Below, piece after piece: positions 1-64,000 of a DNA stretch of 64,000 nucleotides. The notes below the pieces were generated by a model. It was not told where the DNA came from, searched no databases, and was given only the letters and a program-made list of their open reading frames with translations. This stretch comes from a virus. A program made the position numbers and the translations under genes. How positions within the stretch are numbered: the stretch's first letter is position 1; each line of letters starts with the position of its first letter. Location: positions 1 to 64,000 of IMG/VR virus record IMGVR_UViG_3300020170_000001, one strand, 5' to 3'.

Positions 1-190
1 TGTTGACGCGCACTGGCAGGGCCGCTGGCGGGCAGCCGTGGCCAAGGAAGGGGGTTCTAGCGGATGGGGGGTCTAGCAGGCGCTGAGGGCGTTCAGGGGG
101 GTCGCTCTTGGGGACGACAAGAAAGCGCCGCTAGGACGAATCGTCCTAGCGGCGCAAGGGGGGGTCGGGAAGCAAGGAGGATAGAGGGCC

Positions 191-409
191 TCAGAGGTAG
201 CGGTTGATGACCACCTGCGAACTAGGGGGGATGTCCAGGTCGGCCAACGGGAACCAACCGGAGTCGGCAAGCGGATTGCCGACGTCGATCATCGCGCCCT
301 GAACGCCATTGCGGGCGCTGAGGAACGCGACGCAGCCGAGAGCTCCGTCAGGGGTAGCGATGTCCACAAGGGTCTCACGGGCAATGAGCGCCTCTCCGAG
401 ATTGATCAC
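191..409 (-). CDS. hypothetical phage protein
   Basis: 72-aa ORF, GAGGAG RBS upstream. Confidence 0.55.
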   Translation of the reverse strand: MINLGEALIARETLVDIATPDGALGCVAFLSARNGVQGAMIDVGNPLADSGWFPLADLDIPPSSQVVINRYL

Positions 410-455
410 GCGATGCTCCTCAGGTATACGGGCGTAAGCGGCCGACGGTGGTGAT

Positions 456-674
456 TTATCGCTTACCCATCCCGTATACGCGGCAGTAACGGTAGGAATC
501 CTCCATGAACGCGGCGCTGTGTGCAGCCGCGATTGCGTAGCGGTCGGTGATAACGATCTGCAATGAGTCCGATTCGCCCGCCGGAAAGAATTCGGCGTTG
601 GCGTCCATCTCTCGGGCAGCCTCGACGTTCATTGCCTTTTTGTGATCAGTTGCTGCGCGACGAGAGGTCGACAT
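456..674 (-). CDS. hypothetical phage protein
   Basis: 72-aa ORF, AAGGGAG RBS. Confidence 0.6.
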   Translation of the reverse strand: MSTSRRAATDHKKAMNVEAAREMDANAEFFPAGESDSLQIVITDRYAIAAAHSAAFMEDSYRYCRVYGMGKR

Positions 675-720
675 GTCAGGCTCCCTTGGCGTCCGGGGTC
701 GATGTGGTGACGGGAAGAAT

Positions 721-753
721 CGGCCGGTTCCCCCGGATCATGAAGGAACCGGC
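721..753. terminator. GC-rich hairpin
   Basis: CGGCCGGTTCC / GGAACCGGCCG inverted repeat in an intergenic gap. Confidence 0.45.
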
Positions 754-868
754 CGGAGAGCAATCTCAGCGTTCAGAGCCTTGCCGTAGTCGCTGCCAGG
801 CCGCACGTTCGTATAGGCCTGGCGAAGCTCCGCAAGCGACCACGTGGCGAGCCACTCGGCAAGGTGCG

Positions 869-1108
869 TCACAGCGCCTCCCCGATCGGCACGGACGTCG
901 GGAGAACCGGCTGGCACTCGCCAGGGCTGAGGTAGACGTGCCAGACGCCGTCGATCTTCAGGAGGGCCGATTTCGGGTAGTGCTTCTCATTGACTGCCGC
1001 GCAGTGGTTGCACAACGACGTGCGAGGGGTGCAGTGGCAGCGCTCCTCACACGCGGGGCAGTTGAACATGAACCCGACCTCGTGCGGGTACGCGAGGTGA
1101 ACTGTCAT
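869..1108 (-). CDS. small Cys-rich (putative Zn-binding) protein
   Basis: CPAC..C.C...CNHC. Confidence 0.55.
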   Translation of the reverse strand: MTVHLAYPHEVGFMFNCPACEERCHCTPRTSLCNHCAAVNEKHYPKSALLKIDGVWHVYLSPGECQPVLPTSVPIGEAL

Positions 1109-1143
1109 GGGGTGACCCTGCCTTCCGGAGTCCGTCAACGCAA

Positions 1144-1509
1144 CTACCTCATGGATAGCTCGCCGTATGGTGTGCCTGCAACTGTCCCCGCGTGCAATGT
1201 GTCACACACTATCGGGCCTGCGTGTGGCCGCTTGGTGTGCCGTCGGCTTAGACCGTGAGCGCGTTTTCCCACTGTCCAATGAGTACTAGCGCCGCGAGAT
1301 CGGACTTTGGGTCGAATAGCTCCGCCAGAGATGTCCGGTTCGACGCCGACGCCAACGATTTCGGGGTGGAGGGCGGTCAGGAAGGCACGTTTAACGGCCC
1401 TGGTGCGGCCGTAAGCGCGCGATACCCCGGTTTCCGTACTCGGGTATACCCCCAGGGCTGAACGGCGCACAGCAGGCACGTCGATCTGAAATCCGGTATC
1501 CGACGTCAT
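1144..1509 (-). CDS. hypothetical phage protein
   Basis: ORF co-oriented with neighbours. Confidence 0.45.
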   Translation of the reverse strand: MTSDTGFQIDVPAVRRSALGVYPSTETGVSRAYGRTRAVKRAFLTALHPEIVGVGVEPDISGGAIRPKVRSRGASTHWTVGKRAHGLSRRHTKRPHAGPIVCDTLHAGTVAGTPYGELSMR

Positions 1510-1587
1510 GGGGTGTTCCAAGCCGCGACGTCCATCCTGTCCGGTTTCCCGCCGACCCGGCAGTCACATGGGGTCGAGCACACGAAA

Positions 1588-1618
1588 GCGACCCCCGGAC
1601 CAATGGTCCGGGGGTCGC
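1588..1618 (-). terminator. intrinsic terminator
   Basis: GCGACCCCCGGACCA / TGGTCCGGGGGTCGC hairpin followed by TTT on the minus strand. Confidence 0.75.
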
Positions 1619-1636
1619 GTGGGGCGTTCGGGAGGA

Positions 1637-2128
1637 TCAACGGTCAAGCTTGACCGTCATCACCACAGGTTCGTCGAGGTCGGCAATGACATCGCCCGCG
1701 CGCAGACTGACATGCCAGTCGCTCATGGTGTTCCGGAAGTGCAGGGCGGAAAAGGCATCCGAAAACTCAACGTCGCATTCTCCGTCGGCAGTGTCCCCGT
1801 GGACCGTGTACCCACTCAGGCGACCGAGCATCATGATCGATTCCATTGTTGCGGGAATGCGCTGCTCGTAAGCGTCGGCACTCATGGGGTTTCCTTCCAG
1901 GGGAGAGACAACATCGACAATTACGTCCCACTCAGACGCAGGAACAACACGACCGTTTCCGTCGGACTGAGTGTGCTCCGTGACCACGATGGGCAGGCCA
2001 CGCGACCAGACCTCTTGCTTGTCTAGGAAATCGCGCACGTTTTCAAGGCCACCGTAGACGAGGCTCGATTCTCGCGAGTGTGCTCCGCCCGGAACCATTC
2101 GGGTCCAGTCGACTCGATACTGTGCCAT
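1637..2128 (-). CDS. hypothetical phage protein (possible internal start near 1885)
   Basis: 163-aa ORF with an internal RBS + ATG. Confidence 0.6.
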   Translation of the reverse strand: MAQYRVDWTRMVPGGAHSRESSLVYGGLENVRDFLDKQEVWSRGLPIVVTEHTQSDGNGRVVPASEWDVIVDVVSPLEGNPMSADAYEQRIPATMESIMMLGRLSGYTVHGDTADGECDVEFSDAFSALHFRNTMSDWHVSLRAGDVIADLDEPVVMTVKLDR

Positions 2129-2129
2129 G

Positions 2130-2627
2130 TCACATCTCCGTCACGCGGCTGGCACGGTCGGCCTCCTGGCTCGCGAACCATCGGGCTTCCCGCCTTTGCT
2201 CGGCGGTAAGCGTGGTGAGGTAGGTGCGCCACTCAGCCGCACGCCGCAGCGACCCTAGAAACGCTTTCCGGTCGCCCACGGATCGGGCGACTCGCGCGGC
2301 CCGGAGGGCCCTTCGTGCCGCATCGTTGGCGTATTCGGACGTCGATCGGAACATCGTGAACCAGTAGCGCTCGCCATCCAACCGCGAGCCACATCCCTCG
2401 CACTGCGTCATGCTGAACCCCAGATAATCGCAGTCACAGCCTTCCCCGCGGTCGGCCTCCGTGCAGTTCTCGCGGTGTTCGCCGCCCATGGCGGGGGTGT
2501 AGCCGAACGTCAGCAGTGCCCACGGCTCCGGCTCTCCGGGTTCACGTTCCGGCACATCGCCGTTCGCGTGCGCGAGCATGCAATCCGTGCAGACGCTAAT
2601 CAGGCCGATGTCCTCTGTGCTGCGCAT
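2130..2627 (-). CDS. Cys-rich hypothetical protein
   Basis: CTDC...CDC...CEGC; GAGGGAG RBS. Confidence 0.7.
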   Translation of the reverse strand: MRSTEDIGLISVCTDCMLAHANGDVPEREPGEPEPWALLTFGYTPAMGGEHRENCTEADRGEGCDCDYLGFSMTQCEGCGSRLDGERYWFTMFRSTSEYANDAARRALRAARVARSVGDRKAFLGSLRRAAEWRTYLTTLTAEQRREARWFASQEADRASRVTEM

Positions 2628-2671
2628 GAGCGTGCTCCCTCGTGGTCCGGAGTCAAAATGGGTCTGGCACC

Positions 2672-2702
2672 AATGTACGTCGGGCCATCACGGGCGGCAT
2701 CG
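2672..2702 (-). promoter_or_regulatory. conserved 31-bp promoter-like element (copy 1)
   Basis: Exact reverse complement of 8273-8303; ATGCCG-N17-TACATT. Confidence 0.6.
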
Positions 2703-2759
2703 GCCGAACAGTCAGATGGCCTGGTATCCGCTCGGATACCAGGCCGTAGGCGACAGGGG

Positions 2760-3092
2760 TTACTTGGCTACGGGGGTGATCGTATCGAGGACACGACCTG
2801 TCCAATCGCGGATCTCGCCGAATTGCTGGAATGACGTCCATGCGTCTTGGATCGGCGGACGGCTTCCGATCGCGTTGAGCTCGAAAAGGGCGCACACGGT
2901 CCCGTAGGCGTAGCCGAACGCGGACGCACGGCCGGAGTCCTTGACGTCTCCTCCGGCATCCTGCCAACCCCACACGTAGGAAATCGCCTGCCCGTGCAGC
3001 AACTCGACCTTCTCAAGTTTTGCGGGGGACTCGATCAGGGCACGCGCGGCGTTGAAACGCTCGGCACACTGTGAAAAAAAGTCGATGGCCAT
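2760..3092 (-). CDS. hypothetical phage protein
   Basis: 110-aa ORF with RBS. Confidence 0.7.
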   Translation of the reverse strand: MAIDFFSQCAERFNAARALIESPAKLEKVELLHGQAISYVWGWQDAGGDVKDSGRASAFGYAYGTVCALFELNAIGSRPPIQDAWTSFQQFGEIRDWTGRVLDTITPVAK

Positions 3093-3405
3093 AGCTAGGC
3101 TCCCTTGTGTTGCAGGGTCAAATTGTCGGTATTGACATTAAAGGTAGCAGCTTGCTTAGGGCTGGTCTTCCGATACTTTCGAGTTCTAGACGTATTTACA
3201 TTAGTGAATAGAAGAAATTCGATCCGAACCTCTTCAGTATTCGTTATGGTTCCGTCACCGTTGAATATCGTAACCTTGTAAGTGTTTTTGTAGGCAGCCC
3301 GTTGAGTACCATCTGCCATAATGACGGTTCCGTCGATACTTTCGATAAGTTTCATAATAGCAAGTCGATGGCCATTGCTGGGGCTCCCTTGTGTCTCAGG
3401 GTCAA
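3079..3405. repeat. ~43-bp imperfect direct repeats (3079-3121, 3362-3405) flanking an AT-rich gene
   Basis: AAGTCGATGGCCAT.GCT..GGCTCCCTTGTGT..CAGGGTCAA in both copies. Confidence 0.85.
3095..3355 (-). CDS. AT-rich, probably recently acquired hypothetical protein
   Basis: 86-aa ORF, visibly lower GC than its flanks. Confidence 0.65.
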   Translation of the reverse strand: MKLIESIDGTVIMADGTQRAAYKNTYKVTIFNGDGTITNTEEVRIEFLLFTNVNTSRTRKYRKTSPKQAATFNVNTDNLTLQHKGA

Positions 3406-3414
3406 TCGGGAAGG

Positions 3415-3780
3415 TCAGGCGGGGATGTATTCCAGTGCCAACTCAGCGCCCAAGACTCGCATGTACGGGTCGGATTCCTCGCACGCGACGTTGCCAGTGC
3501 TGCCGATGAGTTCCGCATCCGTACTGTTGGAGAGCGTGAACAGGCAAACTACGAAGAGCGGCCCTTCGTATGGGAAGCTTCCCTCGTAGGCCTCCGTTTC
3601 CGGCTCAATCGAAACGAAGTAGGGCCCGGACGTGAGGCGCTCTTCGGCCGCAGCGAGCTGCCGCGCGCCGTTGATGCGGCCTTGCTCCTCCGTCTCGGTT
3701 GTCGGGTCATACGACGAGGGCGCGTTCTCGTAAAAGAACCGTTCGGCTTCCGTCAGTGTGCTGGTCATCTCGAATCCCAT
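3415..3780 (-). CDS. acidic hypothetical protein
   Basis: 121-aa ORF. Confidence 0.65.
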   Translation of the reverse strand: MGFEMTSTLTEAERFFYENAPSSYDPTTETEEQGRINGARQLAAAEERLTSGPYFVSIEPETEAYEGSFPYEGPLFVVCLFTLSNSTDAELIGSTGNVACEESDPYMRVLGAELALEYIPA

Positions 3781-3945
3781 CGGCGCACGGATCAGGGGGT
3801 GTCACCCAAGCATGCCCCGCGGTGAAACCGTCGACATCGCCTGATCGAACGATGTCGGGTCACCTGATCGTTTAGTTGCCGCGGGTGCGACCGATGACAC
3901 CCGCGGCGATGAACAGGCAGAAGAGAGTCCACGCAGCAACCGCCA

Positions 3946-4416
3946 TCACTGCCACTCCGCGAGGCGTTTTTCGAGTTCGGCCACAGTCGCCTCTTGTGAC
4001 CGGAGGAGTGTTGCTGTCGCGTCGCGTTCCGCGCGTGCGCTATCCATCTCATTGTTGAGCCTGGCGCGCTCCGCAAGACGCAGAACTTCTGGATTCGCGT
4101 CGATGTGGTCCTGTACGGCCGCCGCGATCGCGGCCACCATGGCAGCGGAGTAGAAATCCGGCGCATCCGTCCCTTGCGGGCGCTTTGACAGGCGCGGGCG
4201 CGTGCTGTCGTCGACGGCCACACGCCCAGTGGCATCGACGACAAAAAACACCATTCCGATGTACTCCTGCTCGCGGTAGACCAACGCTGGTGTTTCATCG
4301 TTGATGTGCGCCGGGCCGGATTCGTCACCGACGGTGACCGCAACGCGAGCCGTCATGCGTACCTTGCCGAATTTTGTGGTCAACACGATGTCTCTCGGGA
4401 AGCTCATCCAAGCCAT
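3946..4416 (-). CDS. hypothetical protein with C-terminal coiled coil
   Basis: 156-aa ORF, GAGGAAAGG RBS. Confidence 0.7.
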   Translation of the reverse strand: MAWMSFPRDIVLTTKFGKVRMTARVAVTVGDESGPAHINDETPALVYREQEYIGMVFFVVDATGRVAVDDSTRPRLSKRPQGTDAPDFYSAAMVAAIAAAVQDHIDANPEVLRLAERARLNNEMDSARAERDATATLLRSQEATVAELEKRLAEWQ

Positions 4417-4467
4417 GTCAGTTGGCCTTTCCTCGCGGCGGGTGGCGTTTCGGATGCCGTGAGGTGA

Positions 4468-4860
4468 CTAGGCCTCGTCGTCATCCTCGAAACTGTCCTC
4501 GTCATCGAAGAATTCCGACGCATTGCTGTTCTCAGGCAAGTAGTACTTCCCGAGCAGCCACGCAATGTGACTGTCGCCGTTTGTGATGATCAGTTCACGG
4601 ATGAGGAGCCGGACCAATTCGGGCGAATCTTTGGTTGCCTCGACGATCCATTCGTCGATTTGGTTGAGGATCTGTTCGCCGATCTGCTCTGCGAACGTGG
4701 ATTCGCGGTCCTCGTCGGACATCGCGAGGTACTCAGACAGCGTGACGTCGGACTCCTTCACGACCTGCCGGACGACGGACTCCACCCAACTGTGCGGAAT
4801 TTGATCGTTGTCGAGCACGAGCGTGTAGTGACGAACGAAGTAAGCCGCGATCTCTGACAT
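4468..4860 (-). CDS. acidic hypothetical protein
   Basis: 130-aa ORF, D/E-rich C-terminus. Confidence 0.7.
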   Translation of the reverse strand: MSEIAAYFVRHYTLVLDNDQIPHSWVESVVRQVVKESDVTLSEYLAMSDEDRESTFAEQIGEQILNQIDEWIVEATKDSPELVRLLIRELIITNGDSHIAWLLGKYYLPENSNASEFFDDEDSFEDDDEA

Positions 4861-4957
4861 GGCAGGTACCCTTCCGAAACGGGGTCAAGGGGTGTGGATC
4901 AATAGTGCGACAGTTTGTGTGCGGGGACATCAGCCGTTCGTCCGACGATGGGGTCGG

Positions 4958-5248
4958 CTACTCCGCCAGGATGCGCGGCGTTCCCGGCTTGCGGACGGTG
5001 CGGATCGACTCCACCTCGTACTCGGGAAGGTGGCGAGCCTGAACCGGACCGGCGGGCAGATTGTTGCTACCGGGCCACGTGTTGATGCCGTCCGAGACCG
5101 AACCATCCCGAGCAATGTAGATGGTGCGGAGCTTCCGTAGCGCGTCGGCCCGGTCGTATCCGCGGGAGTACGTAAGCACCGTCGCAGGCTTAGCGTCGGC
5201 AGCGCGGGTGTTGTAAGCCGAGAGAACGATGCGATACGTGTAGTACAT
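4958..5248 (-). CDS. hypothetical protein
   Basis: ORF with RBS before MYYTYR. Confidence 0.55.
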   Translation of the reverse strand: MYYTYRIVLSAYNTRAADAKPATVLTYSRGYDRADALRKLRTIYIARDGSVSDGINTWPGSNNLPAGPVQARHLPEYEVESIRTVRKPGTPRILAE

Positions 5249-5325
5249 GGTCCCTGCCTTCCGGGGTCGCTGCGGTGTTGACCCAACTATGCTCGCGTCG
5301 AATCGCCGTAGCATCGGCTGTTCGG

Positions 5326-5511
5326 TCAGTCGACGATCAACTGTTCGACTGACACGCCGTTGTCCGCGAGGAAGGTCACCAGGTCGGCTAGGTTCGTGAA
5401 TCGGGCGACGAACACGAGATCACGCTCCACCGTGAACGTTGTGCCCGCCGGATCGGCGGTTATCCGCAGATGCCGATCCGGCGAGTACATGACCGTCGGA
5501 TGAATTGCCAT
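5326..5511 (-). CDS. hypothetical protein
   Basis: 61 aa, stop/start overlap with upstream gene. Confidence 0.6.
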   Translation of the reverse strand: MAIHPTVMYSPDRHLRITADPAGTTFTVERDLVFVARFTNLADLVTFLADNGVSVEQLIVD

Positions 5512-5792
5512 TAGCCCACGTCGGCCAACGGATCACAGTCGCAATCCGCGCCCACGATGGCCACGCCAATTCGTTCAGACGCCTCTGCCGAGAGCTTCGC
5601 CTGCGCCGCTTCCGTGTAGGGCCCAATCGTGACGGTTTCGATGATCTCGCGGGAAACACAATCCCGTATCTGCAATTCGGCGTAGAGACCGCCATCGCGC
5701 CAAACGACAACCCAGGCAGAATGATCGCCACCGTGGATGCTCTTTGCCGTCGGCGCGACCCCTGTGTAACGCCATGTCAAGAGATTGACCAT
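5511..5792 (-). CDS. hypothetical protein
   Basis: RBS GGGAGG before MVNLLTW. Confidence 0.6.
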   Translation of the reverse strand: MVNLLTWRYTGVAPTAKSIHGGDHSAWVVVWRDGGLYAELQIRDCVSREIIETVTIGPYTEAAQAKLSAEASERIGVAIVGADCDCDPLADVG

Positions 5793-5808
5793 GCGCCCTG
5801 CCTCCCGA

Positions 5809-6099
5809 TCAGTAAACGGTGAACGCATGCGGCTTGCCCGCGGGTCGTTCATTCGACAGGCGGCGCTGCCCCATGACCACAAAGTTCGCGCTGTTGACGA
5901 ATTGCTGCACGTGCCGGGAGCACGACTGCCGACGAACCGGCTCGGCGTCCGCGATCGCTACACCGTCGGTTGCCGGACGCAGGTCGAACGAGGCGGACGC
6001 GGCCTTGACGCATTGGCGATTGTTTCCGTCGCAGCGGCGGTGCCGGAAATCGAGACGCGCGTAGCGCTCCGAAACCGTGCCGATCCAGTTTGTGGGCAT
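5809..6099 (-). CDS. hypothetical protein
   Basis: RBS GGAGAG before MPTNW. Confidence 0.55.
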   Translation of the reverse strand: MPTNWIGTVSERYARLDFRHRRCDGNNRQCVKAASASFDLRPATDGVAIADAEPVRRQSCSRHVQQFVNSANFVVMGQRRLSNERPAGKPHAFTVY

Positions 6100-6276
6100 G
6101 TGAGCTCTCCATTCTTCCGGAGTCAAGGCCGTGCGTGCAGTGAATCGGTGAAGCCTTCGTCGTTGTTCGATTTGCTCGGCACGGAAACCGTCCGGGTCGC
6201 TGTTCAGGATTGACGCGCGGTCAGCGTGAAACCGTTGTCTCGATCTCCGCGGATTCGAAACCGTTGCCGGCTGCCC

Positions 6277-6561
6277 TCACCTTCCGGTCCAGCCCATTCG
6301 GTTGAAGATCCGGCCGGCCGCAGCGAGGTCCCTTTCGATGCTGTCGAGGTTCGCGCGCAGGTCGTTGCTCTGCTCCATCTCGTCTTTCAGATGGGACACG
6401 ATCGACTCCATGACGGTCATCAACTCGGCGAAGGTCTCCGGTCGCCGACCCATGCCGCCGTGCGGGAGCGCGATGGCCGGCGCGCTGCCGATGATCGCGT
6501 TGACGATCCTTTTCTGGGCGTCGGTGAGCGGCGCGGATACGGTGGTGGCGGTCTCGTCCAT
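6277..6561 (-). CDS. coiled-coil hypothetical protein
   Basis: 94 aa, GGAAGGA RBS. Confidence 0.65.
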   Translation of the reverse strand: MDETATTVSAPLTDAQKRIVNAIIGSAPAIALPHGGMGRRPETFAELMTVMESIVSHLKDEMEQSNDLRANLDSIERDLAAAGRIFNRMGWTGR

Positions 6562-6646
6562 GTGGACTCGTCCTTCCAGAGTCTCCTACGTGCTGACGTT
6601 CACCAGTCTGCCCCGCACTGAAACCGTGTCGCATCGGCTGAACGGC

Positions 6647-7009
6647 CTATGCGGGATGGGTCGAATCGGTAGAGCAGAGCGCGCAGTGGAAGCCGAGACC
6701 GATGGCCTCGCGATGCGCCTGGTGACCGAGCAAGGCTTCTTCCTCGCTGTCGTAACCCTGGATCTCATCCCACGGTGAGTTGTCGAGACGAATCGCGGTG
6801 CCGAACAACCGTGAGCGATCGATGCCAGGGCAGACGAAACCGAGGTAGACGGTCGCGAGGGTCGCGGGATGATCATTCAGCGTGACGGTGTCCCGGCAGA
6901 GGGTTCGGTCCCGCTCGTAGAGCGCGCCCCACTCCTCGACGCTGATCGGATTTCCCAGCGGATCATAGTAAAAGTGATCGGGGTCGAATCCGTTGGCGAT
7001 GCTGGTCAC
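6647..7009 (-). CDS. hypothetical phage protein
   Basis: GTG start overlapping the upstream stop; 'TVYLG...LFGT...YDSEEEALLGH'. Confidence 0.65.
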   Translation of the reverse strand: MTSIANGFDPDHFYYDPLGNPISVEEWGALYERDRTLCRDTVTLNDHPATLATVYLGFVCPGIDRSRLFGTAIRLDNSPWDEIQGYDSEEEALLGHQAHREAIGLGFHCALCSTDSTHPA

Positions 7010-7254
7010 TGGTCGACCGTGTTGCGAATCCGTGCGGCGCTCCGCTGCTTTCGCGCGATCAAGGTGATGCCGACGACGGTTGGCAGGATCGTCACGGCGA
7101 ACGCCGCGTTGTCCGCCCATTCGGAGTGGATGTGAGCTGCACGCAACAAGGTCAACGAGTACGCGCAAGAGGCTGAGCTCCCGCCGGCGAGCCAGCCCAG
7201 CCAGAACACGGGATTCTTGATCCAACTCCGCGAGCTAGTACTTCGTGTCGACAT
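7006..7254 (-). CDS. small membrane protein
   Basis: Two hydrophobic segments; leaderless behind TTCACG-N17-TACTGT. Confidence 0.6.
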   Translation of the reverse strand: MSTRSTSSRSWIKNPVFWLGWLAGGSSASCAYSLTLLRAAHIHSEWADNAAFAVTILPTVVGITLIARKQRSAARIRNTVDQ

Positions 7255-7471
7255 ACCAGCGACAGTAGCCGGGTACTAGCATTCCGTGAACACAAAGCCG
7301 CACAGCCCGTGCGGGTGACTCGGTGTCTGATCCGCTACCGTGAGATCTTCCGTGATGGTGTACGGAGGAAGGTTCAGATCCTCACACGGTCGACACTGCC
7401 TAGCCATCACCGAACGAGCCGACCGGGCCCCCGTCGTCTGCGCCCGGTCGGCTCGTTTCGTCGCCCGTGGA

Positions 7472-7750
7472 TCAGGGGGTGGGCGAGAATCCCTGGGCGT
7501 CGAGCGCGGTCAGCGCGTCGGTCAGGGCCTGCAAGGTGCTGACCGCTGGGAGCGGAGCGATGACGCCGTTGCTGTCAGGGTGGTTGCGGACGTAGAGCTG
7601 CAGGTCGCACGATCCGTCGTAGCTGACTGTTCGGGAGATCGTGTAGTCGGTGAATCCGGCGTTGACCAGCGCGGTCTCCACGTCGGTGTAGGTTGCCGCG
7701 GTGTCCATGTGCATCGAGAGCGCGACTTCGGTGCCGAGGGTGATAGCCAT
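7472..7750 (-). CDS. hypothetical protein
   Basis: 92 aa, high GC3, ACCGATAA 8 nt upstream of the ATG. Confidence 0.7.
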   Translation of the reverse strand: MAITLGTEVALSMHMDTAATYTDVETALVNAGFTDYTISRTVSYDGSCDLQLYVRNHPDSNGVIAPLPAVSTLQALTDALTALDAQGFSPTP

Positions 7751-7881
7751 GTACGGGCTTATCGGTCGTAACCTCCGCGTTGATGACCTAGTTGTCGGGA
7801 TTTTTGGGGCTGAAAGGTCGACTTTACGACGACGTGCGGAGCGCTACTTTGGGCCTCGACCCCGCGAGCAAGGAGCCATCT

Positions 7882-8088
7882 GTGACGTCATCCATCCACG
7901 CCCTGACCCGCCGCATCGAAGCCTTGGAGGCCCGTCTGGCCGATGTGGAGGGCGGGTATGGCCGGACCCTGTATCAGCTCCACCGTCACGCGGTGCGTAC
8001 CAACCTGGCCATTGACAAGATGCTCGACCGCGTCGGCCTGACCGCCCCGACGGAGGCCGAGGTGGACGCGGTAATCGACGAGAGTTGA
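7882..8088 (+). CDS. coiled-coil hypothetical protein
   Basis: AAGGAG RBS before GTG; followed by a terminator. Confidence 0.65.
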   Translation: MTSSIHALTRRIEALEARLADVEGGYGRTLYQLHRHAVRTNLAIDKMLDRVGLTAPTEAEVDAVIDES

Positions 8089-8106
8089 CCCACGTCCGCT
8101 GACACC

Positions 8107-8138
8107 GAGACGCCCCGGGTAGCAGCCCGGGGCGTCTC
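8107..8138 (+). terminator. terminator hairpin (copy 1)
   Basis: 13-bp stem, loop TAGCAG. Confidence 0.75.
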
Positions 8139-8272
8139 TGTTGGCGATCGTCTCGCCGGCCTCGACTCTAGTGGGAGTGCATCGAGAGCGCGACTTCGGT
8201 GCCGAGGGTGATAGCAGCCGTGTACGGGCTTATCGGTCGTAACCCCTGCTGGTGGCGACCTAGCCGTTTGGG

Positions 8273-8303
8273 CGATGCCGCCCGTGATGGCCCGACGTAC
8301 ATT
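8273..8303 (+). promoter_or_regulatory. conserved 31-bp promoter-like element (copy 2)
   Basis: CGATGCCGCCCGTGATGGCCCGACGTACATT upstream of the 8380 gene. Confidence 0.6.
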
Positions 8304-8379
8304 CGTCGGGCATGCACACATGGGTCGACGGGCCATCCAATGAGACACCCTACGCGGAGGCCCAACGGAGGGCGGTTGA

Positions 8380-8652
8380 ATGGACAGGTTCGGCAAGATA
8401 GTGGTCGAGGGCAAAGCCCTCGGTTTGATGCTCAAAATGCTGAACGCCGTCAGAGGCGAACTGGTGACTGTTCTCCGAGACGCGGACGGTGGGCCCGGTG
8501 AGGAGTTCGGCGAGAACGACTTGGTCTTGATTCACGCCGATGACCAAGGGGTCACGGGCTACGGCGTCGACGTGGACGGCGAGATCATCGAGCCGGAGAC
8601 GATCATTCAGCGGCGCTGGGATGACGGGTTCACGACAGTCCACGTCCACTGA
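8380..8652 (+). CDS. acidic hypothetical protein
   Basis: 90 aa, GGAGG RBS. Confidence 0.7.
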   Translation: MDRFGKIVVEGKALGLMLKMLNAVRGELVTVLRDADGGPGEEFGENDLVLIHADDQGVTGYGVDVDGEIIEPETIIQRRWDDGFTTVHVH

Positions 8653-8656
8653 ACGC

Positions 8657-8688
8657 GAAACGCCCCGGGCTGCTACCCGGGGCGTCTC
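8657..8688. terminator. terminator hairpin (copy 2) between convergent genes
   Basis: Same stem as 8107-8138, loop CTGCTA. Confidence 0.75.
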
Positions 8689-8770
8689 TGCTGGTGATCG
8701 TCTCGCTCGGCCGCTACCGTGTCGATCATGACCGGGGCACTTCTCGGATCCGGCACGGCCGGCCTCGACT

Positions 8771-9883
8771 CTAGTGCGAGTGCAGGAGCCGGTGACACGC
8801 TCCGCAACGTTGATCCGCGGTGTAGGGCATGTCGCCGCCGACCCGCAGGAGCGCGTCCACGGCGGCGGGATCCATCCCTTCTTCGTTGGCGACCTGGGTG
8901 ATGGCATTCATGATCACGTACATGGTGATCTCACCCTCGTAGGTTTCCAGAACGCTGATGATCTTGGACCGCTGTTGGATCGGGATGCGGTGGTGCTCGA
9001 AGATGTCGCGCAGGGTGTCGCTGAGGTTGCCGTCGATGCCGATCGTGGTGAGCCGCTGGACGGCGTCGAACGCCCCGTCGAGCCCGCTGAGAGCCTCGTC
9101 AACGGCCTGGCGGGCCCAGTCGTACACCTCTGCCTCGGAGGTGTCCCGACGGCGCGTCCAAACGCCGGTGGTGGCTTGGGCGTCGATTTGCCCGTTGGTG
9201 CAGACCCAGCGGAACAGGTAACCCTCGATCTTGGTTTGGGTCGTTCCGGTCAGGCTGTTGTCGACCTGCACGCCGCGCGACCACACATCGCCTGCCGTGC
9301 CGGTGTCGGCGAGCACCTGGTGGGCGTTCGGGATGACCAGCCGCATGCGGGTGCGGCGCAGGTTGTGGCTGAATTTGTGGTCGACCAGCACCTCGACGGA
9401 GCCGTATTTCGCTTCGATGCTGCTGAGCGCCTGGTCCAGGAGGGCGAGGTTGGAGAACGGCGCACTGCCCTGTTTGGTGAATGCGGCGGCCAGGCCGCCG
9501 TTGACCATGAACTGGAAGTCTTTGCCCTTGCGGGCGCTGAACATACCTTCGCGATACCAGTAGTTCATGTGTGGCACGAGCAGATCGGCAGGGCAGTCCC
9601 TGGTGTATTCACGCCGGAATCCGAATCCTTGGCATGTTTCTTCGAGGGCGTCCCGGGTCAGTTGATACCTGTCTTTACGATTCAGGGTGACCCAGACGCC
9701 GACCGGCTCGTTTCCCACTTTCGCGGACAGGCCGTGGTTGAAGTCTGCCTGCGCTTCGAAACGGACTGAGTCGCCGACGGTGAACATGGCGCGGTTCAGT
9801 GGCTCGGTGAGGGAAAGTCGCTGCTGAGCCTGCTCGACGGTGAGCAGTTTGCTGCGCATCTGCTCGACGGTGATGGCGCTCAT
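8771..9883 (-). CDS. DUF932-like phage protein
   Basis: 'NSLTG...YLFRWVCTNG' resembles the DUF932 NSxxG...RxVCxNG signature; start set at MSAITV. Confidence 0.6.
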   Translation of the reverse strand: MSAITVEQMRSKLLTVEQAQQRLSLTEPLNRAMFTVGDSVRFEAQADFNHGLSAKVGNEPVGVWVTLNRKDRYQLTRDALEETCQGFGFRREYTRDCPADLLVPHMNYWYREGMFSARKGKDFQFMVNGGLAAAFTKQGSAPFSNLALLDQALSSIEAKYGSVEVLVDHKFSHNLRRTRMRLVIPNAHQVLADTGTAGDVWSRGVQVDNSLTGTTQTKIEGYLFRWVCTNGQIDAQATTGVWTRRRDTSEAEVYDWARQAVDEALSGLDGAFDAVQRLTTIGIDGNLSDTLRDIFEHHRIPIQQRSKIISVLETYEGEITMYVIMNAITQVANEEGMDPAAVDALLRVGGDMPYTADQRCGACHRLLHSH

Positions 9884-10173
9884 GGCTTCTTCCCCAAGAA
9901 CTCGGTGGCGGGTACCTCGGCCCAGGCAATGGATTCCTGGCGATACTTTTTGGCGAGCTGGGCGAGCCGGATCTTCAATCCCGGTTCGAGGCCGTCGACG
10001 AGTTCGAGACAGATACAGGCGTTCTGATAGATCGAGTTCGGGTTCGAGTACCACTCGCCGTGAAACATCCCGCCAGCGTCGTGGAGAAGCCGCTGCAGAT
10101 CGATCTGGAACAGCGCCCAGTCTTTCTGGCTGAGCTTGTCGTCGGTATTGCCGATCGAGACGTAGACGATCAT
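9880..10173 (-). CDS. conserved-looking hypothetical phage protein
   Basis: MIVYVSIGNTDDKLSQ...YQNAC; 4-bp overlaps with both neighbours. Confidence 0.75.
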   Translation of the reverse strand: MIVYVSIGNTDDKLSQKDWALFQIDLQRLLHDAGGMFHGEWYSNPNSIYQNACICLELVDGLEPGLKIRLAQLAKKYRQESIAWAEVPATEFLGKKP

Positions 10174-10472
10174 TGAGCACCCGGCGCATTGATCTCGGAT
10201 TTTGAATCGCCCGTCCCGAACCAGGGATGAATCCAATCAATTGCTCTCGGCGTAGCTGCCCCGCGCACGTGAAGGAAGCGCGGCGCTGGAGTGTCGTGGT
10301 GTTCGACCTCCAAGCGCAGCACCTCCCACGCAGTGTTCCCGCCGTTGGCCTTCAGCTTCTCGGCCCTCGCGAGCGCGCCCTCTTGGGTGCTCCACAATGA
10401 ATCGATTTCGGGATAGTCAACGTGGTCGAAGGCAACGGCCCACACGTAGTCACCGGTAGATGTTGTCGTCAC
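10170..10472 (-). CDS. hypothetical protein
   Basis: 100-aa ORF in operon. Confidence 0.55.
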   Translation of the reverse strand: MTTTSTGDYVWAVAFDHVDYPEIDSLWSTQEGALARAEKLKANGGNTAWEVLRLEVEHHDTPAPRFLHVRGAATPRAIDWIHPWFGTGDSKSEINAPGAQ

Positions 10473-10551
10473 GGGATCCCTACCGCCGGGAAGGCGGTGA
10501 TATTCATGGGCTCACCCGTGCGGGTTGGGTCCGCTCGGTGTTGTTCCAGCG

Positions 10552-11646
10552 TCATGCGAGCGTCTCGGCAGGCTCCAGCGTGGACGCCTCGTTGAGCTGG
10601 TGTTCGGCCAGCGCGATCATCTCATTGCGCCAGCCAGGGTTCTCGTCTGCGTAGGCGAGCACGTTGGGCTCGCCGTGCAGTTGGAGCTTTCCCTCGCCGG
10701 AGGGCACGAGGGTCGGGACCTTGCGGTCGGTGAAGGTGACCCAGGATCCGGATACCGTGACCAGCTTGCGGGACACCAGGACCTGCAGCGCCGACCAGGC
10801 GTTATCGAAGCCCATCCCGAAGCGGCTTCGCACCTCGACGACGCGGCCAGGCACGCCGACCTTGTTCTTCACGCACTTGACGTAGACCTTGTTCGCGACG
10901 AGCTGATTGGACTCCTCGCCGGTCAGGAAGTCTTCGAGCTTGTTCTTCACACCGCCGCCGACGTCGAACTCCAGGCGCAGGCTGGCGTAATACTTGAGTC
11001 CTCGCCCGCCGGGCGTGGTGACCCGAGGCGGCAGCCCGGGCCGGCCGGTCATGTCGACGGCTTCCATCTTGTGGTTGATGAACACCGCGGCGCAGTCCTG
11101 CTCGTGCAGGATGCCGGTCATGATCTGCAGCAGCCCGGACATGAGTTTGGCGCGGTGCATCGCCATGGTGGCCTGATCGAAGCTGCCCTCTTTGAGTCGC
11201 CGCGGTGCCATGGCCGCGACGGAGTCGAAGATGACCAGGCGGACTTTCCCGGTGTCGATCAGCTCCAGAGTCGCTTCCGCGCCTTGTTCGAGCCAGGTCG
11301 GTTGCAGGGTCACAAAGGACGGGTGCGCGAAGTCGATGCCCAGTTCCTCGGCGTAGTCGCCGTCCAGGGCGTGCTCGAAGTCGAGGTAGACGATGCGCTC
11401 GTCGGAGCCGCGGGCGATGATGTCGGACTGGAGCATCACGGCGGTCTGCAATGCGGTCGTTGTCTTGCCGGATGCTTCCAGGCCATACAGTTCGGTGACC
11501 CGCCCCCGCGGTAGGCCGCCGACGCCGGTTTGCCAGTCGATGCTGAGGTTGCCGGTCGGCAGGCCGACCACCCGATCCGGGGTGCCGATCTTCAGGCCGG
11601 TTTTCTTCACGAAGTCGGCAAGAATGTCATCAACGGTCTTGGTCAT
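10552..11646 (-). CDS. recA: RecA/UvsX-family recombinase
   Basis: GGLPRGRVTELYGLEASGKTT, DFEHALD, IFDSVAAM, TTPGGRGLKYYASLRL, KNKV. Confidence 0.95.
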   Translation of the reverse strand: MTKTVDDILADFVKKTGLKIGTPDRVVGLPTGNLSIDWQTGVGGLPRGRVTELYGLEASGKTTTALQTAVMLQSDIIARGSDERIVYLDFEHALDGDYAEELGIDFAHPSFVTLQPTWLEQGAEATLELIDTGKVRLVIFDSVAAMAPRRLKEGSFDQATMAMHRAKLMSGLLQIMTGILHEQDCAAVFINHKMEAVDMTGRPGLPPRVTTPGGRGLKYYASLRLEFDVGGGVKNKLEDFLTGEESNQLVANKVYVKCVKNKVGVPGRVVEVRSRFGMGFDNAWSALQVLVSRKLVTVSGSWVTFTDRKVPTLVPSGEGKLQLHGEPNVLAYADENPGWRNEMIALAEHQLNEASTLEPAETLA

Positions 11647-12214
11647 CAAAGTCCTTCTTGCGAATCACTGCGGTGTCGTAACGCGACGTTCCCGGCACGT
11701 CATAGGTGCCGTACTGCTTCTTCATGTCGATGGCCCAGCGGGCAATGAGATACGCCGAGCAGTAGTCGCTGGCGACTTTGGTGGCTCGGCTCTTTCCGCC
11801 GTTGTCTTTCGCCCGGATAGATAGGTCCGGCGGTGTGTAGCCGTAGCGCTCCGAGACGGGGAAGACCGCTTGGGGGCCTGTCCCGCGTTCCATTCCTGTG
11901 TAGTGGGCACGCCAGGTTGCGGGAGCGACGAAGAGAACATTCCGCCGGGCGAATGCCATGTGCATCGCGTGCACAACTCGGCCCTGCAACCGGCAGACGG
12001 TCTTGACCAGGGTGGAATAGGGGAGACCGTGCGGCAGATCCTCGACAGCCATGAGGTCCGGCCCGTGCGGCTGAGTAAATGTGTCCGTCAGGCGAGCGAG
12101 GAATTCTTCCTCACTTTTATCCCATGAGTCGAACTGGGCGCGGACCATGAAGTCCTCGTCCATCAGGCAGGCGGCTGAATACTTGGCAGCCAGGTCGACG
12201 GCGAGGACTGTCAC
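11630..12214 (-). CDS. RuvC-like Holliday junction resolvase (RNase H fold)
   Basis: N-terminal VLAVDLA, central AVED, C-terminal D; adjacent to recA. Confidence 0.6.
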   Translation of the reverse strand: MTVLAVDLAAKYSAACLMDEDFMVRAQFDSWDKSEEEFLARLTDTFTQPHGPDLMAVEDLPHGLPYSTLVKTVCRLQGRVVHAMHMAFARRNVLFVAPATWRAHYTGMERGTGPQAVFPVSERYGYTPPDLSIRAKDNGGKSRATKVASDYCSAYLIARWAIDMKKQYGTYDVPGTSRYDTAVIRKKDFDDQDR

Positions 12215-12378
12215 GCTTTCTTTACCGTCCGGCGGACCGCCCGATTCGGTCTGGGGCCGGCGACGCGAGGGTGTCGCTGGCGGCACCGTCCACGGACGAG
12301 TGATGTCGACGCTGGGTTTACTCCTGGTCGCCTGTCCGTAATAGTGTCGTAGAGTTCGAGCGTCGAGGAGGCACCCCT

Positions 12379-13413
12379 ATGCCCGGCAAAACCGCCGAGG
12401 TCACAATCCGCCAGCTAGCACCCGAGCAGGCCGAGGAGGGGCAAGAGCGCCTGCTCTACCGGCCGGTGCCGCAGTTGGACGGTCCGCCGCAGTTCAAGGT
12501 GAGCTACCCGTGGATCTCGCCCGCTGAGGCCAACGAGATGTTGCGTGAAGCGCTGAATGCCGACGGGTTCCGGCAGCGGAAGATGATCACCGCCGAGGTT
12601 CGACGGTGGAGACAGTTGATAAATACGAAGCGGTTCGTCCACTTCCTGCCCAATGGTGTCTTGTGCTCCGACGAGGATGGCATCCTGCTCAACGGCCAAC
12701 ATCGGCTGACGGCGGTCGCCGGCCAGGACCAAAGCTGCGGGTTCGTGGTGTTCAAGAACGTGCCGCGGTGGATGTTCGCCTTCATGGACACCAACAAGGT
12801 TCGGACGTTGAAGGATGTGTTCTTCATCGGGGCCCGCGCGTCGGGCCCGCACACGCCCTCAGCGATGCGCCTCGGTATGCGCTACGAGGAGTTCCTCTTC
12901 GGACTGCGTTCGTCGCTCGGCTGGCGACACTGGATGACCACCCGAGACGAACACCAGGACGTCGATGGTTTCCTCGCCCGGCGGGGGGAGTTTCAGGATT
13001 GGTACGGCGTCGGGGAGAAGGTCCATAGCGCGGTCAAGTTGTTGGTGCCGAGCGCGATGGCGTTTCGCTTCTATCAGACGCTGGCGTGGCCGGACGGCGA
13101 TCCGGAGATTCAGGAATTCACCGAATCGTTGGCGTCCGGCACGATGCTGCCGCCCAAGAGCCCGGTGGCTGTGCTGCGTGAGTGGGCGCGGGAGTGCTAT
13201 TACAACAAGGACAAGATCTTTGCCAAGCGCGAAGCGCACTTGATGTTGTTGATGCGCTGTTTCGCCCAGGTTCAGGCCGGCACCCGCCTTGACAGACTTA
13301 CCTGGGCGTACGGGCAGCCGATGGCGATGCCTTACCACCCTCAGGGTCATGAAGTCGCCGTCAAGAACGTGCGCCAAGCGCTGGAGGACTTGGACACGGA
13401 GTATGCCGAATGA
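12379..13413 (+). CDS. ParB/DGQHR-like domain protein
   Basis: LLNGQHRLTAV motif; GAGGAGG RBS. Confidence 0.65.
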   Translation: MPGKTAEVTIRQLAPEQAEEGQERLLYRPVPQLDGPPQFKVSYPWISPAEANEMLREALNADGFRQRKMITAEVRRWRQLINTKRFVHFLPNGVLCSDEDGILLNGQHRLTAVAGQDQSCGFVVFKNVPRWMFAFMDTNKVRTLKDVFFIGARASGPHTPSAMRLGMRYEEFLFGLRSSLGWRHWMTTRDEHQDVDGFLARRGEFQDWYGVGEKVHSAVKLLVPSAMAFRFYQTLAWPDGDPEIQEFTESLASGTMLPPKSPVAVLREWARECYYNKDKIFAKREAHLMLLMRCFAQVQAGTRLDRLTWAYGQPMAMPYHPQGHEVAVKNVRQALEDLDTEYAE

Positions 13414-13586
13414 GCCTGCATCCGTCCACGACCATCACCGTGAAGGTGTTCCCGATCGGCGAACCCGGCACCATCGGGATCACCGTCGACACCAGCGGGC
13501 CAGATAGTCTTCTGCCGCACGAAGCGGCGAAGGTGTTACGCCAAGCGGCTGATGTGATCGAGAGGAACAACGACGTGATCCGCTGA
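13410..13586 (+). CDS. small hypothetical protein (not in ORF track)
   Basis: ATGA overlap; MSLHPSTTITVKVF...AAKVLRQAADVIE. Confidence 0.6.
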   Translation: MSLHPSTTITVKVFPIGEPGTIGITVDTSGPDSLLPHEAAKVLRQAADVIERNNDVIR

Positions 13587-13607
13587 ATGGTGGTGTCGAG
13601 CGAGGGG

Positions 13608-14333
13608 CTAGCTCAGCTTCGTCGTCTTGTCCCACATCGCCGGCCACGTCTTCGGCCCGATCAAGCCGTCAACACCGAGGTTGTTGGCCTTCTGGAAGGC
13701 TTTCACGACTCCCAGGGTGATCGGGCCGAATACCCCGTCAGCGGACAGGTGCGCGCCTCGGGACTTGGCTTGGCTCTGCCAGACCCGCACATTCGCGTCG
13801 ACCGTGTTGCTCTGCTTGAGCGGGTAGCCGGGGTACTTCGGCGCGACGGTCCCGGGGGTGACATTGCCGCCGCCGCCGGAGGGCTGCCACAGCAACGGGC
13901 GCTGGTTGGCCTTCGAGCGCCACCAGGAGATGTGGCTCCAGTGGTCGTGGCCGGTGCCGGTGTAGCGCTGCAGGGTGCCGTTGCCGTTCCAGCGGGCCCA
14001 GTAGTAGACGGGCTTGTTGGCCCACGGCTTGGTGATCATCTCGCAGATCATCGGCAGCTCGCCGCGCATCAGCCGGGCCAGCAGGGTGGCGTGTAGGGCC
14101 ATCAGCTTGGGGTTGTAGCCGTGGTGGAAGTCCCCCGCGCAGGCCCAGTCCATCCGGTACGGCGCGGCAGCTTCGTGCCGGCGGGAGTAGTCCGTCGCGG
14201 GGATCGCGGTGGCCGGGCAGTGGAAGCCGTAAGTGTGCAGCGCGTTGCCGCAGCACCCGGAGTTGCCGCCGCCGAGTTTGATCCAGTCGCTCATCTCAGC
14301 GTCGATCGCCGAGGCACACACGCAGCTCGCCAT
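13608..14333 (-). CDS. endolysin: putative Zn-peptidase domain plus peptidoglycan-binding domain
   Basis: C-terminal DGVFGPIT...VKAFQKANNLGVDGLIGPKTW; N-terminal H..D..HxxHxS residues. Confidence 0.8.
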   Translation of the reverse strand: MASCVCASAIDAEMSDWIKLGGGNSGCCGNALHTYGFHCPATAIPATDYSRRHEAAAPYRMDWACAGDFHHGYNPKLMALHATLLARLMRGELPMICEMITKPWANKPVYYWARWNGNGTLQRYTGTGHDHWSHISWWRSKANQRPLLWQPSGGGGNVTPGTVAPKYPGYPLKQSNTVDANVRVWQSQAKSRGAHLSADGVFGPITLGVVKAFQKANNLGVDGLIGPKTWPAMWDKTTKLS

Positions 14334-14353
14334 GTCCTCCTTATCGGCGGAAC

Positions 14354-14390
14354 TTGCACGCGGGCCGTGTGAACAATTACTGTTCACAGC
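14354..14390 (+). promoter_or_regulatory. sigma-70-type promoter with overlapping palindromic operator
   Basis: TTGCAC-N18-TACTGT-7 nt-ATG; TGTGAACA-N5-TGTTCACA at 14368-14388. Confidence 0.65.
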
Positions 14391-14810
14391 ATGACGACTG
14401 ACGCCGAGCTGTTCTCGCTGCTTTCACAGGTGATGACAAAATACGAAGAAGTCCGTGGCCTGGAAAGCAAGCTGACGCAGGTTCGGGCCGAGCGCGATGA
14501 ACTGGTCACCGCAGCCATCGCGACCGAGCGGATCGACGCGAGGGGCATTGCGTTGTTCTGCCGCGCTAGGGGCAAGGAGCGGCGCGGCGGCGGCAGGGCT
14601 CACGCTGTCCGGGAGCCCACGCCGAACTGGTCTCCTCTGCTGAGCAGCGCAGACATCGCCAGACTCGCCGGTGTCACCCGAGCGACCGTCACCAACTGGA
14701 AAAAACGGCATGCTGACTTCCCGCCCCCGGCAGATGCTGCGAGGCCGCCACGGTATGCGCGGGAGAAGGTCTTCGAGTACCTCGACCGGCACGGCATTGA
14801 TCACGCCTAA
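14391..14810 (+). CDS. AlpA/Xis-like HTH DNA-binding protein
   Basis: LLSSADIARLAGVTRATVTNWKKRHADFPPP. Confidence 0.75.
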   Translation: MTTDAELFSLLSQVMTKYEEVRGLESKLTQVRAERDELVTAAIATERIDARGIALFCRARGKERRGGGRAHAVREPTPNWSPLLSSADIARLAGVTRATVTNWKKRHADFPPPADAARPPRYAREKVFEYLDRHGIDHA

Positions 14811-15012
14811 GCAAGTCCGGGGCTGCGCGCGGTGTGCCTCCGACGGGATGCCAGGGGACCCGCAAGACGATCACGTCGTGCGCTGGCTCAGAGAGCGCCG
14901 CGACGCAGCGCTAGACCCGCAGGGCTGCCCAGAGAGCGCCGGTCGTACCGGCGCGTGGTGGCTTCTTGACGAACTGCTCGGCGACTACCGCGAGCGCTTT
15001 CTTGGCAAATAG
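14797..15012 (+). CDS. hypothetical protein
   Basis: ORF ending before the terminator; start uncertain. Confidence 0.5.
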   Translation: MITPKQVRGCARCASDGMPGDPQDDHVVRWLRERRDAALDPQGCPESAGRTGAWWLLDELLGDYRERFLGK

Positions 15013-15015
15013 TGG

Positions 15016-15045
15016 GAGCCGGGCGGATACCCTTCCGCCCGGCTC
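15016..15045. terminator. hairpin closing the ncRNA and the convergent gene
   Basis: GAGCCGGGCGGA / TCCGCCCGGCTC 12-bp stem. Confidence 0.8.
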
Positions 15046-15496
15046 TGGCAAAGGAGAGTCGCATCCTTTAGGTTACATCCACTAAACAATCACCAGCACA
15101 TTTGAAAGTCGCGGATCAGCTTCATGTCCCCATGCTCTGCCGTTGAGCTACCGCCTCATGTTGGAGAGGCGGTCCGGATTTGAACCGAAACCCTGCGAGA
15201 TTTGCCCGCGACTGGTCGATCTGGTGACCGGATGTTGCTATTGAGTTTTGGCGATAGCTTGAGTTTCAAATCGGTGCGCGTCTGCCATTTGCGCCACCCG
15301 GGCGTGACGAGCCCGGGGCAGGATTCGAACCTGCAACATCACCGGTCATCAACCTGAGGCTGAGCCTCACTCGCCCCTCCGCGCCGATACGATGTGGAGG
15401 GGAGTCATATTGGGCGTCCCTACCCGCCTGGACGTCCTGCGTACGGAGCGATTCCCGCCGGAGCTAGCCCGCACGTCCCGTCTTCATGAATCAACG
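15016..15496 (-). ncRNA. large structured ncRNA with two circularly permuted tRNA-like domains
   Basis: Two units in the order T-arm, closed acceptor stem, D-arm (15272-15344, 15127-15200); three nested long-range helices; no credible ORF. Confidence 0.8.
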
Positions 15497-16273
15497 TCAG
15501 GCTGCGAACAGGTAGTCGAAGACCCGCCGCCCCGGATTCGGGCGCAGAGCGTCTTCCATGTTGGCCTGTTCGCGAGCGAACTTCACCGCCTCGGTCAGTG
15601 CGGTGATCCGGGTCAGCATCTTGTTGACCCGCGATGCCGGCAACGCGCCGGAGAATTTCACCGTCGACCAGGTGCCCACCGGGATGTCCTCGGTAAAGGA
15701 CTCCACCTGTGCCGGGTGCCGATCGGTCGCGACGGCCAGGACGTGGTTGCGCTTGGCCTTCGCGGTTTTGACCGTGGCCACCGGTTCGGTGCAGTAGACG
15801 TCCTTGGTCGGATCGAACGTCCACGTCTCCGTCGAGTCCAGGATGGGCAGCTTGCTGACCACCGTCTCCAAGTTGACTAGCTGCTTTTCCAGGAACATCA
15901 GATACGAGACCGGGACGTCGGCGAGCAAGGTGACCGGCTGATCGCCGTCGATCAGCACGACGTCCGCGCGGGCGTGCTGATTGGTCCAGTCCAGCGCCGC
16001 GGTGATGTCGAACAGCTTGGTGAGGTTGCCGGCGACATCGCGCAGCACCTGCTCCACCTTGACCTGTACGTTGGCCGATTCGGACGGGTAGCGGAATCCC
16101 TCGTCGTCTTTCGGGGTGTAGGTCCGAGAGTGCCCGGCGAGCAGCGCGTTCTTTTGCAGGAGGTGATAGCTCTTGGTCAGATGGCTCTCGGAGTCGCCCT
16201 TGATGCCCGTACGCACGGCGATGATCTGGTTGAGAAGCGTGACGCGCTCGGCGGCAACGGCGACTTTCGGCAT
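15497..16273 (-). CDS. conserved hypothetical protein (recalled as DUF7873-like; unverified), candidate partner of the ncRNA
   Basis: LNQIIAV..G.K...SRTYTPKDDEG...VPVSYLMFLEKQL...HPAQVE...KFSGALP...AVKFARE.AN; AGGAGG RBS. Confidence 0.8.
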   Translation of the reverse strand: MPKVAVAAERVTLLNQIIAVRTGIKGDSESHLTKSYHLLQKNALLAGHSRTYTPKDDEGFRYPSESANVQVKVEQVLRDVAGNLTKLFDITAALDWTNQHARADVVLIDGDQPVTLLADVPVSYLMFLEKQLVNLETVVSKLPILDSTETWTFDPTKDVYCTEPVATVKTAKAKRNHVLAVATDRHPAQVESFTEDIPVGTWSTVKFSGALPASRVNKMLTRITALTEAVKFAREQANMEDALRPNPGRRVFDYLFAA

Positions 16274-16534
16274 TTCTGCGGGGCCTCCTGTGTTCGGCGT
16301 TTCCAAGAGACTCAACCGGCAGGGGCGTTGGGTGGTGACGGCCTGTCACCCGTTCGGGTCATTTAGCGCTTGAAGGCCGGGCGGTTAGGGTGCTCGACAT
16401 CGCGAGAGGAACAGATCCGGCCTGATCTGCTCGCGAAGGGGATCGGGTAGTAGTGGATGCCGGGCGTGGTGATAGACCTCCGAGGTCGCCAGGCCAGACG
16501 TGCGCGAGGCCCGGCCCCGGCTAGCAAACGACGA

Positions 16535-16564
16535 AGCCCCCGGCCCTTCCCGTAACCGGGGGCT
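16535..16564 (-). terminator. terminator after the SSB gene
   Basis: AGCCCCCGG / CCGGGGGCT stem. Confidence 0.6.
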
Positions 16565-16577
16565 CCGCAACGCGCTG

Positions 16578-17561
16578 CTAGAGCTTGAGCTTTGTCAGCA
16601 GCGCGCTGAAGTCATCGGGGTCTTCTCCGCCCCCGGACTCTCCCTTGCTTTCATCGGCAACCGCGGTCAGAACGCCCACCTGGGCCGGCGCGTCGTGGTC
16701 GATCCGGGCGTAGGCCGCGGTCGGCTGGCCGCCGTTCGCTGCCGGTGCCGCGCTGAGCAGGTTGTCCAACTCGCCTTTGAGGGTTCGCAGGTCGGCTTCC
16801 GCTGTCGCGTTGGTCGCCGGCTGGTCCCCGTGGGCGATCCGCCAGCGCTCGGCGATCGACTCGATGTCCTTCTTGAGCCAGCGTGATTCCGCCCGGCGTC
16901 CGCAGGCGGTCTCCAGCTGGTCGGTTTCGAGCTTGTTGTTCGTGTGGGTCGCCAGCACGGTGTTGCGGATGTCCTCCTCGGACTCCCACAGGTTCCGGGC
17001 CCCGGCGCTGATGTCGAATTTCTGGAACGCCTCGGGCACCTGGCAGGGGCCGAGGATCAGGTCCCGGCCAGCGAGGCCGCCGTGTTCCTGGGCGATCAGG
17101 TACAGCTTGTTGTAGTAGCCCTCGGTGAAGGTCCACACCTGGCTGGCGCAGCCGAACGGGCTGACCGGCGTGCCGTCCGCCTTGGTGTTGTACTTGATCA
17201 CGTTCATGGCGAAGCGGCGCTCCGGCGGCAGCGCCTCTTCGGAGTCCTTGGACCGGGCGCAGACCGGGCAGTTCTTCGCGTCGAAGCCGTCGTCCGCGAT
17301 GATCCCGTGATCGCCGAGGCATTGTGGGCGGCTGATGAAGTCCATGTCCCAGTCGGCGTACTCGGTGCCGTCCTTGCGCTTCTTGACGACTTTGTTTGCC
17401 TGTCCGTTGACGATCTTCGGGGCGCGCAGGGTGTGAACCCAGGTGAAGGTGGGCTTCTCCAGGCAGACGATGCGGGCGCGCTCTCCTACCTTGAGCTTGA
17501 GTCGATCGAATTCCAAACTGGTGGTCCGTTTGAATTCCGGCGTCCAGTCGATCTGTGGCAT
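16578..17561 (-). CDS. T4 gp32-like single-stranded DNA-binding protein
   Basis: H...C...CPVC Zn motif, RFAMNVI, acidic C-terminal tail EDPDDFSALL. Confidence 0.7.
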   Translation of the reverse strand: MPQIDWTPEFKRTTSLEFDRLKLKVGERARIVCLEKPTFTWVHTLRAPKIVNGQANKVVKKRKDGTEYADWDMDFISRPQCLGDHGIIADDGFDAKNCPVCARSKDSEEALPPERRFAMNVIKYNTKADGTPVSPFGCASQVWTFTEGYYNKLYLIAQEHGGLAGRDLILGPCQVPEAFQKFDISAGARNLWESEEDIRNTVLATHTNNKLETDQLETACGRRAESRWLKKDIESIAERWRIAHGDQPATNATAEADLRTLKGELDNLLSAAPAANGGQPTAAYARIDHDAPAQVGVLTAVADESKGESGGGEDPDDFSALLTKLKL

Positions 17562-17611
17562 TACGCTCTACTTCCGATCAGCGAAATGAGTCGGTTCTCG
17601 ACTCGATTTCT

Positions 17612-17926
17612 CTACTGATCAGGGCGGTGCCGGTTTCGCCGTTTCCGTCCGTCGATCTGGTTGGCGATAGCCCGAAGTTCCTGCGCCATGTCCGCGGGAA
17701 GTCGGACCGCGTCGAAGTCTTTCGGCACCGCGACCAGGGTGTAGCCATAGCCGTTCAGAATGGTCTCGGCCTTGATGAGCGGCGGCTGTCGGTCACCGCG
17801 TTCATAGCTGCCCAGCACGATGGCTGGAGCGCCAACGACCTCCTCTGCGTCGCGCAGCGACAGCCCGGCGGCGATGCGCAGGTCGCGCATCTGCCGGCAG
17901 ATGATGTGGTTCGGTTGCCGAGGCAC
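17612..17926 (-). CDS. XRE-family HTH protein
   Basis: MRDLRIAAGLSLRDA...LGSYERGDRQP. Confidence 0.8.
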   Translation of the reverse strand: MPRQPNHIICRQMRDLRIAAGLSLRDAEEVVGAPAIVLGSYERGDRQPPLIKAETILNGYGYTLVAVPKDFDAVRLPADMAQELRAIANQIDGRKRRNRHRPDQ

Positions 17927-17935
17927 GTTGGCTCC

Positions 17936-18616
17936 CTATTCGATGCTGGCGGTGAATTGCTCCCGCCAGTCGGTGGTTTGTGGTTCCTGTTCATCGTCGG
18001 CGGCCCGGTCGCGCTGGATGGCCCGGAGTGCTTCCTTCGCGTGCATCTCGGCGTGTTGATCTTGGATGGGGCTGTTGTTGCGCAGTAATTTCAGATCACG
18101 TAGGCCGTGGGCGTATTCGAGGTGCGCGATCAGCTGGTAGGTGTCCAGCCGGTGATGGTGTTGGTGGGCGTAGGGGCCGCCGCGCTCGTCCGCGGCGAAC
18201 GCTTCCTGGACCTGCGGGTCTCCGACGCCCTTGCCGACCCGCTCGGCGATCTCCCGCAGCCGGCTCAACTGAGCGCTGAGCTGCACGGTGGAGCGTTCGC
18301 GGGCCTGCGCGGGGGTGATCCCTAGGATGTCCAGGTCGTCTTTGCTCAGGACCATCTGGTCGATGTTGTAGCCGGTGGGCGTGCCGGCGACGACGCGGCC
18401 GGTCACCTCGTGGCCCCTCGCTTCGCGCTTCTTGGCGATCCAGTAGCACTTGTGGTGGTAGCCGCGGACCATCTGGCCGGCCGCGGCGGTCAGCGGACCG
18501 TCGCTCATCATGTAGCCGAACAGCTTGCTAGTGCCGTCGGTCTGCCGATATTCGACGATCATCTTCTGGGCCTCCACCCCGGCGGCGATGTTGCGCTGGC
18601 AACTGGTGCACCGCAT
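17936..18616 (-). CDS. hypothetical protein with Cys/His motifs
   Basis: 226 aa, high GC3. Confidence 0.75.
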   Translation of the reverse strand: MRCTSCQRNIAAGVEAQKMIVEYRQTDGTSKLFGYMMSDGPLTAAAGQMVRGYHHKCYWIAKKREARGHEVTGRVVAGTPTGYNIDQMVLSKDDLDILGITPAQARERSTVQLSAQLSRLREIAERVGKGVGDPQVQEAFAADERGGPYAHQHHHRLDTYQLIAHLEYAHGLRDLKLLRNNSPIQDQHAEMHAKEALRAIQRDRAADDEQEPQTTDWREQFTASIE

Positions 18617-18618
18617 CG

Positions 18619-18849
18619 TCAGCCCTTGCGCTCCGCGTGGAATGCCCGGATGCGAATCTTCTGCCGGTCATCCACCGGCTTACGCCACACGCCGCCTTTT
18701 TCAACAAGACCACGGCCCTCGGCGTCGCATGTGTCGCCGCGGCGGTGAAGGTCGAATGCCGTAATTCCGGAGAATGTCCGGTGGCACGCCCCGCAATGCG
18801 CCCGATTGCTCCCGGACCGAAGCTGAGGACAGTCCGCACTGCACGTCAT
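18619..18849 (-). CDS. FDxHR-type phage Zn-finger protein
   Basis: HCGACHRTFSGITAFDLHR. Confidence 0.75.
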   Translation of the reverse strand: MTCSADCPQLRSGSNRAHCGACHRTFSGITAFDLHRRGDTCDAEGRGLVEKGGVWRKPVDDRQKIRIRAFHAERKG

Positions 18850-19073
18850 GGCAGGATCTCGCGACGGGCAACGACGGGCAACTCCGTCTGATCGAAGTCG
18901 GATGTCCACGGATCACGCCCGTCGAACCGGTCGCTGGCGACGAAGATCTGCAGGGCCTCGGGATCGTCGGTGACCGACAACCGGATGATCGTCACGTCGT
19001 CCGGGATCCTCAAAGCAGCGGCCAATTGTTTCCTACTGAAAACGGCCTTGGCGTTCGCGTTCACGCACCTCAC
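18846..19073 (-). CDS. hypothetical protein
   Basis: Operon overlaps; start uncertain. Confidence 0.6.
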   Translation of the reverse strand: MRCVNANAKAVFSRKQLAAALRIPDDVTIIRLSVTDDPEALQIFVASDRFDGRDPWTSDFDQTELPVVARREILP

Positions 19074-19579
19074 CTATCCAGTGTGCTTTCCCATTGCCGC
19101 GTCCGGATAATTGCCATAACGTCCTGCCGGACGTCGCCCAGGCCGCGGAGTCGCAGCTTGATGGATTCCACTGCCTCATCGCAGAGCCTGGTGTGCAACT
19201 CAGCGCCGCGTTCAAGGCGTCGCAGGTCAAGGACTTCGAGGTTCGCAACCGCAGCACGCTCTCTTGCACTTGAGTACTCATCTCGGACTGCGTGTTGGCG
19301 CTGGCGAACAGCGACCTCGTCCCAAGCGTCGTCGACTTGAATACGCAATACCGTGTGCTTGCGTGCAGCCAGGCCACGTAGTTGAAGCCCGGTCGCGAGA
19401 AGCTCCTCCACTCGGTCCATGCGTGCTCGGACATCCAACAGGCAGTCGAGCAACTCCTTCGAAGAGGCATCAACCCCAGGAAGTTGTGCAGCCATTCGAA
19501 GCCGGACGCACTCATCGACGGATTTGTCCAGGATCTGTCGAAGGTCGACGTCGTCATCGGCGGGTTTCGCTTCGCTCAT
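19070..19579 (-). CDS. helical protein, possibly UvsY-like recombination mediator
   Basis: Coiled-coil pattern; located between polA and the SSB/recA genes. Confidence 0.5.
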   Translation of the reverse strand: MSEAKPADDDVDLRQILDKSVDECVRLRMAAQLPGVDASSKELLDCLLDVRARMDRVEELLATGLQLRGLAARKHTVLRIQVDDAWDEVAVRQRQHAVRDEYSSARERAAVANLEVLDLRRLERGAELHTRLCDEAVESIKLRLRGLGDVRQDVMAIIRTRQWESTLDR

Positions 19580-19896
19580 ACTGCTGCCAGCTGGTTCTTG
19601 ACCGCGGTGATGATCTCGTTGCTGCTGCCGATCAGGACGGCGGTCCGGGCGGTCGCCTTGTCCAGGGGGTAGCCGTAGAACTTCATCTTGTTCAGCAGCA
19701 TCACCTCCGCCTCGTTCTGCAGCAGTTGGTAGCAGACCTTGGTCGGGAGCCGATACTGCAGGTCATCGGGCAGGTCGTTCTCGCGCATCAGCCGCTGAAG
19801 GTCTTCCTCCTCCAGTTCGATGTCGATCTTCTGCCAGGTGTTCGGCTGTGTCTCGCCGGACCATCCCATGCGCACCCGCACGCTGTGTACCCCCAT
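19576..19896 (-). CDS. hypothetical protein
   Basis: 106 aa. Confidence 0.7.
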   Translation of the reverse strand: MGVHSVRVRMGWSGETQPNTWQKIDIELEEEDLQRLMRENDLPDDLQYRLPTKVCYQLLQNEAEVMLLNKMKFYGYPLDKATARTAVLIGSSNEIITAVKNQLAAV

Positions 19897-19934
19897 GTCG
19901 CTGTCGGCTTTACTACGGGTTGATCGTTGGCCGG

Positions 19935-22319
19935 TTACAGGAGGATCTCGCCGAGGGCGTCGGCGGTATACCGGACCCGCACGCCTGGAAAGATCTGGTT
20001 GGCCTGGCCGATGTGCTCCGGCCGCAACCCGGTGACCTCGCTCAGTGTGATCTCGCCCTTGGGGGTGCCGACGGTGACCCGGTTGCCTCCAGGAAGCGAC
20101 CTGGCCAGCCGCAGGAACGCCGACCAGGTGGCGGCCGTGGGCATCTCCGGCAACTCGACGAGGACCTGTCGGGCTTCGACACGGGCGGCCTCGTGCAGGA
20201 CCTCGGGCTTGACCGCCGGCAGAACCTCGACCAGGTCGCCGTCCTCGTCCTCCTCCAAGGCCGGGGCCAGCTCGAAGGCCTTCTCGCCCTTAACGTTCAA
20301 CGTGCCGTCGTCCTGCACCTCGATCTCGGTCGGACTGCCCCAGCGGCGGGCGATATGCCAGTCGGCCTTCATCTGCGGCCAGCCCGGAATGGGGAAGATG
20401 ACGGCTGGTTGCAGAATGGCAACCGCGTCCTGCGGCTCCACGCTCGCGCGGACGTAGAACTCCAGCGCATCGTGGATGTTCATGACCAGTTGGATCTTGT
20501 CTTTCAGGCCTGCTTCCTTGATGGCCGCGACCGCCCGGACCATGGCAATCTTCATGGCGTCGCCGGTGGCTGCTCCCTGGATCGGGTAGTTGACGCAGGC
20601 CCGGTCGCCCTTCTGGTAGATCCAGCGTTTGTCGCTCCGGTACTCCCAAATCGGCAGGCGGCGGCCGAATTTGCTGGTCACGTAGCCGTAGGTCTTGCCG
20701 TGCTCGATCTGTTTCTTCGACCAGGCGGCGATGTTGGGGAGGCCGGCGAAGTACTTGTCCATCAATGCCTGGGCCTCTTCGATGGGAATGCCGAGCCGGT
20801 CGGCGAGCGACTTCACGCCCATGCCGTAGCCCAGCGCAAAGTTGAGCGTTTTTCCAATGTCTCGTTGGTCCTTGTTGACCGCTTCGATCGGTATGCCGAG
20901 CATCAACGCTGCAGTTCGCTTGTGGACGTCCTCGCCGTTGGCGAACGCCTCCAGCAACGCCGTCTCCTGCGCCTCTCCAGCGATGGCGCGCAGCTCGGCT
21001 TGAGACAGGTCGAAGCCGAGGATGTAGTGGTCAGGCGGCGCGATGATGCAATCGCGGAAGTTGAACCTGAAACAGGTCCCAGACGGCGGGGTTTCTCCCG
21101 CCTCGTGGGCGGCCCTACCCGCGGCAAGGTCGTAGTGATATTTCTTCGGACTTTGCTGATAAGCAGGATCCCCGACTGCGAATCGTCCGGTGATGACGAA
21201 GGCGGACAGGTGGTTGGGGTGGGCCCGGCCGTCGTCGGCGTAGTTGTAAAGGTCCTCGTAGCGGTCCAGGTAGGTGCCGAGCAGCCGGGTGATCTGTTTC
21301 CACTCGCGGATCTTCTGGACGACCGGATAGGTCTTCGCGAGCCGCTCCAGGGCGATCTTTCCGGTGGACATCTTGCGCTGTTCGGGAGGCAGATCGCGGG
21401 TCTTGTCGGTGTAGACGGTGGTTCGGTAGCCGAGCTTTTCGAACAGCACGCGGGAGATGGCCGGCGGGCTGGCGAGGCTGATCGCGACGGGCTCGCCGAC
21501 GAGATCAGAGAGCTCCGCCATGATCTGGGCGTTGAACTTGTCGCGGAAGGCCCGCAGTTCGTCGGCGGTGCGCCGCATGCGGGCCCAGTCGTAAAGGACG
21601 CCGACGTCTTCCATAGACGGAATGACGTCCTGGACGATGCCGAGCTCCACCTTGTAGAGCAGCTGATCTTTCACAGTCGGGTAGTACCGACGATGGATCG
21701 CAAGGCACCAGACGGAGTCTTCGCAGGCGTATTCGATGACCCTGGGCTCTAGCGGCAGCACGTTGAACCGCAGGAACTTTCGCTTGTTCTTCGCTAGATC
21801 GGGGAACAGGTCGAACAGCTCGGTCATGGTGTGCCCGAACAGTTCCTTGGTCAGGTACTTCAGGCCGAAGCGTTGATACTCGGCGGCCAGGTAGGCCTCG
21901 ACCTGGGTGTCCGAACGGATCGGGAAGTATCCGTTGCCGGCGCGTACTGCTTCGCCGTAGTCGGGATCGTCCCAGAGGTGAATGCGAAACCACTTCGCGA
22001 GGTGGCGGAGTTCGAAGGCGGCGTTGTGGGCGACGCCCATTCCCGTGGCGAGAAGGACCCAGAAGATGCGGGCCGCCTGGTTGTTGTCGAGATTCTCCGC
22101 GTCGTCGTGCCCCAGCGGAACGTATCGAGCCCAGTCGGTGGAGTCGGTGAAGCTGATCCCCGCAATGAAAGCGGTTTCGGGGTGTACCGCGCCCTTTTCC
22201 CGGTCCGGTCCGTGATAGCCGGTCTCGATGTCGTAGCCGAAGACGTTCCCGTGGATGCGTTGAGTGAGCTCGGCCAACTCGTCGAGGTCGGTGACCAGCC
22301 CGTAATTCCTGATGCTCAC
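19935..22319 (-). CDS. polA: family A DNA polymerase with 3'-5' exonuclease
   Basis: YDIET, HNAAFE, YACED; TGRF; DLSQAELR; GKTLNFALGYG; NYPIQG; IHDAL. Confidence 0.95.
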   Translation of the reverse strand: MSIRNYGLVTDLDELAELTQRIHGNVFGYDIETGYHGPDREKGAVHPETAFIAGISFTDSTDWARYVPLGHDDAENLDNNQAARIFWVLLATGMGVAHNAAFELRHLAKWFRIHLWDDPDYGEAVRAGNGYFPIRSDTQVEAYLAAEYQRFGLKYLTKELFGHTMTELFDLFPDLAKNKRKFLRFNVLPLEPRVIEYACEDSVWCLAIHRRYYPTVKDQLLYKVELGIVQDVIPSMEDVGVLYDWARMRRTADELRAFRDKFNAQIMAELSDLVGEPVAISLASPPAISRVLFEKLGYRTTVYTDKTRDLPPEQRKMSTGKIALERLAKTYPVVQKIREWKQITRLLGTYLDRYEDLYNYADDGRAHPNHLSAFVITGRFAVGDPAYQQSPKKYHYDLAAGRAAHEAGETPPSGTCFRFNFRDCIIAPPDHYILGFDLSQAELRAIAGEAQETALLEAFANGEDVHKRTAALMLGIPIEAVNKDQRDIGKTLNFALGYGMGVKSLADRLGIPIEEAQALMDKYFAGLPNIAAWSKKQIEHGKTYGYVTSKFGRRLPIWEYRSDKRWIYQKGDRACVNYPIQGAATGDAMKIAMVRAVAAIKEAGLKDKIQLVMNIHDALEFYVRASVEPQDAVAILQPAVIFPIPGWPQMKADWHIARRWGSPTEIEVQDDGTLNVKGEKAFELAPALEEDEDGDLVEVLPAVKPEVLHEAARVEARQVLVELPEMPTAATWSAFLRLARSLPGGNRVTVGTPKGEITLSEVTGLRPEHIGQANQIFPGVRVRYTADALGEILL

Positions 22320-22374
22320 AGGGTCTCTACCGAGCAGACCGGGACTGGATCAGCCAATCACCCGATCGCGCCTA

Positions 22375-22453
22375 CTTCACACAATCACTTGCCATGTGTG
22401 AAGCTGCTTCACTGATCACTTGCCATGTCGTGAAGTGTCGTGTGAAGCTGCTT
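22375..22453. repeat. tandem/palindromic repeats between divergent genes
   Basis: CTTCAC..ATCACTTGCCATGT(C)GTGAAG x2; TGTGAAGCTGCTT x2. Confidence 0.75.
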
Positions 22454-22492
22454 GGCGACACTCCCCTTGCCGACACCCCTGGCGGTCGAGCC

Positions 22493-22750
22493 GTGAGCAC
22501 CGAGGCGTACGTTCCTGAGCTGCCGCCCTGCGACCTGCACCATCTCCAGCGCAACACGACCGTGCCCGCCAAGTTCGACGGTAAGACCCGGCAGGGCCCG
22601 TGGGCCTACATGTGCGAGGCGTGCTTCGCCGTCCACGGCGTCGGCCTGGGCCTCGGGCGCGGGCAGCGCCTCATCGTCGGCACCCGACCCGCCCCAGACG
22701 CCACCCCGGACACCGGCACGGCTGCCGACGACAACCGTTACCTGGACTGA
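22493..22750 (+). CDS. small Cys-containing phage protein
   Basis: PCD...AKFDGKT..GPWAYMCEACF..HG.GLG.GRGQRL. Confidence 0.7.
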   Translation: MSTEAYVPELPPCDLHHLQRNTTVPAKFDGKTRQGPWAYMCEACFAVHGVGLGLGRGQRLIVGTRPAPDATPDTGTAADDNRYLD

Positions 22751-22852
22751 CCAATCCCAACCGCACATGGCGGCTGCCGTACTTAGAGGGCGGGATGGGA
22801 CGCTTTGAGGATTGGTCCCCGAGGCCCCCGAAGCGACGGTGGCCTGGTCAGT

Positions 22853-23350
22853 TCAGCGAGGGTCTCGGGGACCGCCTGATTCATCGGTCGGCGCGTCGAC
22901 GAAGGTGACCAAGTGCGGGGCCCGCTCGTAGAGTCGGGAGATCTGCCGGACCAGCCGCCGCCCGCGCCAGTTCAAGTCGTCGTAGGTGCACCACCAGGTG
23001 CCTGGTCGGGTGTGCGAGGTCCGGTAGAAGCGGTCGCTCGTGCCGAGCAGCATGGCGGCCAGCAGGGGCCGGGCCGCAAGGTTGTCGTCATACACCGTCG
23101 AGAACTGCGGGCTCACGACCGTCCGGGGATGGCAGTAGGCGGCGAGAACGTGATCGGCGTTCTCGGCGTGAATGAACCAGTCGGGGTGGCTGTCCTCGCG
23201 CTTGAGCAGCGACACACCCTGGTCGCGTACGGCGCGGCCGTAATCCACCAGCCAATAGGCGTACACGTAAGTCTGCCGGCCGTCAGCAATCTCGGCGTGC
23301 TGCTCAGATCGGCTCAGCCGGTGCCAGTCGATGTATCCCGTGTGGGTCAT
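22853..23350 (-). CDS. hypothetical protein
   Basis: 165 aa. Confidence 0.65.
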   Translation of the reverse strand: MTHTGYIDWHRLSRSEQHAEIADGRQTYVYAYWLVDYGRAVRDQGVSLLKREDSHPDWFIHAENADHVLAAYCHPRTVVSPQFSTVYDDNLAARPLLAAMLLGTSDRFYRTSHTRPGTWWCTYDDLNWRGRRLVRQISRLYERAPHLVTFVDAPTDESGGPRDPR

Positions 23351-23428
23351 GCTGCCCCCGTCGAGCGGTGCGCGTCCCCCGGGTTGCGGCCCTGCGCTCT
23401 GGGACCAAGCGTATTCGAGGTCGGGGGC

Positions 23429-23707
23429 TTACTGGGCGGCGGCTTCGAGTACCTTGCGGCAGGCGAGCCGGTAGTAGGGCCCAACGGCCGGGTGCCGGTA
23501 GAGCGGCGTTCCACAGATGCATTCCTTCGGCGGGCTCATCCGGGTGATCTCCACCCGGGCCGCGCTCGCGACCAACCAGTCCGAGCCAGCTGCTGCGGCG
23601 AATATGGTTTCGGCCGCCGCCAGGTTCGCCAACTCGCTCGTGGTGGCCCGTGATGCGACAGGAGTCTGTTGTTCGGTGACGGGCCCGGCAGGTTCGATGA
23701 TGTCCAT
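23429..23707 (-). CDS. hypothetical protein (leaderless)
   Basis: TTGCAC-N17-CATGAT just upstream of the ATG. Confidence 0.6.
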   Translation of the reverse strand: MDIIEPAGPVTEQQTPVASRATTSELANLAAAETIFAAAAGSDWLVASAARVEITRMSPPKECICGTPLYRHPAVGPYYRLACRKVLEAAAQ

Positions 23708-24011
23708 GCGAAGTATCATGCATGGCTGGCTTGACCAGTGCAAACGCACTATCCACAGTGGAGCCTTCTCGGCGCTGGGGTGCTACGTGCGCGAGCAGCC
23801 GGCGAACGGCGCAGTGCAGCCGGCTCGGGTGTTTCTTACGTGCGCGAGTGCACGTACCGGTGCGGGCTGCCCGTCGACGGACCGGTCTCCGCCCGGCCAG
23901 GTAACGATTGCATAACGGCTAGTGGCGGGTGGGCCGACAGGCGGCCACGGCGTGCGCCCGGCGGAGCGGTGCGCGTGGGGCCGCATGCCCCCGGTTTGCG
24001 GCCCCACGCTG

Positions 24012-24097
24012 TGGGGATGGCCGGACTCGAACCGGCAATCTCTGCGATTTTCCAGCGCTAGTCAGTCGCAACACTCTGTCCTTTGAGCTACACCCCC
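24012..24097 (-). tRNA. atypical tRNA-like gene with enlarged anticodon arm (identity undetermined)
   Basis: Acceptor GGGGGTG/CATCCCC, D-arm GCTC/GAGT, T-arm GCCGG-TTCGAGT-CCGGC, 18-nt anticodon loop. Confidence 0.7.
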
Positions 24098-24143
24098 GAT
24101 GCGCGCAGGACGGGAGCAGTCGGAAGCCGTCCTGCGCGCATCG
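24097..24143. terminator. perfect 17-bp hairpin abutting the tRNA 5' end
   Basis: CGATGCGCGCAGGACGG / CCGTCCTGCGCGCATCG. Confidence 0.6.
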
Positions 24144-24177
24144 TCTTTACCCGCCGGCTTGCTTGCGGATACAGCCG

Positions 24178-24480
24178 TCACCCGTTCGGGTCGAGATGCT
24201 CGTGGTTCGGGCAGAGGTGCAAGTTCCAGGCGATATCCAGCCAGCTCCGGTCGAGCTTCCCATTCACCCACCAGTCGTAGCTCTCGTGCCCGATGGTGCT
24301 GTGGGCGATCACGGCGTCGATGAGGTCGCTGGTTGTCAGATCCGAGAGGACGGCGCAGGCTGCACAGCATTCCGTACAACAGCCAAAGTTAAATTTGCCT
24401 TCGAGCAGGTCCTGCTTATGCGGCAGGTTGTTGATGGCGGCGATGACCAGCGCAGCTTGTTGTTCAGGCGTCAGCATCAC
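24178..24480 (-). CDS. Cys-rich hypothetical protein
   Basis: CCTECCAAC. Confidence 0.65.
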   Translation of the reverse strand: MMLTPEQQAALVIAAINNLPHKQDLLEGKFNFGCCTECCAACAVLSDLTTSDLIDAVIAHSTIGHESYDWWVNGKLDRSWLDIAWNLHLCPNHEHLDPNG

Positions 24481-24658
24481 GACTTCCTTGTACGAGAACC
24501 AGCAGGTAGAGCAGCTGAACGATCCGCCACACCCCGAGCGCGGTGATGCCGGCGAGTCCGACCAAGATGCCCTGCTCGGCCCGGACGTAGCCGGCCACGC
24601 TCGCCAGCGCGAGGATGTATAGGAACTCCCACCAGCGCAGCGCCGCGGTGACCTTCAC
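24464..24658 (-). CDS. small membrane protein
   Basis: Two hydrophobic helices. Confidence 0.6.
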   Translation of the reverse strand: MKVTAALRWWEFLYILALASVAGYVRAEQGILVGLAGITALGVWRIVQLLYLLVLVQGSRDADA

Positions 24659-24861
24659 GGAGCCTCCTCGGGCTCGGGCTCGGGCGAGCTCATCAGCATC
24701 CACTGGGACCTGAGCAGCCCGTCGAGCCGCTGCAGGAGGCTATGGCCGGCGAGACACTCGTCGCCGTCCAGGTCCAGGATGTAATGGCGGGGATTGCGAC
24801 CCTCCAGGCCGGCGAGGAACATGCAGGCCAGCTTTTCTTTCGTCTCCCGCGCGATATTCAT
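24655..24861 (-). CDS. hypothetical protein
   Basis: 4-bp overlaps with neighbours. Confidence 0.55.
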   Translation of the reverse strand: MNIARETKEKLACMFLAGLEGRNPRHYILDLDGDECLAGHSLLQRLDGLLRSQWMLMSSPEPEPEEAP

Positions 24862-25112
24862 GCCGCGGTCTCGGTCGGCACCGGCCACAACGCCCGCACC
24901 CGGTCGATCTCGTCCTGGATCTCTTCGATGATCTTCTTCGCCATGGTGTGCAGCTTGACGGTGATGATCGCCGCGATCAGCGCCGGGTCGAGCTTCGCGA
25001 GTTGGTGGCCGCGCACGACGATGATGTACTCATCCGGAGCCCAGCCTCGCCGTTCGGCGTACCGGCGGGCGATCCGGTGCGGACCTGCGATGACACGGTA
25101 TTGACGGTTCAT
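24858..25112 (-). CDS. hypothetical protein
   Basis: AAGGAGG RBS. Confidence 0.7.
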   Translation of the reverse strand: MNRQYRVIAGPHRIARRYAERRGWAPDEYIIVVRGHQLAKLDPALIAAIITVKLHTMAKKIIEEIQDEIDRVRALWPVPTETAA

Positions 25113-25372
25113 CGTTCCTCCTTGAACGTACCCCGGGGCCAGACGACCGGCTCACCGACCGGCTCATGATTGCGAAACTGCTGTCGATACATCAGGCCAT
25201 CCTCGCCGCGGGCTATGCGCGAGAAGTTGCCGTGCACGACGATATCGTCGATCCGGCGGTCTATTTCGGCGGAGAAGTGCTTGCAGCCGCACGGACAGGC
25301 CCAGGCGTCCAGGACGCTCGCGCTGGGCGTGGAGTGCACCGGGCAGCGAGGTACCTCCTCCTGGCCGGTCAT
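25109..25372 (-). CDS. Cys-containing hypothetical protein
   Basis: CPVH...CPCGC. Confidence 0.6.
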   Translation of the reverse strand: MTGQEEVPRCPVHSTPSASVLDAWACPCGCKHFSAEIDRRIDDIVVHGNFSRIARGEDGLMYRQQFRNHEPVGEPVVWPRGTFKEER

Positions 25373-25530
25373 GCCAGGGCTCCGGCACCGGGACACCAGA
25401 ACTTCAAGATCTGATTCCCGCGAGCCAGCCGATATCCAGCGCGGGCGGATACCGGAATCTGCATCTGCCAGGGGTGCGGGTCGTGCTGGTGGCCGTCCCT
25501 ACAGGATCGGCGTTTCTCCTTCTGCGCCAT
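25369..25530 (-). CDS. small hypothetical protein
   Basis: GGAGG RBS; C..H.H...WCPG. Confidence 0.55.
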   Translation of the reverse strand: MAQKEKRRSCRDGHQHDPHPWQMQIPVSARAGYRLARGNQILKFWCPGAGALA

Positions 25531-25777
25531 CGCTGTTTTCCTCCGCCTTGACATCGTGATACTCGTGGCAGTGGTACCGATTCAATGCACCCGGGTTGCG
25601 GTCTTCCCAGGCCTGCGGTGTCCGACCGGTCAGCGTGACCAAGAGCAGCGGACACTCCCGCTCGTGGACGCATTCCTCGCACCAGATCGCCGACCACGAC
25701 TCGAATTCGTATCCGTCGGCGAACGGGATTCTCTTTTCGGCCCTAGCAAGCTCGTCAACGAAACTCAGTAGAGCCAT
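25499..25777 (-). CDS. Cys-containing hypothetical protein
   Basis: PF.DGYE...WCEEC...CPLL. Confidence 0.65.
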   Translation of the reverse strand: MALLSFVDELARAEKRIPFADGYEFESWSAIWCEECVHERECPLLLVTLTGRTPQAWEDRNPGALNRYHCHEYHDVKAEENSDGAEGETPIL

Positions 25778-26235
25778 GGTCGCCTCCGCGCGTCCAGCCG
25801 GGCGATTGTCCAGCGTGGTCGGAAGGCCCGCTCGGCGATGGCTGACCAGGACCAGCCCACCTTCTGGTGCTCTTGCAGGAACGCGAGCAGGGCGACGCCG
25901 CGCCGGTCGATCCGGGTCAGCGCAATATTGCGGGATCGGGCGATCTTCACGCCCGGGTGCAGGACCTCGCCGATCTCGTACTCGGTGTCCAGGTCCTTGA
26001 GCACGTCAACCGGGTAGCCCAGTTCGACCAGCACGGTGGCGGCCAGCCCGGTTGCCGCGCCGTCGCGGAAGTACCGCGGGAACCGGCAGCCTTTGCTCCC
26101 GCACAGCTTGCTCCATGCGCAGACCGGCTCGGGGTCCTCGATCAGGTCGGGCCGGTGAAAGGTGACCAGGTTCAGTGCGCCGTGCACCATGTCCACGGTG
26201 ATCTGTTGTCGGCGCAGCAGGGTGTCATCGGACAC
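25765..26235 (-). CDS. hypothetical protein
   Basis: 156 aa. Confidence 0.65.
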   Translation of the reverse strand: MSDDTLLRRQQITVDMVHGALNLVTFHRPDLIEDPEPVCAWSKLCGSKGCRFPRYFRDGAATGLAATVLVELGYPVDVLKDLDTEYEIGEVLHPGVKIARSRNIALTRIDRRGVALLAFLQEHQKVGWSWSAIAERAFRPRWTIARLDARRRPWLY

Positions 26236-26488
26236 GGAGGTCTCCTCGCAGCGCGGCCTTGCGCAGCCACGCCAGTTGCAGCACGAGTTGGCGGGCCCCC
26301 TCGAAACTGGAGCAGCGCATCAGCGGCTCGTAGCGGCCGTCGTTGGTCCAGCGCCAGATCCGCCACGGGAACTGCTCGTTTTGCTCCTTCCGAATCCGCC
26401 ACACCGGCCAAATGAGGAAGCAGTCACAGGTGTCCCACTCGCCGGTCGTCCAGACCTGGCACATCGCGGGATGAATAAGTGCGTTCAA
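26225..26488 (-). CDS. Trp-rich hypothetical protein
   Basis: 87 aa. Confidence 0.6.
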   Translation of the reverse strand: MNALIHPAMCQVWTTGEWDTCDCFLIWPVWRIRKEQNEQFPWRIWRWTNDGRYEPLMRCSSFEGARQLVLQLAWLRKAALRGDLRVR

Positions 26489-26910
26489 CTCTTTACCGTT
26501 CTCGAAAATAACTGGGCACGAACATCTTCGGTTCGCGCCAGATCAGTAAGCCCTGCCGCGACCAGGCACACCGTCAGGTCCCGCTTCAGCGAGATCTCCG
26601 TGACGTCTCCGGTGATCCACGTGGAGGTCTTCCTGTCCCCGCCGGTCCACGCCTCGATGTGGGTGCTGCCGTTGGAGCAGAAGTCGACGTGGAACCCGCA
26701 GTTGCGGCCTCCGACGAACCAGACCGCGCCGCGCCGGATCCGGTCCCCGCCCTGGTCCTCGAAGTGTTCCCGCGGCAGCAGGGTGGGGCCGACTTCCAGT
26801 CGCGGTTCGCCCAGCCCCAGCATGGGAATCTTCATGGAGATGACGTCGAACATCGGGCTGAGGCTGGCGACCCAGCGCAGGGCCTTCGCCCGGCGGGCTC
26901 GGGAGATCAA
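26485..26910 (-). CDS. hypothetical protein
   Basis: TTG start overlapping the upstream stop. Confidence 0.6.
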   Translation of the reverse strand: MISRARRAKALRWVASLSPMFDVISMKIPMLGLGEPRLEVGPTLLPREHFEDQGGDRIRRGAVWFVGGRNCGFHVDFCSNGSTHIEAWTGGDRKTSTWITGDVTEISLKRDLTVCLVAAGLTDLARTEDVRAQLFSRTVKS

Positions 26911-27110
26911 CGTTCTTCCTCGACCCGCATGACGACCCGGAAGATCCGCGGCGTCACGTTCCGGCCCTCGAAGCGATACCGGCTCCCACCAAGATTGACG
27001 ATCTTGTACTGGGTGTCGTGCTTCGCATCGTATTCCGTGTAGCCGGGCAACCACTCCTGCAACGTGTCGTCGACGATCTCGGACACTTCCCCGACGGTTA
27101 ATTCCTTCAC
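26907..27110 (-). CDS. hypothetical protein
   Basis: 67 aa. Confidence 0.6.
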   Translation of the reverse strand: MKELTVGEVSEIVDDTLQEWLPGYTEYDAKHDTQYKIVNLGGSRYRFEGRNVTPRIFRVVMRVEEER

Positions 27111-27454
27111 ATCGGGACTAACGGGTCTCGCCTGTTATCCGTCACGGCCTGCCCACGGACGTCCCCCTGCCAAAGGCCCGGTCTGGTCGCCGGAGCCGCC
27201 ATCAAAGCAGCGCTCGGCATCCTGGCACAGAGTGACCGAGATAGACGATCCTCTTCGCGGAGTGACGCAAAGTCATGCCCAAAACCTCAAAAATTCCTGG
27301 TCCCGCCGAGCCCCCGGAGGCCCAATTTTCGTTCCCTTAGTTATCACTGTGGAAAGAGGCGAATGAACAGTTGTTCTTACAAACGAGTGGATCATGAAAA
27401 GGTTACGGCAAGGAGCGCAACTACTTTCCGTTACCCTCCTGGCCGGTAATGCCC

Positions 27455-27772
27455 TCAGTACTGATCGCGGAGCGTGCCTGCGTCCTCCGCCTCGAACTGC
27501 GAACGGGTCAGGGTCCGGATCCGATGGTGGTCGCGGACGCGCCCCAGATCCCAACTGCCGACCTCGGCATAGGCCGTGGCGCAGCCGCCTTTGGCGGAGG
27601 CCAGCATCCGGGCGATCTGTTCTTCGGCGGCGGCTCTCCTGGACTTCGGAAAGGACGCCAACGCGAGATGGTTTCTGAGAGTCTCAGCTTCGTAGGCGAG
27701 AGCGGATCGCAAAAGGAAGATCTCGTCGAGAGCGCGCCCGTAGTGGCGCAGCATCCAGTCAGGATCGGTCAT
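27455..27772 (-). CDS. hypothetical protein
   Basis: GAGG RBS before MTDPDW. Confidence 0.6.
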   Translation of the reverse strand: MTDPDWMLRHYGRALDEIFLLRSALAYEAETLRNHLALASFPKSRRAAAEEQIARMLASAKGGCATAYAEVGSWDLGRVRDHHRIRTLTRSQFEAEDAGTLRDQY

Positions 27773-27782
27773 GCGCCGTACC

Positions 27783-27953
27783 TCAGCGCCGCGGTGTCGA
27801 CCCACCAGCCAGTACAAGGGCACTGGCCGGGCATTGCGCCAACGGCATGACCCGGTCGGGGTGCTGGGGAACAACCAGCGTGTTCTCCGCGGTCTCGGAG
27901 CACACGATGATCAGTTCCCCGCACGTGGGGCAGATGATCGGCATGGCGTCCAT
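27783..27953 (-). CDS. small Zn-binding protein (not in ORF track)
   Basis: MDAMPIICPTCG...PQH...CPAS; leaderless behind TTGCAC-N18-CATCTT. Confidence 0.6.
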   Translation of the reverse strand: MDAMPIICPTCGELIIVCSETAENTLVVPQHPDRVMPLAQCPASALVLAGGSTPRR

Positions 27954-28048
27954 GATTCAAAGATGGCAGAACGTGAAGCATGTGTGCAACTTTCGTTTAC
28001 GGGTGAACCGCCACCCGGCTTCCGATTTGGATCTGTTTTACTGACTCG

Positions 28049-28321
28049 ATGACGATGCCGAGCACCTGTTTCGCCGGCCGAGTGGTCTTCGCCGGGCCCC
28101 ATCTCGATCCGGAGCTCAACTGGGACCGACCGTGCCCGATCCCACCCGAGTGCATGGTGCCGACCCAGCCGCCGATGTACTTCTGCTGCCAGCACTACGA
28201 CGCCGTCATGAATCACCTGTATGCCACCTTCGATCGGATGGGCTTCGTCGATCACAGAATCCTTGCCGGGCCACCGGACGAATTCGACAGGATGATCGAA
28301 CGGCTACGGCAGGATCAGTGA
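28049..28321 (+). CDS. hypothetical protein
   Basis: 90 aa, Cys-containing. Confidence 0.55.
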   Translation: MTMPSTCFAGRVVFAGPHLDPELNWDRPCPIPPECMVPTQPPMYFCCQHYDAVMNHLYATFDRMGFVDHRILAGPPDEFDRMIERLRQDQ

Positions 28322-28534
28322 ACGCCGCAGAGCGCTGACGCGGACCTCGATGCGCCGCGTGCGCCATGTGCTCGTCGCGGTCGGCCGTTGCTCGCCGTCG
28401 AGCACGACCCAGCCTTCCTGGATCTCGCCGACGGTCAGGAGCATGAATTCGATCCGGCCGCCACCACTACGGTGGTCGCCCTTCGCGATGTTCAGGACCA
28501 TCCCCGCGCCGAGCATGACTCCCCCGAGTTCCAT
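28304..28534 (-). CDS. small beta-rich protein associated with the XRE regulator
   Basis: GWVVLDG.Q...R.I.VRV.AL. Confidence 0.65.
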   Translation of the reverse strand: MELGGVMLGAGMVLNIAKGDHRSGGGRIEFMLLTVGEIQEGWVVLDGEQRPTATSTWRTRRIEVRVSALRRSLILP

Positions 28535-28559
28535 GATGGCTCTCCGTTCGTCTACCGCG

Positions 28560-28964
28560 TTACTGGTCCGAACGTCCGACCCCGGGCGGAGACACGGTCG
28601 GCTCAGCGGGTTCCGCTGTCCGTGTATCGGCGGCAGGCGCATCAGCGGGGTCAAGGAAGCGGCCGACATTGACCAGCAGGGTCCGCAGCCGGATTCGCCC
28701 GTCCTCCAGCTCCTGGACGCCCTCGATGAGCACGTATTCGGTTGCCGCGCCGTCATCCTTGTCACCCGGAAGGATGACGTAGCCACCTACCCAGGTGACA
28801 CGCACCTCGATCGGCGCAGGGGTCAGCCACGAGTCGTCGTAGAGATACTCCCCCGACTGCAGCTCCAGTCGGTCGCCCTTGGCCAGGACCGTGTCGCCAA
28901 TCAGCACCTGCTCATCGCCCATGTCTCGCAAGGGCATCGTCATGGTGCGATCCTCTGTCGACAT
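28560..28964 (-). CDS. small beta-rich protein, apparent paralog of 28304-28534
   Basis: YVLIEG.Q...RTLLVNV; GGAGG RBS. Confidence 0.65.
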   Translation of the reverse strand: MSTEDRTMTMPLRDMGDEQVLIGDTVLAKGDRLELQSGEYLYDDSWLTPAPIEVRVTWVGGYVILPGDKDDGAATEYVLIEGVQELEDGRIRLRTLLVNVGRFLDPADAPAADTRTAEPAEPTVSPPGVGRSDQ

Positions 28965-29115
28965 AATGGCCTCCGGTGTGGATCAGCGGGTTGAGGAGCG
29001 CGGTGGCCTAGGGCCCTGGGGGAGCGATCGACCACCACGCTCCGGTGTAGCCTTGCTCTACGCTGCGTAAATCGGTACTCCTTGATCGTCCGGTTCCGTC
29101 CGGAAGTGAGCGGTG

Positions 29116-30324
29116 ATGGTCGACAGGTTCGGTGAGGCCTTGCGACAGTTGCGCAAGGACAGAGGGTGGTCTCTCGCCCAGCTGGCTCAGCATGTTCGCT
29201 GGTCGAAGTCGGTTCTCGCAGACATCGAGACCGGTCTACAACAGCCCAGCGTCGAGCAAGCCCTGGCGTGCGACCGCGTCTTCGAGACCTTTCCGATCTT
29301 GACGACCCTCTGCGGACTCGAACGGAAGGACGACGACGTGCGGCGCAGGGCATTGATGAGCGGGTTCGCAGCGGCCATGGGGGTCGGCGCGCTTACCTCC
29401 CTCGCCGCGTTCGCCGAGGTGATCCGCCTAGACGTTCAGGAGGCCGCCGGTATCGAACAGGACTGGGACGCCGAAATCCGATCCTTCCAACGCCGGCTGG
29501 TCACGGCACCGAGCGCGACCTTCGGCGATGAACTCCTGGCCTCGACGTTGACCGCCCGGCAACGGATGACCGAACGCCGCGACCCGGACGCGACCCGGGC
29601 CAGCGCGCACTTCGGCCTACTCTACGGCATCTGGATGGGCTACCTCGGCAACATCAACACCGGTCAAAACCAGTACCGGACCGCGGCGCTGCTGGCCGAG
29701 CGCAGCGGAGATCGCAACACGCAGGTGTACGTGCTGGCTCGCATCGCCTCCGGCGGTCCGTACCAGGGGTTGAGCCGCGCCGAGACCGAGAACAACATCG
29801 CGCAAGCCCTGGCCCTCGCCGGAGACCGCCCATCGACCGGAGCGCTGGAGGCGCATGCCGCCACCGTGCACCTCGCGGCGCTAACCGGTGACCTAGCCTC
29901 CGGCCGCAGCGCGATGCAGCGCATGCAGCAGTTGCTTGACCGGCTCGACGAGCCGCCGGACGAGCCGGCCCCGGCGCAGCGCACGGCGTCGTTCGCCGTC
30001 TACCTAGAGGGTCGGCTGGGCACGCTGAACGACGCTCAGCGGGCCATTGATCGGGCGCGCCCGCTGCTGGCTCCGCTCCCGCAGTGGCAAGAAGAGGCCC
30101 AGCTGTACTGGGCGTTGGCGTTGATCCGTCACGGCCTGGCCGAGGAAGGCCTTCAAACGGCGCTGGCGGCCGTGCGCAGCGTGCCGTACCCGATTCGCAC
30201 GCTGCGGCTTGGGGTCGACGACGTTCTGCGCACGCTGCCGCCGGGTTACCGTAGTGAGCTGAGCGAAGAGCTGCGGCAGCACGGCACCACCGGACCGAAG
30301 CCTTGGGAGTTGATCAGAGCATGA
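29116..30324 (+). CDS. XRE-family HTH regulator with large helical C-terminal domain
   Basis: FGEALRQLRKDRGWSLAQLA...LADIETG; 'DDVRRRALM' linker typical of actinomycete XRE proteins. Confidence 0.85.
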   Translation: MVDRFGEALRQLRKDRGWSLAQLAQHVRWSKSVLADIETGLQQPSVEQALACDRVFETFPILTTLCGLERKDDDVRRRALMSGFAAAMGVGALTSLAAFAEVIRLDVQEAAGIEQDWDAEIRSFQRRLVTAPSATFGDELLASTLTARQRMTERRDPDATRASAHFGLLYGIWMGYLGNINTGQNQYRTAALLAERSGDRNTQVYVLARIASGGPYQGLSRAETENNIAQALALAGDRPSTGALEAHAATVHLAALTGDLASGRSAMQRMQQLLDRLDEPPDEPAPAQRTASFAVYLEGRLGTLNDAQRAIDRARPLLAPLPQWQEEAQLYWALALIRHGLAEEGLQTALAAVRSVPYPIRTLRLGVDDVLRTLPPGYRSELSEELRQHGTTGPKPWELIRA

Positions 30325-30779
30325 CCAAGCCGCGCCGGCACGAGCCGTCGGATCTGCCCCCCGAAGTCGAGCAGCGGCTGAACCTGCTGGCCGCCTCGGT
30401 CGCCGCGGAGCTCACCACCGAGGGAATGGAGCAGTTCCGCAAGGAGGCGCTGGAGCATCTGCAGCGCGTCGACGAGGCGGCGACCAGCGGCGGCCAGCCT
30501 CGCCGGCCTGGTCACCGGGGAAGCCTCGATCGGCTCCAGCGCAGCGAGGCCGTCCCGCGGGTGTGGCGGGTAAAAGCCACGCTGGCCGATGGCGGGGAGT
30601 ACGACGAGTACGTCCTCGCCCGCTCCTCCGTCGACGCCGCGATGGTGCTCGGCGATCACATCCGAGAAGCCCGCGGCGTCGAGCCGGACGGCCAGGCGGG
30701 CATCACCGACATCGACGCCTTCAGAGCGGGCGGTGAGTGCGCGTCGCTGGCCATAAACCGCGATCAGCGTCCGCTCTAG
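30321..30779 (+). CDS. hypothetical protein
   Basis: ATGA overlap with the XRE gene. Confidence 0.65.
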   Translation: MTKPRRHEPSDLPPEVEQRLNLLAASVAAELTTEGMEQFRKEALEHLQRVDEAATSGGQPRRPGHRGSLDRLQRSEAVPRVWRVKATLADGGEYDEYVLARSSVDAAMVLGDHIREARGVEPDGQAGITDIDAFRAGGECASLAINRDQRPL

Positions 30780-30906
30780 CGGTGTTGGGCGCAGTCTCCC
30801 CACACGTAGCCGGGGATCTCACCGACGAACCCAAGCGGGAGGCCACGATCGGCCAGAGACTCGTCCCGGTCCATAGGGAAGCATCGAAGATTCCTCACAG
30901 TTGAAC

Positions 30907-30952
30907 GACGGGGACCCGTTTCATTGGGAACAACCCCACCGGGGTCCCCGTC
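30907..30952 (-). terminator. hairpin
   Basis: GACGGGGACCC / GGGTCCCCGTC. Confidence 0.6.
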
Positions 30953-30958
30953 CGCTTA

Positions 30959-31007
30959 GGTGCCCGTCTTTCCGAGCTGTCAGCTTGGCCTTTAGAGGAC
31001 TCCCCGC
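30959..31007 (-). ncRNA. small structured RNA element ending GACAGCTCGGAAAGACGGGCACC
   Basis: GCTCG-GAAAGA-CGGGC hairpin; motif recalled from phage stable-RNA 3' ends. Confidence 0.5.
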
Positions 31008-31142
31008 TTATGTTGTCGGGTTGGCGTGGTGCAGCCCGTTGACGGTGCTCTCGGGACGGCCAGTGGCCAGGTGAACGAAGATCCCGCTGGCACGCCCAAC
31101 CGGCTCGCCGCATTTCCGGCAAATCATCCCAGGTTTGGTCAT
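31008..31142 (-). CDS. 44-aa Zn-finger-like protein (not in ORF track)
   Basis: MTKPGMICRKCGEPV...FVH...HHANP; leaderless behind TATGTT. Confidence 0.6.
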   Translation of the reverse strand: MTKPGMICRKCGEPVGRASGIFVHLATGRPESTVNGLHHANPTT

Positions 31143-31215
31143 TGCTGGAACATACCAGTCAGAACCTCTGCCGGCCCCTAGGTCGTTCAGCCAGACCTGG
31201 CCGGCCCCCTAGACA

Positions 31216-31266
31216 GGCGACGACGTGCCGGCCCTTCGGGGATGAGGCTGCCGGCACGTCGTCGCC
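31216..31266 (-). terminator. perfect 17-bp hairpin
   Basis: GGCGACGACGTGCCGGC / GCCGGCACGTCGTCGCC. Confidence 0.7.
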
Positions 31267-31288
31267 CTCGCATGGCGGGCGAAAAGAC

Positions 31289-31600
31289 TCAGTCGTCGAA
31301 GTAGCTGAAGAAGGACTCGCCCGAGCCGTGCGGCTTGGCTTCCTGAACGTCTTTGCGCGGATGGTTGGCCAGCCACCGGGCGAACCAGTCCTTCCACTCC
31401 TGCATGGAATAGACGTCAACGTGGCCGAGCCGGCGAACCGGATAGGGGCACTCGACAGAGGTCCGATGGGCCAGCCACCAGTCCACCCGGAAGTGCGTGA
31501 CGTTCAGGATCCGGGATATATCCCGGCGACTGCCCAGGTCGGCATAGATCTCGGCGAGCGACCACGGGGTGATCTTGTTCCCGCCGAAGTAGTCGGTCAT
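31289..31600 (-). CDS. putative winged-HTH (AlpA-like) protein
   Basis: RRDISRILNV...VDWW...P.PV..L...VY...EW..W. Confidence 0.55.
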   Translation of the reverse strand: MTDYFGGNKITPWSLAEIYADLGSRRDISRILNVTHFRVDWWLAHRTSVECPYPVRRLGHVDVYSMQEWKDWFARWLANHPRKDVQEAKPHGSGESFFSYFDD

Positions 31601-31962
31601 AGCAGGGTCACGCCGTAGTTGCGGATGTCGTGATCGCTCTTGGAATTGCGAGGCACGATCACGTACTCGTCGAATCCACTGGCACGAGCGAACTGCTGGG
31701 CGTTCTCGACGTACTTGAACTCGCCCTTCAAGTTGTCCTTGAAAACCTTCACGTGGCACCAGAACTCGGACACCAGGTCGGTGTTGAGTTGAAATTGCAG
31801 ATCTTCGTGGCGGACCCGACCGTCTAGGTTCTCTTTTGCCCAGGCGCGTGCGGCTTCAAGGCAGGGGGCCGCGGCGTCGGTGCCGGACATGGTGACGGTG
31901 TGGACGATCACCCATTCGCGTCGGTAGAGCCGCCAACTGTCGTCGGTCTCCCTGTAGTTCAT
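31597..31962 (-). CDS. hypothetical protein
   Basis: 121 aa. Confidence 0.7.
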   Translation of the reverse strand: MNYRETDDSWRLYRREWVIVHTVTMSGTDAAAPCLEAARAWAKENLDGRVRHEDLQFQLNTDLVSEFWCHVKVFKDNLKGEFKYVENAQQFARASGFDEYVIVPRNSKSDHDIRNYGVTLL

Positions 31963-32231
31963 GCCCGCTCCGGCACAACGACGAGTTTTCCTTCGATCGC
32001 CACGATCTTCTCTTTCAGCCGTTCCTTCAGCTTCTTGGTGAAGTCATCGTCGCCCGCGTCTTTCACCTGGTGCCAGCAGTAGATGTTCAGCAGAAAGATC
32101 AGGGACTGCCACCAGGGCAACTTGCCATCAATCAGGAAGCGCAACACTGGCTGGGCCAGGACGTAACCGAGGGCGGGCCACTTGGTCCACTTCCATACGC
32201 TATTCAACCTGCGCGGCCTCCCTCTCACCAT
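31959..32231 (-). CDS. small membrane protein
   Basis: Two hydrophobic segments plus a basic tail. Confidence 0.6.
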   Translation of the reverse strand: MVRGRPRRLNSVWKWTKWPALGYVLAQPVLRFLIDGKLPWWQSLIFLLNIYCWHQVKDAGDDDFTKKLKERLKEKIVAIEGKLVVVPERA

Positions 32232-33184
32232 AAAGCCACCAGCGCCTCAAGCACCCCGACACGGGCACCGGTACGCAGGGCGTCATCTAGTACGGCCAGA
32301 ACGCGGCGGCGATGCGTGCAGCTCTTCGTGTCGTAGTGCCGGGCGTGCGGCATGTATTGCCGTAGCAGGTACGGATTGATCCCGGTGGCGTCACGCCAGC
32401 TCTGCCCGGCGACTTGGATGCGGTGCAGCCGCTCCAGCAGATCGAGCCGGGAATCGAGTAGGGCGACGGTTTTGATCTGGTCGGATTCGCCCAGCTCAGC
32501 CATGTTCAGCAGGGCTTTGCGCTTGTCCAGGGCGATGAGATTGTCGGCGAAGCCCTGCGTCGGTGTCTCGACGACCAGAGCGTTGATGGTCGCCGGCCCG
32601 GCCTTTCCGTCGAACAGCGCGATCTTGGTGCAGACCGCGGCGGCGGCGGTGAGGTTTCCACCCGTTCGGGTGAGCAGGTGCCGGGCGGTGGGCTCGTCGA
32701 GCGGAGCGCGGCGGGCGACCCAGCTCAGGGCGTCGGCGTCGGTGAGCGCGCTGCACTTCACCAGGGACCCGCGGGGGGCCTTGAGCTGGGCTACGTGGGC
32801 CTTGAGGTGTTTGCGCCCGCCGACGGATGTGCTGGGTAGGTCTGCTTCGCTGCTGACGAACACAAGGTAGACGCCGGGCAGGCTGCGGGTGCGCCCGAGC
32901 CAGGTCTCCAGCTGGCCCCAGCGGGTCAGCTTGTCGGCGTCGCGGATCAGGATCATCCGGTTCGCGCCGGGGTTGAGTGGATACTGGTTGGCTTCGGCCC
33001 AGACGTCACGCTCGAACGTCGGGTTGAAAGACAGGCTGACATAGTCCAGATCGGAGACGTTCAGCTTGTTCTTCACAGTATCGACGACTTCCTCGATCAG
33101 GATCGGTTGGTCACCGCAGACCCACGTGACCCGGCGAAGGTCTCCGGCGTCGATGGCGGTGCGCCATTGCTGGTAGCTTCCGAT
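32225..33184 (-). CDS. DNA Pol III delta (HolA)-like clamp-loader subunit; probable ATC start
   Basis: RRVTWVCGDQPILIEE...NRMILIRDADKL...TGGNL...KIALF. Confidence 0.6.
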   Translation of the reverse strand: MGSYQQWRTAIDAGDLRRVTWVCGDQPILIEEVVDTVKNKLNVSDLDYVSLSFNPTFERDVWAEANQYPLNPGANRMILIRDADKLTRWGQLETWLGRTRSLPGVYLVFVSSEADLPSTSVGGRKHLKAHVAQLKAPRGSLVKCSALTDADALSWVARRAPLDEPTARHLLTRTGGNLTAAAAVCTKIALFDGKAGPATINALVVETPTQGFADNLIALDKRKALLNMAELGESDQIKTVALLDSRLDLLERLHRIQVAGQSWRDATGINPYLLRQYMPHARHYDTKSCTHRRRVLAVLDDALRTGARVGVLEALVALW

Positions 33185-33190
33185 CTCAGA

Positions 33191-33355
33191 TCACCATTCG
33201 AGGTGTGTTTCGGTCTTACCTTGCCGGCGTTCCCGGCGACGCATACGGCGTTTGATGGCGGAGGCGACCCCCGCGCGCTTCAGGTAGCAGTAGCGCCGAC
33301 GCCAGTAACGCGAGACGACATCGTATTCTTCGGGTCGCACCGCCGCGCGTTTCAT
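33191..33355 (-). CDS. small Arg-rich protein
   Basis: EYDVVSRYWRR.Y..L.RAG....IKRRMRRRER; GGAGGA RBS. Confidence 0.7.
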   Translation of the reverse strand: MKRAAVRPEEYDVVSRYWRRRYCYLKRAGVASAIKRRMRRRERRQGKTETHLEW

Positions 33356-33528
33356 GTCTCCTCCAGTCCGTATTCGTCGTAGAGACCTGAGATCTCCACG
33401 CATTCCTTGCTGCTCGTGCATTCGCCGCCGCACTCGTCGCACACTTCGTCGGCGTAGATCGCCTGAACCTCGCGGGAGCAGCCGTCCAGGTCGAACAGCG
33501 CCATCTGACCTTCCAATTCTTGGCTCAT
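33352..33528 (-). CDS. small acidic Cys protein
   Basis: CDECGGEC. Confidence 0.55.
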   Translation of the reverse strand: MSQELEGQMALFDLDGCSREVQAIYADEVCDECGGECTSSKECVEISGLYDEYGLEET

Positions 33529-33680
33529 GTCAGCGAGTGCTCTGCGAGGCGAGCGGAGTCGACGATCATCGTCCAGACCTGCCCGCAGGAAACACATTCC
33601 AACTGCTGTGGCTGGCTGTGGGTTCTGGCGTCCACGCGGGACGCGCAGCAGGGACAGACCAGCACGACGTTGCGTAACAA
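33525..33680 (-). CDS. Zn-ribbon protein (not in ORF track)
   Basis: AAGGAG RBS, TTG start; CPCC...CVSC. Confidence 0.6.
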   Translation of the reverse strand: MLRNVVLVCPCCASRVDARTHSQPQQLECVSCGQVWTMIVDSARLAEHSLT

Positions 33681-33690
33681 CCAGGGCTCC

Positions 33691-34485
33691 TTATCGTGAG
33701 AGGAACGGCTCCAGCGCCGCTCGTACGCCTAATCGGGGCCGTGCGCCGGGGAGCCGCGTGACGGCGGAGACCATGCGCCAGAGCCTGATCCGCTCGTGGT
33801 GCAGGCCGAAACTGTCGGCCTCGGCGAAGGTGTTCCAGCGGTGCGTCAGGCACTCGGTGAAGAACGTGGTTAGCAGGTCGGTGCAGGCGCTGTCCCAGGC
33901 GGCGCAGGCGGCGAGGAACAGGTCGCGATCGCGGGTCGCCAACGCCTTGGCGAGGTTGACAACCTGGGTCTTCTGGACCTCGCGGCCCTCTGCCTGGTAG
34001 CCGCGGGCGACCTGCCCGCGGGCGAAGGCGGCGGCGCGGTGTGCCTTCGCGACGGTGAAGCCCTGGGTGCGGTACACCGATTCCAGTTCGCCGGCGGACA
34101 GCAGCCCCAGCTCGAACACGGTGCAGCGGCTCGCCACGGTGGGCAGGGTCTTGGCATCAGCGGTGAACAGGAATTTCACCCGCGGTGGCGGCTCTTCCAG
34201 GGTCTTGAGCAGAGCGTTGAGGGCGGGTCGGCTGGAGTCGTCGAGCCGGGCGAGGATGAGCTTGAAGTCGCCGTGCGGCGCGCGAGCTGCGTAGGCGGTG
34301 ACCAGCCGAACCGTCTCGATGCTCAGCCCGTGCGGCACTTCCCAGCGGTCGATGGTGCGCACCTGGTGGTGCTCGGCGAGGTGGGTGGCCAGGGTCCACT
34401 TGCCGACGCTGGCCGGCCCGCACAGCAGGGTAGCGGCAGGCAGCTCGCGTTCGAGGTAGTGCCGAGCGGCGAGGTGGCCGATCAC
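33691..34485 (-). CDS. DNA Pol III delta-prime (HolB)-like clamp-loader subunit
   Basis: LLCGPASVGKWT, ALNALLKTLEEPP, LPTVASRC. Confidence 0.9.
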   Translation of the reverse strand: MIGHLAARHYLERELPAATLLCGPASVGKWTLATHLAEHHQVRTIDRWEVPHGLSIETVRLVTAYAARAPHGDFKLILARLDDSSRPALNALLKTLEEPPPRVKFLFTADAKTLPTVASRCTVFELGLLSAGELESVYRTQGFTVAKAHRAAAFARGQVARGYQAEGREVQKTQVVNLAKALATRDRDLFLAACAAWDSACTDLLTTFFTECLTHRWNTFAEADSFGLHHERIRLWRMVSAVTRLPGARPRLGVRAALEPFLSR

Positions 34486-35213
34486 TGCTCTTCCTTGGCG
34501 TGGGTCCGGCGTGGACGCTTGGCCGGCACCGGCAGCCCGTAGATCTCGGCGAGGTTCTCCTTGAGCCACCACATCCAGGAATGCATGGCGGTCGAGCTGA
34601 CGCCGAACAGCTCGCGCAGGGCGCTGATGTCGTATTGGCCGGTGGCCAGGATCTGTTCGCGGGCGGCGTCGAACAGGGCGACCAGGTCGCACCGGTCGTG
34701 CGGACTGCGCCGGGGGACACGGGCCAGGATCTGCCGGACGCCGACCGCTTCCGCCTCTTCGTTCATGGTGTCGAGGACGTGGTCGGCGTGGTCCTCGTGC
34801 GGATCGCCGTAGACCTCGACCCAGGGAGCGTCAGCGCTGGAATGATAGCCTCCCGCGTCCCGAACGTTCATGGAGAAGTCAACGTCGCAGATCTGCAGTT
34901 CCCGGCGGGCGAGCTTCTTCAGCTTGTCGCGATGCCCGCGGGTATACATGTCGACGGCGCGCGACAAGTAGGACTTGAAACGCGCGGGGCGCATCTCCCC
35001 CATGTACTCGAAGTTGAGTTCGGGGTCGAACTTCTCCAGGGAGCCACGTTCCATGAAGCGCAGGAAGATCTCGCTGGCAACGTCTTCGCGGTTGTTGTCG
35101 TCGATGCCGAAACGGGCGCAGAGGTTGACGACGTACGGGTAGTACTGGGTGAAGAGATCAGCGTAATTCTTCGGCGCAGACACGTAGTCCACGTCGACGG
35201 CGATTGCGGTCAC
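34482..35213 (-). CDS. divergent sigma-70 (ECF-like) factor
   Basis: LFTQYYPYV...REDVASEIFLRF...KFDP...FKSYL; C-terminal HTH. Confidence 0.7.
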   Translation of the reverse strand: MTAIAVDVDYVSAPKNYADLFTQYYPYVVNLCARFGIDDNNREDVASEIFLRFMERGSLEKFDPELNFEYMGEMRPARFKSYLSRAVDMYTRGHRDKLKKLARRELQICDVDFSMNVRDAGGYHSSADAPWVEVYGDPHEDHADHVLDTMNEEAEAVGVRQILARVPRRSPHDRCDLVALFDAAREQILATGQYDISALRELFGVSSTAMHSWMWWLKENLAEIYGLPVPAKRPRRTHAKEEQ

Positions 35214-35405
35214 AGCGCTCCTTGAATCCCCTCGTTCAGGAATGCGGGTTCCCTGATATTCAGTTGTCGGCGTGTGGTGCGGGACCGGGGCGACCGTCAT
35301 TGGGCGCGGCAGGATCGACCCGGTCCCGAGCGTGTGGGCCGGAGCTAGGCGCTCGACGGCTGGAAGGTGCAAGACACGGCAAGCCCCCGCTTCGTGTGTC
35401 GGCTG

Positions 35406-35687
35406 CTATTCGAGAATGTCCGGCGGCCGTGCCCAGCGTGCAGCGCTGGCGGCTTGATGCCGGTTGATATCTGCGAAGCGCGCAGCAAGCCGCGTTCCGC
35501 GTTGCTCAGCGCGGGCGACCACGCTGTTGTCCTCGTTCCGAAATCGCTCGTACTCCGCTGCCGGAGCAAGGCAACGCTCAGGCTGGCGCTGAAAAAGGTC
35601 TATATATTGCGGACAGTCGACGAGGTGCAGACTGATCTTGCGCTGCGAATCAGTCCGACCGCACCCGGCACAACGTCCTGCTGCCAT
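35406..35687 (-). CDS. Zn-finger hypothetical protein
   Basis: CAGC...H..C; GAGGAGG RBS. Confidence 0.65.
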   Translation of the reverse strand: MAAGRCAGCGRTDSQRKISLHLVDCPQYIDLFQRQPERCLAPAAEYERFRNEDNSVVARAEQRGTRLAARFADINRHQAASAARWARPPDILE

Positions 35688-35968
35688 CGGAACCCTCCTC
35701 GCGGAGTAAGCGAAATCCTACGACCGTCCAACGACCTCCGCCACCCGCGGTAACGCAATATCGCTGTAGGTAGATACCGCAGCGGAATGGTTATCGATGA
35801 ATGGCAGGAGCTTGTTTCCCGGCGGAGTGAAGCCGGTGAGAGGACTATCCTAAACCGGACATCCCAGGACATGCCCGGTCACGCGGAAGAAAGAATCTTT
35901 TTTTTCTCCCGTCACCGGCTGCCGCCTTCCTCGTTACGCCCGCGAGAGACGCCACAGTAGATTGAGGG

Positions 35969-36244
35969 TTGACGATGGACAGGGACGAGCAGGATTGCGG
36001 ACACACCGAAGAGGACCACACCGAGATGCGAGAGCTGGTGAATCTGGTCCGAGTCGTGCAGACGATCGAGAACCCCCGGGTCGCGCTGATCGTCACCGAC
36101 AGCGGAGAGGTTCACTTCGCCACTTCGCTGCCGCCGGGCGAGGCCGCCAGGGCGCTGGCGCTCATGGCTGATCGAGTGCGCCGCTACGGAGGCAACTACG
36201 TTCACGATCACTTCGATCGCGCTCAGGCGTCGCCGTGGAATTGA
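35969..36244 (+). CDS. hypothetical protein
   Basis: 91 aa. Confidence 0.6.
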   Translation: MTMDRDEQDCGHTEEDHTEMRELVNLVRVVQTIENPRVALIVTDSGEVHFATSLPPGEAARALALMADRVRRYGGNYVHDHFDRAQASPWN

Positions 36245-36642
36245 CCCGGGACCTCCTGCTGTCTATCTGCGGTGGGCTGCTCGGGTCGTTGACCGTCAGT
36301 CTGCTCATCTCGGTCTTCACCCGTCCGCGCGAGCGCGCCAAGCGATCACCGAAGGGCAGTCGACCAAAGGGTCGACCTCCGAAAGGAACCCGGCCCGAGG
36401 TTCGGATGAAACACGACGGGATCATCTACGACGTCACCGAGGGCCTGGAGCGCCGCGGGGACGACGAAGAGGGCTTCGCGGTCTGGGTGGTCCACGGGCC
36501 CGCACACGTGACCGTCACCGTGCCACCGTCCATGGCGATCGCCCTGCCGGCACCGGATCAGACGTCCGTCGCCGTCCACATCGTCGGTGGCAAATTCGCT
36601 ACCGCGGAACAGATCGACGCGGACTATCCGCCGGCCCCCTGA
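36235..36642 (+). CDS. membrane-anchored hypothetical protein
   Basis: N-terminal TM helix. Confidence 0.6.
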   Translation: MELTRDLLLSICGGLLGSLTVSLLISVFTRPRERAKRSPKGSRPKGRPPKGTRPEVRMKHDGIIYDVTEGLERRGDDEEGFAVWVVHGPAHVTVTVPPSMAIALPAPDQTSVAVHIVGGKFATAEQIDADYPPAP

Positions 36643-36647
36643 TCGAC

Positions 36648-36684
36648 CAGAGCCCGACCCTTTAGCTTCAGGGGTCGGGCTCTG
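36648..36684. terminator. bidirectional terminator
   Basis: CAGAGCCCGACCC / GGGTCGGGCTCTG between convergent genes. Confidence 0.75.
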
Positions 36685-36692
36685 TGCTTGGG

Positions 36693-37607
36693 TCAGGCCA
36701 GTGCTGCGCCGGCCTCCTTGCGGAGCTCGCGGTCGACGAACGTCGCGGTGCCCGGGTTGAGGCTGACCGTGCCGTCGGCGAGCTCGGCCAGCGCCCACGT
36801 GTGCTTCGGCTTCCAGCCCGGCTCGGCGGCGTGGTCGTCGGGCTCCAGGCCGATCACGGTGGTCTGCCAGCCGTCTCCCTGGATGCGGTCCAGGTAGTGG
36901 TAGTGCAGGTGCCCGTGTAGCCAGTACGCGGGCTGGTGAGCCCGTAGGGCCCGTTCCAGGCGCAGTTGGTTGGGCACGCAGCCCGGCAATTCCTTGCGGT
37001 TCCAGGTCGGCTTCGCGCTGTAGGGCTTGTCGTGGCTCAGCACGATCTGCTTGCGGCTGCTGTCGGCGGCCAGCAGATCGTCCATCTCGGCGTCGGTCAT
37101 CTCCTCCTCGGGGAACCAGAGGGTGCCGGCCGTGGGCTCGACGGTCTCGTGTTTCCCGCCCGCGGCGGCCCGGTCGTTGGCCTTGCGCAGCAGGTGCAGG
37201 TAGCGCTCTTGCTCGTGCTGGATTCGCCAGGCCTTGTCGACGGAATAGGCACCGCCGAAGGAGCGGAACGAGACGCCGCCCCAGCTCCAGGTGTGACCCT
37301 GGGGAATGTAGAAGACGAAGTCGCGGCAGACGAGGAAGCCGCGACGGTCGCGGATGTCGCCGTAGGCCTTCAGGGTATGCGAATGCTTGTCGTGGTTGCC
37401 GTGCAGCCAGTACAGCGGGATGCCGGAGGCGACGCAGAGTTCGTTCACCTCGTCCATGTAGGCGACACCGTCAATGGTGTGTTCCCAGGCTCCGAAATCG
37501 CCGAGGACAACGAGGGCGTCGACTTGCAGGGTCATCGCCACGGGGAAGATGTAGCCGCGCAACCAGTCGGCGAAGCCGTGGGTGTCGCCAACGAACATGA
37601 CTCTCAC
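36693..37607 (-). CDS. calcineurin-like metallophosphoesterase
   Basis: GDTHG, LGDFG, GNHD, GGAYSVDK, SHD, HGHLH. Confidence 0.9.
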   Translation of the reverse strand: MRVMFVGDTHGFADWLRGYIFPVAMTLQVDALVVLGDFGAWEHTIDGVAYMDEVNELCVASGIPLYWLHGNHDKHSHTLKAYGDIRDRRGFLVCRDFVFYIPQGHTWSWGGVSFRSFGGAYSVDKAWRIQHEQERYLHLLRKANDRAAAGGKHETVEPTAGTLWFPEEEMTDAEMDDLLAADSSRKQIVLSHDKPYSAKPTWNRKELPGCVPNQLRLERALRAHQPAYWLHGHLHYHYLDRIQGDGWQTTVIGLEPDDHAAEPGWKPKHTWALAELADGTVSLNPGTATFVDRELRKEAGAALA

Positions 37608-37714
37608 GGATTACCTACCTCGAAATGGTGTCCGTGGATGCGGCTTGTCGCTGAAAAGGCTGAACCCCGGCCCCCTTCGCGGGAGGCCGGGGTTCAGCAG
37701 GAAGGGAGATTGGG

Positions 37715-38248
37715 TTAGGCGTTGGCCCTGAACTTGACGGGACTGGCTTTCCTGGTCCGTTTCTGCGGCGGCGCTGCGCTTTCATCGGAAGCCGCCGGCT
37801 CAGCGGGCTCGGTCGGAGGAGTTTCGAACTCCCCGAGCAAGTCGGCCTGCACTTGCGCAACGGAGGTGGTGTCGCTGTGGAAGGCGTCGACGACGTACTG
37901 CGGAATGCGGCCCTTCTCGTGGAGCATGTGGCCCTTGTCCGCAGCCCAGCCCCGAATCCTCTGGTTGAGCTCCTTGTTGGCCTGGAAGGTGGGGTGGTTG
38001 ACGCCGCTGCGAGGCCCCGACGGAGAAGATCCTCCGCGGCGGTGGCTGCTGAGTTGAGCGGGCTCGCCCACTCTGCCGAGGCGTGTCCCGGCGTCCTGGT
38101 AGGTCGCTAGGAACTTGCGCAACACACTTGCGTTCTTGGAGGTGAGATCGATTTCGTAGGCGATGCCGTCGAGCGCGAACCTGAGGGTCTCGTCGGCGTC
38201 TGTGCCGTCGAGGTCGTCGGTGATTTTGGTGATGATCTGCTTGGCCAC
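37715..38248 (-). CDS. lsr2: Lsr2 nucleoid-associated protein with C-terminal extension
   Basis: MAKQI...DDLDG..ADETLRFALDGIAYEIDL...IRGWA...KGRIP..VVDAF. Confidence 0.92.
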   Translation of the reverse strand: MAKQIITKITDDLDGTDADETLRFALDGIAYEIDLTSKNASVLRKFLATYQDAGTRLGRVGEPAQLSSHRRGGSSPSGPRSGVNHPTFQANKELNQRIRGWAADKGHMLHEKGRIPQYVVDAFHSDTTSVAQVQADLLGEFETPPTEPAEPAASDESAAPPQKRTRKASPVKFRANA

Positions 38249-38264
38249 CGGTCGAGGGGTCCTT

Positions 38265-38690
38265 TCAGCGAGTGTTCCGTGCTTCCAATTCGTCCATGAG
38301 TCCGCCCAGCAAGGCGAACAGCATCCTCGTGCTGGGAACAGTGGTGTCTACGATCGTCCGGGCGGGCGAGTTGCCGGTCCTGACCGGTCCGACCGCGGTG
38401 ATCGCGACATGGTAGCCGTAGGTGAGCCGCGCCGAGGCGTCGAACATCTTCATGGCAAGATCGCCTCGGTCCTCGTTGTCGGCGAGGGCTACCGACGACG
38501 AGAGATCGAAGGGCGGCGGGAAGGTGAGTTCTCCTTCGGCTAAATCAGCAACGATCGCAAAAAGCTGGCTGAGCCCACTTCGCCCGTCGGATATCGAGCC
38601 CGAATCACTCCGCATGACTGCCTCCGTCACCGTCTGCTGCCGAACTGACGGGGGATGAACATCTGCCCACGGTAAAACGTCCGTCGACAC
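38265..38690 (-). CDS. hypothetical protein
   Basis: 141 aa. Confidence 0.6.
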   Translation of the reverse strand: MSTDVLPWADVHPPSVRQQTVTEAVMRSDSGSISDGRSGLSQLFAIVADLAEGELTFPPPFDLSSSVALADNEDRGDLAMKMFDASARLTYGYHVAITAVGPVRTGNSPARTIVDTTVPSTRMLFALLGGLMDELEARNTR

Positions 38691-39088
38691 TACGTCAACC
38701 TTGCTTGCTGCCAGGCGAACATATTTACGATCTCTTTCTCGTCCCAGCCCGCCGCAGTGCAGAGGTCATCGAGCAGCTCGTCAGCCTCCGCGGCCCAGTC
38801 CACTCGCCTCTTCTGTTGTGACCGCATCCAGCACAGACACGCAAGATCGAGCCAATGTGCGGCGCACAGAGCGAAGATGTTTCCCGCGGCTTTTTCGGGC
38901 ACGTGCCCAGACCACAACAGACTAGCGGCGACAGCGCTGTCACAAATCCGAACGAGTGACAGCGACCGCCACGGCGGCAACGTCAAGTCCAGCAGCGGCC
39001 CGCGGCACTCCCCCACATCCCGGTTTCGCGTCGCGAGGGCCCGAACGAACTCCCACTCGCTGCCGGCATTGGTCGGTTCGCACACCAT
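38690..39088 (-). CDS. hypothetical protein
   Basis: 132 aa. Confidence 0.6.
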   Translation of the reverse strand: MVCEPTNAGSEWEFVRALATRNRDVGECRGPLLDLTLPPWRSLSLVRICDSAVAASLLWSGHVPEKAAGNIFALCAAHWLDLACLCWMRSQQKRRVDWAAEADELLDDLCTAAGWDEKEIVNMFAWQQARLT

Positions 39089-39208
39089 GCGATGAACTCC
39101 TGAAACATGCAGGCGGCCCAGCTCCGCAACGAGAACTGGGCCACCCGAAGGTAGACGGACAACCGGGAAACGGTTGATCCCGACCTCTCTACCTGCACAA
39201 CCTGCCGT

Positions 39209-39625
39209 CTATTCAGCTGGCGAAGGATCCCCCGGGTTGTCCGCCAAATAGGCCCCAACCAGCGCCTTGTTCGGCGGACCGGACGGAAAGATCCGCGTGT
39301 CGGTCCACCCCTGGTCAGTTCCCCACTGCTTGACCCGGCGGTTCCACTGCTGGAGCAGCTGGGCGTAGGAGAGATCTTTGACCGCTGCGGCGTCCCGAAC
39401 GCGATCGGCGAAAACCGCGTCGACCTCCTGCTCCAGGATCAGCAGAAGCGGTCGCTTGTCGTCCACGCCGGTGCTGATCTTGTAGACGTGCCGAAACGCC
39501 CGCTGCTGGTAGATCATGTAGTAGATCGTGCCCTTGTGCACGCCGTAGCGCGCGGAGATCGCGGCGACCGGGAGGTACCCAGGAAGTTCCGGGATCTCGT
39601 CCTGGGTGAGCTTCTTCTTGCCCAT
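39209..39625 (-). CDS. HTH plus Lsr2-C-like DNA-binding protein
   Basis: ISARYGVHKGTIYYMI; NRRVKQWG...G..NKALVGAY. Confidence 0.55.
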   Translation of the reverse strand: MGKKKLTQDEIPELPGYLPVAAISARYGVHKGTIYYMIYQQRAFRHVYKISTGVDDKRPLLLILEQEVDAVFADRVRDAAAVKDLSYAQLLQQWNRRVKQWGTDQGWTDTRIFPSGPPNKALVGAYLADNPGDPSPAE

Positions 39626-39636
39626 GTGCGCCTCCT

Positions 39637-40257
39637 TCAGTCGTCGTTCATGGTCCCCCAGAGTACATCGTATTTCTGGCTCGTGGACAACGGCCCGACA
39701 TGTAGAGCGCGGTGCATGAACTCCTTGCAGCTGGCCAGCCACAGGCCCACGTCGTCGCCGGATTTGACGAGCTCAAGCAGGGCGAAGCAGCGATTGAGGG
39801 CGCGGGCGATGTCGGGCTCGAACTGGCGCTGTGACCAGTCGGCGCTGGTTCGCCGGCAGTACGTCTTGAGCGCATCCGCCATGAGCGCCTTGTCCGGTTG
39901 CGGTTGATATTCCTTGGCGCTTTCCCAGTCCGCCGCGAGATCTCGCGGCTTGACCCCGACGCGGTCGAGCAGCCGCAGCGCGGCTGCCTGGCGGGTGGTG
40001 TCCATCGCCTTTGCCGCCAGGCTCACCGGCGTGTAGTAGGCCGAACAGCTGAAGCAGTACGCGGAGTTGGTCTCCGGGTAGATCCGCATGGCGGGGCTGA
40101 CCCCGCCGTCGGAGTGATACGTCTCGCCGAACGGGCATTCCACCTTCTGGCTGCGGCGGGAGCCGAGCTCGTCCGGCAGGTCCATCCGCAGCATCTGGCA
40201 CACCGTGACGATCGAGACCTGCTCGTTCGCCACGGCGACGACATTCGGCCGAGGCAC
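39637..40257 (-). CDS. DnaG-type CHC2 Zn-finger protein lacking a TOPRIM domain
   Basis: CPF...H.DGG.SP..RIY..TNSAYCFSC. Confidence 0.8.
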   Translation of the reverse strand: MPRPNVVAVANEQVSIVTVCQMLRMDLPDELGSRRSQKVECPFGETYHSDGGVSPAMRIYPETNSAYCFSCSAYYTPVSLAAKAMDTTRQAAALRLLDRVGVKPRDLAADWESAKEYQPQPDKALMADALKTYCRRTSADWSQRQFEPDIARALNRCFALLELVKSGDDVGLWLASCKEFMHRALHVGPLSTSQKYDVLWGTMNDD

Positions 40258-40263
40258 CGGAAA

Positions 40264-40464
40264 CTACTTGGCGGCCGGCGTATCAAACTGCGCCACGAGC
40301 AGCGGGGCGATGTGGCTCTCCGGGTAACGACGGTGCCCGCCCGGCGTTTTGATGCTGAGGATCTTGCCGGCCAACGCCCAGCGGGTCACCGTCTTCGGAT
40401 CGACCGCAAACCGCTCGGCAACCTCGCGAGGCGTCAGCAACTTATCCTTCTTCTGCTGTGTCAT
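40264..40464 (-). CDS. bldC: BldC-family MerR-like regulator
   Basis: LLTPREVAERFAVDPKTVTRWALAGKILSIKTPGGHRRY. Confidence 0.85.
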   Translation of the reverse strand: MTQQKKDKLLTPREVAERFAVDPKTVTRWALAGKILSIKTPGGHRRYPESHIAPLLVAQFDTPAAK

Positions 40465-40502
40465 GCCCTCTATACCGATTCGAGGACCCGATTAGTAATC
40501 GG

Positions 40503-41957
40503 TCACAGCAGCCCTGCGAAGCCTTCGTACATGCTGTCGATGGGATTACCCTGCTGAAACTCCCCGGTGAACTTGGAAGTCGCATAGTCGACACATAACT
40601 CGATCGAGTTAGCTTTTTCACCGTCCCGGTGCTTCATCAGCTGGGCCTTCACCTTTGTGCGGCGTGACTCGTTGTCCAGCGGAGCCAGCAATCCGATGAT
40701 GCTGTCGGCGGAGTTGGACGTCTCCGCCGTTTCGGACAACGCGCTGAGGGTGTAGTGACTCAGCTTCTCCGCTTCCGCCCGGGCGCTCCGGCTGACCTGC
40801 CACGGGCTGACGAACGGCACGCCGAGTCCGTCGTTGGTCGTCGTGCTGATCTGCTTGGCGGCTTTCAGCGTCTCCGACAATTCCTCACGCATCGTCGTCC
40901 GCTTGCGCTCCGGGCGCAGCAATGCGAGGTAGTCCATGATGACCAGGTCGATGTGCATCTGCCGGCCAATCCGAATGATCTTCGAATCCACGTAGCCCAT
41001 TGACGCGCCGCGGGGGACCTGGGCGACATAGGATCGCCCGTAGCTGGGATTCTCGTCGAAGTCCTCGACGACGTTCACGAACCGTCGCCGGTCCTCAGCC
41101 GACAAGGTGCCGTCTTTGATGTCGCGAGAATTGAGCCCGTCGCCGCTGCCGAACATCGGCAGGCAGGAGTGCCGGGCGATCAGCCGGCGTCGCACCTGAT
41201 TGCGGACCGTCTCGGTCGTCAGAAACAACACGTTCTTGCCCTGCTCGATGGCGGCGGACCAGGCCAGCTGCACGCACAGGCTGGTCTTGCCGTCGGAGGT
41301 GAACGCGACGATGAGCACCAGCTCGCCGCGGTGCAGACCGCCCAGCTTGTCGTCCAGGGCAGGAACACCGAAGCGGATGCCGAGTCCGTGCCCGGCCTGC
41401 CGGGCGGCTTCCTGAGCGGCGTACTCGGCCAGGATCTCGTGGCCCTCGCCGCGGACATCGCCTTCCGGCGCGTCCTGCATGGACAGGTTCCGGTCGATGT
41501 CGGCGAACCGGGACAGGGCATGCGCGCGGGCGTCGGCGTGCCCGCGCAGGGTCTCGCCCTTCTCGTCGGTGACCCCCCGGGTGAGGATCTCCATCGCGCC
41601 GGACAGCGCCTCGTTGGTGGCCCGGTCGGCGGCGAGCTCGCGGACCTGCTGCAGCGACCACAGGAAGGCGGCGTCATCGGCGCTCAGGTCGTGGATCTCG
41701 TCGTAGATTTCCTGGTAGGCGGCGATCGTGCCGGCGTCGACCCGTGTCCCGGCGAGCAGGTCGGCCAGCGCGGCGCGGCTGAGCACTGCGCCCTGGGTGA
41801 CTTCGCTGAAGCGTTCCAGCAGGGCGAACAGGTTGGCCAGGATCCGGTCCGGGATCTGCTCGGGGCTCAGGTCACGCAGGGCCCGTTCGAGCAGGTCGGG
41901 CCGGCTGGGAATGATCGCAGCCAGGACGGTTTTCGCGTGGGTCGTTGCACTGGTCAC
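40503..41957 (-). CDS. dnaB: DnaB-like replicative helicase
   Basis: LGGLHRGEL..AFTSDGKT, LTTE, IMDYLALL, QVSR, KHRDG. Confidence 0.9.
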   Translation of the reverse strand: MTSATTHAKTVLAAIIPSRPDLLERALRDLSPEQIPDRILANLFALLERFSEVTQGAVLSRAALADLLAGTRVDAGTIAAYQEIYDEIHDLSADDAAFLWSLQQVRELAADRATNEALSGAMEILTRGVTDEKGETLRGHADARAHALSRFADIDRNLSMQDAPEGDVRGEGHEILAEYAAQEAARQAGHGLGIRFGVPALDDKLGGLHRGELVLIVAFTSDGKTSLCVQLAWSAAIEQGKNVLFLTTETVRNQVRRRLIARHSCLPMFGSGDGLNSRDIKDGTLSAEDRRRFVNVVEDFDENPSYGRSYVAQVPRGASMGYVDSKIIRIGRQMHIDLVIMDYLALLRPERKRTTMREELSETLKAAKQISTTTNDGLGVPFVSPWQVSRSARAEAEKLSHYTLSALSETAETSNSADSIIGLLAPLDNESRRTKVKAQLMKHRDGEKANSIELCVDYATSKFTGEFQQGNPIDSMYEGFAGLL

Positions 41958-41996
41958 GGCCTCCCTACGAGTGGCATGCCGTGACGATGCAGCGCG

Positions 41997-42353
41997 TTAC
42001 GCCGGATCGAGGGTGAATGCGAAGACGCGCTGCTCGCCGGGGTAGTCACGGAATTCGCCGAGCGCGTTGCGCATCCGAACCCCCCAGGTCAGGGCCGCCT
42101 GCTCATCCTCATACTCGACGGTGTAGACGTCGGAGATCTGGACGACGACGCCGAAGTTCGCGACCGTGTCGTCCGTCTCGACATCCAGCACGCTGGTGTC
42201 CTTCCACGACCGCTTGTCCCGTGAGCCGCCAAGGTTGACGCTGTCGCGGGTGAACGGCGCTGGCAGCGTCCTGCGCGTCTGCGAGTGGGGGTATGGCGAA
42301 CCCGTGACACCGTGCAATTCCATTCCGATACTCCCCCGTGGACGACGACGCAT
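41997..42353 (-). CDS. hypothetical protein (start uncertain)
   Basis: ORF in operon. Confidence 0.45.
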   Translation of the reverse strand: MRRRPRGSIGMELHGVTGSPYPHSQTRRTLPAPFTRDSVNLGGSRDKRSWKDTSVLDVETDDTVANFGVVVQISDVYTVEYEDEQAALTWGVRMRNALGEFRDYPGEQRVFAFTLDPA

Positions 42354-42408
42354 GTGTGGCTATTCGGCTGAGTCAACGATATTGGCCGGTTCGTGGTTAC
42401 TGACCCGA

Positions 42409-42762
42409 TCAGCTCCGAGCGACCCGGCCGGTGATCGGCGGCCGTTCCCAGCCATCGACCAGGCGGCCGACTGAGGACCTCGCGGTCTGTCCGCAGCCTC
42501 GACACTTGCCCTCGCGGAAGATGTAGCCGAACCGGCCGGCCGGCACCTGCTCGTGCGGGTAGGCCGGCGACAGCCAGTACTGCTCGCGCAGCTCCAGGGC
42601 GGTCGAGCGGTGGTGCCGCGCGGGACACAGGTGGCGGTAGATGCCCAAGAAGAACGGGGCATCATAGGTCGGCGGTTTCGTCTCGTTGAGCCCGAGCAGC
42701 AGTGTCGCCGCCTCGTCGCGGAAGACCCGGCCGACGCTCTTCTCCTGCGCCGTCAGCTCCAC
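42409..42762 (-). CDS. Cys-containing hypothetical protein
   Basis: GTG start overlapping the dcd end; HLC...CRGC. Confidence 0.6.
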   Translation of the reverse strand: MELTAQEKSVGRVFRDEAATLLLGLNETKPPTYDAPFFLGIYRHLCPARHHRSTALELREQYWLSPAYPHEQVPAGRFGYIFREGKCRGCGQTARSSVGRLVDGWERPPITGRVARS

Positions 42763-43262
42763 GGCAGGGCCGACGGGGTCACGCTGGACTGGTGCTGGTA
42801 GTGGCTGCCCAGCGCTGGCGTCCCGTAGGGTCGCGTGACCGGCTGGTCGACCCGCTCGAAGCTGATCTGTGCGATGGCGCAGCCGACCGAGAGGGCCTGG
42901 GTGACCGCGGAGAGGTTGGTCAGCTCCAGGGTGATCGTGCCTTCGAAGCCGGGGTCGACGAACCCGGCGGTCGAGTGGACCATGAGGAACTTGCGGCCCC
43001 AGGAGGATTTGCCCTCGACCCGGGCGACCAGATCGTCGGGGATCGCGATGCGTTCGGCCGTGGTCGCCAGGACGCATTCGCCCGGCAGCATCAGGTAGGC
43101 CGTCGGGTGCTGGACGGGAACGTTGGAGTACGGGGACAGGAATGCCGAGCCGAGGGTCAGGTCCACGCTGGCGGGCTGGAATTGCCAATCCTCCGGCTGC
43201 GGGTCGATGCGAATCCGTTTGCCGCGGATCTGGCTGCGGATCGAGGCGTCGGACAGGATCAC
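42753..43262 (-). CDS. dcd: dCTP deaminase
   Basis: MILSD..QPASVDLTL..EGKSSWGR..VHSTAGFVDPGFEGTITLEL..Y..Q. Confidence 0.95.
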   Translation of the reverse strand: MILSDASIRSQIRGKRIRIDPQPEDWQFQPASVDLTLGSAFLSPYSNVPVQHPTAYLMLPGECVLATTAERIAIPDDLVARVEGKSSWGRKFLMVHSTAGFVDPGFEGTITLELTNLSAVTQALSVGCAIAQISFERVDQPVTRPYGTPALGSHYQHQSSVTPSALPWS

Positions 43263-43459
43263 AGCTGACCCACTTCCGCGCCGACCGCGGAAACGACCTC
43301 GGACCAGAAGACCTTGACGGCGGTTGCCGCGGCGTGCCGCATGTTCTCCTCAACGCCGGGCGCGATCGCTGCGACGATTTTGTTGGCGATCTTCTCGGTG
43401 TCCTCGTCGCTCATCTGGAACTCGTCGCGCAGGATCTTCTCGATGCTGTCTTTAATCAT
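43259..43459 (-). CDS. hypothetical protein
   Basis: 66 aa. Confidence 0.65.
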   Translation of the reverse strand: MIKDSIEKILRDEFQMSDEDTEKIANKIVAAIAPGVEENMRHAAATAVKVFWSEVVSAVGAEVGQL

Positions 43460-44147
43460 TGCTCTCTCGATGTTGGACGGCGAGGATCATTCCGGCGTGC
43501 ACGGCAAGCACGGCCCTGGCGTGCAACTGGCTGGCGCGGCTCTCGGAGATGCCCATCGCTTTGGCGACCTCCTGTAGTTGGAGGCCCTTGAAGTAATGCA
43601 GGCTCAGCACAACTTGCTGGTCCGGTTCGAGGTCTCGGATGGTGCCCACGACGGTGTCCAGGACTTCGGAGGTGAAGGCGTCGGATTCGACGCCCCGCCC
43701 GGAGACCGGGTCCAACTCCTCAGCTTCCAGCGACACCGGGCGTTGCGCCATGCCGCGGATCGTGTTGCGGACCTCTTGGACGCTCATCCCGGAACGCTCG
43801 GCAAGCTCCTTCTCGGACAGACCCTTCTCCTGGCCTGCTTCCTGCAACGCTTTCGCCCGGGTCCGCAGGCTGCGGGTGGCCCAGTCGCTGGAGCGGATGG
43901 CGTCGATCAGCGCGCCGTTGACACGCTGCACAACGAACGGCCGGAAGAACTGCAACGCCAGCGGGTCGAAGTTCTTCTCAGCGCAATAGGTCTCCCACCT
44001 GCGGGCGGCGCTGACCAGGCCGAGGTAGGCGATGCCGGTCAGCTCATCCAGTTCCAGCGCGTGTGGGGCTCTGCGCCAGGTCTGCCGGGCGAGTGACTGT
44101 GACAGGCCCATGTACTGGTGAATGAGGACGTCGGCATCGACTGCCAT
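43452..44147 (-). CDS. FliA/WhiG (sigma-28)-family sigma factor
   Basis: RVNGALIDAIRSSDWATRSLR; EVAKAMGISESRASQLH. Confidence 0.9.
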   Translation of the reverse strand: MAVDADVLIHQYMGLSQSLARQTWRRAPHALELDELTGIAYLGLVSAARRWETYCAEKNFDPLALQFFRPFVVQRVNGALIDAIRSSDWATRSLRTRAKALQEAGQEKGLSEKELAERSGMSVQEVRNTIRGMAQRPVSLEAEELDPVSGRGVESDAFTSEVLDTVVGTIRDLEPDQQVVLSLHYFKGLQLQEVAKAMGISESRASQLHARAVLAVHAGMILAVQHRESND

Positions 44148-44458
44148 TACATCACTTTCCGGTTGATCCGCTTGTAGCCCAGCTCGGCGTATTTCCGCTC
44201 CTCGAAGGAGTACCGGCGCAGGATGGCGTAGGGTACCCGGCCCATCAGCATCCGGTAGTGCCCGAGGAGATCGTGGATGTTGTAGTGGCCGGTAGCGCAG
44301 GCGACGATGATGTTGTCCTCGATATCGGGGCCGCCATCGCCGAGCGGCCACACATGGTGGCGGTGGTTGACGTGGGTCTCCGGCATATGCCGGGCGTGCA
44401 GTTGGCACGGCTGCGTCGTCGCCCGAATGTGTGTGTGCGGGTCTGTTTCATTGGCCAT
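44147..44458 (-). CDS. HNH endonuclease
   Basis: HHVWPLGDGGPD..DN....C..GHYNIH. Confidence 0.85.
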   Translation of the reverse strand: MANETDPHTHIRATTQPCQLHARHMPETHVNHRHHVWPLGDGGPDIEDNIIVACATGHYNIHDLLGHYRMLMGRVPYAILRRYSFEERKYAELGYKRINRKVM

Positions 44459-44472
44459 GGGTCACCCTTGTC

Positions 44473-46134
44473 CTATCTCGATCGCCCGATCAGGTTCAGC
44501 AGCTGCAATGGCGAGAGCGCCTCATACAGCTGATTGGTTTCGTTCCACACGGCGTCGGCGATCGCCTGTTCGGTACACAAGGTTTCCAAATAGTGTTCCT
44601 CTTGGGTGCCGACCGTGAAGAGGTTGTGCACGTAGACCGCCCGGTGAGCGGAGCCGTCGCGGCGGATACGCCCGACCAGCTGCTGCATGCGGGCCGGGTT
44701 GAGCAGCTGGTCGACGTTGATCAGGTGGCGCGACACCTGAAGGTTCAGCGACGCTTCCATCGCGGCGGTGCCGATCAGTACCCGGCATTCGGGGTCGTCC
44801 CAGAACTGCTGCTGGGCGGCCCGGCGAGCGCTGGCCCGGTTCTCCCGGCCCCAGATCAGAGCGTGCCGGACACCGCGGCGGGTCAGTCGCTTACTGAGGG
44901 CGTCGACCGCGTTGGTGAATTGGCAGAACACCACGACCTTTTCGTCGGACAGGTCCCCGTCGACCAGCGTGTTCTCGGCCCAGTCGAGCTTGCTGCTCGT
45001 GCGGGGCAGGTCGGGTTCGCCGAGGGTGGCCAGGCCGGAGCAGATCATCGCGCCGTAGACGAACCGGGCGACGGCCGCGAGCCGCTTGACCTGGACGCTT
45101 TCTTCTTTGATGACTTTGAGGACGCCCGCGCGCAGCTGCTCGTACTTCTCGGCCTGCGCCGGGTAGAGGTCGAGGAAGATGTCGTTCGGCGGCATGATCT
45201 CGGGCAGATCGACGTCGTCGACGTGCGCGGCGGTCCTACGCAGGGTCATGGGGGCGAGCTTGCGAACGAAGTCGTCGATGTTCTTGTAGCCGAGCGTCTT
45301 CTTGGTGACGACCTCGCGGCCCAGGGAACGGTTGTAGACGTTGACGAGTTCGGTCCGTTCGTAGGTCCGCCGGAAATTGGTCTCGGATCCGAATACGGCG
45401 AATCCGCCGACCGGCTCCAGCATGGAGTGCAGCTCCCGGAGGCGCTTCTGCAGCGGGGTCGCGTTGAGTTCGATGACGCGGGGGCTGCGCCGGGCGAGGC
45501 GTTTGATCACGGCGGCGGATTGGTTCTTGCGGTTGCGCAGGGCGTCGACGTCGTCGATGACGACCGCGCCGAGAGTGAAATGTTCGAAGTGCTCGTGGTC
45601 GCGCATGAGCATCTGGTATCCGGTGACCAGGATGTCCCAGCCGGCGACATACTTGTCGATCCGTTTGCTCAGGGGGCCGGTGGCATCGACAACGACGAGC
45701 TTCGGCAGGAACCGCATCAGCTCTGCGCGCCATTGGTCGATGGCGGCCGGCCGGCAGATCACGATGACGCGCTTGCCGCCGTCGAGCTCGCCCGACTGTT
45801 TGATCATCGCGAGTAGTCCGGCGGCCTGGCCGGTCTTGCCCAGTCCGACTTGGTCGGCGATCAAGCCTTTGCCGCGCATGTAAAGCCAGGCAATCCCGAC
45901 GCGCTGGTGTTTACGGAATTTGATGCCGCAACGCCGGCACGGGCTGGGCGCTTGGCGAAGTCCCTCATCGAGGGTGGCATGGCTGGGGCACGGGCTGGAG
46001 TTGAACCATTCGAGCTCTGGCAGGGCGAAGTCGCCCAGGGTGCGGATCTTGTCGGCGGCAGCCAGGCGCGTCTGCTCGGGCAGGTCGCGGGCGTCGACGA
46101 AGTGATTCACGGCATCTCTACATGGATGCGCCAC
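44473..46134 (-). CDS. SNF2-family helicase/ATPase
   Basis: LIADQVGLGKT, NATPLQ, VVVFCQF, SLNLQ, QLVGRIRR. Confidence 0.9.
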   Translation of the reverse strand: MAHPCRDAVNHFVDARDLPEQTRLAAADKIRTLGDFALPELEWFNSSPCPSHATLDEGLRQAPSPCRRCGIKFRKHQRVGIAWLYMRGKGLIADQVGLGKTGQAAGLLAMIKQSGELDGGKRVIVICRPAAIDQWRAELMRFLPKLVVVDATGPLSKRIDKYVAGWDILVTGYQMLMRDHEHFEHFTLGAVVIDDVDALRNRKNQSAAVIKRLARRSPRVIELNATPLQKRLRELHSMLEPVGGFAVFGSETNFRRTYERTELVNVYNRSLGREVVTKKTLGYKNIDDFVRKLAPMTLRRTAAHVDDVDLPEIMPPNDIFLDLYPAQAEKYEQLRAGVLKVIKEESVQVKRLAAVARFVYGAMICSGLATLGEPDLPRTSSKLDWAENTLVDGDLSDEKVVVFCQFTNAVDALSKRLTRRGVRHALIWGRENRASARRAAQQQFWDDPECRVLIGTAAMEASLNLQVSRHLINVDQLLNPARMQQLVGRIRRDGSAHRAVYVHNLFTVGTQEEHYLETLCTEQAIADAVWNETNQLYEALSPLQLLNLIGRSR

Positions 46135-46378
46135 CTCGATCCGGCGCAGCCGCGCGGGCGTCCCGGCGGGCCTGCCAGACTTCCCTCTTGCGGGTGATGG
46201 TGACTGCGGCGCGGGCCATCTGCACGGCGTAGGAGACGTCGGTCTGGAATGCTTCCATGGCCTGCTCGATGTGGTGCCGGAAAGCGACCGTGTCGACCGG
46301 GTTGGCCGTGCGTCGGGGCCGTCGCCGAAACAGCGGGGTGAGCTCGTCGAGTCGCACGTCGCTGATTGTTTGGGTCAT
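46118..46378 (-). CDS. hypothetical protein
   Basis: 86 aa. Confidence 0.6.
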   Translation of the reverse strand: MTQTISDVRLDELTPLFRRRPRRTANPVDTVAFRHHIEQAMEAFQTDVSYAVQMARAAVTITRKREVWQARRDARAAAPDRGGASM

Positions 46379-46740
46379 CAGCCGATGTCCTGCGGGACGT
46401 TGGGGGCCTTGTGTTTCGCGCTGGGAACCAGGACGGGGATTGCCGCCGAGTTGGTGTTGTCGACGGCCTTGAGGGTGTCCTTGGTGAGGCTAGCTCCCGA
46501 GCCTACAGACAGTCCGTAAAAGACCAGCGACCAGAATCCGAGGGTGTGCAGATTCATGTCGCCGATCGTGATGCCGTCCGCCCATGCGGTCTGGGCGACC
46601 AGGAGCACGACAACGACGCCGGCCAGCCAACTGAAGAGTTGAGTAAGAACGCCGTTACGGTCGCCGGCGCGTACGTAACGGAGAAAGTCAATTATTTTCA
46701 GGGTCAGGGCGGCCATGGCAACCACAGGCAGGAAGTCCAT
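46378..46740 (-). CDS. putative holin
   Basis: About three TM helices, directly after the tail genes. Confidence 0.65.
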   Translation of the reverse strand: MDFLPVVAMAALTLKIIDFLRYVRAGDRNGVLTQLFSWLAGVVVVLLVAQTAWADGITIGDMNLHTLGFWSLVFYGLSVGSGASLTKDTLKAVDNTNSAAIPVLVPSAKHKAPNVPQDIG

Positions 46741-46810
46741 CGGTGCAGCCTTTCCAGGAGGTGAGGCGTCGCCTCACGTCCTAGTACCGCATTCAGGTGT
46801 CTCCGATGCG

Positions 46811-48064
46811 TCAGAAGAAGAATGCGGTTGAAGCGTGATGACTTTCCACCGGCGTGTCTTTGTCGACAGTAGCGTAGTGAATGTTGACGTCGAGCCCGTT
46901 GAAGCTGATGAAGGATTGAACCTCGGTGTTGGTCGCGTCCGCCGGAGGCAACCCTTCGATAGTGGCGTAGAAGCTGATGTTGTCTTCGCCGGGAGCTTCG
47001 AAGTCCCAGACGAAACTGGGGACGGTGAGGGAGCCAGATGTGTAGCGCCCGCCCTGGCCGTTTGGGCCGTCAAAATCGATCGGGATGCCGGTTGTCTCGA
47101 AGATGAGCAGCCCGGTCGGGATGGGACTGCTGGGGTAGCGCGAGTCATACTCCACGCCGAGCAGCCGCACAGAGTTCGGATCGGCCGCCGGTGTTCCCGC
47201 CGCACTCGTCTCAGCGTAGATCCGAAACGTCACCGCATTCACCAACAGTGGACCGCCGGTCCCCGACGACACGATCGTCACGGAGCAGACGATGGCACCG
47301 GTCACATAGACGCGCCGGATTGTCATCTGGGACATGGGAGCGTACTGGCCTGTGTAGTCGACGCTTCGTTGGTTATAGGCAGCACTGAGGCGAGCCCGAA
47401 TGACCTGGAAGTCGATCATCCCGGCAGTGCTGAAGTTCGACGTTCGGGTCAAGAAGGGACTGTGGCTGATCGTGTAGGCGTCGAATACCTGAACGGCGCA
47501 CAGGATGTGGTAGGAGTTATGGGTGTAGAAGGCAACGACGTCAAGTGTGGTCACTGAACCGTCGGCATATTCCGTCACTTGATGCTGGACCGTCGCTCCT
47601 CGCGGCCAGAAGTAGTCGAGCAGCATTCGAGAGTGAGACGGCGGACCGGCCGCAGTAAGTCGCAGCAGAGGGACGATGCGCCAGTTCGGGTCGCCCCTGG
47701 CAACCAGGTGGAAAAGGCGGACATAGTCGGACGGCATCGGCGAGTACGACGAAACTACTGAGTTGGTCAGGTAGTTGGGATTGAAGGGTGTCGTGCTCCA
47801 GGTCCGGGCGGGGGCGCGCACATCAAGGGCATCGAGACTGGTATTGGTGAGGCCTCGCCGGTATACCAGTTCGTACCCCCAGGCGGGAACCATCCATCGA
47901 TGGTTTACGCCGTGGTAGATGTTCAGGGAGCGAATCACCGTGTCTTCACCTGCACCGACCGGGACCGGGGCCCATCGGCCGTCCGGGGTGTAAATCCAGA
48001 GTTGCTTTCCGGAGGTGCCGGTGCCGTAGATCTGTGCGCCGGAGGGCTTGGAGAGGTCAGTCAT
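46811..48064 (-). CDS. minor tail / putative receptor-binding protein
   Basis: Last tail-module gene, beta-rich, less GC-biased codons. Confidence 0.6.
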   Translation of the reverse strand: MTDLSKPSGAQIYGTGTSGKQLWIYTPDGRWAPVPVGAGEDTVIRSLNIYHGVNHRWMVPAWGYELVYRRGLTNTSLDALDVRAPARTWSTTPFNPNYLTNSVVSSYSPMPSDYVRLFHLVARGDPNWRIVPLLRLTAAGPPSHSRMLLDYFWPRGATVQHQVTEYADGSVTTLDVVAFYTHNSYHILCAVQVFDAYTISHSPFLTRTSNFSTAGMIDFQVIRARLSAAYNQRSVDYTGQYAPMSQMTIRRVYVTGAIVCSVTIVSSGTGGPLLVNAVTFRIYAETSAAGTPAADPNSVRLLGVEYDSRYPSSPIPTGLLIFETTGIPIDFDGPNGQGGRYTSGSLTVPSFVWDFEAPGEDNISFYATIEGLPPADATNTEVQSFISFNGLDVNIHYATVDKDTPVESHHASTAFFF

Positions 48065-49655
48065 AAGTCTCCAGCCAGAAGTCTCCAGGGCTGACGGTGA
48101 CGTTGGACTGGGTTGCCGGGTCTACGGACTGGACGAATACCCGCGGGCCGCCGGTTCCGCCGCCTGAGCCGGTGGCCGGGTCTCCTGGCTCCCATTTCCC
48201 GGTCGTGGCGTTGTAGACCAGGGTGCTCCCGTCGGCGGGGGTGCCGGGTATCGCGATCTCTTTGAGATCGGCGAGGCTGTAGTTTCGCGGGTTGTTGATC
48301 AGCTGGGTGATCTGCTTTTCCAGCTCCAGCAGCTTCGCGTCGATCAGCGACTGCAGGGTCAGCTCGCAGTCGGGGACGGTCTGGTCGGAGGCGAGGCTAA
48401 CGGTGATCGCCATGACCCGGTATTTCGTTGGGGGTCCCGCCGCGGTCGGCGTGGAGCCGAACGTGTCGTCGTTGACGCCGACGTCGTCGCCGACGAAATA
48501 GTTTCGATACGGAACCCGGCCGGGCTCATCGTAGGCGACCTTGATGGTCCACTGATCTTTCTGGTCTTTGCTCTGCTGGATGTAGCGGTCGGCGATCTGG
48601 TCGCGCAATTTGGTGTCGGTGACGTTCTTATTGGTCTCGTTGCGCTGCTCGCGGATGTTCCAGGCGGCGACGCTGCGGGTGTCGAGCCGAATCGACTCAT
48701 CGCCATCAACGTCGACCGCAATGACCCTGTTGTAGATAGTCTCACGGTCGCGGACGCGCTCGTCGGAGATGATGTTGCCGGAGAAGAACCGGACGGTCTT
48801 GCTCCGGTCGGTGCCGATCCGGCGGCGAACGTCGAGTTTGAATCCGGGGTACATGAGCCATTCGAGGCGCTGCCCGAACCATTTGCTGTAGTCGCGCCCG
48901 GTGCAGTCGTTGAGGAATTCGAGCAGATTCTGCCCGGGCTCCTGCGGCTGGTATCCGGTGTTGGTGGCGACCTCCTCGATCGTCTTGACCACCTGGAAGT
49001 CCTGTTTCCCGCTGTCTTTGAGGGCGGTGAACATCAGGGTCACGAAGGGGACGACTCCGCGGCGCTGGGCGGCCTTAAAGACGGTGTACCACATCCGCAT
49101 CGTTGGCCAGTCGATCGGAAATCGCCACAGAAAGGCTGGCTGCGTGTCGTTCTGGGAGGTGGACCGCCAGATGTTGATGACGGTGTTGCTGCCGTCGGTG
49201 CTGGTCTGGTGCCCGATGATCGGCGGTTTGGTCGGCCAGCCAGGACGGTTGATGATCGCCCAGGTCAGGGCCTGGGCAATGCCGGGGCCGGCGATGGTGA
49301 TCCCGTGGGTGCCGTCGTCGCCGGTGACGGTCTGGGTGACGGTTTGTGCGAGCCAGGCGAAGCGGGGCACCCCATTGTCCCAGGCCTCGAACACGTATTC
49401 GTTGTTGAGCAGCACCCGTCGGGAGTTGCCATTGGACAGGATGTCGGTCCAGAAGGGGCTGTCGTAGTCCAGGGTGATGCTGCCCTGGCCGGGGCCGTTG
49501 AGTTCCTGGGTGAAGCTGAAGGCGGTGTATTCGCCGACGATGGCCACCAGCGACTTCATGTCCTTGTAGTCCAGGACCCGGATCTGCCAGCCGGTGGAGA
49601 TGTTGGGTTCCGGCGTGCCGATGCTCAGGAAACGGCTGTTAACGGTGCTGGGCAT
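48057..49655 (-). CDS. minor tail (baseplate hub/Tal-like) protein
   Basis: FTQELNGPGQGSITL...YFVGDDV...YRVMAITV; position in module. Confidence 0.75.
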   Translation of the reverse strand: MPSTVNSRFLSIGTPEPNISTGWQIRVLDYKDMKSLVAIVGEYTAFSFTQELNGPGQGSITLDYDSPFWTDILSNGNSRRVLLNNEYVFEAWDNGVPRFAWLAQTVTQTVTGDDGTHGITIAGPGIAQALTWAIINRPGWPTKPPIIGHQTSTDGSNTVINIWRSTSQNDTQPAFLWRFPIDWPTMRMWYTVFKAAQRRGVVPFVTLMFTALKDSGKQDFQVVKTIEEVATNTGYQPQEPGQNLLEFLNDCTGRDYSKWFGQRLEWLMYPGFKLDVRRRIGTDRSKTVRFFSGNIISDERVRDRETIYNRVIAVDVDGDESIRLDTRSVAAWNIREQRNETNKNVTDTKLRDQIADRYIQQSKDQKDQWTIKVAYDEPGRVPYRNYFVGDDVGVNDDTFGSTPTAAGPPTKYRVMAITVSLASDQTVPDCELTLQSLIDAKLLELEKQITQLINNPRNYSLADLKEIAIPGTPADGSTLVYNATTGKWEPGDPATGSGGGTGGPRVFVQSVDPATQSNVTVSPGDFWLETYD

Positions 49656-50743
49656 CAGGCCTCCACGGTGAGCGCGTCGCCGGGGCCGTTGACGGCCGGG
49701 GCGGTGAAGGTGACCTCGTGGTGCTCGCAGGTGACGACGTCGCCGTCGATCGTGCGCGGGGTGAAGCCGCTGGCGGCGACCAGATGCCACGAGACGACGG
49801 GCAGCGGGGCGTCACCCAGGAGCAGGTGCCCGGTCGCGGGGAAGCCTTGGCCGAAGGCGGTGACCAGCTCGCCGGTGTTCGGGCCGGCCGGGTCGAAGTG
49901 CCAGAGGTGGATGGGCCGGGCCGCGAGGGGGTCCGCGGTCCAGGTGACCGGCAGCGTGACGGTGACGAGCTGGGCGCTGACGAAGAAGGAGCGCGCAGCA
50001 GTCCAGCCGAGCTGCTCGACGCCGTTGAACAGCAGCCGGGCCCGCCAGTAGGTGGTGTCGGGGACCGCGCTGGCGGGGGTGATGATGGCTCCGCCGTCGA
50101 CCGCCGGGGCAGTCGCTACGAGGGTGACGGGGTGGAGGAATCCTGCGTTGTCGTCGTATTGGATCTCGATGGTGTAGGTGAGCGTCTCGTCGTGAGCGGC
50201 AAGGACGACCATGAAACTTGGTGTCGCGGTGCCGACGGTCACGCCATCCTCCGGTGAGGACAGCGTAAGCAGGGCGGAGACCGCAACCGCGCTCGTGCTC
50301 AGGGACAGCGCTATCGCTGGGACGGCCTCGGCGGACGTGCCGGACAGCCCGGCGGCGACGGTAATGGCGGGGCAGGCGACGATGCCCGAATCGCCGAGCA
50401 GGCGGGTGACCGTGACGGTGAGGGTGACCGCGAGCGACGCCGGGTCGAGTAGAACCGACGGGTCGGTCAGGGTCGCGGTGATGCCCTGCGAGATGGTGAT
50501 CGCTGCCGGGTCGAGCGGCACCGCCAGGTCGGTCAGGGTTGCCGTGAGGGTGATCGCGGTGGCGACGACCGCCGGGTCGAGCTGTAGAGAAACGTCGGAC
50601 AGCGTCGCCGCGATGGTGATCGCGGTGGCGATCGCCGCCGGGTTGAGCGCTACTGGCCCGCCGGGGTCCGGCGGCTCAGGCGTGACAACGATGGTACGGG
50701 TGACGACAACCGGCGCGGCTGCGTCGTCGATCAGCGTGGCCAC
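49655..50743 (-). CDS. minor tail protein with 22-aa Thr/Ala repeats and Ig/FN3-like domains
   Basis: LDPA..T..LTD x4; YTIEIQ...TTYWRARL. Confidence 0.7.
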   Translation of the reverse strand: MATLIDDAAAPVVVTRTIVVTPEPPDPGGPVALNPAAIATAITIAATLSDVSLQLDPAVVATAITLTATLTDLAVPLDPAAITISQGITATLTDPSVLLDPASLAVTLTVTVTRLLGDSGIVACPAITVAAGLSGTSAEAVPAIALSLSTSAVAVSALLTLSSPEDGVTVGTATPSFMVVLAAHDETLTYTIEIQYDDNAGFLHPVTLVATAPAVDGGAIITPASAVPDTTYWRARLLFNGVEQLGWTAARSFFVSAQLVTVTLPVTWTADPLAARPIHLWHFDPAGPNTGELVTAFGQGFPATGHLLLGDAPLPVVSWHLVAASGFTPRTIDGDVVTCEHHEVTFTAPAVNGPGDALTVEA

Positions 50744-50756
50744 AACTCGCCCCCTC

Positions 50757-50855
50757 TTACGCGGATGTCGGCAGCGTCATTCGCGGGGCGACGATGATGG
50801 TGCGGACCACGACCACCGGCACGCCGCTGTCGTCGGGGACCGTCGCGGACGGCAT
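50757..50855 (-). CDS. 32-aa mini-ORF resembling the N-terminus of the next gene
   Basis: MPSATVPDDSGVPVVVVRTIIVAP vs MATLIDDAAAPVVVTRTIVVTP. Confidence 0.45.
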   Translation of the reverse strand: MPSATVPDDSGVPVVVVRTIIVAPRMTLPTSA

Positions 50856-51727
50856 CACTCCCACCTGATGGCGGCGCAGTGGGCGGCAATCTGGGTGGCC
50901 GACCAGTAGTTCATGGCGACACCTACCGGCAGCCAGGTATGACTGGAGCCGAGCACCGTCGCGGTGAACGGGGTCAGCGCCCCGAATTCGGCGTTGAAGT
51001 AGGTCAGGCTGCCCAGCGACGGCGCGACCCCGGGCACCATCATGTAGTGCCGGAAGACGTTGACATTCGCCCCGGCCGAGCTGGAGATTGCGGCTTTCGA
51101 CGGAACCAGCCCCGGCACGAAGTTCGCGTCGAGCGCGGGCGACGCTGATCCGAATAGGCTGCGGCTCTGTGTGGCGGACGCCTGCGGCGTGGTGTTGGAC
51201 TCGCACAGGAACCCGCTGGCCAGGGCGGTACCGGTCGCGTCGCGTGCCCGATCGATCACCAGCGCACAAACGGCGTTGTTCACGACGTCCGAGGCCTTGT
51301 ATGTGTGGCCGAGCACCATCGTGAAGGTGCCATCCGTATAACAGGCATATGAGTTGAGCGACGCTTGGAAGGTGCCCATGCTGTTGGAGTTGACGTCAAA
51401 GCGGGGCGTCGACAACGCTCCGGCCCCGTCGGTGGCTCCCGAGACCTGCGCAGTCACGATGGGGCGGCCACTGGAGTCGTTGGCAAGGGTCAGCTTCAAG
51501 AAGATCGGCGTGGTGCTCTGCAACGTGTCCGGGAACTTATAGACGCGGTAGCCGAACGAGACGCTAGCCCCGAAGCTGGAGGGGGTTGCGGTGAGGTCGA
51601 GCTGCCCGGTGTCGCTGGTGGCGACCAGGCCGGCGGCGATCACCAGATCGTTGACGGCGTTCAGCCACGCTTTCGCCGTGGTCCCGGAGGCGTTGCTCCA
51701 GGAGAAATTGCTGATGGCGGTGGTCAT
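50855..51727 (-). CDS. minor tail protein
   Basis: 290 aa, S/T/A-rich. Confidence 0.7.
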   Translation of the reverse strand: MTTAISNFSWSNASGTTAKAWLNAVNDLVIAAGLVATSDTGQLDLTATPSSFGASVSFGYRVYKFPDTLQSTTPIFLKLTLANDSSGRPIVTAQVSGATDGAGALSTPRFDVNSNSMGTFQASLNSYACYTDGTFTMVLGHTYKASDVVNNAVCALVIDRARDATGTALASGFLCESNTTPQASATQSRSLFGSASPALDANFVPGLVPSKAAISSSAGANVNVFRHYMMVPGVAPSLGSLTYFNAEFGALTPFTATVLGSSHTWLPVGVAMNYWSATQIAAHCAAIRWE

Positions 51728-51730
51728 CGG

Positions 51731-52147
51731 TCAGACCGCCGTCAGCGACAACGAGCCGGCCGCCAGGGTCGGCACGGCACCGGTGGTGATGGTGCGGGGC
51801 GTGCCCAGCAGCGAGTACGCCACCACCGAGCCGGACGCGCCGTCCTTGAGGACCACATGCGTCACGGTCCCCCAGTTGCCGGTTGCGGTCGGGAACACGA
51901 TGGACACGCCGTTGGTTTTGGCTCCCGAGGCTGCGGCCGGGAAGTTCGTCGCGTTGTTGGTGACCGCGACGACCGCGTAGCCGTTACCGGACGGTTCGGT
52001 GACGTTGCCGCCGGTGGCCGTTGGGGTGGTCGTGGATAGCCCGACGTAGTAGGTGGCGGGTGCGTTGGTCGCGCCGGCCGCGCCGGCCCCGAACCGGCTA
52101 TCCAGCACGTTGTTCAATTGCGCGGTCACGAGCGGCATTGCCGGCAA
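51731..52147 (-). CDS. minor tail/fiber-associated protein
   Basis: YYVGLSTT.P...TEPSGNGY...FPTATGNWGTVTH. Confidence 0.75.
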   Translation of the reverse strand: MPAMPLVTAQLNNVLDSRFGAGAAGATNAPATYYVGLSTTTPTATGGNVTEPSGNGYAVVAVTNNATNFPAAASGAKTNGVSIVFPTATGNWGTVTHVVLKDGASGSVVAYSLLGTPRTITTGAVPTLAAGSLSLTAV

Positions 52148-52180
52148 CCTCCATTTCTTTGTGGTCGTTCGACTGATCAG

Positions 52181-52615
52181 TCAGACGCTGCTGATGTTGA
52201 CGATGCCTGAGGGAAATGACAGCTGGAATGGTTCGGCGGCGTACGTACGGTCCGCGCCGAAGTCGATGAGTCCGATCAAATTGCTGGTGGCGTTGCTGCC
52301 GCCGACCCGGTAGATAACCGCGTAGCGGCACGTGGCGGTTAGGCTCGCCCAACTGGTCGGGTCGGCACTGACGGACGTGACGTTGGTCGCGGCGTTGTAG
52401 CTGATGACCTTGTTTGCCAGGGCGTTTCCGCCTGCGGTGTAGCCGGTGCCGGACACCTCGTTGGCGACGACGTCCGCGAAGCTGACGTGGGTGTCGAAAT
52501 TGGGCGTATAGCCGCTGGTGAGAAGCGCCGCCTTGGTGGTGTCAGCAGTGATGTTGTGGACGCCGGCCAACAGGTCCTGCTGGAACTGCCCGTAGGGCGT
52601 CGCCGTGACGGTCAT
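52181..52615 (-). CDS. minor tail protein
   Basis: KAALLTSGYTPNFDTH...NEVSGTGYTAGG. Confidence 0.75.
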   Translation of the reverse strand: MTVTATPYGQFQQDLLAGVHNITADTTKAALLTSGYTPNFDTHVSFADVVANEVSGTGYTAGGNALANKVISYNAATNVTSVSADPTSWASLTATCRYAVIYRVGGSNATSNLIGLIDFGADRTYAAEPFQLSFPSGIVNISSV

Positions 52616-52617
52616 GA

Positions 52618-53010
52618 TCAGTCTTTCGTGTCGAGCGGGATGTTGGGCGTGGTCGAGGTATCGGTCGGGCTGCTCCAGCCGGCCGGAACGGCGGCCAACG
52701 CCGCCGCATAGCCGCCGGGGCCGTCCGTGCTGGCCGTGACGCGGCGCAGCCAGAAGGTGGCACTGGTCGCGCCGGGTGGGATGTCGCCCAGGGCGACCGA
52801 GTCGGCGAAGGTGTCGCCGTCGACGGAGAGCCACAGCTGGACCGCGTCGGTGCCGGTGAGGCTCACGCTGACGTCTTTCGCCTGGTAGAGGTCGCTGAGA
52901 TTCAGCACGCGCAGTTGGGTGTCGTCGCTGGACTGCGGCGCGACCGTGCCGAGGTCGAGGGCAGTGACCATGCTGATGGTTTCCACCAGGTAGAAGGCAA
53001 GGGTCTCCAT
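52618..53010 (-). CDS. minor tail protein
   Basis: LGDIPPG...FWLRR. Confidence 0.65.
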   Translation of the reverse strand: METLAFYLVETISMVTALDLGTVAPQSSDDTQLRVLNLSDLYQAKDVSVSLTGTDAVQLWLSVDGDTFADSVALGDIPPGATSATFWLRRVTASTDGPGGYAAALAAVPAGWSSPTDTSTTPNIPLDTKD

Positions 53011-53020
53011 ACGCCGCCGC

Positions 53021-53959
53021 CTACACGTACGGGGGTCGGAAGGTGATGACGGCTTGCCCGTCACCCGCGGCGGCGGTGAGCTTGAGCTTGTTCATGCCGG
53101 GCAGCAGGGTCACCCACCAGCGGGCCCCATAGCTCGAAATCTGGCCGACCTTGTTGACATTGCCGGAAGACTTGACCTGCTCGGCGGTGAACCGGTTGAC
53201 CACCAGCTGGACGGTCTCCAGCAGCTGAATCACGCCGTCGTACTTCACCCAGCTGTCCGGCTCGGTGGACATGTTGGTGATCACCGGCGTATCGAGGTAG
53301 CCACTGATCTCGACCTGCATGTATCCGCTGGCGGCGATGTCGTGACCGTCGTTCCACACGTAGACGGTCTCGCCCGGGTTGAGAGTGACGCTGACGGTGC
53401 TGCCGTAGAAGTACGGATCCGCCAAAGTGAAGTCGAGCTGGAAGTCCGACCGCAACCGGCCAGTCATGCTGGGGGCCATGGTGCCGGTCATCTCGGCCCA
53501 GGCGAAGGCGGTGAGCAGATGGTCGCCGGGCGGCGGAGCGCCGGGGTCACCTTGGATGCAGATGTCGCCGGTCCGGGTGCTCGGGAAGTCGGGGGCGGTC
53601 AGCCGCCAGCGGCGGTACAGCTTGACCCGCTGGTCGTTGAGCAGGCTGTGCCGAAAGACCAGCCGGCGCAGCGCATCCCAGTTGTTGTTCCACTGCAGAC
53701 GCTGGTTGAACGGGGCTTCCCCGGTGCTCGGGTCGAAGCCGACCATGAACATGACCAGGGTGATCGGGCGGGCATCCGGTAGCTTGCGCCGGTGCACCTG
53801 GCCCGGTCGGTACGCGAAGGTCATGTCGGAGCCGCGCCGCGGGGGCAGGTCGTAGCGCGACCCTCCGACGGTCGTGACCGCCCATCCCCACTGGTGCAGC
53901 GAGACCTCCTGGCCGTCGACCCCGACGATGCTCCAGAACTCCTCGGTCGAGTTGCTCAC
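53021..53959 (-). CDS. distal tail (Dit)-like protein
   Basis: Follows the TMP; LADPYFYG, LLPGMNKL. Confidence 0.75.
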   Translation of the reverse strand: MSNSTEEFWSIVGVDGQEVSLHQWGWAVTTVGGSRYDLPPRRGSDMTFAYRPGQVHRRKLPDARPITLVMFMVGFDPSTGEAPFNQRLQWNNNWDALRRLVFRHSLLNDQRVKLYRRWRLTAPDFPSTRTGDICIQGDPGAPPPGDHLLTAFAWAEMTGTMAPSMTGRLRSDFQLDFTLADPYFYGSTVSVTLNPGETVYVWNDGHDIAASGYMQVEISGYLDTPVITNMSTEPDSWVKYDGVIQLLETVQLVVNRFTAEQVKSSGNVNKVGQISSYGARWWVTLLPGMNKLKLTAAAGDGQAVITFRPPYV

Positions 53960-53972
53960 GGCTCTCCTACCT

Positions 53973-56900
53973 TCAGCGCCGGTGCCGGATGTTGGCGATC
54001 TGGACCTGGCGGCGCAGGGAGAATTCGGCGGCCTCCCGGACCGGGTTGTGGATCGTCACATCGCCCATGAGCGGAGCGTGGTTGACGGTGTGATTGACGA
54101 TCGTCGGAACTGCCCCGGTCAGCGCGCTGACGTTGGGCGGGACGATCGACATCACCGGCGGTGCCGTTGCCGCGGACAGGCCCCGGTAGAAAATGGCGGG
54201 GTCGATGCGGCCCTCGTTGTAATCGCTGAGGAACTGCTTGCCGTAGGGCTGGACCACCTTGGAGCGCCGAACGACGAATTCCTCAGGCGTGGCCATCACC
54301 CGGGCGGTGTCCTCGATGCCCTGGTAGATGCCGGTGACCAGGCCGCCGGACATCTTGCCCTGGTAACCCTCCTGGGTGTCCGCGCTTGCCCGGTCGAACA
54401 GACCCTTCGCCCAGTTCCACAGGTCTTTCGCCCCGGTGAACAGGTCCGAGATGTGGATATGGGCTTTCAGCCCTTGGAAGAACCCGGTGATGGGCTTGAC
54501 GATGTGGTTGTAGAGCATGCCGGGCAGCGACGCGATGGCGTTCGGCAGGGTCTTGGTGAAGAAGTTCGGCAGTGTCTGGGTGAAGAAGTTGGTGATCGGG
54601 TCGATCACGTGGGTCTTGAACCAATGTGGGGCAGCGGCGAACCACTTCGGAATGGTGTCGGTGAAGAACTTCGGCACAGATTCGAAGATGAACCTGTGCA
54701 GCGGGGACACGATGTGCTGCTGGAACCAGTGCCAGCCGGTTTCGAACCAGTGCGGGATGGTCTTGGTGAAGAAGCCGGGGATCCCCCGCACGAACGCGAC
54801 GAAGGGGTTCCAGAGAGTGCGGACGATCCAACTCCACGCAGCGGCGGCGTTATGCGGAATTGTCTGCGTGAAGAAGATGGAGATGGTCCGGGGCAGATCG
54901 ACGAGGAAGAACCGCGCCAGCCTGCCGATGGTGCGGAAGACAAAGTCGAAGGCGACCCCGGCGAAATGCGGCAAGGTCTTGGTGAAAAAGTTTCCGACAG
55001 CCTTCGGCAGATCGACAACGAAGAACCTGGCGACGCGACCGAGCAGCCGGAAGAAGAAGTCAAATGCCTTGCCGGGAAGGCTCGGCAGGGTCTTGGTGAA
55101 GAAGTCGCCGATTGAGCTGGCCATGTGCCGGGCGAAGCCGGGGACGGTCTTGGTGAAGAAGTCGCCGACGCCACCGGCAGCCGATTTCACGGAACTCAGG
55201 ATGGACTTGCCGATGTCGGTCTTCGCCACCGCAGCGGCAAGCAGTCCGACCGGCCCGGCAACCAACCCGGCCTTCGCAACCCCCGAATCGGGCTTGTCCC
55301 GGTCGCCCCCGGCGAGGAAGTTCTCGACCCCGTGAAAACCGGAACTGATCTTGCTGCCGACGAAATGGCGCAGGTTCTTGTCCCGCGCCAGGCTGTAGAC
55401 CCCGGCGATCGCACCGCCAACCACGCCGCCCACAGCGGTGCCGAGGCCGGGGATGACCGAGCCGATCGTCGCACCGATGCCTGCGCCGGTGGCGACGGCA
55501 CCGAGACCGCGGGAAAGGCTGGCCCGGTCGTCTGCGTTCTTGACAGTGCGGTTGATCAGGTAGTCGCCGCCGAGTTGGGCGGCGGTGCCCAGAACAGCGG
55601 AGACGATGCCGCCTCGGGCACCGCGCAGAAATGCGGAGCCACCCCGAGCGAGCAGGCTCTTACCGCCAGCCTCGGCGGCCGTCTCGGCGACCCCGGCGGC
55701 CGTGGTGGTCGCGGCACGCCGCCCTACGGCGACGGTGGCGGTCTTGACGGGTCGCTCGGGAAGCCCAACGGACCCCTCGTCACCGCTCGGCCACAGCTTG
55801 CTCAGGACCCGACGCAAGACACTGGGCTTGCCGGTCCCGGTTGCGGCGCTTTCCACGGCAGACTCCGCAGCGCCTTCGGCGACCGATGCCGCGACCCCCC
55901 GCCGCCAGGGGATCAGCCGCCGGAGCCGCCCAAAGCGGCTCCGAGAAGCCGTGCCGGCGACATCCTTCTCCGCAGCACTCGCGGCGTCCTTTTCCGCGCT
56001 GGCGAGCTTGTCCTTGGCCCGGTGCTTGCCGCCTTTGCCCTCGTCCTCACCGTCGGGCAGGTCGTTGCCGAGGCTTCCCGCCCCGCCGGTGTTAATGGCG
56101 ATCTGCCGCAGGTACGCCTCCATGCGCCGCAGGACGGTGACGACCGCGGTGTTGCTGTCCCCCCCGGTCAGGGCGTTGACGACGCCAGCAGCCTTGCCCG
56201 AGGCTCCGCCCGGCAGGGCGTTCTTGAGTTTGTCGACAACCCCCAGCCCTTTGAGGATTCTGAAGATGAGCGTGTCGATACGAGTCAGCGACGCGACGAG
56301 GGCTGCGCCGAAGACGAGACCAAAGGCGATGCTGAGCGCCTTGAACGCGGTGTGGAAGCCCTTGACATGTTCGGAGAGCCAGTCGATCGCGCCGACGACA
56401 TCGCTGATCCCTCCGGCGATGGTCTTGAAGACGGTGCCGATGGCTCCGAGGCCTTGGAACCCTCCGCTCTGGGCGAACGAGGCGACGGCGCGCACGATGC
56501 TGCCGATCCCGTCGGCGAGCTTGGAGATCGCGCCGGACTTCGACAAATTGTCGAAGATCGTTGCGAGGCCGGGGAGCCACTTGGTGGAGATGTTCTTGAG
56601 GAGGGCCTCGGCCTCCTTCATGTTGGAGGGGTCGCTGAACAGCCGTCCGAAGAACCGACCGGCCGCGCTCAGGAAACCGACGACCTCTTTCAACAATGGC
56701 TTGACGTTCGTCAGCCATTTCTGGAATCCGCTGTTTGGGTCGCGGGCCTGCTCGCCGAGTTTCCGGAACGTCTCGGAAATGTTGAGCAGGCCCTTGTTGA
56801 ACCAGGTGGTGAAGTCTTCCTGCCCGGCGCGTTTCGGGTCGGGGTTGAGCGCCTGGAAGAATCCGACGAGCCCGGCGGCGAAATTCTTGACGACCGGCCA

Positions 56901-59423
56901 GAGCTCGTGGATGCGCTGCTGGGTGGTGGACAGGAAGTCCGACAGCGACTTTCGGCCCTGCTCGCTGGTGGCGAACTTGTCGAAGGATGTGGCAAGCGCT
57001 TCGATACCGCCAACAACGAAGGTGGTGAACGGCCGGGCGATCTCGATCAGGGAGCGGAAGGCATTGCCGAACTTCAGCGCTGCGTCGCCGAGCGCGCTGA
57101 AGATCTTCCCGGACTCTGTGCCCTGCTCGGAGAAGAACTTCTTCCACTCGGGATTGGTGAGCAGGTCCAGGGCGTTCTGGAGAAGTTTGCCAAGGGCGAC
57201 GCTGGCGGGCTCCATGAAGGAGCGCAGCTCGTCCAGGACGTCGGCGAACTTGCCGGTCTCGGTGGAGACGGGACCGAAGATGTTCTCCGACAGTGCGGTG
57301 CGCATGTCCTTGTAGGGGCCCCTGAGCAGGCCGATGATCGCCTCGGCGACCTTGCGGGTCATGGGCGGCAGCTGGGCAAGCTCGGCCTGTAGCTGGGCCG
57401 CGGCGGAGCCGCCAGCGAGTTTCACCTGGGCGGCCTGGCTGACCGCGATGATCGACTTCTGCCACTGGACGTAGGACTGCGCGACGTTCAGCGTGGCGTC
57501 CTGGACCGCCCGTTCGGCCGCCACGACCTCGTCAGCGCCCTCGACGCCCTTCTTGAAGGCCAGCGAAGAATCCTGCAACAGCCGCTGGCCGGCGACCTTC
57601 TGATCACGCTGGTCGAACAGCGCCCCCTGCACCCGGTTACGGGCGATGGCCCGGTCCAGGACGCTGGCCGTGGGGTCGGCCAGGGCACGCCGGTAGTCCT
57701 GTTCGGAGCTGAGCACCCCGAGGGTGGCGCTCTCCTCGTCGTACTTGAGCTTCTGCAGCTGGAGCCGGTAGTCCTGGATGGTGCGGGCGGCTTGCCGGCG
57801 AGCCTGGTTCAGGTTCTGCTGGGAGCGGGGAACGTCCTGCACGGCGCGCTGGTAGGCCAGCTGGGCGGCCTTCTCGCTCAGCAGCGCTTCGGTGTAGCTC
57901 AGCGATGCCGAGCGGGCTGCCTGGGTGGTCTTGATGGCTTCGGCTTGGGCCGCGGAGAAGGCGCTGAAGACGTTGCTCAGCGGCTTCATGACGATGGCCA
58001 GCGCGCCGAAGCCGGCGACGGCTGCGCCGATGATGCCGGGCAGGGCGGCGAACGTGCCGATGAGGGCGACGAAGTTGCTGGCCAGGCCGAGTGCTGCGGC
58101 CCCGACGGCACCGAGAATGGCCGCAAGCGGCCCGAGCGCGACGATGACGGCAGCGATGAGGGTCTGCCAGGACAGGAAGTGTCGGCTGAGGTTCTGGACG
58201 CCGTTGCGCATGGCGTCGGCCATCGACAGGAAGTTGCTGACGATGTCGCCGCCGAGCCCGCCACTGCCGCTGCGCCGTGGCCGGTTGAGGTCCTCGAAGA
58301 AGGCCTTGAACCGGCCGGAAAGCGAGACCACGGCCTTTTCCGAGTCGGCGGCTTCCCGCCGGAATTTGCCGAAGAACGCAGACACGACCCGTTCCGCGCG
58401 GGAGGCGGTCTTGCCGACCTCATCGAGGCCGGCGCTGGGGCTGTCCCCGGGCCGGCGGGAGGTTCCACGGAAGAACGACACGGCGGAGGTGGTCGGGATC
58501 CGGGATGCTCCGATGAGCAGGTCGGTGCCGATGCGGCTGGCTGAGCCGATGACGCCGCGCCGATTGCGTCGGGCTTCGGCCGCTGCTGCTCTGGCGGCGC
58601 GCTCCTCTTGGCGTATTTGCGCCGCTGCCTGTTGCTCTTCGGCTTTAGCGCGACGGGCATCCTCGGAGATGGCCTGGATGTGGGCCTTCGAGATGATGTC
58701 TTCGGGACCGTTGACCTGCCTGAAATGAGCAGTCGTTCCCGCCTTTACTGCTCGCGCATCGGCGGCGGCCTGTGCCTTCGCGTCGCGCTCTGCAGCTTTG
58801 ACCGCGCGGGCCTCAGCGGCAGCGGCAATTTTTGCCTGCTGGTCGGCGACGTCCTTATCAAGCCGCAATTGCTTTGCCGCCCGGACACCTTTATCCGCGG
58901 CGGCTTTCGCTTCCTGAGCAGCGGCTCGTTCGCTGGCCCTCGCCTGCTGGTCGGCACGCTTCTGCGTGGCCCGTGCTTCCTGTTCCGCGGCACGGGAGCG
59001 GCGCTCTTGAACCTCGGCCGCACGCTGCTCGATGACGCTGGTCTGAGCGGCTGTCTTGGCGGCCTCGCTTTGGAGCTTGGCAGCGGTTGCCTCGGCGACC
59101 GTGCGCGCGTTGACGGCCTTGGTCTCGTCCTTAACCGCGGCGGTACGGCTCTTCTGCTCCTCCGCTGCGGCTCGGCCGCCGGCCTGTCCGGCCCGTTGCG
59201 CGGCCTCGTGCGTCTTGCGGTTCTCGTCGAGCGCCTTGTTCTGCTCGCGGAGGGCGTTGCTGACCTTCTCGGCGTCTTTTGAACGTTCCTTGTTGGACTG
59301 CTTCTCGGCGTCCTGGAGGGCCCGTAGCTTCGCCCGGGCGGCGGCCATCTCCTCGGCAAGACCGGCCTGGTCGACGACGATGCGGAGAATGACGTGGCGT
59401 ACGACATCGTTGAGATCCGGCAT
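53973..59423 (-). CDS. tape measure protein
   Basis: 1816 aa, Ala-rich coiled coils, FFTKTLP repeats. Confidence 0.95.
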   Translation of the reverse strand: MPDLNDVVRHVILRIVVDQAGLAEEMAAARAKLRALQDAEKQSNKERSKDAEKVSNALREQNKALDENRKTHEAAQRAGQAGGRAAAEEQKSRTAAVKDETKAVNARTVAEATAAKLQSEAAKTAAQTSVIEQRAAEVQERRSRAAEQEARATQKRADQQARASERAAAQEAKAAADKGVRAAKQLRLDKDVADQQAKIAAAAEARAVKAAERDAKAQAAADARAVKAGTTAHFRQVNGPEDIISKAHIQAISEDARRAKAEEQQAAAQIRQEERAARAAAAEARRNRRGVIGSASRIGTDLLIGASRIPTTSAVSFFRGTSRRPGDSPSAGLDEVGKTASRAERVVSAFFGKFRREAADSEKAVVSLSGRFKAFFEDLNRPRRSGSGGLGGDIVSNFLSMADAMRNGVQNLSRHFLSWQTLIAAVIVALGPLAAILGAVGAAALGLASNFVALIGTFAALPGIIGAAVAGFGALAIVMKPLSNVFSAFSAAQAEAIKTTQAARSASLSYTEALLSEKAAQLAYQRAVQDVPRSQQNLNQARRQAARTIQDYRLQLQKLKYDEESATLGVLSSEQDYRRALADPTASVLDRAIARNRVQGALFDQRDQKVAGQRLLQDSSLAFKKGVEGADEVVAAERAVQDATLNVAQSYVQWQKSIIAVSQAAQVKLAGGSAAAQLQAELAQLPPMTRKVAEAIIGLLRGPYKDMRTALSENIFGPVSTETGKFADVLDELRSFMEPASVALGKLLQNALDLLTNPEWKKFFSEQGTESGKIFSALGDAALKFGNAFRSLIEIARPFTTFVVGGIEALATSFDKFATSEQGRKSLSDFLSTTQQRIHELWPVVKNFAAGLVGFFQALNPDPKRAGQEDFTTWFNKGLLNISETFRKLGEQARDPNSGFQKWLTNVKPLLKEVVGFLSAAGRFFGRLFSDPSNMKEAEALLKNISTKWLPGLATIFDNLSKSGAISKLADGIGSIVRAVASFAQSGGFQGLGAIGTVFKTIAGGISDVVGAIDWLSEHVKGFHTAFKALSIAFGLVFGAALVASLTRIDTLIFRILKGLGVVDKLKNALPGGASGKAAGVVNALTGGDSNTAVVTVLRRMEAYLRQIAINTGGAGSLGNDLPDGEDEGKGGKHRAKDKLASAEKDAASAAEKDVAGTASRSRFGRLRRLIPWRRGVAASVAEGAAESAVESAATGTGKPSVLRRVLSKLWPSGDEGSVGLPERPVKTATVAVGRRAATTTAAGVAETAAEAGGKSLLARGGSAFLRGARGGIVSAVLGTAAQLGGDYLINRTVKNADDRASLSRGLGAVATGAGIGATIGSVIPGLGTAVGGVVGGAIAGVYSLARDKNLRHFVGSKISSGFHGVENFLAGGDRDKPDSGVAKAGLVAGPVGLLAAAVAKTDIGKSILSSVKSAAGGVGDFFTKTVPGFARHMASSIGDFFTKTLPSLPGKAFDFFFRLLGRVARFFVVDLPKAVGNFFTKTLPHFAGVAFDFVFRTIGRLARFFLVDLPRTISIFFTQTIPHNAAAAWSWIVRTLWNPFVAFVRGIPGFFTKTIPHWFETGWHWFQQHIVSPLHRFIFESVPKFFTDTIPKWFAAAPHWFKTHVIDPITNFFTQTLPNFFTKTLPNAIASLPGMLYNHIVKPITGFFQGLKAHIHISDLFTGAKDLWNWAKGLFDRASADTQEGYQGKMSGGLVTGIYQGIEDTARVMATPEEFVVRRSKVVQPYGKQFLSDYNEGRIDPAIFYRGLSAATAPPVMSIVPPNVSALTGAVPTIVNHTVNHAPLMGDVTIHNPVREAAEFSLRRQVQIANIRHRR

Positions 59424-59450
59424 GTGGTACGCCCCGCCTTCCGTCCTTGC

Positions 59451-59921
59451 TTAGCGGCCCGCCCACCGGGCTGGGCTGCCGAAGGTCGACATGAACTGCT
59501 CGTAGCTGCCGACCCGTGGTTCGGTGCTGCTTGCCTTTGTCGCGGCGGTCTCGTCCTCGTCGCTGGCTGGCTCGCCGATGGATTTGGCCCATTCCAGGAG
59601 CGGATTCACGTCACCGGCCTTTTCCATGGGAACGGTGGCTGCGATGACGGTGGCCAGGGTTCGGGTTTGCCAGATCAGCCAATGCTGACGCTCCCAGCGT
59701 GCATAGTGCTGTCGTCTTCCGATAGCAGCGACGCATTGGCGGATACGACCGAGGTAGAGGTCCCCGATTTCCGGGTCCGTCCACCCGTATTCCGACGCGA
59801 TGAGGTCGAATGCCCGGGAGACCCCGCCGAGGATGTCGAGTTCGACCCCGTCGGGTTCGGGGATGTCGACGAGTCGATCTGCCCGGTCTTCTCGGCCAGC
59901 TTGAAGAGGCTGGCCAGACGT
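59451..59921 (-). CDS. -1 frameshift extension of the tail assembly chaperone (GT-type product)
   Basis: Start-less open frame from the slippery site to TAA at 59451; FDLIASEYGWTD.EI. Confidence 0.8.
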   Translation of the reverse strand, partial: TSGQPLQAGREDRADRLVDIPEPDGVELDILGGVSRAFDLIASEYGWTDPEIGDLYLGRIRQCVAAIGRRQHYARWERQHWLIWQTRTLATVIAATVPMEKAGDVNPLLEWAKSIGEPASDEDETAATKASSTEPRVGSYEQFMSTFGSPARWAGR

Positions 59922-60367
59922 TTTCCCAGGGCTTGAATGTCCGCGCTTTCGCGTTTCACGACGGCTTCAATGATCGTGATGAGATCGTCGAGGTCGGGGT
60001 TTTCCAGTTCAGCGTCCAGGCCCTCCCACAGGATGGCGTTGCGCTCGGCGTCCTGCTTGTTCAGTGCCCGACGCTCGATCAACCCGACGGGGTAACACAG
60101 CGACCGGATGAACTCGATCGTCTCGTCCTCGGCATCAGGGATGGCCAGAAGGGTGACCGACAGCAGCCGTCCCATGAATTCGTCGGTGTCCAGGCCGTCG
60201 AGATCGAGGAGTCCCGAGTCGCGCATTCCCGGAAGCGCGCCGTGGGTAACGATCCGAAGCAGTTTGAAGAACTGCCGGGCACGCAACGACTCAAGCTGGA
60301 CCCTCAGCCCGGACCGAAGCGTCACGGTCTCAGGAGTCGGATCCAGCTTGTCGAGTTCATCCGCCAT
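59675..60367 (-). CDS. tail assembly chaperone
   Basis: Between the major tail and TMP genes; contains the slippery site. Confidence 0.85.
   Translation of the reverse strand: MADELDKLDPTPETVTLRSGLRVQLESLRARQFFKLLRIVTHGALPGMRDSGLLDLDGLDTDEFMGRLLSVTLLAIPDAEDETIEFIRSLCYPVGLIERRALNKQDAERNAILWEGLDAELENPDLDDLITIIEAVVKRESADIQALGKRLASLFKLAEKTGQIDSSTSPNPTGSNSTSSAGSPGHSTSSRRNTGGRTRKSGTSTSVVSANASLLSEDDSTMHAGSVSIG
59921..59927 (-). other. programmed -1 frameshift slippery heptamer G GGA AAA
   Basis: In-frame XXXYYYZ within the chaperone gene. Confidence 0.85.
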
Positions 60368-60411
60368 TATGGCCTCCAGGGCTCCTAGCGATATTTATGA
60401 GAAAGGGCAGA

Positions 60412-60972
60412 TCAGACCGCGGGGCGGTTGATCAGACGACCAATGGCCCGGCGGCCCAGCGCAGTGCCGGTCTCGTCCTTGTCGCTCATCACGGCGCGGC
60501 CGGTGTAGTTGAGCAGCAGACCGGACTTGTAGGCCGGTCCGTCGAACGAGAACGGGCCGAACTGGACCTTGTAGAGGACGAAGTCGAGTGTGCGGATCGC
60601 GCCGTCTTTGTCCTTCGAGGGAACCCGAACGAGCATCGGCCGGACCGGCTGGTTCAGCGACGTTTCCTCCCACAGCGGCAGGGAGTAGTAGTCGTTGACG
60701 CCCGATCCGGAACTGGTGATCGACGAGCCGGCGAGCAGCGCGATCGTGTCGAACGGGATATAGCCCGACTGAATGGTCACGGTCGCGTAGTTGAACCAGA
60801 ACCAGGACGACAGAACGGCGTCGTCGCCGGTGTTGTCGTAGTTACCCGTGTCCACCGCGATCGTGCCGGTGCGCACGCCGTAGATGTCTCCGGCGGCCTC
60901 TTCCGCGCCGGTGGTGCCGTTGAGGATCGCGGCGTGGGTAAGAGAAAAGCCTTCAACAGTCGTGCTAGTCAC
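60412..60972 (-). CDS. major tail protein
   Basis: Position upstream of the chaperone and TMP; 186 aa. Confidence 0.75.
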   Translation of the reverse strand: MTSTTVEGFSLTHAAILNGTTGAEEAAGDIYGVRTGTIAVDTGNYDNTGDDAVLSSWFWFNYATVTIQSGYIPFDTIALLAGSSITSSGSGVNDYYSLPLWEETSLNQPVRPMLVRVPSKDKDGAIRTLDFVLYKVQFGPFSFDGPAYKSGLLLNYTGRAVMSDKDETGTALGRRAIGRLINRPAV

Positions 60973-61026
60973 GCTGACACACCCTTTTCACGGCGCGGAC
61001 GGGTCAACGTGTCTAATCGGACGGAC

Positions 61027-61275
61027 TTACGCGAAGGCGGTGCCACACTCCCACTCGTCTTCAACGATCGTCTGGACCAAATCGCCGACGAAGTTGAAAC
61101 GGTGATACACGCGAACGCGCTGCTGGCGGCCCCTGCTCATGCGCTTCGCACAATCACTACAGGTGAACTCGATGCTGTTCGACGTCGGAATGTACTTTCC
61201 GAATTCTTCGCCGAGCTTGAGCTTGGTGAACAATTTTTGCGGTCCGACCGGGCATCGAACTTCGACGGTGTTCAC
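61027..61275 (-). CDS. small Zn-binding protein
   Basis: EVRCP...CSDC...H. Confidence 0.65.
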   Translation of the reverse strand: MNTVEVRCPVGPQKLFTKLKLGEEFGKYIPTSNSIEFTCSDCAKRMSRGRQQRVRVYHRFNFVGDLVQTIVEDEWECGTAFA

Positions 61276-62396
61276 AACAGCATCAACTGCCGGGATTCCT
61301 GGACGCGGGCCTGAGCCACGCGGAACTTGTGCAGCACCCGTTCCCCGCTCTCGTTGAGCTCACCGACTCGTTCCATGAACCGCTCGATGGCCTTGGGCCA
61401 GGAACACATCTCGGGGATGAGCCGTGCCGCCGTGTCGGCTTTGCGGGCCGCCTCGTCGCGGCGCTGGTAGGCGTGCAGCATCAGTTGTTTGAGATGGTCC
61501 TTGCTGGCCTTGGCCCAGAAGCAGTTCGACAATGCCGGGCTCATCGGCACGAGCGTGTAATCCAGGGGGTAGCCGAGCGCGGGGCTGAGCCATTGGGCGT
61601 GCCCGCCCCAGTTGGTCGCGATGACCGTGCCGCCGGTGGACAGCATCTCTAGGGCGGGCAGGTTCTTGCCTTCTCCTTTGCTCGGTGCGATCAGCACGTG
61701 ATGGCCGTAGTAGAACTCCCGTAGAACGTCCTCGGACCACACCTCGTAGAAGATCCGTAGGCCGGGGGTGACGCCTTGCAGCTTGCTGTGCAGGCCGGGC
61801 GTGACGGTCTTGAGGTTCAGTTCGACGTCGAGCTCAGGGTGTTCCTCACGCAGCTCGCGGAAGGCGTCGATCGCGAGGAGCGGATCCTTGCGGGGGCCGA
61901 GCGCGCCAACCATGCAGAATTTGAAGGTCTTGGCGTTCCAGTCCCGCGATCGGGCAGGCCACTTCCGCGGCCAGTATCCGCCTTGGACGGTGGCGGCGTT
62001 GGTACGCACGTAGGGTGCGATCGCTCCGGTGGTCACCGCGTCGTAGCCGACGACCAGATCGAAGTCTGTGAGGCGCTTCCGCAGGCTGGATCGGCCGGGG
62101 CAGTTGTCGAGGCTCGACATTTCCCACATGCTCCAGGCGGCGGTGACGGTGCTGCTGCGGCGGGCTCCGTCGGAGATCCCGAGGTGCGGCGGGTCCCAGT
62201 GGTGGATGAGCAGGTCGAACGGCGGTTCGAGGCGTTTGGTGAACAGCTCGGCGATCTCGGCGGGCAGCGGCGTTTCGACGGCCTCGGGGTCGAGGTAGAC
62301 ATCGGCCCCGGCCTGCCGGAACGCGAGCGCGATGCCGATACCGTCCTGTCCGTAACCCGAATGCGGGCTCAGCGGCGTCTTAATCAGGACCTTCAA
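61272..62396 (-). CDS. GT-B (family 4-like) glycosyltransferase
   Basis: SGYG, PRKDP, PSKGEGKNLPALEMLSTG..VIATNWGGH (EX7E). Confidence 0.88.
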   Translation of the reverse strand: MKVLIKTPLSPHSGYGQDGIGIALAFRQAGADVYLDPEAVETPLPAEIAELFTKRLEPPFDLLIHHWDPPHLGISDGARRSSTVTAAWSMWEMSSLDNCPGRSSLRKRLTDFDLVVGYDAVTTGAIAPYVRTNAATVQGGYWPRKWPARSRDWNAKTFKFCMVGALGPRKDPLLAIDAFRELREEHPELDVELNLKTVTPGLHSKLQGVTPGLRIFYEVWSEDVLREFYYGHHVLIAPSKGEGKNLPALEMLSTGGTVIATNWGGHAQWLSPALGYPLDYTLVPMSPALSNCFWAKASKDHLKQLMLHAYQRRDEAARKADTAARLIPEMCSWPKAIERFMERVGELNESGERVLHKFRVAQARVQESRQLMLL

Positions 62397-62401
62397 CGAG
62401 A

Positions 62402-62899
62402 TCAGCCCTCAGTGATGGCGTAGATGACCTGGCAGCGGACGAGCCCGTCGCCATCCGGGACGACGTAGATGATCGGCTCAGTCAGCCGGACGCTGGTGAT
62501 CACCCTGAGCTGACCGAACATGACCTCGGGCCCGGTCGTGCGGTGCAGGAAGGTGTCGAAGACCTTGTAGACGGCGAAGGCGCGACGCAGAACTTCGCCG
62601 GGGGCGGTGACATTGTTGTTGCCGTCACGGATCGGGTCCGCCCAGATGTTGAGGGTGAGTCGGGGGAACCGCAGCGTGTTGTGCAGGTTCGGGCCGGCCC
62701 AGCCGCCGTCGTTGGTGAGCACGGCGCAGGTAGCGCTCGAACCTTCCATCTTGGCCCAGGTGCGGTATTGGAAGACGCCGGGAGTGTTCGTGCCGCCGAT
62801 GACGAAGGAGGAGACGGCCGCTAGTACCTCGGGCTGGGCGAGGAGGTAGGTGGCCGCGCCGGAGACGATGTCGTCGGCGGTGACAGGGGGCAGGGTCAC
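62402..62899 (-). CDS. putative tail terminator
   Basis: Size and position in the neck module. Confidence 0.55.
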   Translation of the reverse strand: MTLPPVTADDIVSGAATYLLAQPEVLAAVSSFVIGGTNTPGVFQYRTWAKMEGSSATCAVLTNDGGWAGPNLHNTLRFPRLTLNIWADPIRDGNNNVTAPGEVLRRAFAVYKVFDTFLHRTTGPEVMFGQLRVITSVRLTEPIIYVVPDGDGLVRCQVIYAITEG

Positions 62900-63321
62900 A
62901 GCGCACCGGCTTCGGGGTGCGGGGTGCGCCGGCCGCGGCTGATGAAGGAGGTGGCCGGGCCGAGCAGGTCTTCGTCGATGTGGTCGAGGTGGCGAAGGTA
63001 GTCGTGCGAGGGCGGACCGCCGTGTTTCGGGCTGGTGCCGAACAGCTCGGACGCCGCATAGCGGACCGGGTTGTTCACTCCCGCGGAGTCGCCGCCGACC
63101 TTGATCTCACCCTCCCAGCGACCAGGCGTGGAATCGAGCACTTCGACTCGGCTTGACGAGAGCAGGGATCCGGTCTCGATGTGAATGTCGGAGACGACTC
63201 GCTGGAATCCTTGCAGCAGGATGCGGGCGAAGTTGGTGAAGTCGTACCCGGTGAACCCTTCTTCGAGTCGACGCAATTCCATATCGGCGCATCGGATGTC
63301 CCACTCGTATTTCTCCGTCAT
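62896..63321 (-). CDS. HK97 gp10-like neck protein
   Basis: IHIETGSL.SS...YA..E.FGT. Confidence 0.6.
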   Translation of the reverse strand: MTEKYEWDIRCADMELRRLEEGFTGYDFTNFARILLQGFQRVVSDIHIETGSLLSSSRVEVLDSTPGRWEGEIKVGGDSAGVNNPVRYAASELFGTSPKHGGPPSHDYLRHLDHIDEDLLGPATSFISRGRRTPHPEAGAL

Positions 63322-63740
63322 GGTAGATCCACGGGGTCGAGCAGATTCGGCTGGAAGTTCTGCGCTACTTCGATGATCTGTACTTCCATGTGGTGAGCGA
63401 GAGAGAACCCGGCGGCGGGGTCCGGCATGGCCCGGATCTCGAAGGTGCCTTGGATCGGGCCGGAGATACACCGGAACCGGTCTCCGGAGACGATCTCGTC
63501 AGTGGGGTCGAAGAACATCACGCCAACCCGGTCGGGAGCCCGGCCGGCAACCACGGGCATCGGCTGGTCTTTGCCGGGTCGCTGATATTGCAAGTCAATG
63601 CGGCACAGCATCTCGCCCGGCACGCCAAGATACGGGTCGACAATGGTGTTGAGCTTCTGCCAGGTCTGCTGCGGAATGCCGTTGGTCATGTCGAGCTGGA
63701 GCCGCAGGACGTCAACGCGGGTGTGGTAGAGCCATCGCAC
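63318..63740 (-). CDS. putative head-to-tail stopper
   Basis: IVSGDRF...HHMEVQIIE; AAAGGAG RBS. Confidence 0.6.
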   Translation of the reverse strand: MRWLYHTRVDVLRLQLDMTNGIPQQTWQKLNTIVDPYLGVPGEMLCRIDLQYQRPGKDQPMPVVAGRAPDRVGVMFFDPTDEIVSGDRFRCISGPIQGTFEIRAMPDPAAGFSLAHHMEVQIIEVAQNFQPNLLDPVDLP

Positions 63741-63754
63741 GGCCGGTGCTCCTT

Positions 63755-64000
63755 TCAGGAGATTCGCACGTACGGAATTCCGCCGTTGACGTCGTCGACC
63801 TCGGCTGCGTTGCGAACGACCCAGTGACCGTCCGGCGCGCGGCGTAGCCCGTCGGGAAGGACTTGGACGGAGCCGCTGCCCACGATGGATGCGGCCGGCA
63901 TGGCGAGTTGCTCGACGGCGATGTCCCACCAGAACAGCCCGGTGCCGAGGTCGCCGGCCAGCTTGAGCCCGGCGATGGAGGTCCTGGCGGCGTTGAGCCC
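63755..64000 (-). CDS. putative head-to-tail adaptor, 5'-truncated by the window edge
   Basis: Open frame ...TGLFWWDIAVEQL...PYVRIS*. Confidence 0.55.
   Translation of the reverse strand, partial: GLNAARTSIAGLKLAGDLGTGLFWWDIAVEQLAMPAASIVGSGSVQVLPDGLRRAPDGHWVVRNAAEVDDVNGGIPYVRIS

What the first reader, a model, noticed from the sequence alone, without database searches (positions are those of the whole stretch)
15016..16273. Candidate RNP system: conserved hypothetical protein followed by a ~480-nt RNA with two circularly permuted tRNA-like domains
Seen in the sequence: immediately after the stop of the 258-aa gene, the minus strand has two tRNA-like units in permuted order (3' half before 5' half). 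Unit 1 (15344-15272) reads CGGTG, T-arm GCAGG-TTCGAAT-CCTGC, CCCGGGC, 7-nt loop, GCCCGGG, TG, D-arm GCG-CAAATGGCAGA-CGC, CACCG. Unit 2 (15200-15127) reads T-arm TTCGG-TTCAAAT-CCGGA, CCGCCTC, loop TCCAACAT, GAGGCGG, TA, D-arm GCTC-AACGGCA-GAGC. Each has a perfect 7-bp acceptor stem closed by a loop, and the rest of the RNA enters and leaves where the anticodon loop would be. Unit 2 is enclosed by three nested helices (15230-35/15075-80, 15221-27/15090-96, 15206-13/15107-14), and a 12-bp hairpin ends the RNA. Established knowledge: this closed-acceptor topology matches the tRNA-mimic domain of YrlA Y RNAs, which partner Ro60/Rsr, but no TROVE/Ro gene is in the window and YrlA has a single such domain. 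Inference: the upstream protein and this RNA form a ribonucleoprotein, for example a tRNA decoy, ribosome binder or nuclease scaffold. I recall similar gene-plus-RNA arrangements in Streptomyces genomes but cannot verify that here.
Basis: partly seen in the sequence, partly recalled or inferred. Interest (0 to 1): 0.95.

Follow-up and report, generated by a model that had tools for sequence, protein, structure and literature searches.

The report
Double tRNA-shaped RNA paired with DUF7873
Next to an uncharacterised phage gene lies a roughly 365-base structured RNA with two tRNA-shaped modules, and this gene-plus-RNA pair recurs in hundreds of phages and soil bacteria, so it looks like an undescribed RNA-protein system tied to tRNA biology.

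Summary
They are the only two hits of a strict pattern in the whole 124.6-kb phage record.

The conserved RNA is about 365 nt (15379-15016), not about 480. An unfitted alignment gives 87.6% paired cells against 40-45% in slid controls.

My model of the 3' domain finds one full copy beside the gene in 77 of 80 bacterial loci and 76 of 80 viral loci. In 81 Streptomycetaceae genomes, 48 have both gene and RNA and 31 have neither. In Herpetosiphon the two are kept although they lie elsewhere in the genome.

It is not a YrlA/Ro60 member: the YrlA scores are 26-28 bits against a cut-off of 69, and Ro60 loci lie elsewhere or are absent. No Rfam family, solved fold or paper matched.

The most likely reading is a new tRNA-mimic ribonucleoprotein. 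Physical binding and function are inferred, not shown.

The parts
15497..16273 (-). DUF7873 gene, 258 aa, ATG at 16273 and stop at 15497-15499
   Evidence: Translation. Pfam PF25283 matches at E 1.1e-95 and 320 bits. No PHROG, PADLOC or NCBIfam family matched.
15380..15496 (-). Non-conserved spacer with GC-rich hairpins between the stop codon and the conserved RNA
   Evidence: Neither RNA model covers it. Relatives have 60-95 nt here with a different hairpin.
15231..15379 (-). 5' domain. Helix P1 (15375-15371 with 15254-15250) encloses hexamer repeats, stem 15344-15340/15276-15272 and tRNA-like unit 1.
   Evidence: Model R2 matches at 111.7 bits, E 7.5e-23. On the model-fitted alignment 92.8% of cells pair, against 37-49% in slid controls.
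15272..15344 (-). tRNA-like unit 1: T arm, closed 7-bp acceptor stem and a 3-bp D arm of the tRNA-Leu type
   Evidence: Sequence, strict scan, YrlA model 28.1 bits. The D arm resembles that of the annotated tRNA-Leu next to the GodonK copy.
15345..15370 (-). Array of A-R-R-Y-U-N hexamers in the large internal loop. Further copies lie at about 15268-15255 and 15249-15240.
   Evidence: Per-column information on 63 distinct RNAs: A at position 1 carries 1.55-1.88 bits and U at position 5 carries 1.3-2.0 bits. No canonical pairing partner was found.
15066..15238 (-). 3' domain. Nested helices 15235-15230/15080-15075, 15227-15221/15096-15090 and 15213-15206/15114-15107 enclose tRNA-like unit 2. A conserved single-stranded motif aligned with CUUAAACG lies at about 15104-15097.
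   Evidence: Model R1 matches at 140.8 bits, E 5e-36. In the unfitted MAFFT alignment 87.6% of cells pair and 42 of 42 pairs show double changes.
15127..15200 (-). tRNA-like unit 2: T arm, closed 7-bp acceptor stem whose loop begins UCCA, and a 4-bp D arm
   Evidence: Sequence, strict scan, YrlA model 25.9 bits.
15016..15045 (-). Terminal 12-bp hairpin with loop AGGGUA
   Evidence: 55 of 55 non-redundant relatives have a 10-17-bp hairpin at this place, and 45 of 55 loops contain GGNUA.

Best explanation
This is a member of a widespread, undescribed family of structured non-coding RNAs of about 365 nt that works together with the DUF7873 protein, most likely as a ribonucleoprotein.

The RNA holds two complete tRNA-shaped modules. 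Each has a T arm, a D arm and a 7-bp acceptor stem closed by a short loop. Where the anticodon arm would be, the stem continues into the rest of the RNA.

Inferred mechanism:
- The two modules are read as tRNA by tRNA-handling enzymes, and are probably nicked by RNase P in the acceptor loops and given CCA ends, as shown for Mycobacterium smegmatis YrlA.
- A DUF7873 homodimer holds the RNA through the conserved hexamer repeats or loops.
- The particle acts in tRNA or translation upkeep, as a scaffold or decoy for a tRNA-binding factor, in the manner of Ro60/Y RNA.

Shown: the RNA family, its structure, and its coupling to the gene. Inferred: binding, processing and role.
For: Structure:
- In an unfitted alignment of 40 RNAs, 87.6% of cells pair against 40-45% when partners are slid. 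All 42 pairs have changes on both sides, and 0 of 500 shuffles reach the observed values.
- The 5' domain gives 92.8% against 37-49% on a model-fitted alignment.
- The terminal hairpin is present in 55 of 55 RNAs.

Coupling to the gene:
- Full-length R1 matches lie just after the gene in 77 of 80 bacterial loci, with no other full-length match in 995 kb, and in 76 of 80 viral loci.
- Five of 5 whole genomes have exactly one gene and one full RNA.
- Of 81 Streptomycetaceae genomes, 48 have both, 31 have neither, 1 has only a gene fragment and 1 has only a weaker RNA.
- The pair is kept when not adjacent. In Herpetosiphon aurantiacus the RNA is at 1.17 Mb and the gene at 3.01 Mb. In two further Herpetosiphon genomes the RNA is not within 6 kb of the gene but is elsewhere in the genome. 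In two viral records it lies about 8.5 kb away.
- The Herpetosiphon copy sits between unrelated genes, with a promoter-like site ending about 10 nt before P1 and a U-tract after the hairpin.

tRNA likeness:
- U8 is present in 55 of 55 RNAs for both units.
- The second loop base is C in 42 of 55 (unit 1) and 53 of 55 (unit 2).
- The loop begins NCCA in 21 of 69 and 19 of 69.
- M. smegmatis YrlA, which has a 7-bp acceptor stem, is cut by RNase P and gains CCA (PMC4201824, passages read).

Phage context: 43 of 80 viral loci carry tRNA genes in the flanks. There are 199 tRNAs in 367 kb, 191 of them on the gene's strand.

Protein: the homodimer model scores 0.69, best of 3 controls 0.00. That mark was reached by 20 of 30 proteins solved as pairs of one chain and by 1 of 23 solved as single chains. 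The runs agree in at least 98% of contacts and partner pLDDT is at least 86. My own alignment was used, so these counts hold only roughly.
Against: - No experiment or read data show transcription, processing or binding.
- The protein is near neutral (pI 6.6, family median 6.3), not a typical basic RNA binder.
- Its fold matches nothing solved, so no activity can be read from it.
- Gene and RNA are adjacent in most genomes, so joint gain and loss would follow from linkage alone. Only the Herpetosiphon genomes and the two viral records speak beyond linkage.
- 10 of 80 viral loci have the 3' domain but no detectable 5' domain.
- One provirus fragment (L080) has the gene and no RNA.
- NCCA is present in only about 30% of loops.
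- The promoter scan in Herpetosiphon found 1 site where 0.9 is expected by chance.
Confidence: 0.6

Rival explanations
1. A split, tmRNA-like or tRNA-like adaptor. RNase P and 3' trimming open both acceptor loops, giving a three-piece RNA with real CCA ends. At least unit 1 is aminoacylated, and the particle enters the ribosome or feeds an aminoacyl-transfer reaction.
For: - The acceptor stems are perfect 7-bp helices.
- Loops begin N-C, and about 30% begin NCCA.
- The gene order (T arm, acceptor 3' strand, CCA, acceptor 5' strand, D arm) is that of permuted tmRNA genes.
- A permuted-tmRNA model (beta_tmRNA) gives a partial hit in the Vibrio phage copy.
- Unit 1 has A at the discriminator place in 37 of 55 RNAs and a D arm of the tRNA-Leu type.
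- From recalled knowledge, LeuRS does not read the anticodon.
- M. smegmatis YrlA is cut by RNase P and gains CCA.
Against: - There is no anticodon loop.
- There is no G3:U70 pair in the window copy.
- There is no reading frame with a conserved stop. The hexamer frame is broken by the 7-nt P1 strand.
- No tmRNA family reaches its cut-off.
- Charging is untested.
Confidence: 0.12
2. The RNA works on its own and the protein is only a linked neighbour. For example, it could be a self-assembling large RNA of phage tRNA regions like ROOL or GOLLD, or a sponge for a host tRNA-binding enzyme.
For: - In phages it sits inside tRNA arrays. From recalled knowledge, ROOL and GOLLD also sit near tRNA genes.
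- No tool here can test RNA-protein contact.
- The protein is not basic.
Against: - Gene and RNA are both kept when separated.
- Among 81 genomes only 2 are discordant, and both look like remnants.
- No ROOL or GOLLD match reached the gathering score.
Confidence: 0.15
3. A cis-acting 3' element of the DUF7873 messenger. The tRNA-like modules would serve as RNase P processing and stabilising signals or as an attenuator for the gene.
For: - The RNA follows the stop codon on the same strand in nearly all loci.
- No promoter-like site was found between gene and RNA in the window.
Against: - The RNA lies 1.8 Mb from the gene in H. aurantiacus, and is not beside it in two more Herpetosiphon genomes.
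- It lies about 8.5 kb away in two viral records, and is inverted relative to the gene in L054.
- About 365 nt of covarying structure is far more than a processing signal needs.
Confidence: 0.05
4. Decayed or rearranged tRNA genes without function.
For: It lies in phage tRNA regions. ARAGORN sometimes miscalls part of it as a tRNA (10 calls in 80 genome loci).
Against: - Covariation is seen in every helix.
- The same architecture occurs in relatives found in Actinomycetota and Chloroflexota genomes and in phages of cyanobacteria and proteobacteria.
Confidence: 0.01

Closest known systems
YrlA Y RNA with Ro60/Rsr (Rfam RF02553; Chen et al. 2014, PMC4201824)
   Same: - The tRNA-like module has a T arm, a D arm and an acceptor stem closed by a loop, and the rest of the RNA leaves where the anticodon arm would be.
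- Both occur in bacteria and phages.
- A 7-bp acceptor form is known to be cut by RNase P.
   Different: - There are two modules instead of one.
- Extra conserved parts are present: hexamer repeats, three nested helices and a terminal hairpin with a GGNUA loop.
- The YrlA model scores 26-38 bits against a cut-off of 69.
- The partner gene is DUF7873, not TROVE.
- Ro60 loci with their own tRNA-like hits lie more than 100 kb away in the same genomes, or are not found.
Two-piece tmRNA from permuted ssrA genes, with SmpB
   Same: - The permuted order places the T arm and acceptor 3' strand (with CCA) before the acceptor 5' strand.
- It is a tRNA-like domain without an anticodon arm.
- It has a dedicated small protein partner.
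   Different: - There is no tag reading frame and no G3:U70.
- No pseudoknots were detected.
- Full D arms are present.
- No tmRNA family reaches its cut-off.
GOLLD and ROOL large RNAs of phages (recalled, not tested beyond Rfam)
   Same: They are large structured RNAs of unknown role, found in phage genomes close to tRNA genes.
   Different: - There was no match to their Rfam models.
- This RNA has a strictly co-occurring protein gene and is common in bacterial chromosomes.

Membership tests
YrlA (RF02553) / Ro60 Y RNA | Score at or above the Rfam gathering score of 69 bits | tested here: not met
   The window units score 28.1 and 25.9 bits. Copies in cultured phages score 24-38.2 bits.
YrlA (RF02553) / Ro60 Y RNA | tRNA-like domain with T arm, D arm and closed acceptor stem | tested here: met
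   It is present twice.
YrlA (RF02553) / Ro60 Y RNA | Encoded next to a TROVE (Ro60/Rsr) gene | tested here: not met
   No TROVE match in the 124.6-kb phage record. In 4 of 5 bacterial genomes TROVE lies 111 kb or more from the DUF7873 locus; in 1 of 5 none was found.
YrlA (RF02553) / Ro60 Y RNA | Ro60-binding helix formed by the RNA's 5' and 3' ends, bound by Ro60 | not testable with these tools
   This needs binding assays. No such motif was looked for systematically.
tmRNA (standard or permuted) | Match to a tmRNA covariance model at the gathering score | tested here: not met
   No tmRNA hit at the locus. The only hit was a partial beta_tmRNA match of 25.3 bits (gathering score 84) in the Vibrio phage copy.
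tmRNA (standard or permuted) | Tag reading frame ending in a stop codon, and a G3:U70 alanine identity pair | tested here: not met
   No conserved frame or stop. In the window the third acceptor pairs are C:G (unit 1) and G:C (unit 2).
tRNA | Standard cloverleaf with an anticodon loop, detected by ARAGORN or Rfam RF00005 | tested here: not met
   ARAGORN finds none at the locus. RF00005 scores 20.5 bits against a cut-off of 29.
DUF7873 (PF25283) | Score above the Pfam cut-off of 27 bits over the whole domain | tested here: met
   320.4 bits, profile positions 2-243 of 244.

The most novel reading that the evidence does not exclude
The RNA is opened by RNase P at both acceptor loops into a three-piece particle with two real CCA ends. 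Unit 1 is charged, possibly with leucine. Held by a two-armed DUF7873 dimer, the double tRNA mimic occupies two tRNA sites of the ribosome at once. This would be a new way, shared by large phages and soil bacteria, to rescue, stall or reprogramme translation.
Probability: 0.08. Interest if true: 0.97.

Novelty: new variant of a known kind. Interest (0 to 1): 0.86.

Why it matters
If real, this is a large and widespread family of structured RNA that has escaped annotation.

- The partner protein has 2,554 representative clusters at 50% identity.
- It was found in at least 589 places in the bacterial species genomes.
- It was found in 255 viral contigs.
- It was found in 49 of 81 sampled Streptomycetaceae genomes.

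It would be a third kind of tRNA-mimic RNA with a dedicated protein, after tmRNA-SmpB and Y RNA-Ro60. Its place inside phage tRNA arrays points to the contest over tRNA and translation during infection.

It also corrects annotations. Small "hypothetical protein" genes are drawn over the RNA in published phage genomes.

Tried and rejected
- **Expression:** The look-up of sequencing runs on 15016-15496, kind rna. No RNA holder was listed.
- **Locus search with the single protein:** it found no viral loci. The alignment A1 did.
- **Protein fold:** no solved relative by sequence. No Foldseek match at E 0.001 or better in PDB or BFVD. The Atlas gave only DUF7873 itself, short viral hypotheticals and DUF6847 at TM 0.40-0.50.
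- **Fusions:** only one longer protein (457 aa), carrying no other domain.
- **Conserved neighbours in bacteria:** only Streptomyces synteny (FUSC, amidohydrolase, DUF899, permease, UDG). An NTP_transf_2 gene lies upstream in a subset (cluster in 21 of 80 loci, directly upstream in 16) and has no relative in the viral loci. Rejected as a system part.
- **Hexamer repeats as a coding frame:** ARR-YUN reads as (K/R)(L/F), but the frame breaks and no stop is conserved. Rejected.
- **Pseudoknots or pairing between the repeat strands:** none passed a covariation scan of 63 joined RNAs.
- **Literature:** searches were "DUF7873" (0 papers), YrlA+phage, tRNA-like/permuted/bacteriophage, tRNA-like/Streptomyces/motif, tRNA mimic/decoy, tRNA-like/actinobacteriophage and GOLLD/tRNA genes. 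I saw listings and abstracts only, plus passages of PMC4201824 and PMC11109978. None describes this pair. Supplements were not seen, and the YrlA paper's supplementary phage tables could bear on it.

Full report
**What the window is.** The window is the first 64 kb of a 124,652-bp virus record estimated 93% complete. Around the finding lie phage replication and lysis genes:
- a RecA/UvsX-like recombinase (10552-11649)
- an endolysin-like protein with a peptidoglycan-binding domain (13608-14387)
- helix-turn-helix proteins
- a family A DNA polymerase (19935-22319)

The whole record has only two tRNA genes.

I wrote a strict scan that required a 5-bp T stem, a T-loop motif, and then directly a perfect 7-bp hairpin with a 3-20-nt loop. 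It finds only these two places in the whole record on both strands.

Rfam at gathering scores sees nothing here. A permissive scan gives two tandem sub-threshold YrlA matches, 28.1 and 25.9 bits against a cut-off of 69, and a 20.5-bit tRNA match against a cut-off of 29.

**The protein.** The 258-aa product is a full-length DUF7873 (PF25283, E 1e-95).
- It has no PHROG, PADLOC or NCBIfam family.
- It has no solved relative by sequence.
- It has no Foldseek match at E 0.001 or better in PDB or BFVD, although the model is confident (pLDDT 84).
- The family is large and uniform in length: 2,554 representative clusters at E 0.001 or better and one longer form without extra domains.
- It is near neutral (pI 6.6).
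- A conserved motif sits at the tip of a long, locally basic beta hairpin.
- A symmetric homodimer is supported by the complex model: score 0.69, best of 3 controls 0.00. That mark was reached by 20 of 30 proteins solved as pairs of one chain and by 1 of 23 solved as single chains. The runs agree in at least 98% of contacts, and partner pLDDT is at least 86. My own alignment was used, so these counts hold only roughly.

**Relatives and their downstream DNA.** tblastn finds the gene in 75 phage records, named for Vibrio, Gordonia, Rhizobium, Klebsiella, Serratia, Arthrobacter, Pseudanabaena, Ralstonia, Rhodococcus and Microcoleus.

I inspected seven annotated phages. In six of them tRNA genes flank the gene; the cyanophage Pam2 locus shows none. 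In all seven the gene is followed by about 340-1160 nt without a convincing gene.

I then fetched more loci:
- 80 of 255 viral loci
- 5 metagenome loci

The strict scan hits the sense strand just after the gene in at least 144 of 169 loci. It hits 0 of 169 antisense strands and 0 of 169 shuffles (two misses were my error). Hits cluster at about +50-125 and +175-275 nt after the stop.

**Anatomy.** I took the 69 RNAs that have two strict units and reduced them to 55 that are under 88% identical to each other. From these a common plan emerges.

1. **5' domain.** Helix P1 closes a large internal loop that carries four to five A-R-R-Y-U-N hexamers on the 5' side and two on the 3' side. A variable stem then leads into unit 1, whose D arm is of the 3-bp tRNA-Leu type.
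2. **3' domain.** Three nested helices and a weaker fourth stem lead into unit 2, which has a 4-bp D arm. Conserved single strands (GAUCGA, GACUGA, CUUAAACG) lie between the helices.
3. **Terminal hairpin.** The stem is 10-17 bp in 55 of 55 RNAs. The loop holds GGNUA in 45 of 55.

**Covariation.** On the unfitted MAFFT alignment of 40 3' domains, 87.6% of cells pair, against 40-45% when partners are slid by 1-3 columns. All 42 pairs show changes on both sides, and 0 of 500 shuffles reach the observed values.

The T and acceptor stems were selected to pair, so their 100% is circular. The two middle nested helices (94% and 88%) and the D arm (98%) were not selected. The outermost nested helix (72%) and the stem next to unit 2 (65%) are weaker in this alignment.

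On the model-fitted alignment of the 5' domain, 92.8% of cells pair against 37-49% in slid controls. P1 and the stem next to unit 1 each pair in 81% of cells, and the stem has 35-48 double changes per pair. That alignment leans towards its own model.

A scan of 63 joined RNAs for further covarying helices found none.

**Distribution with covariance models.** Model R1 (3' domain) gives a full-length match right after the gene in 77 of 80 bacterial loci. There is no other full-length match in 995 kb. It also matches in 76 of 80 viral loci.

The four viral misses are:
- two records where the RNA lies about 8.5 kb from the gene
- one locus cut at its end that still has the 5' domain
- one provirus fragment with none

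Model R2 (5' domain) matches in full in 67 of 80 viral loci. Ten loci have a 3' domain but no detectable 5' domain.

In one locus (L054) the RNA is inverted relative to the gene.

The three bacterial misses are all Herpetosiphon. In H. aurantiacus the single gene is at 3.01 Mb and the single RNA, with both domains, is at 1.17 Mb. Two more Herpetosiphon genomes also keep one RNA away from the gene locus.

The unlinked copy lies between a chloride-channel gene and a glycosyltransferase gene. It is preceded by a promoter-like site and followed by a U tract. That one promoter-like site is what chance would give.

In a sample of 81 Streptomycetaceae genomes:
- 48 have both the gene and the RNA
- 31 have neither
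- 1 has only a gene fragment
- 1 has only a weaker RNA

**Relation to Ro60 and YrlA.** The phage record has no TROVE match. Four of five bacterial genomes do have a TROVE gene, but it lies 111 kb or more from the DUF7873 locus. In three of them it has its own short tRNA-like hits about 1 kb upstream. One genome has the DUF7873 pair and no TROVE match.

So this is a separate system that shares the tRNA-mimic idea. No Rfam family reaches its cut-off in the window or in six representative loci.

**How it may work.** Each unit keeps U8 (55 of 55 for both units), the T-loop consensus and the D-loop GG.

The acceptor loop begins like a tRNA 3' end:
- The second base is C in 42 of 55 (unit 1) and 53 of 55 (unit 2).
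- The first base of unit 1 is A in 37 of 55.
- NCCA is present in 21 of 69 and 19 of 69 loops.

Chen et al. showed that M. smegmatis YrlA is cut by RNase P in vitro and in vivo and receives CCA, and they attribute this to its 7-bp acceptor stem (PMC4201824, passages read). By analogy, I infer that both loops here can be opened. That would leave a base-paired three-piece RNA with CCA ends.

The predicted dimer, with two free conserved hairpin arms, and the two-module RNA suggest a symmetric grip. This is speculation. So is the idea that the hexamer repeats are the protein's binding sites.

Phage copies sit among tRNA genes: 199 tRNAs in 367 kb of flanks, 191 of them on the gene's strand. This points to tRNA or translation upkeep during infection.

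**Limits.**
- No RNA run was listed for this stretch, so transcription is untested.
- My literature searches cover open-access papers and bioRxiv only.

Noticed in passing
window 24011-24097 (-): The tRNA-Val(GAC) is 87 nt long. It has 20 nt where the 7-nt anticodon loop should be, a short insertion of unknown nature.
   Followed up: partly
L003 (Gordonia phage Keelan) 3724-4073; L001 (GodonK) 3545-3673: Annotated "hypothetical protein" genes overlap the RNA. In Keelan, CDS 3768-4013 lies inside the R2 and R1 matches. In GodonK, gene 151 lies on the opposite strand inside the 3' domain. These are probably false gene calls.
   Followed up: partly
L114, L118, L125, L131, L132, L141, L154, L156, L162, L165, about 6756-6865: ARAGORN calls a tRNA at the start of the 5' domain in 10 of 80 Streptomyces-type loci (tRNA-Phe in 9, tRNA-Leu in 1). 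It uses the hexamer repeats as an anticodon loop and the T arm of unit 1. This could be an alternative fold or a false call.
   Followed up: no
G005:C1:7701272-7701331 (L179); G003:C1:6216050-6216144; G001:C1:3179855-3179949: Further short closed-acceptor tRNA-like hits of model R1 (46-60 bits) lie away from both the DUF7873 and the TROVE loci in bacterial genomes. Their nature was not examined.
   Followed up: no
G046:C11:242842-243012; G045:C62:58725-58916: One Streptomycetaceae genome has a lower-scoring RNA (88.7 bits) without a detectable DUF7873 gene. Another has only a 64-residue gene fragment without the RNA. Both are likely decaying loci.
   Followed up: no
L001 (GodonK) 6764-7292 (-): A phage-encoded tmRNA (90.3 bits) lies in the same tRNA array. 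The record annotates a tRNA-His inside this stretch.
   Followed up: no
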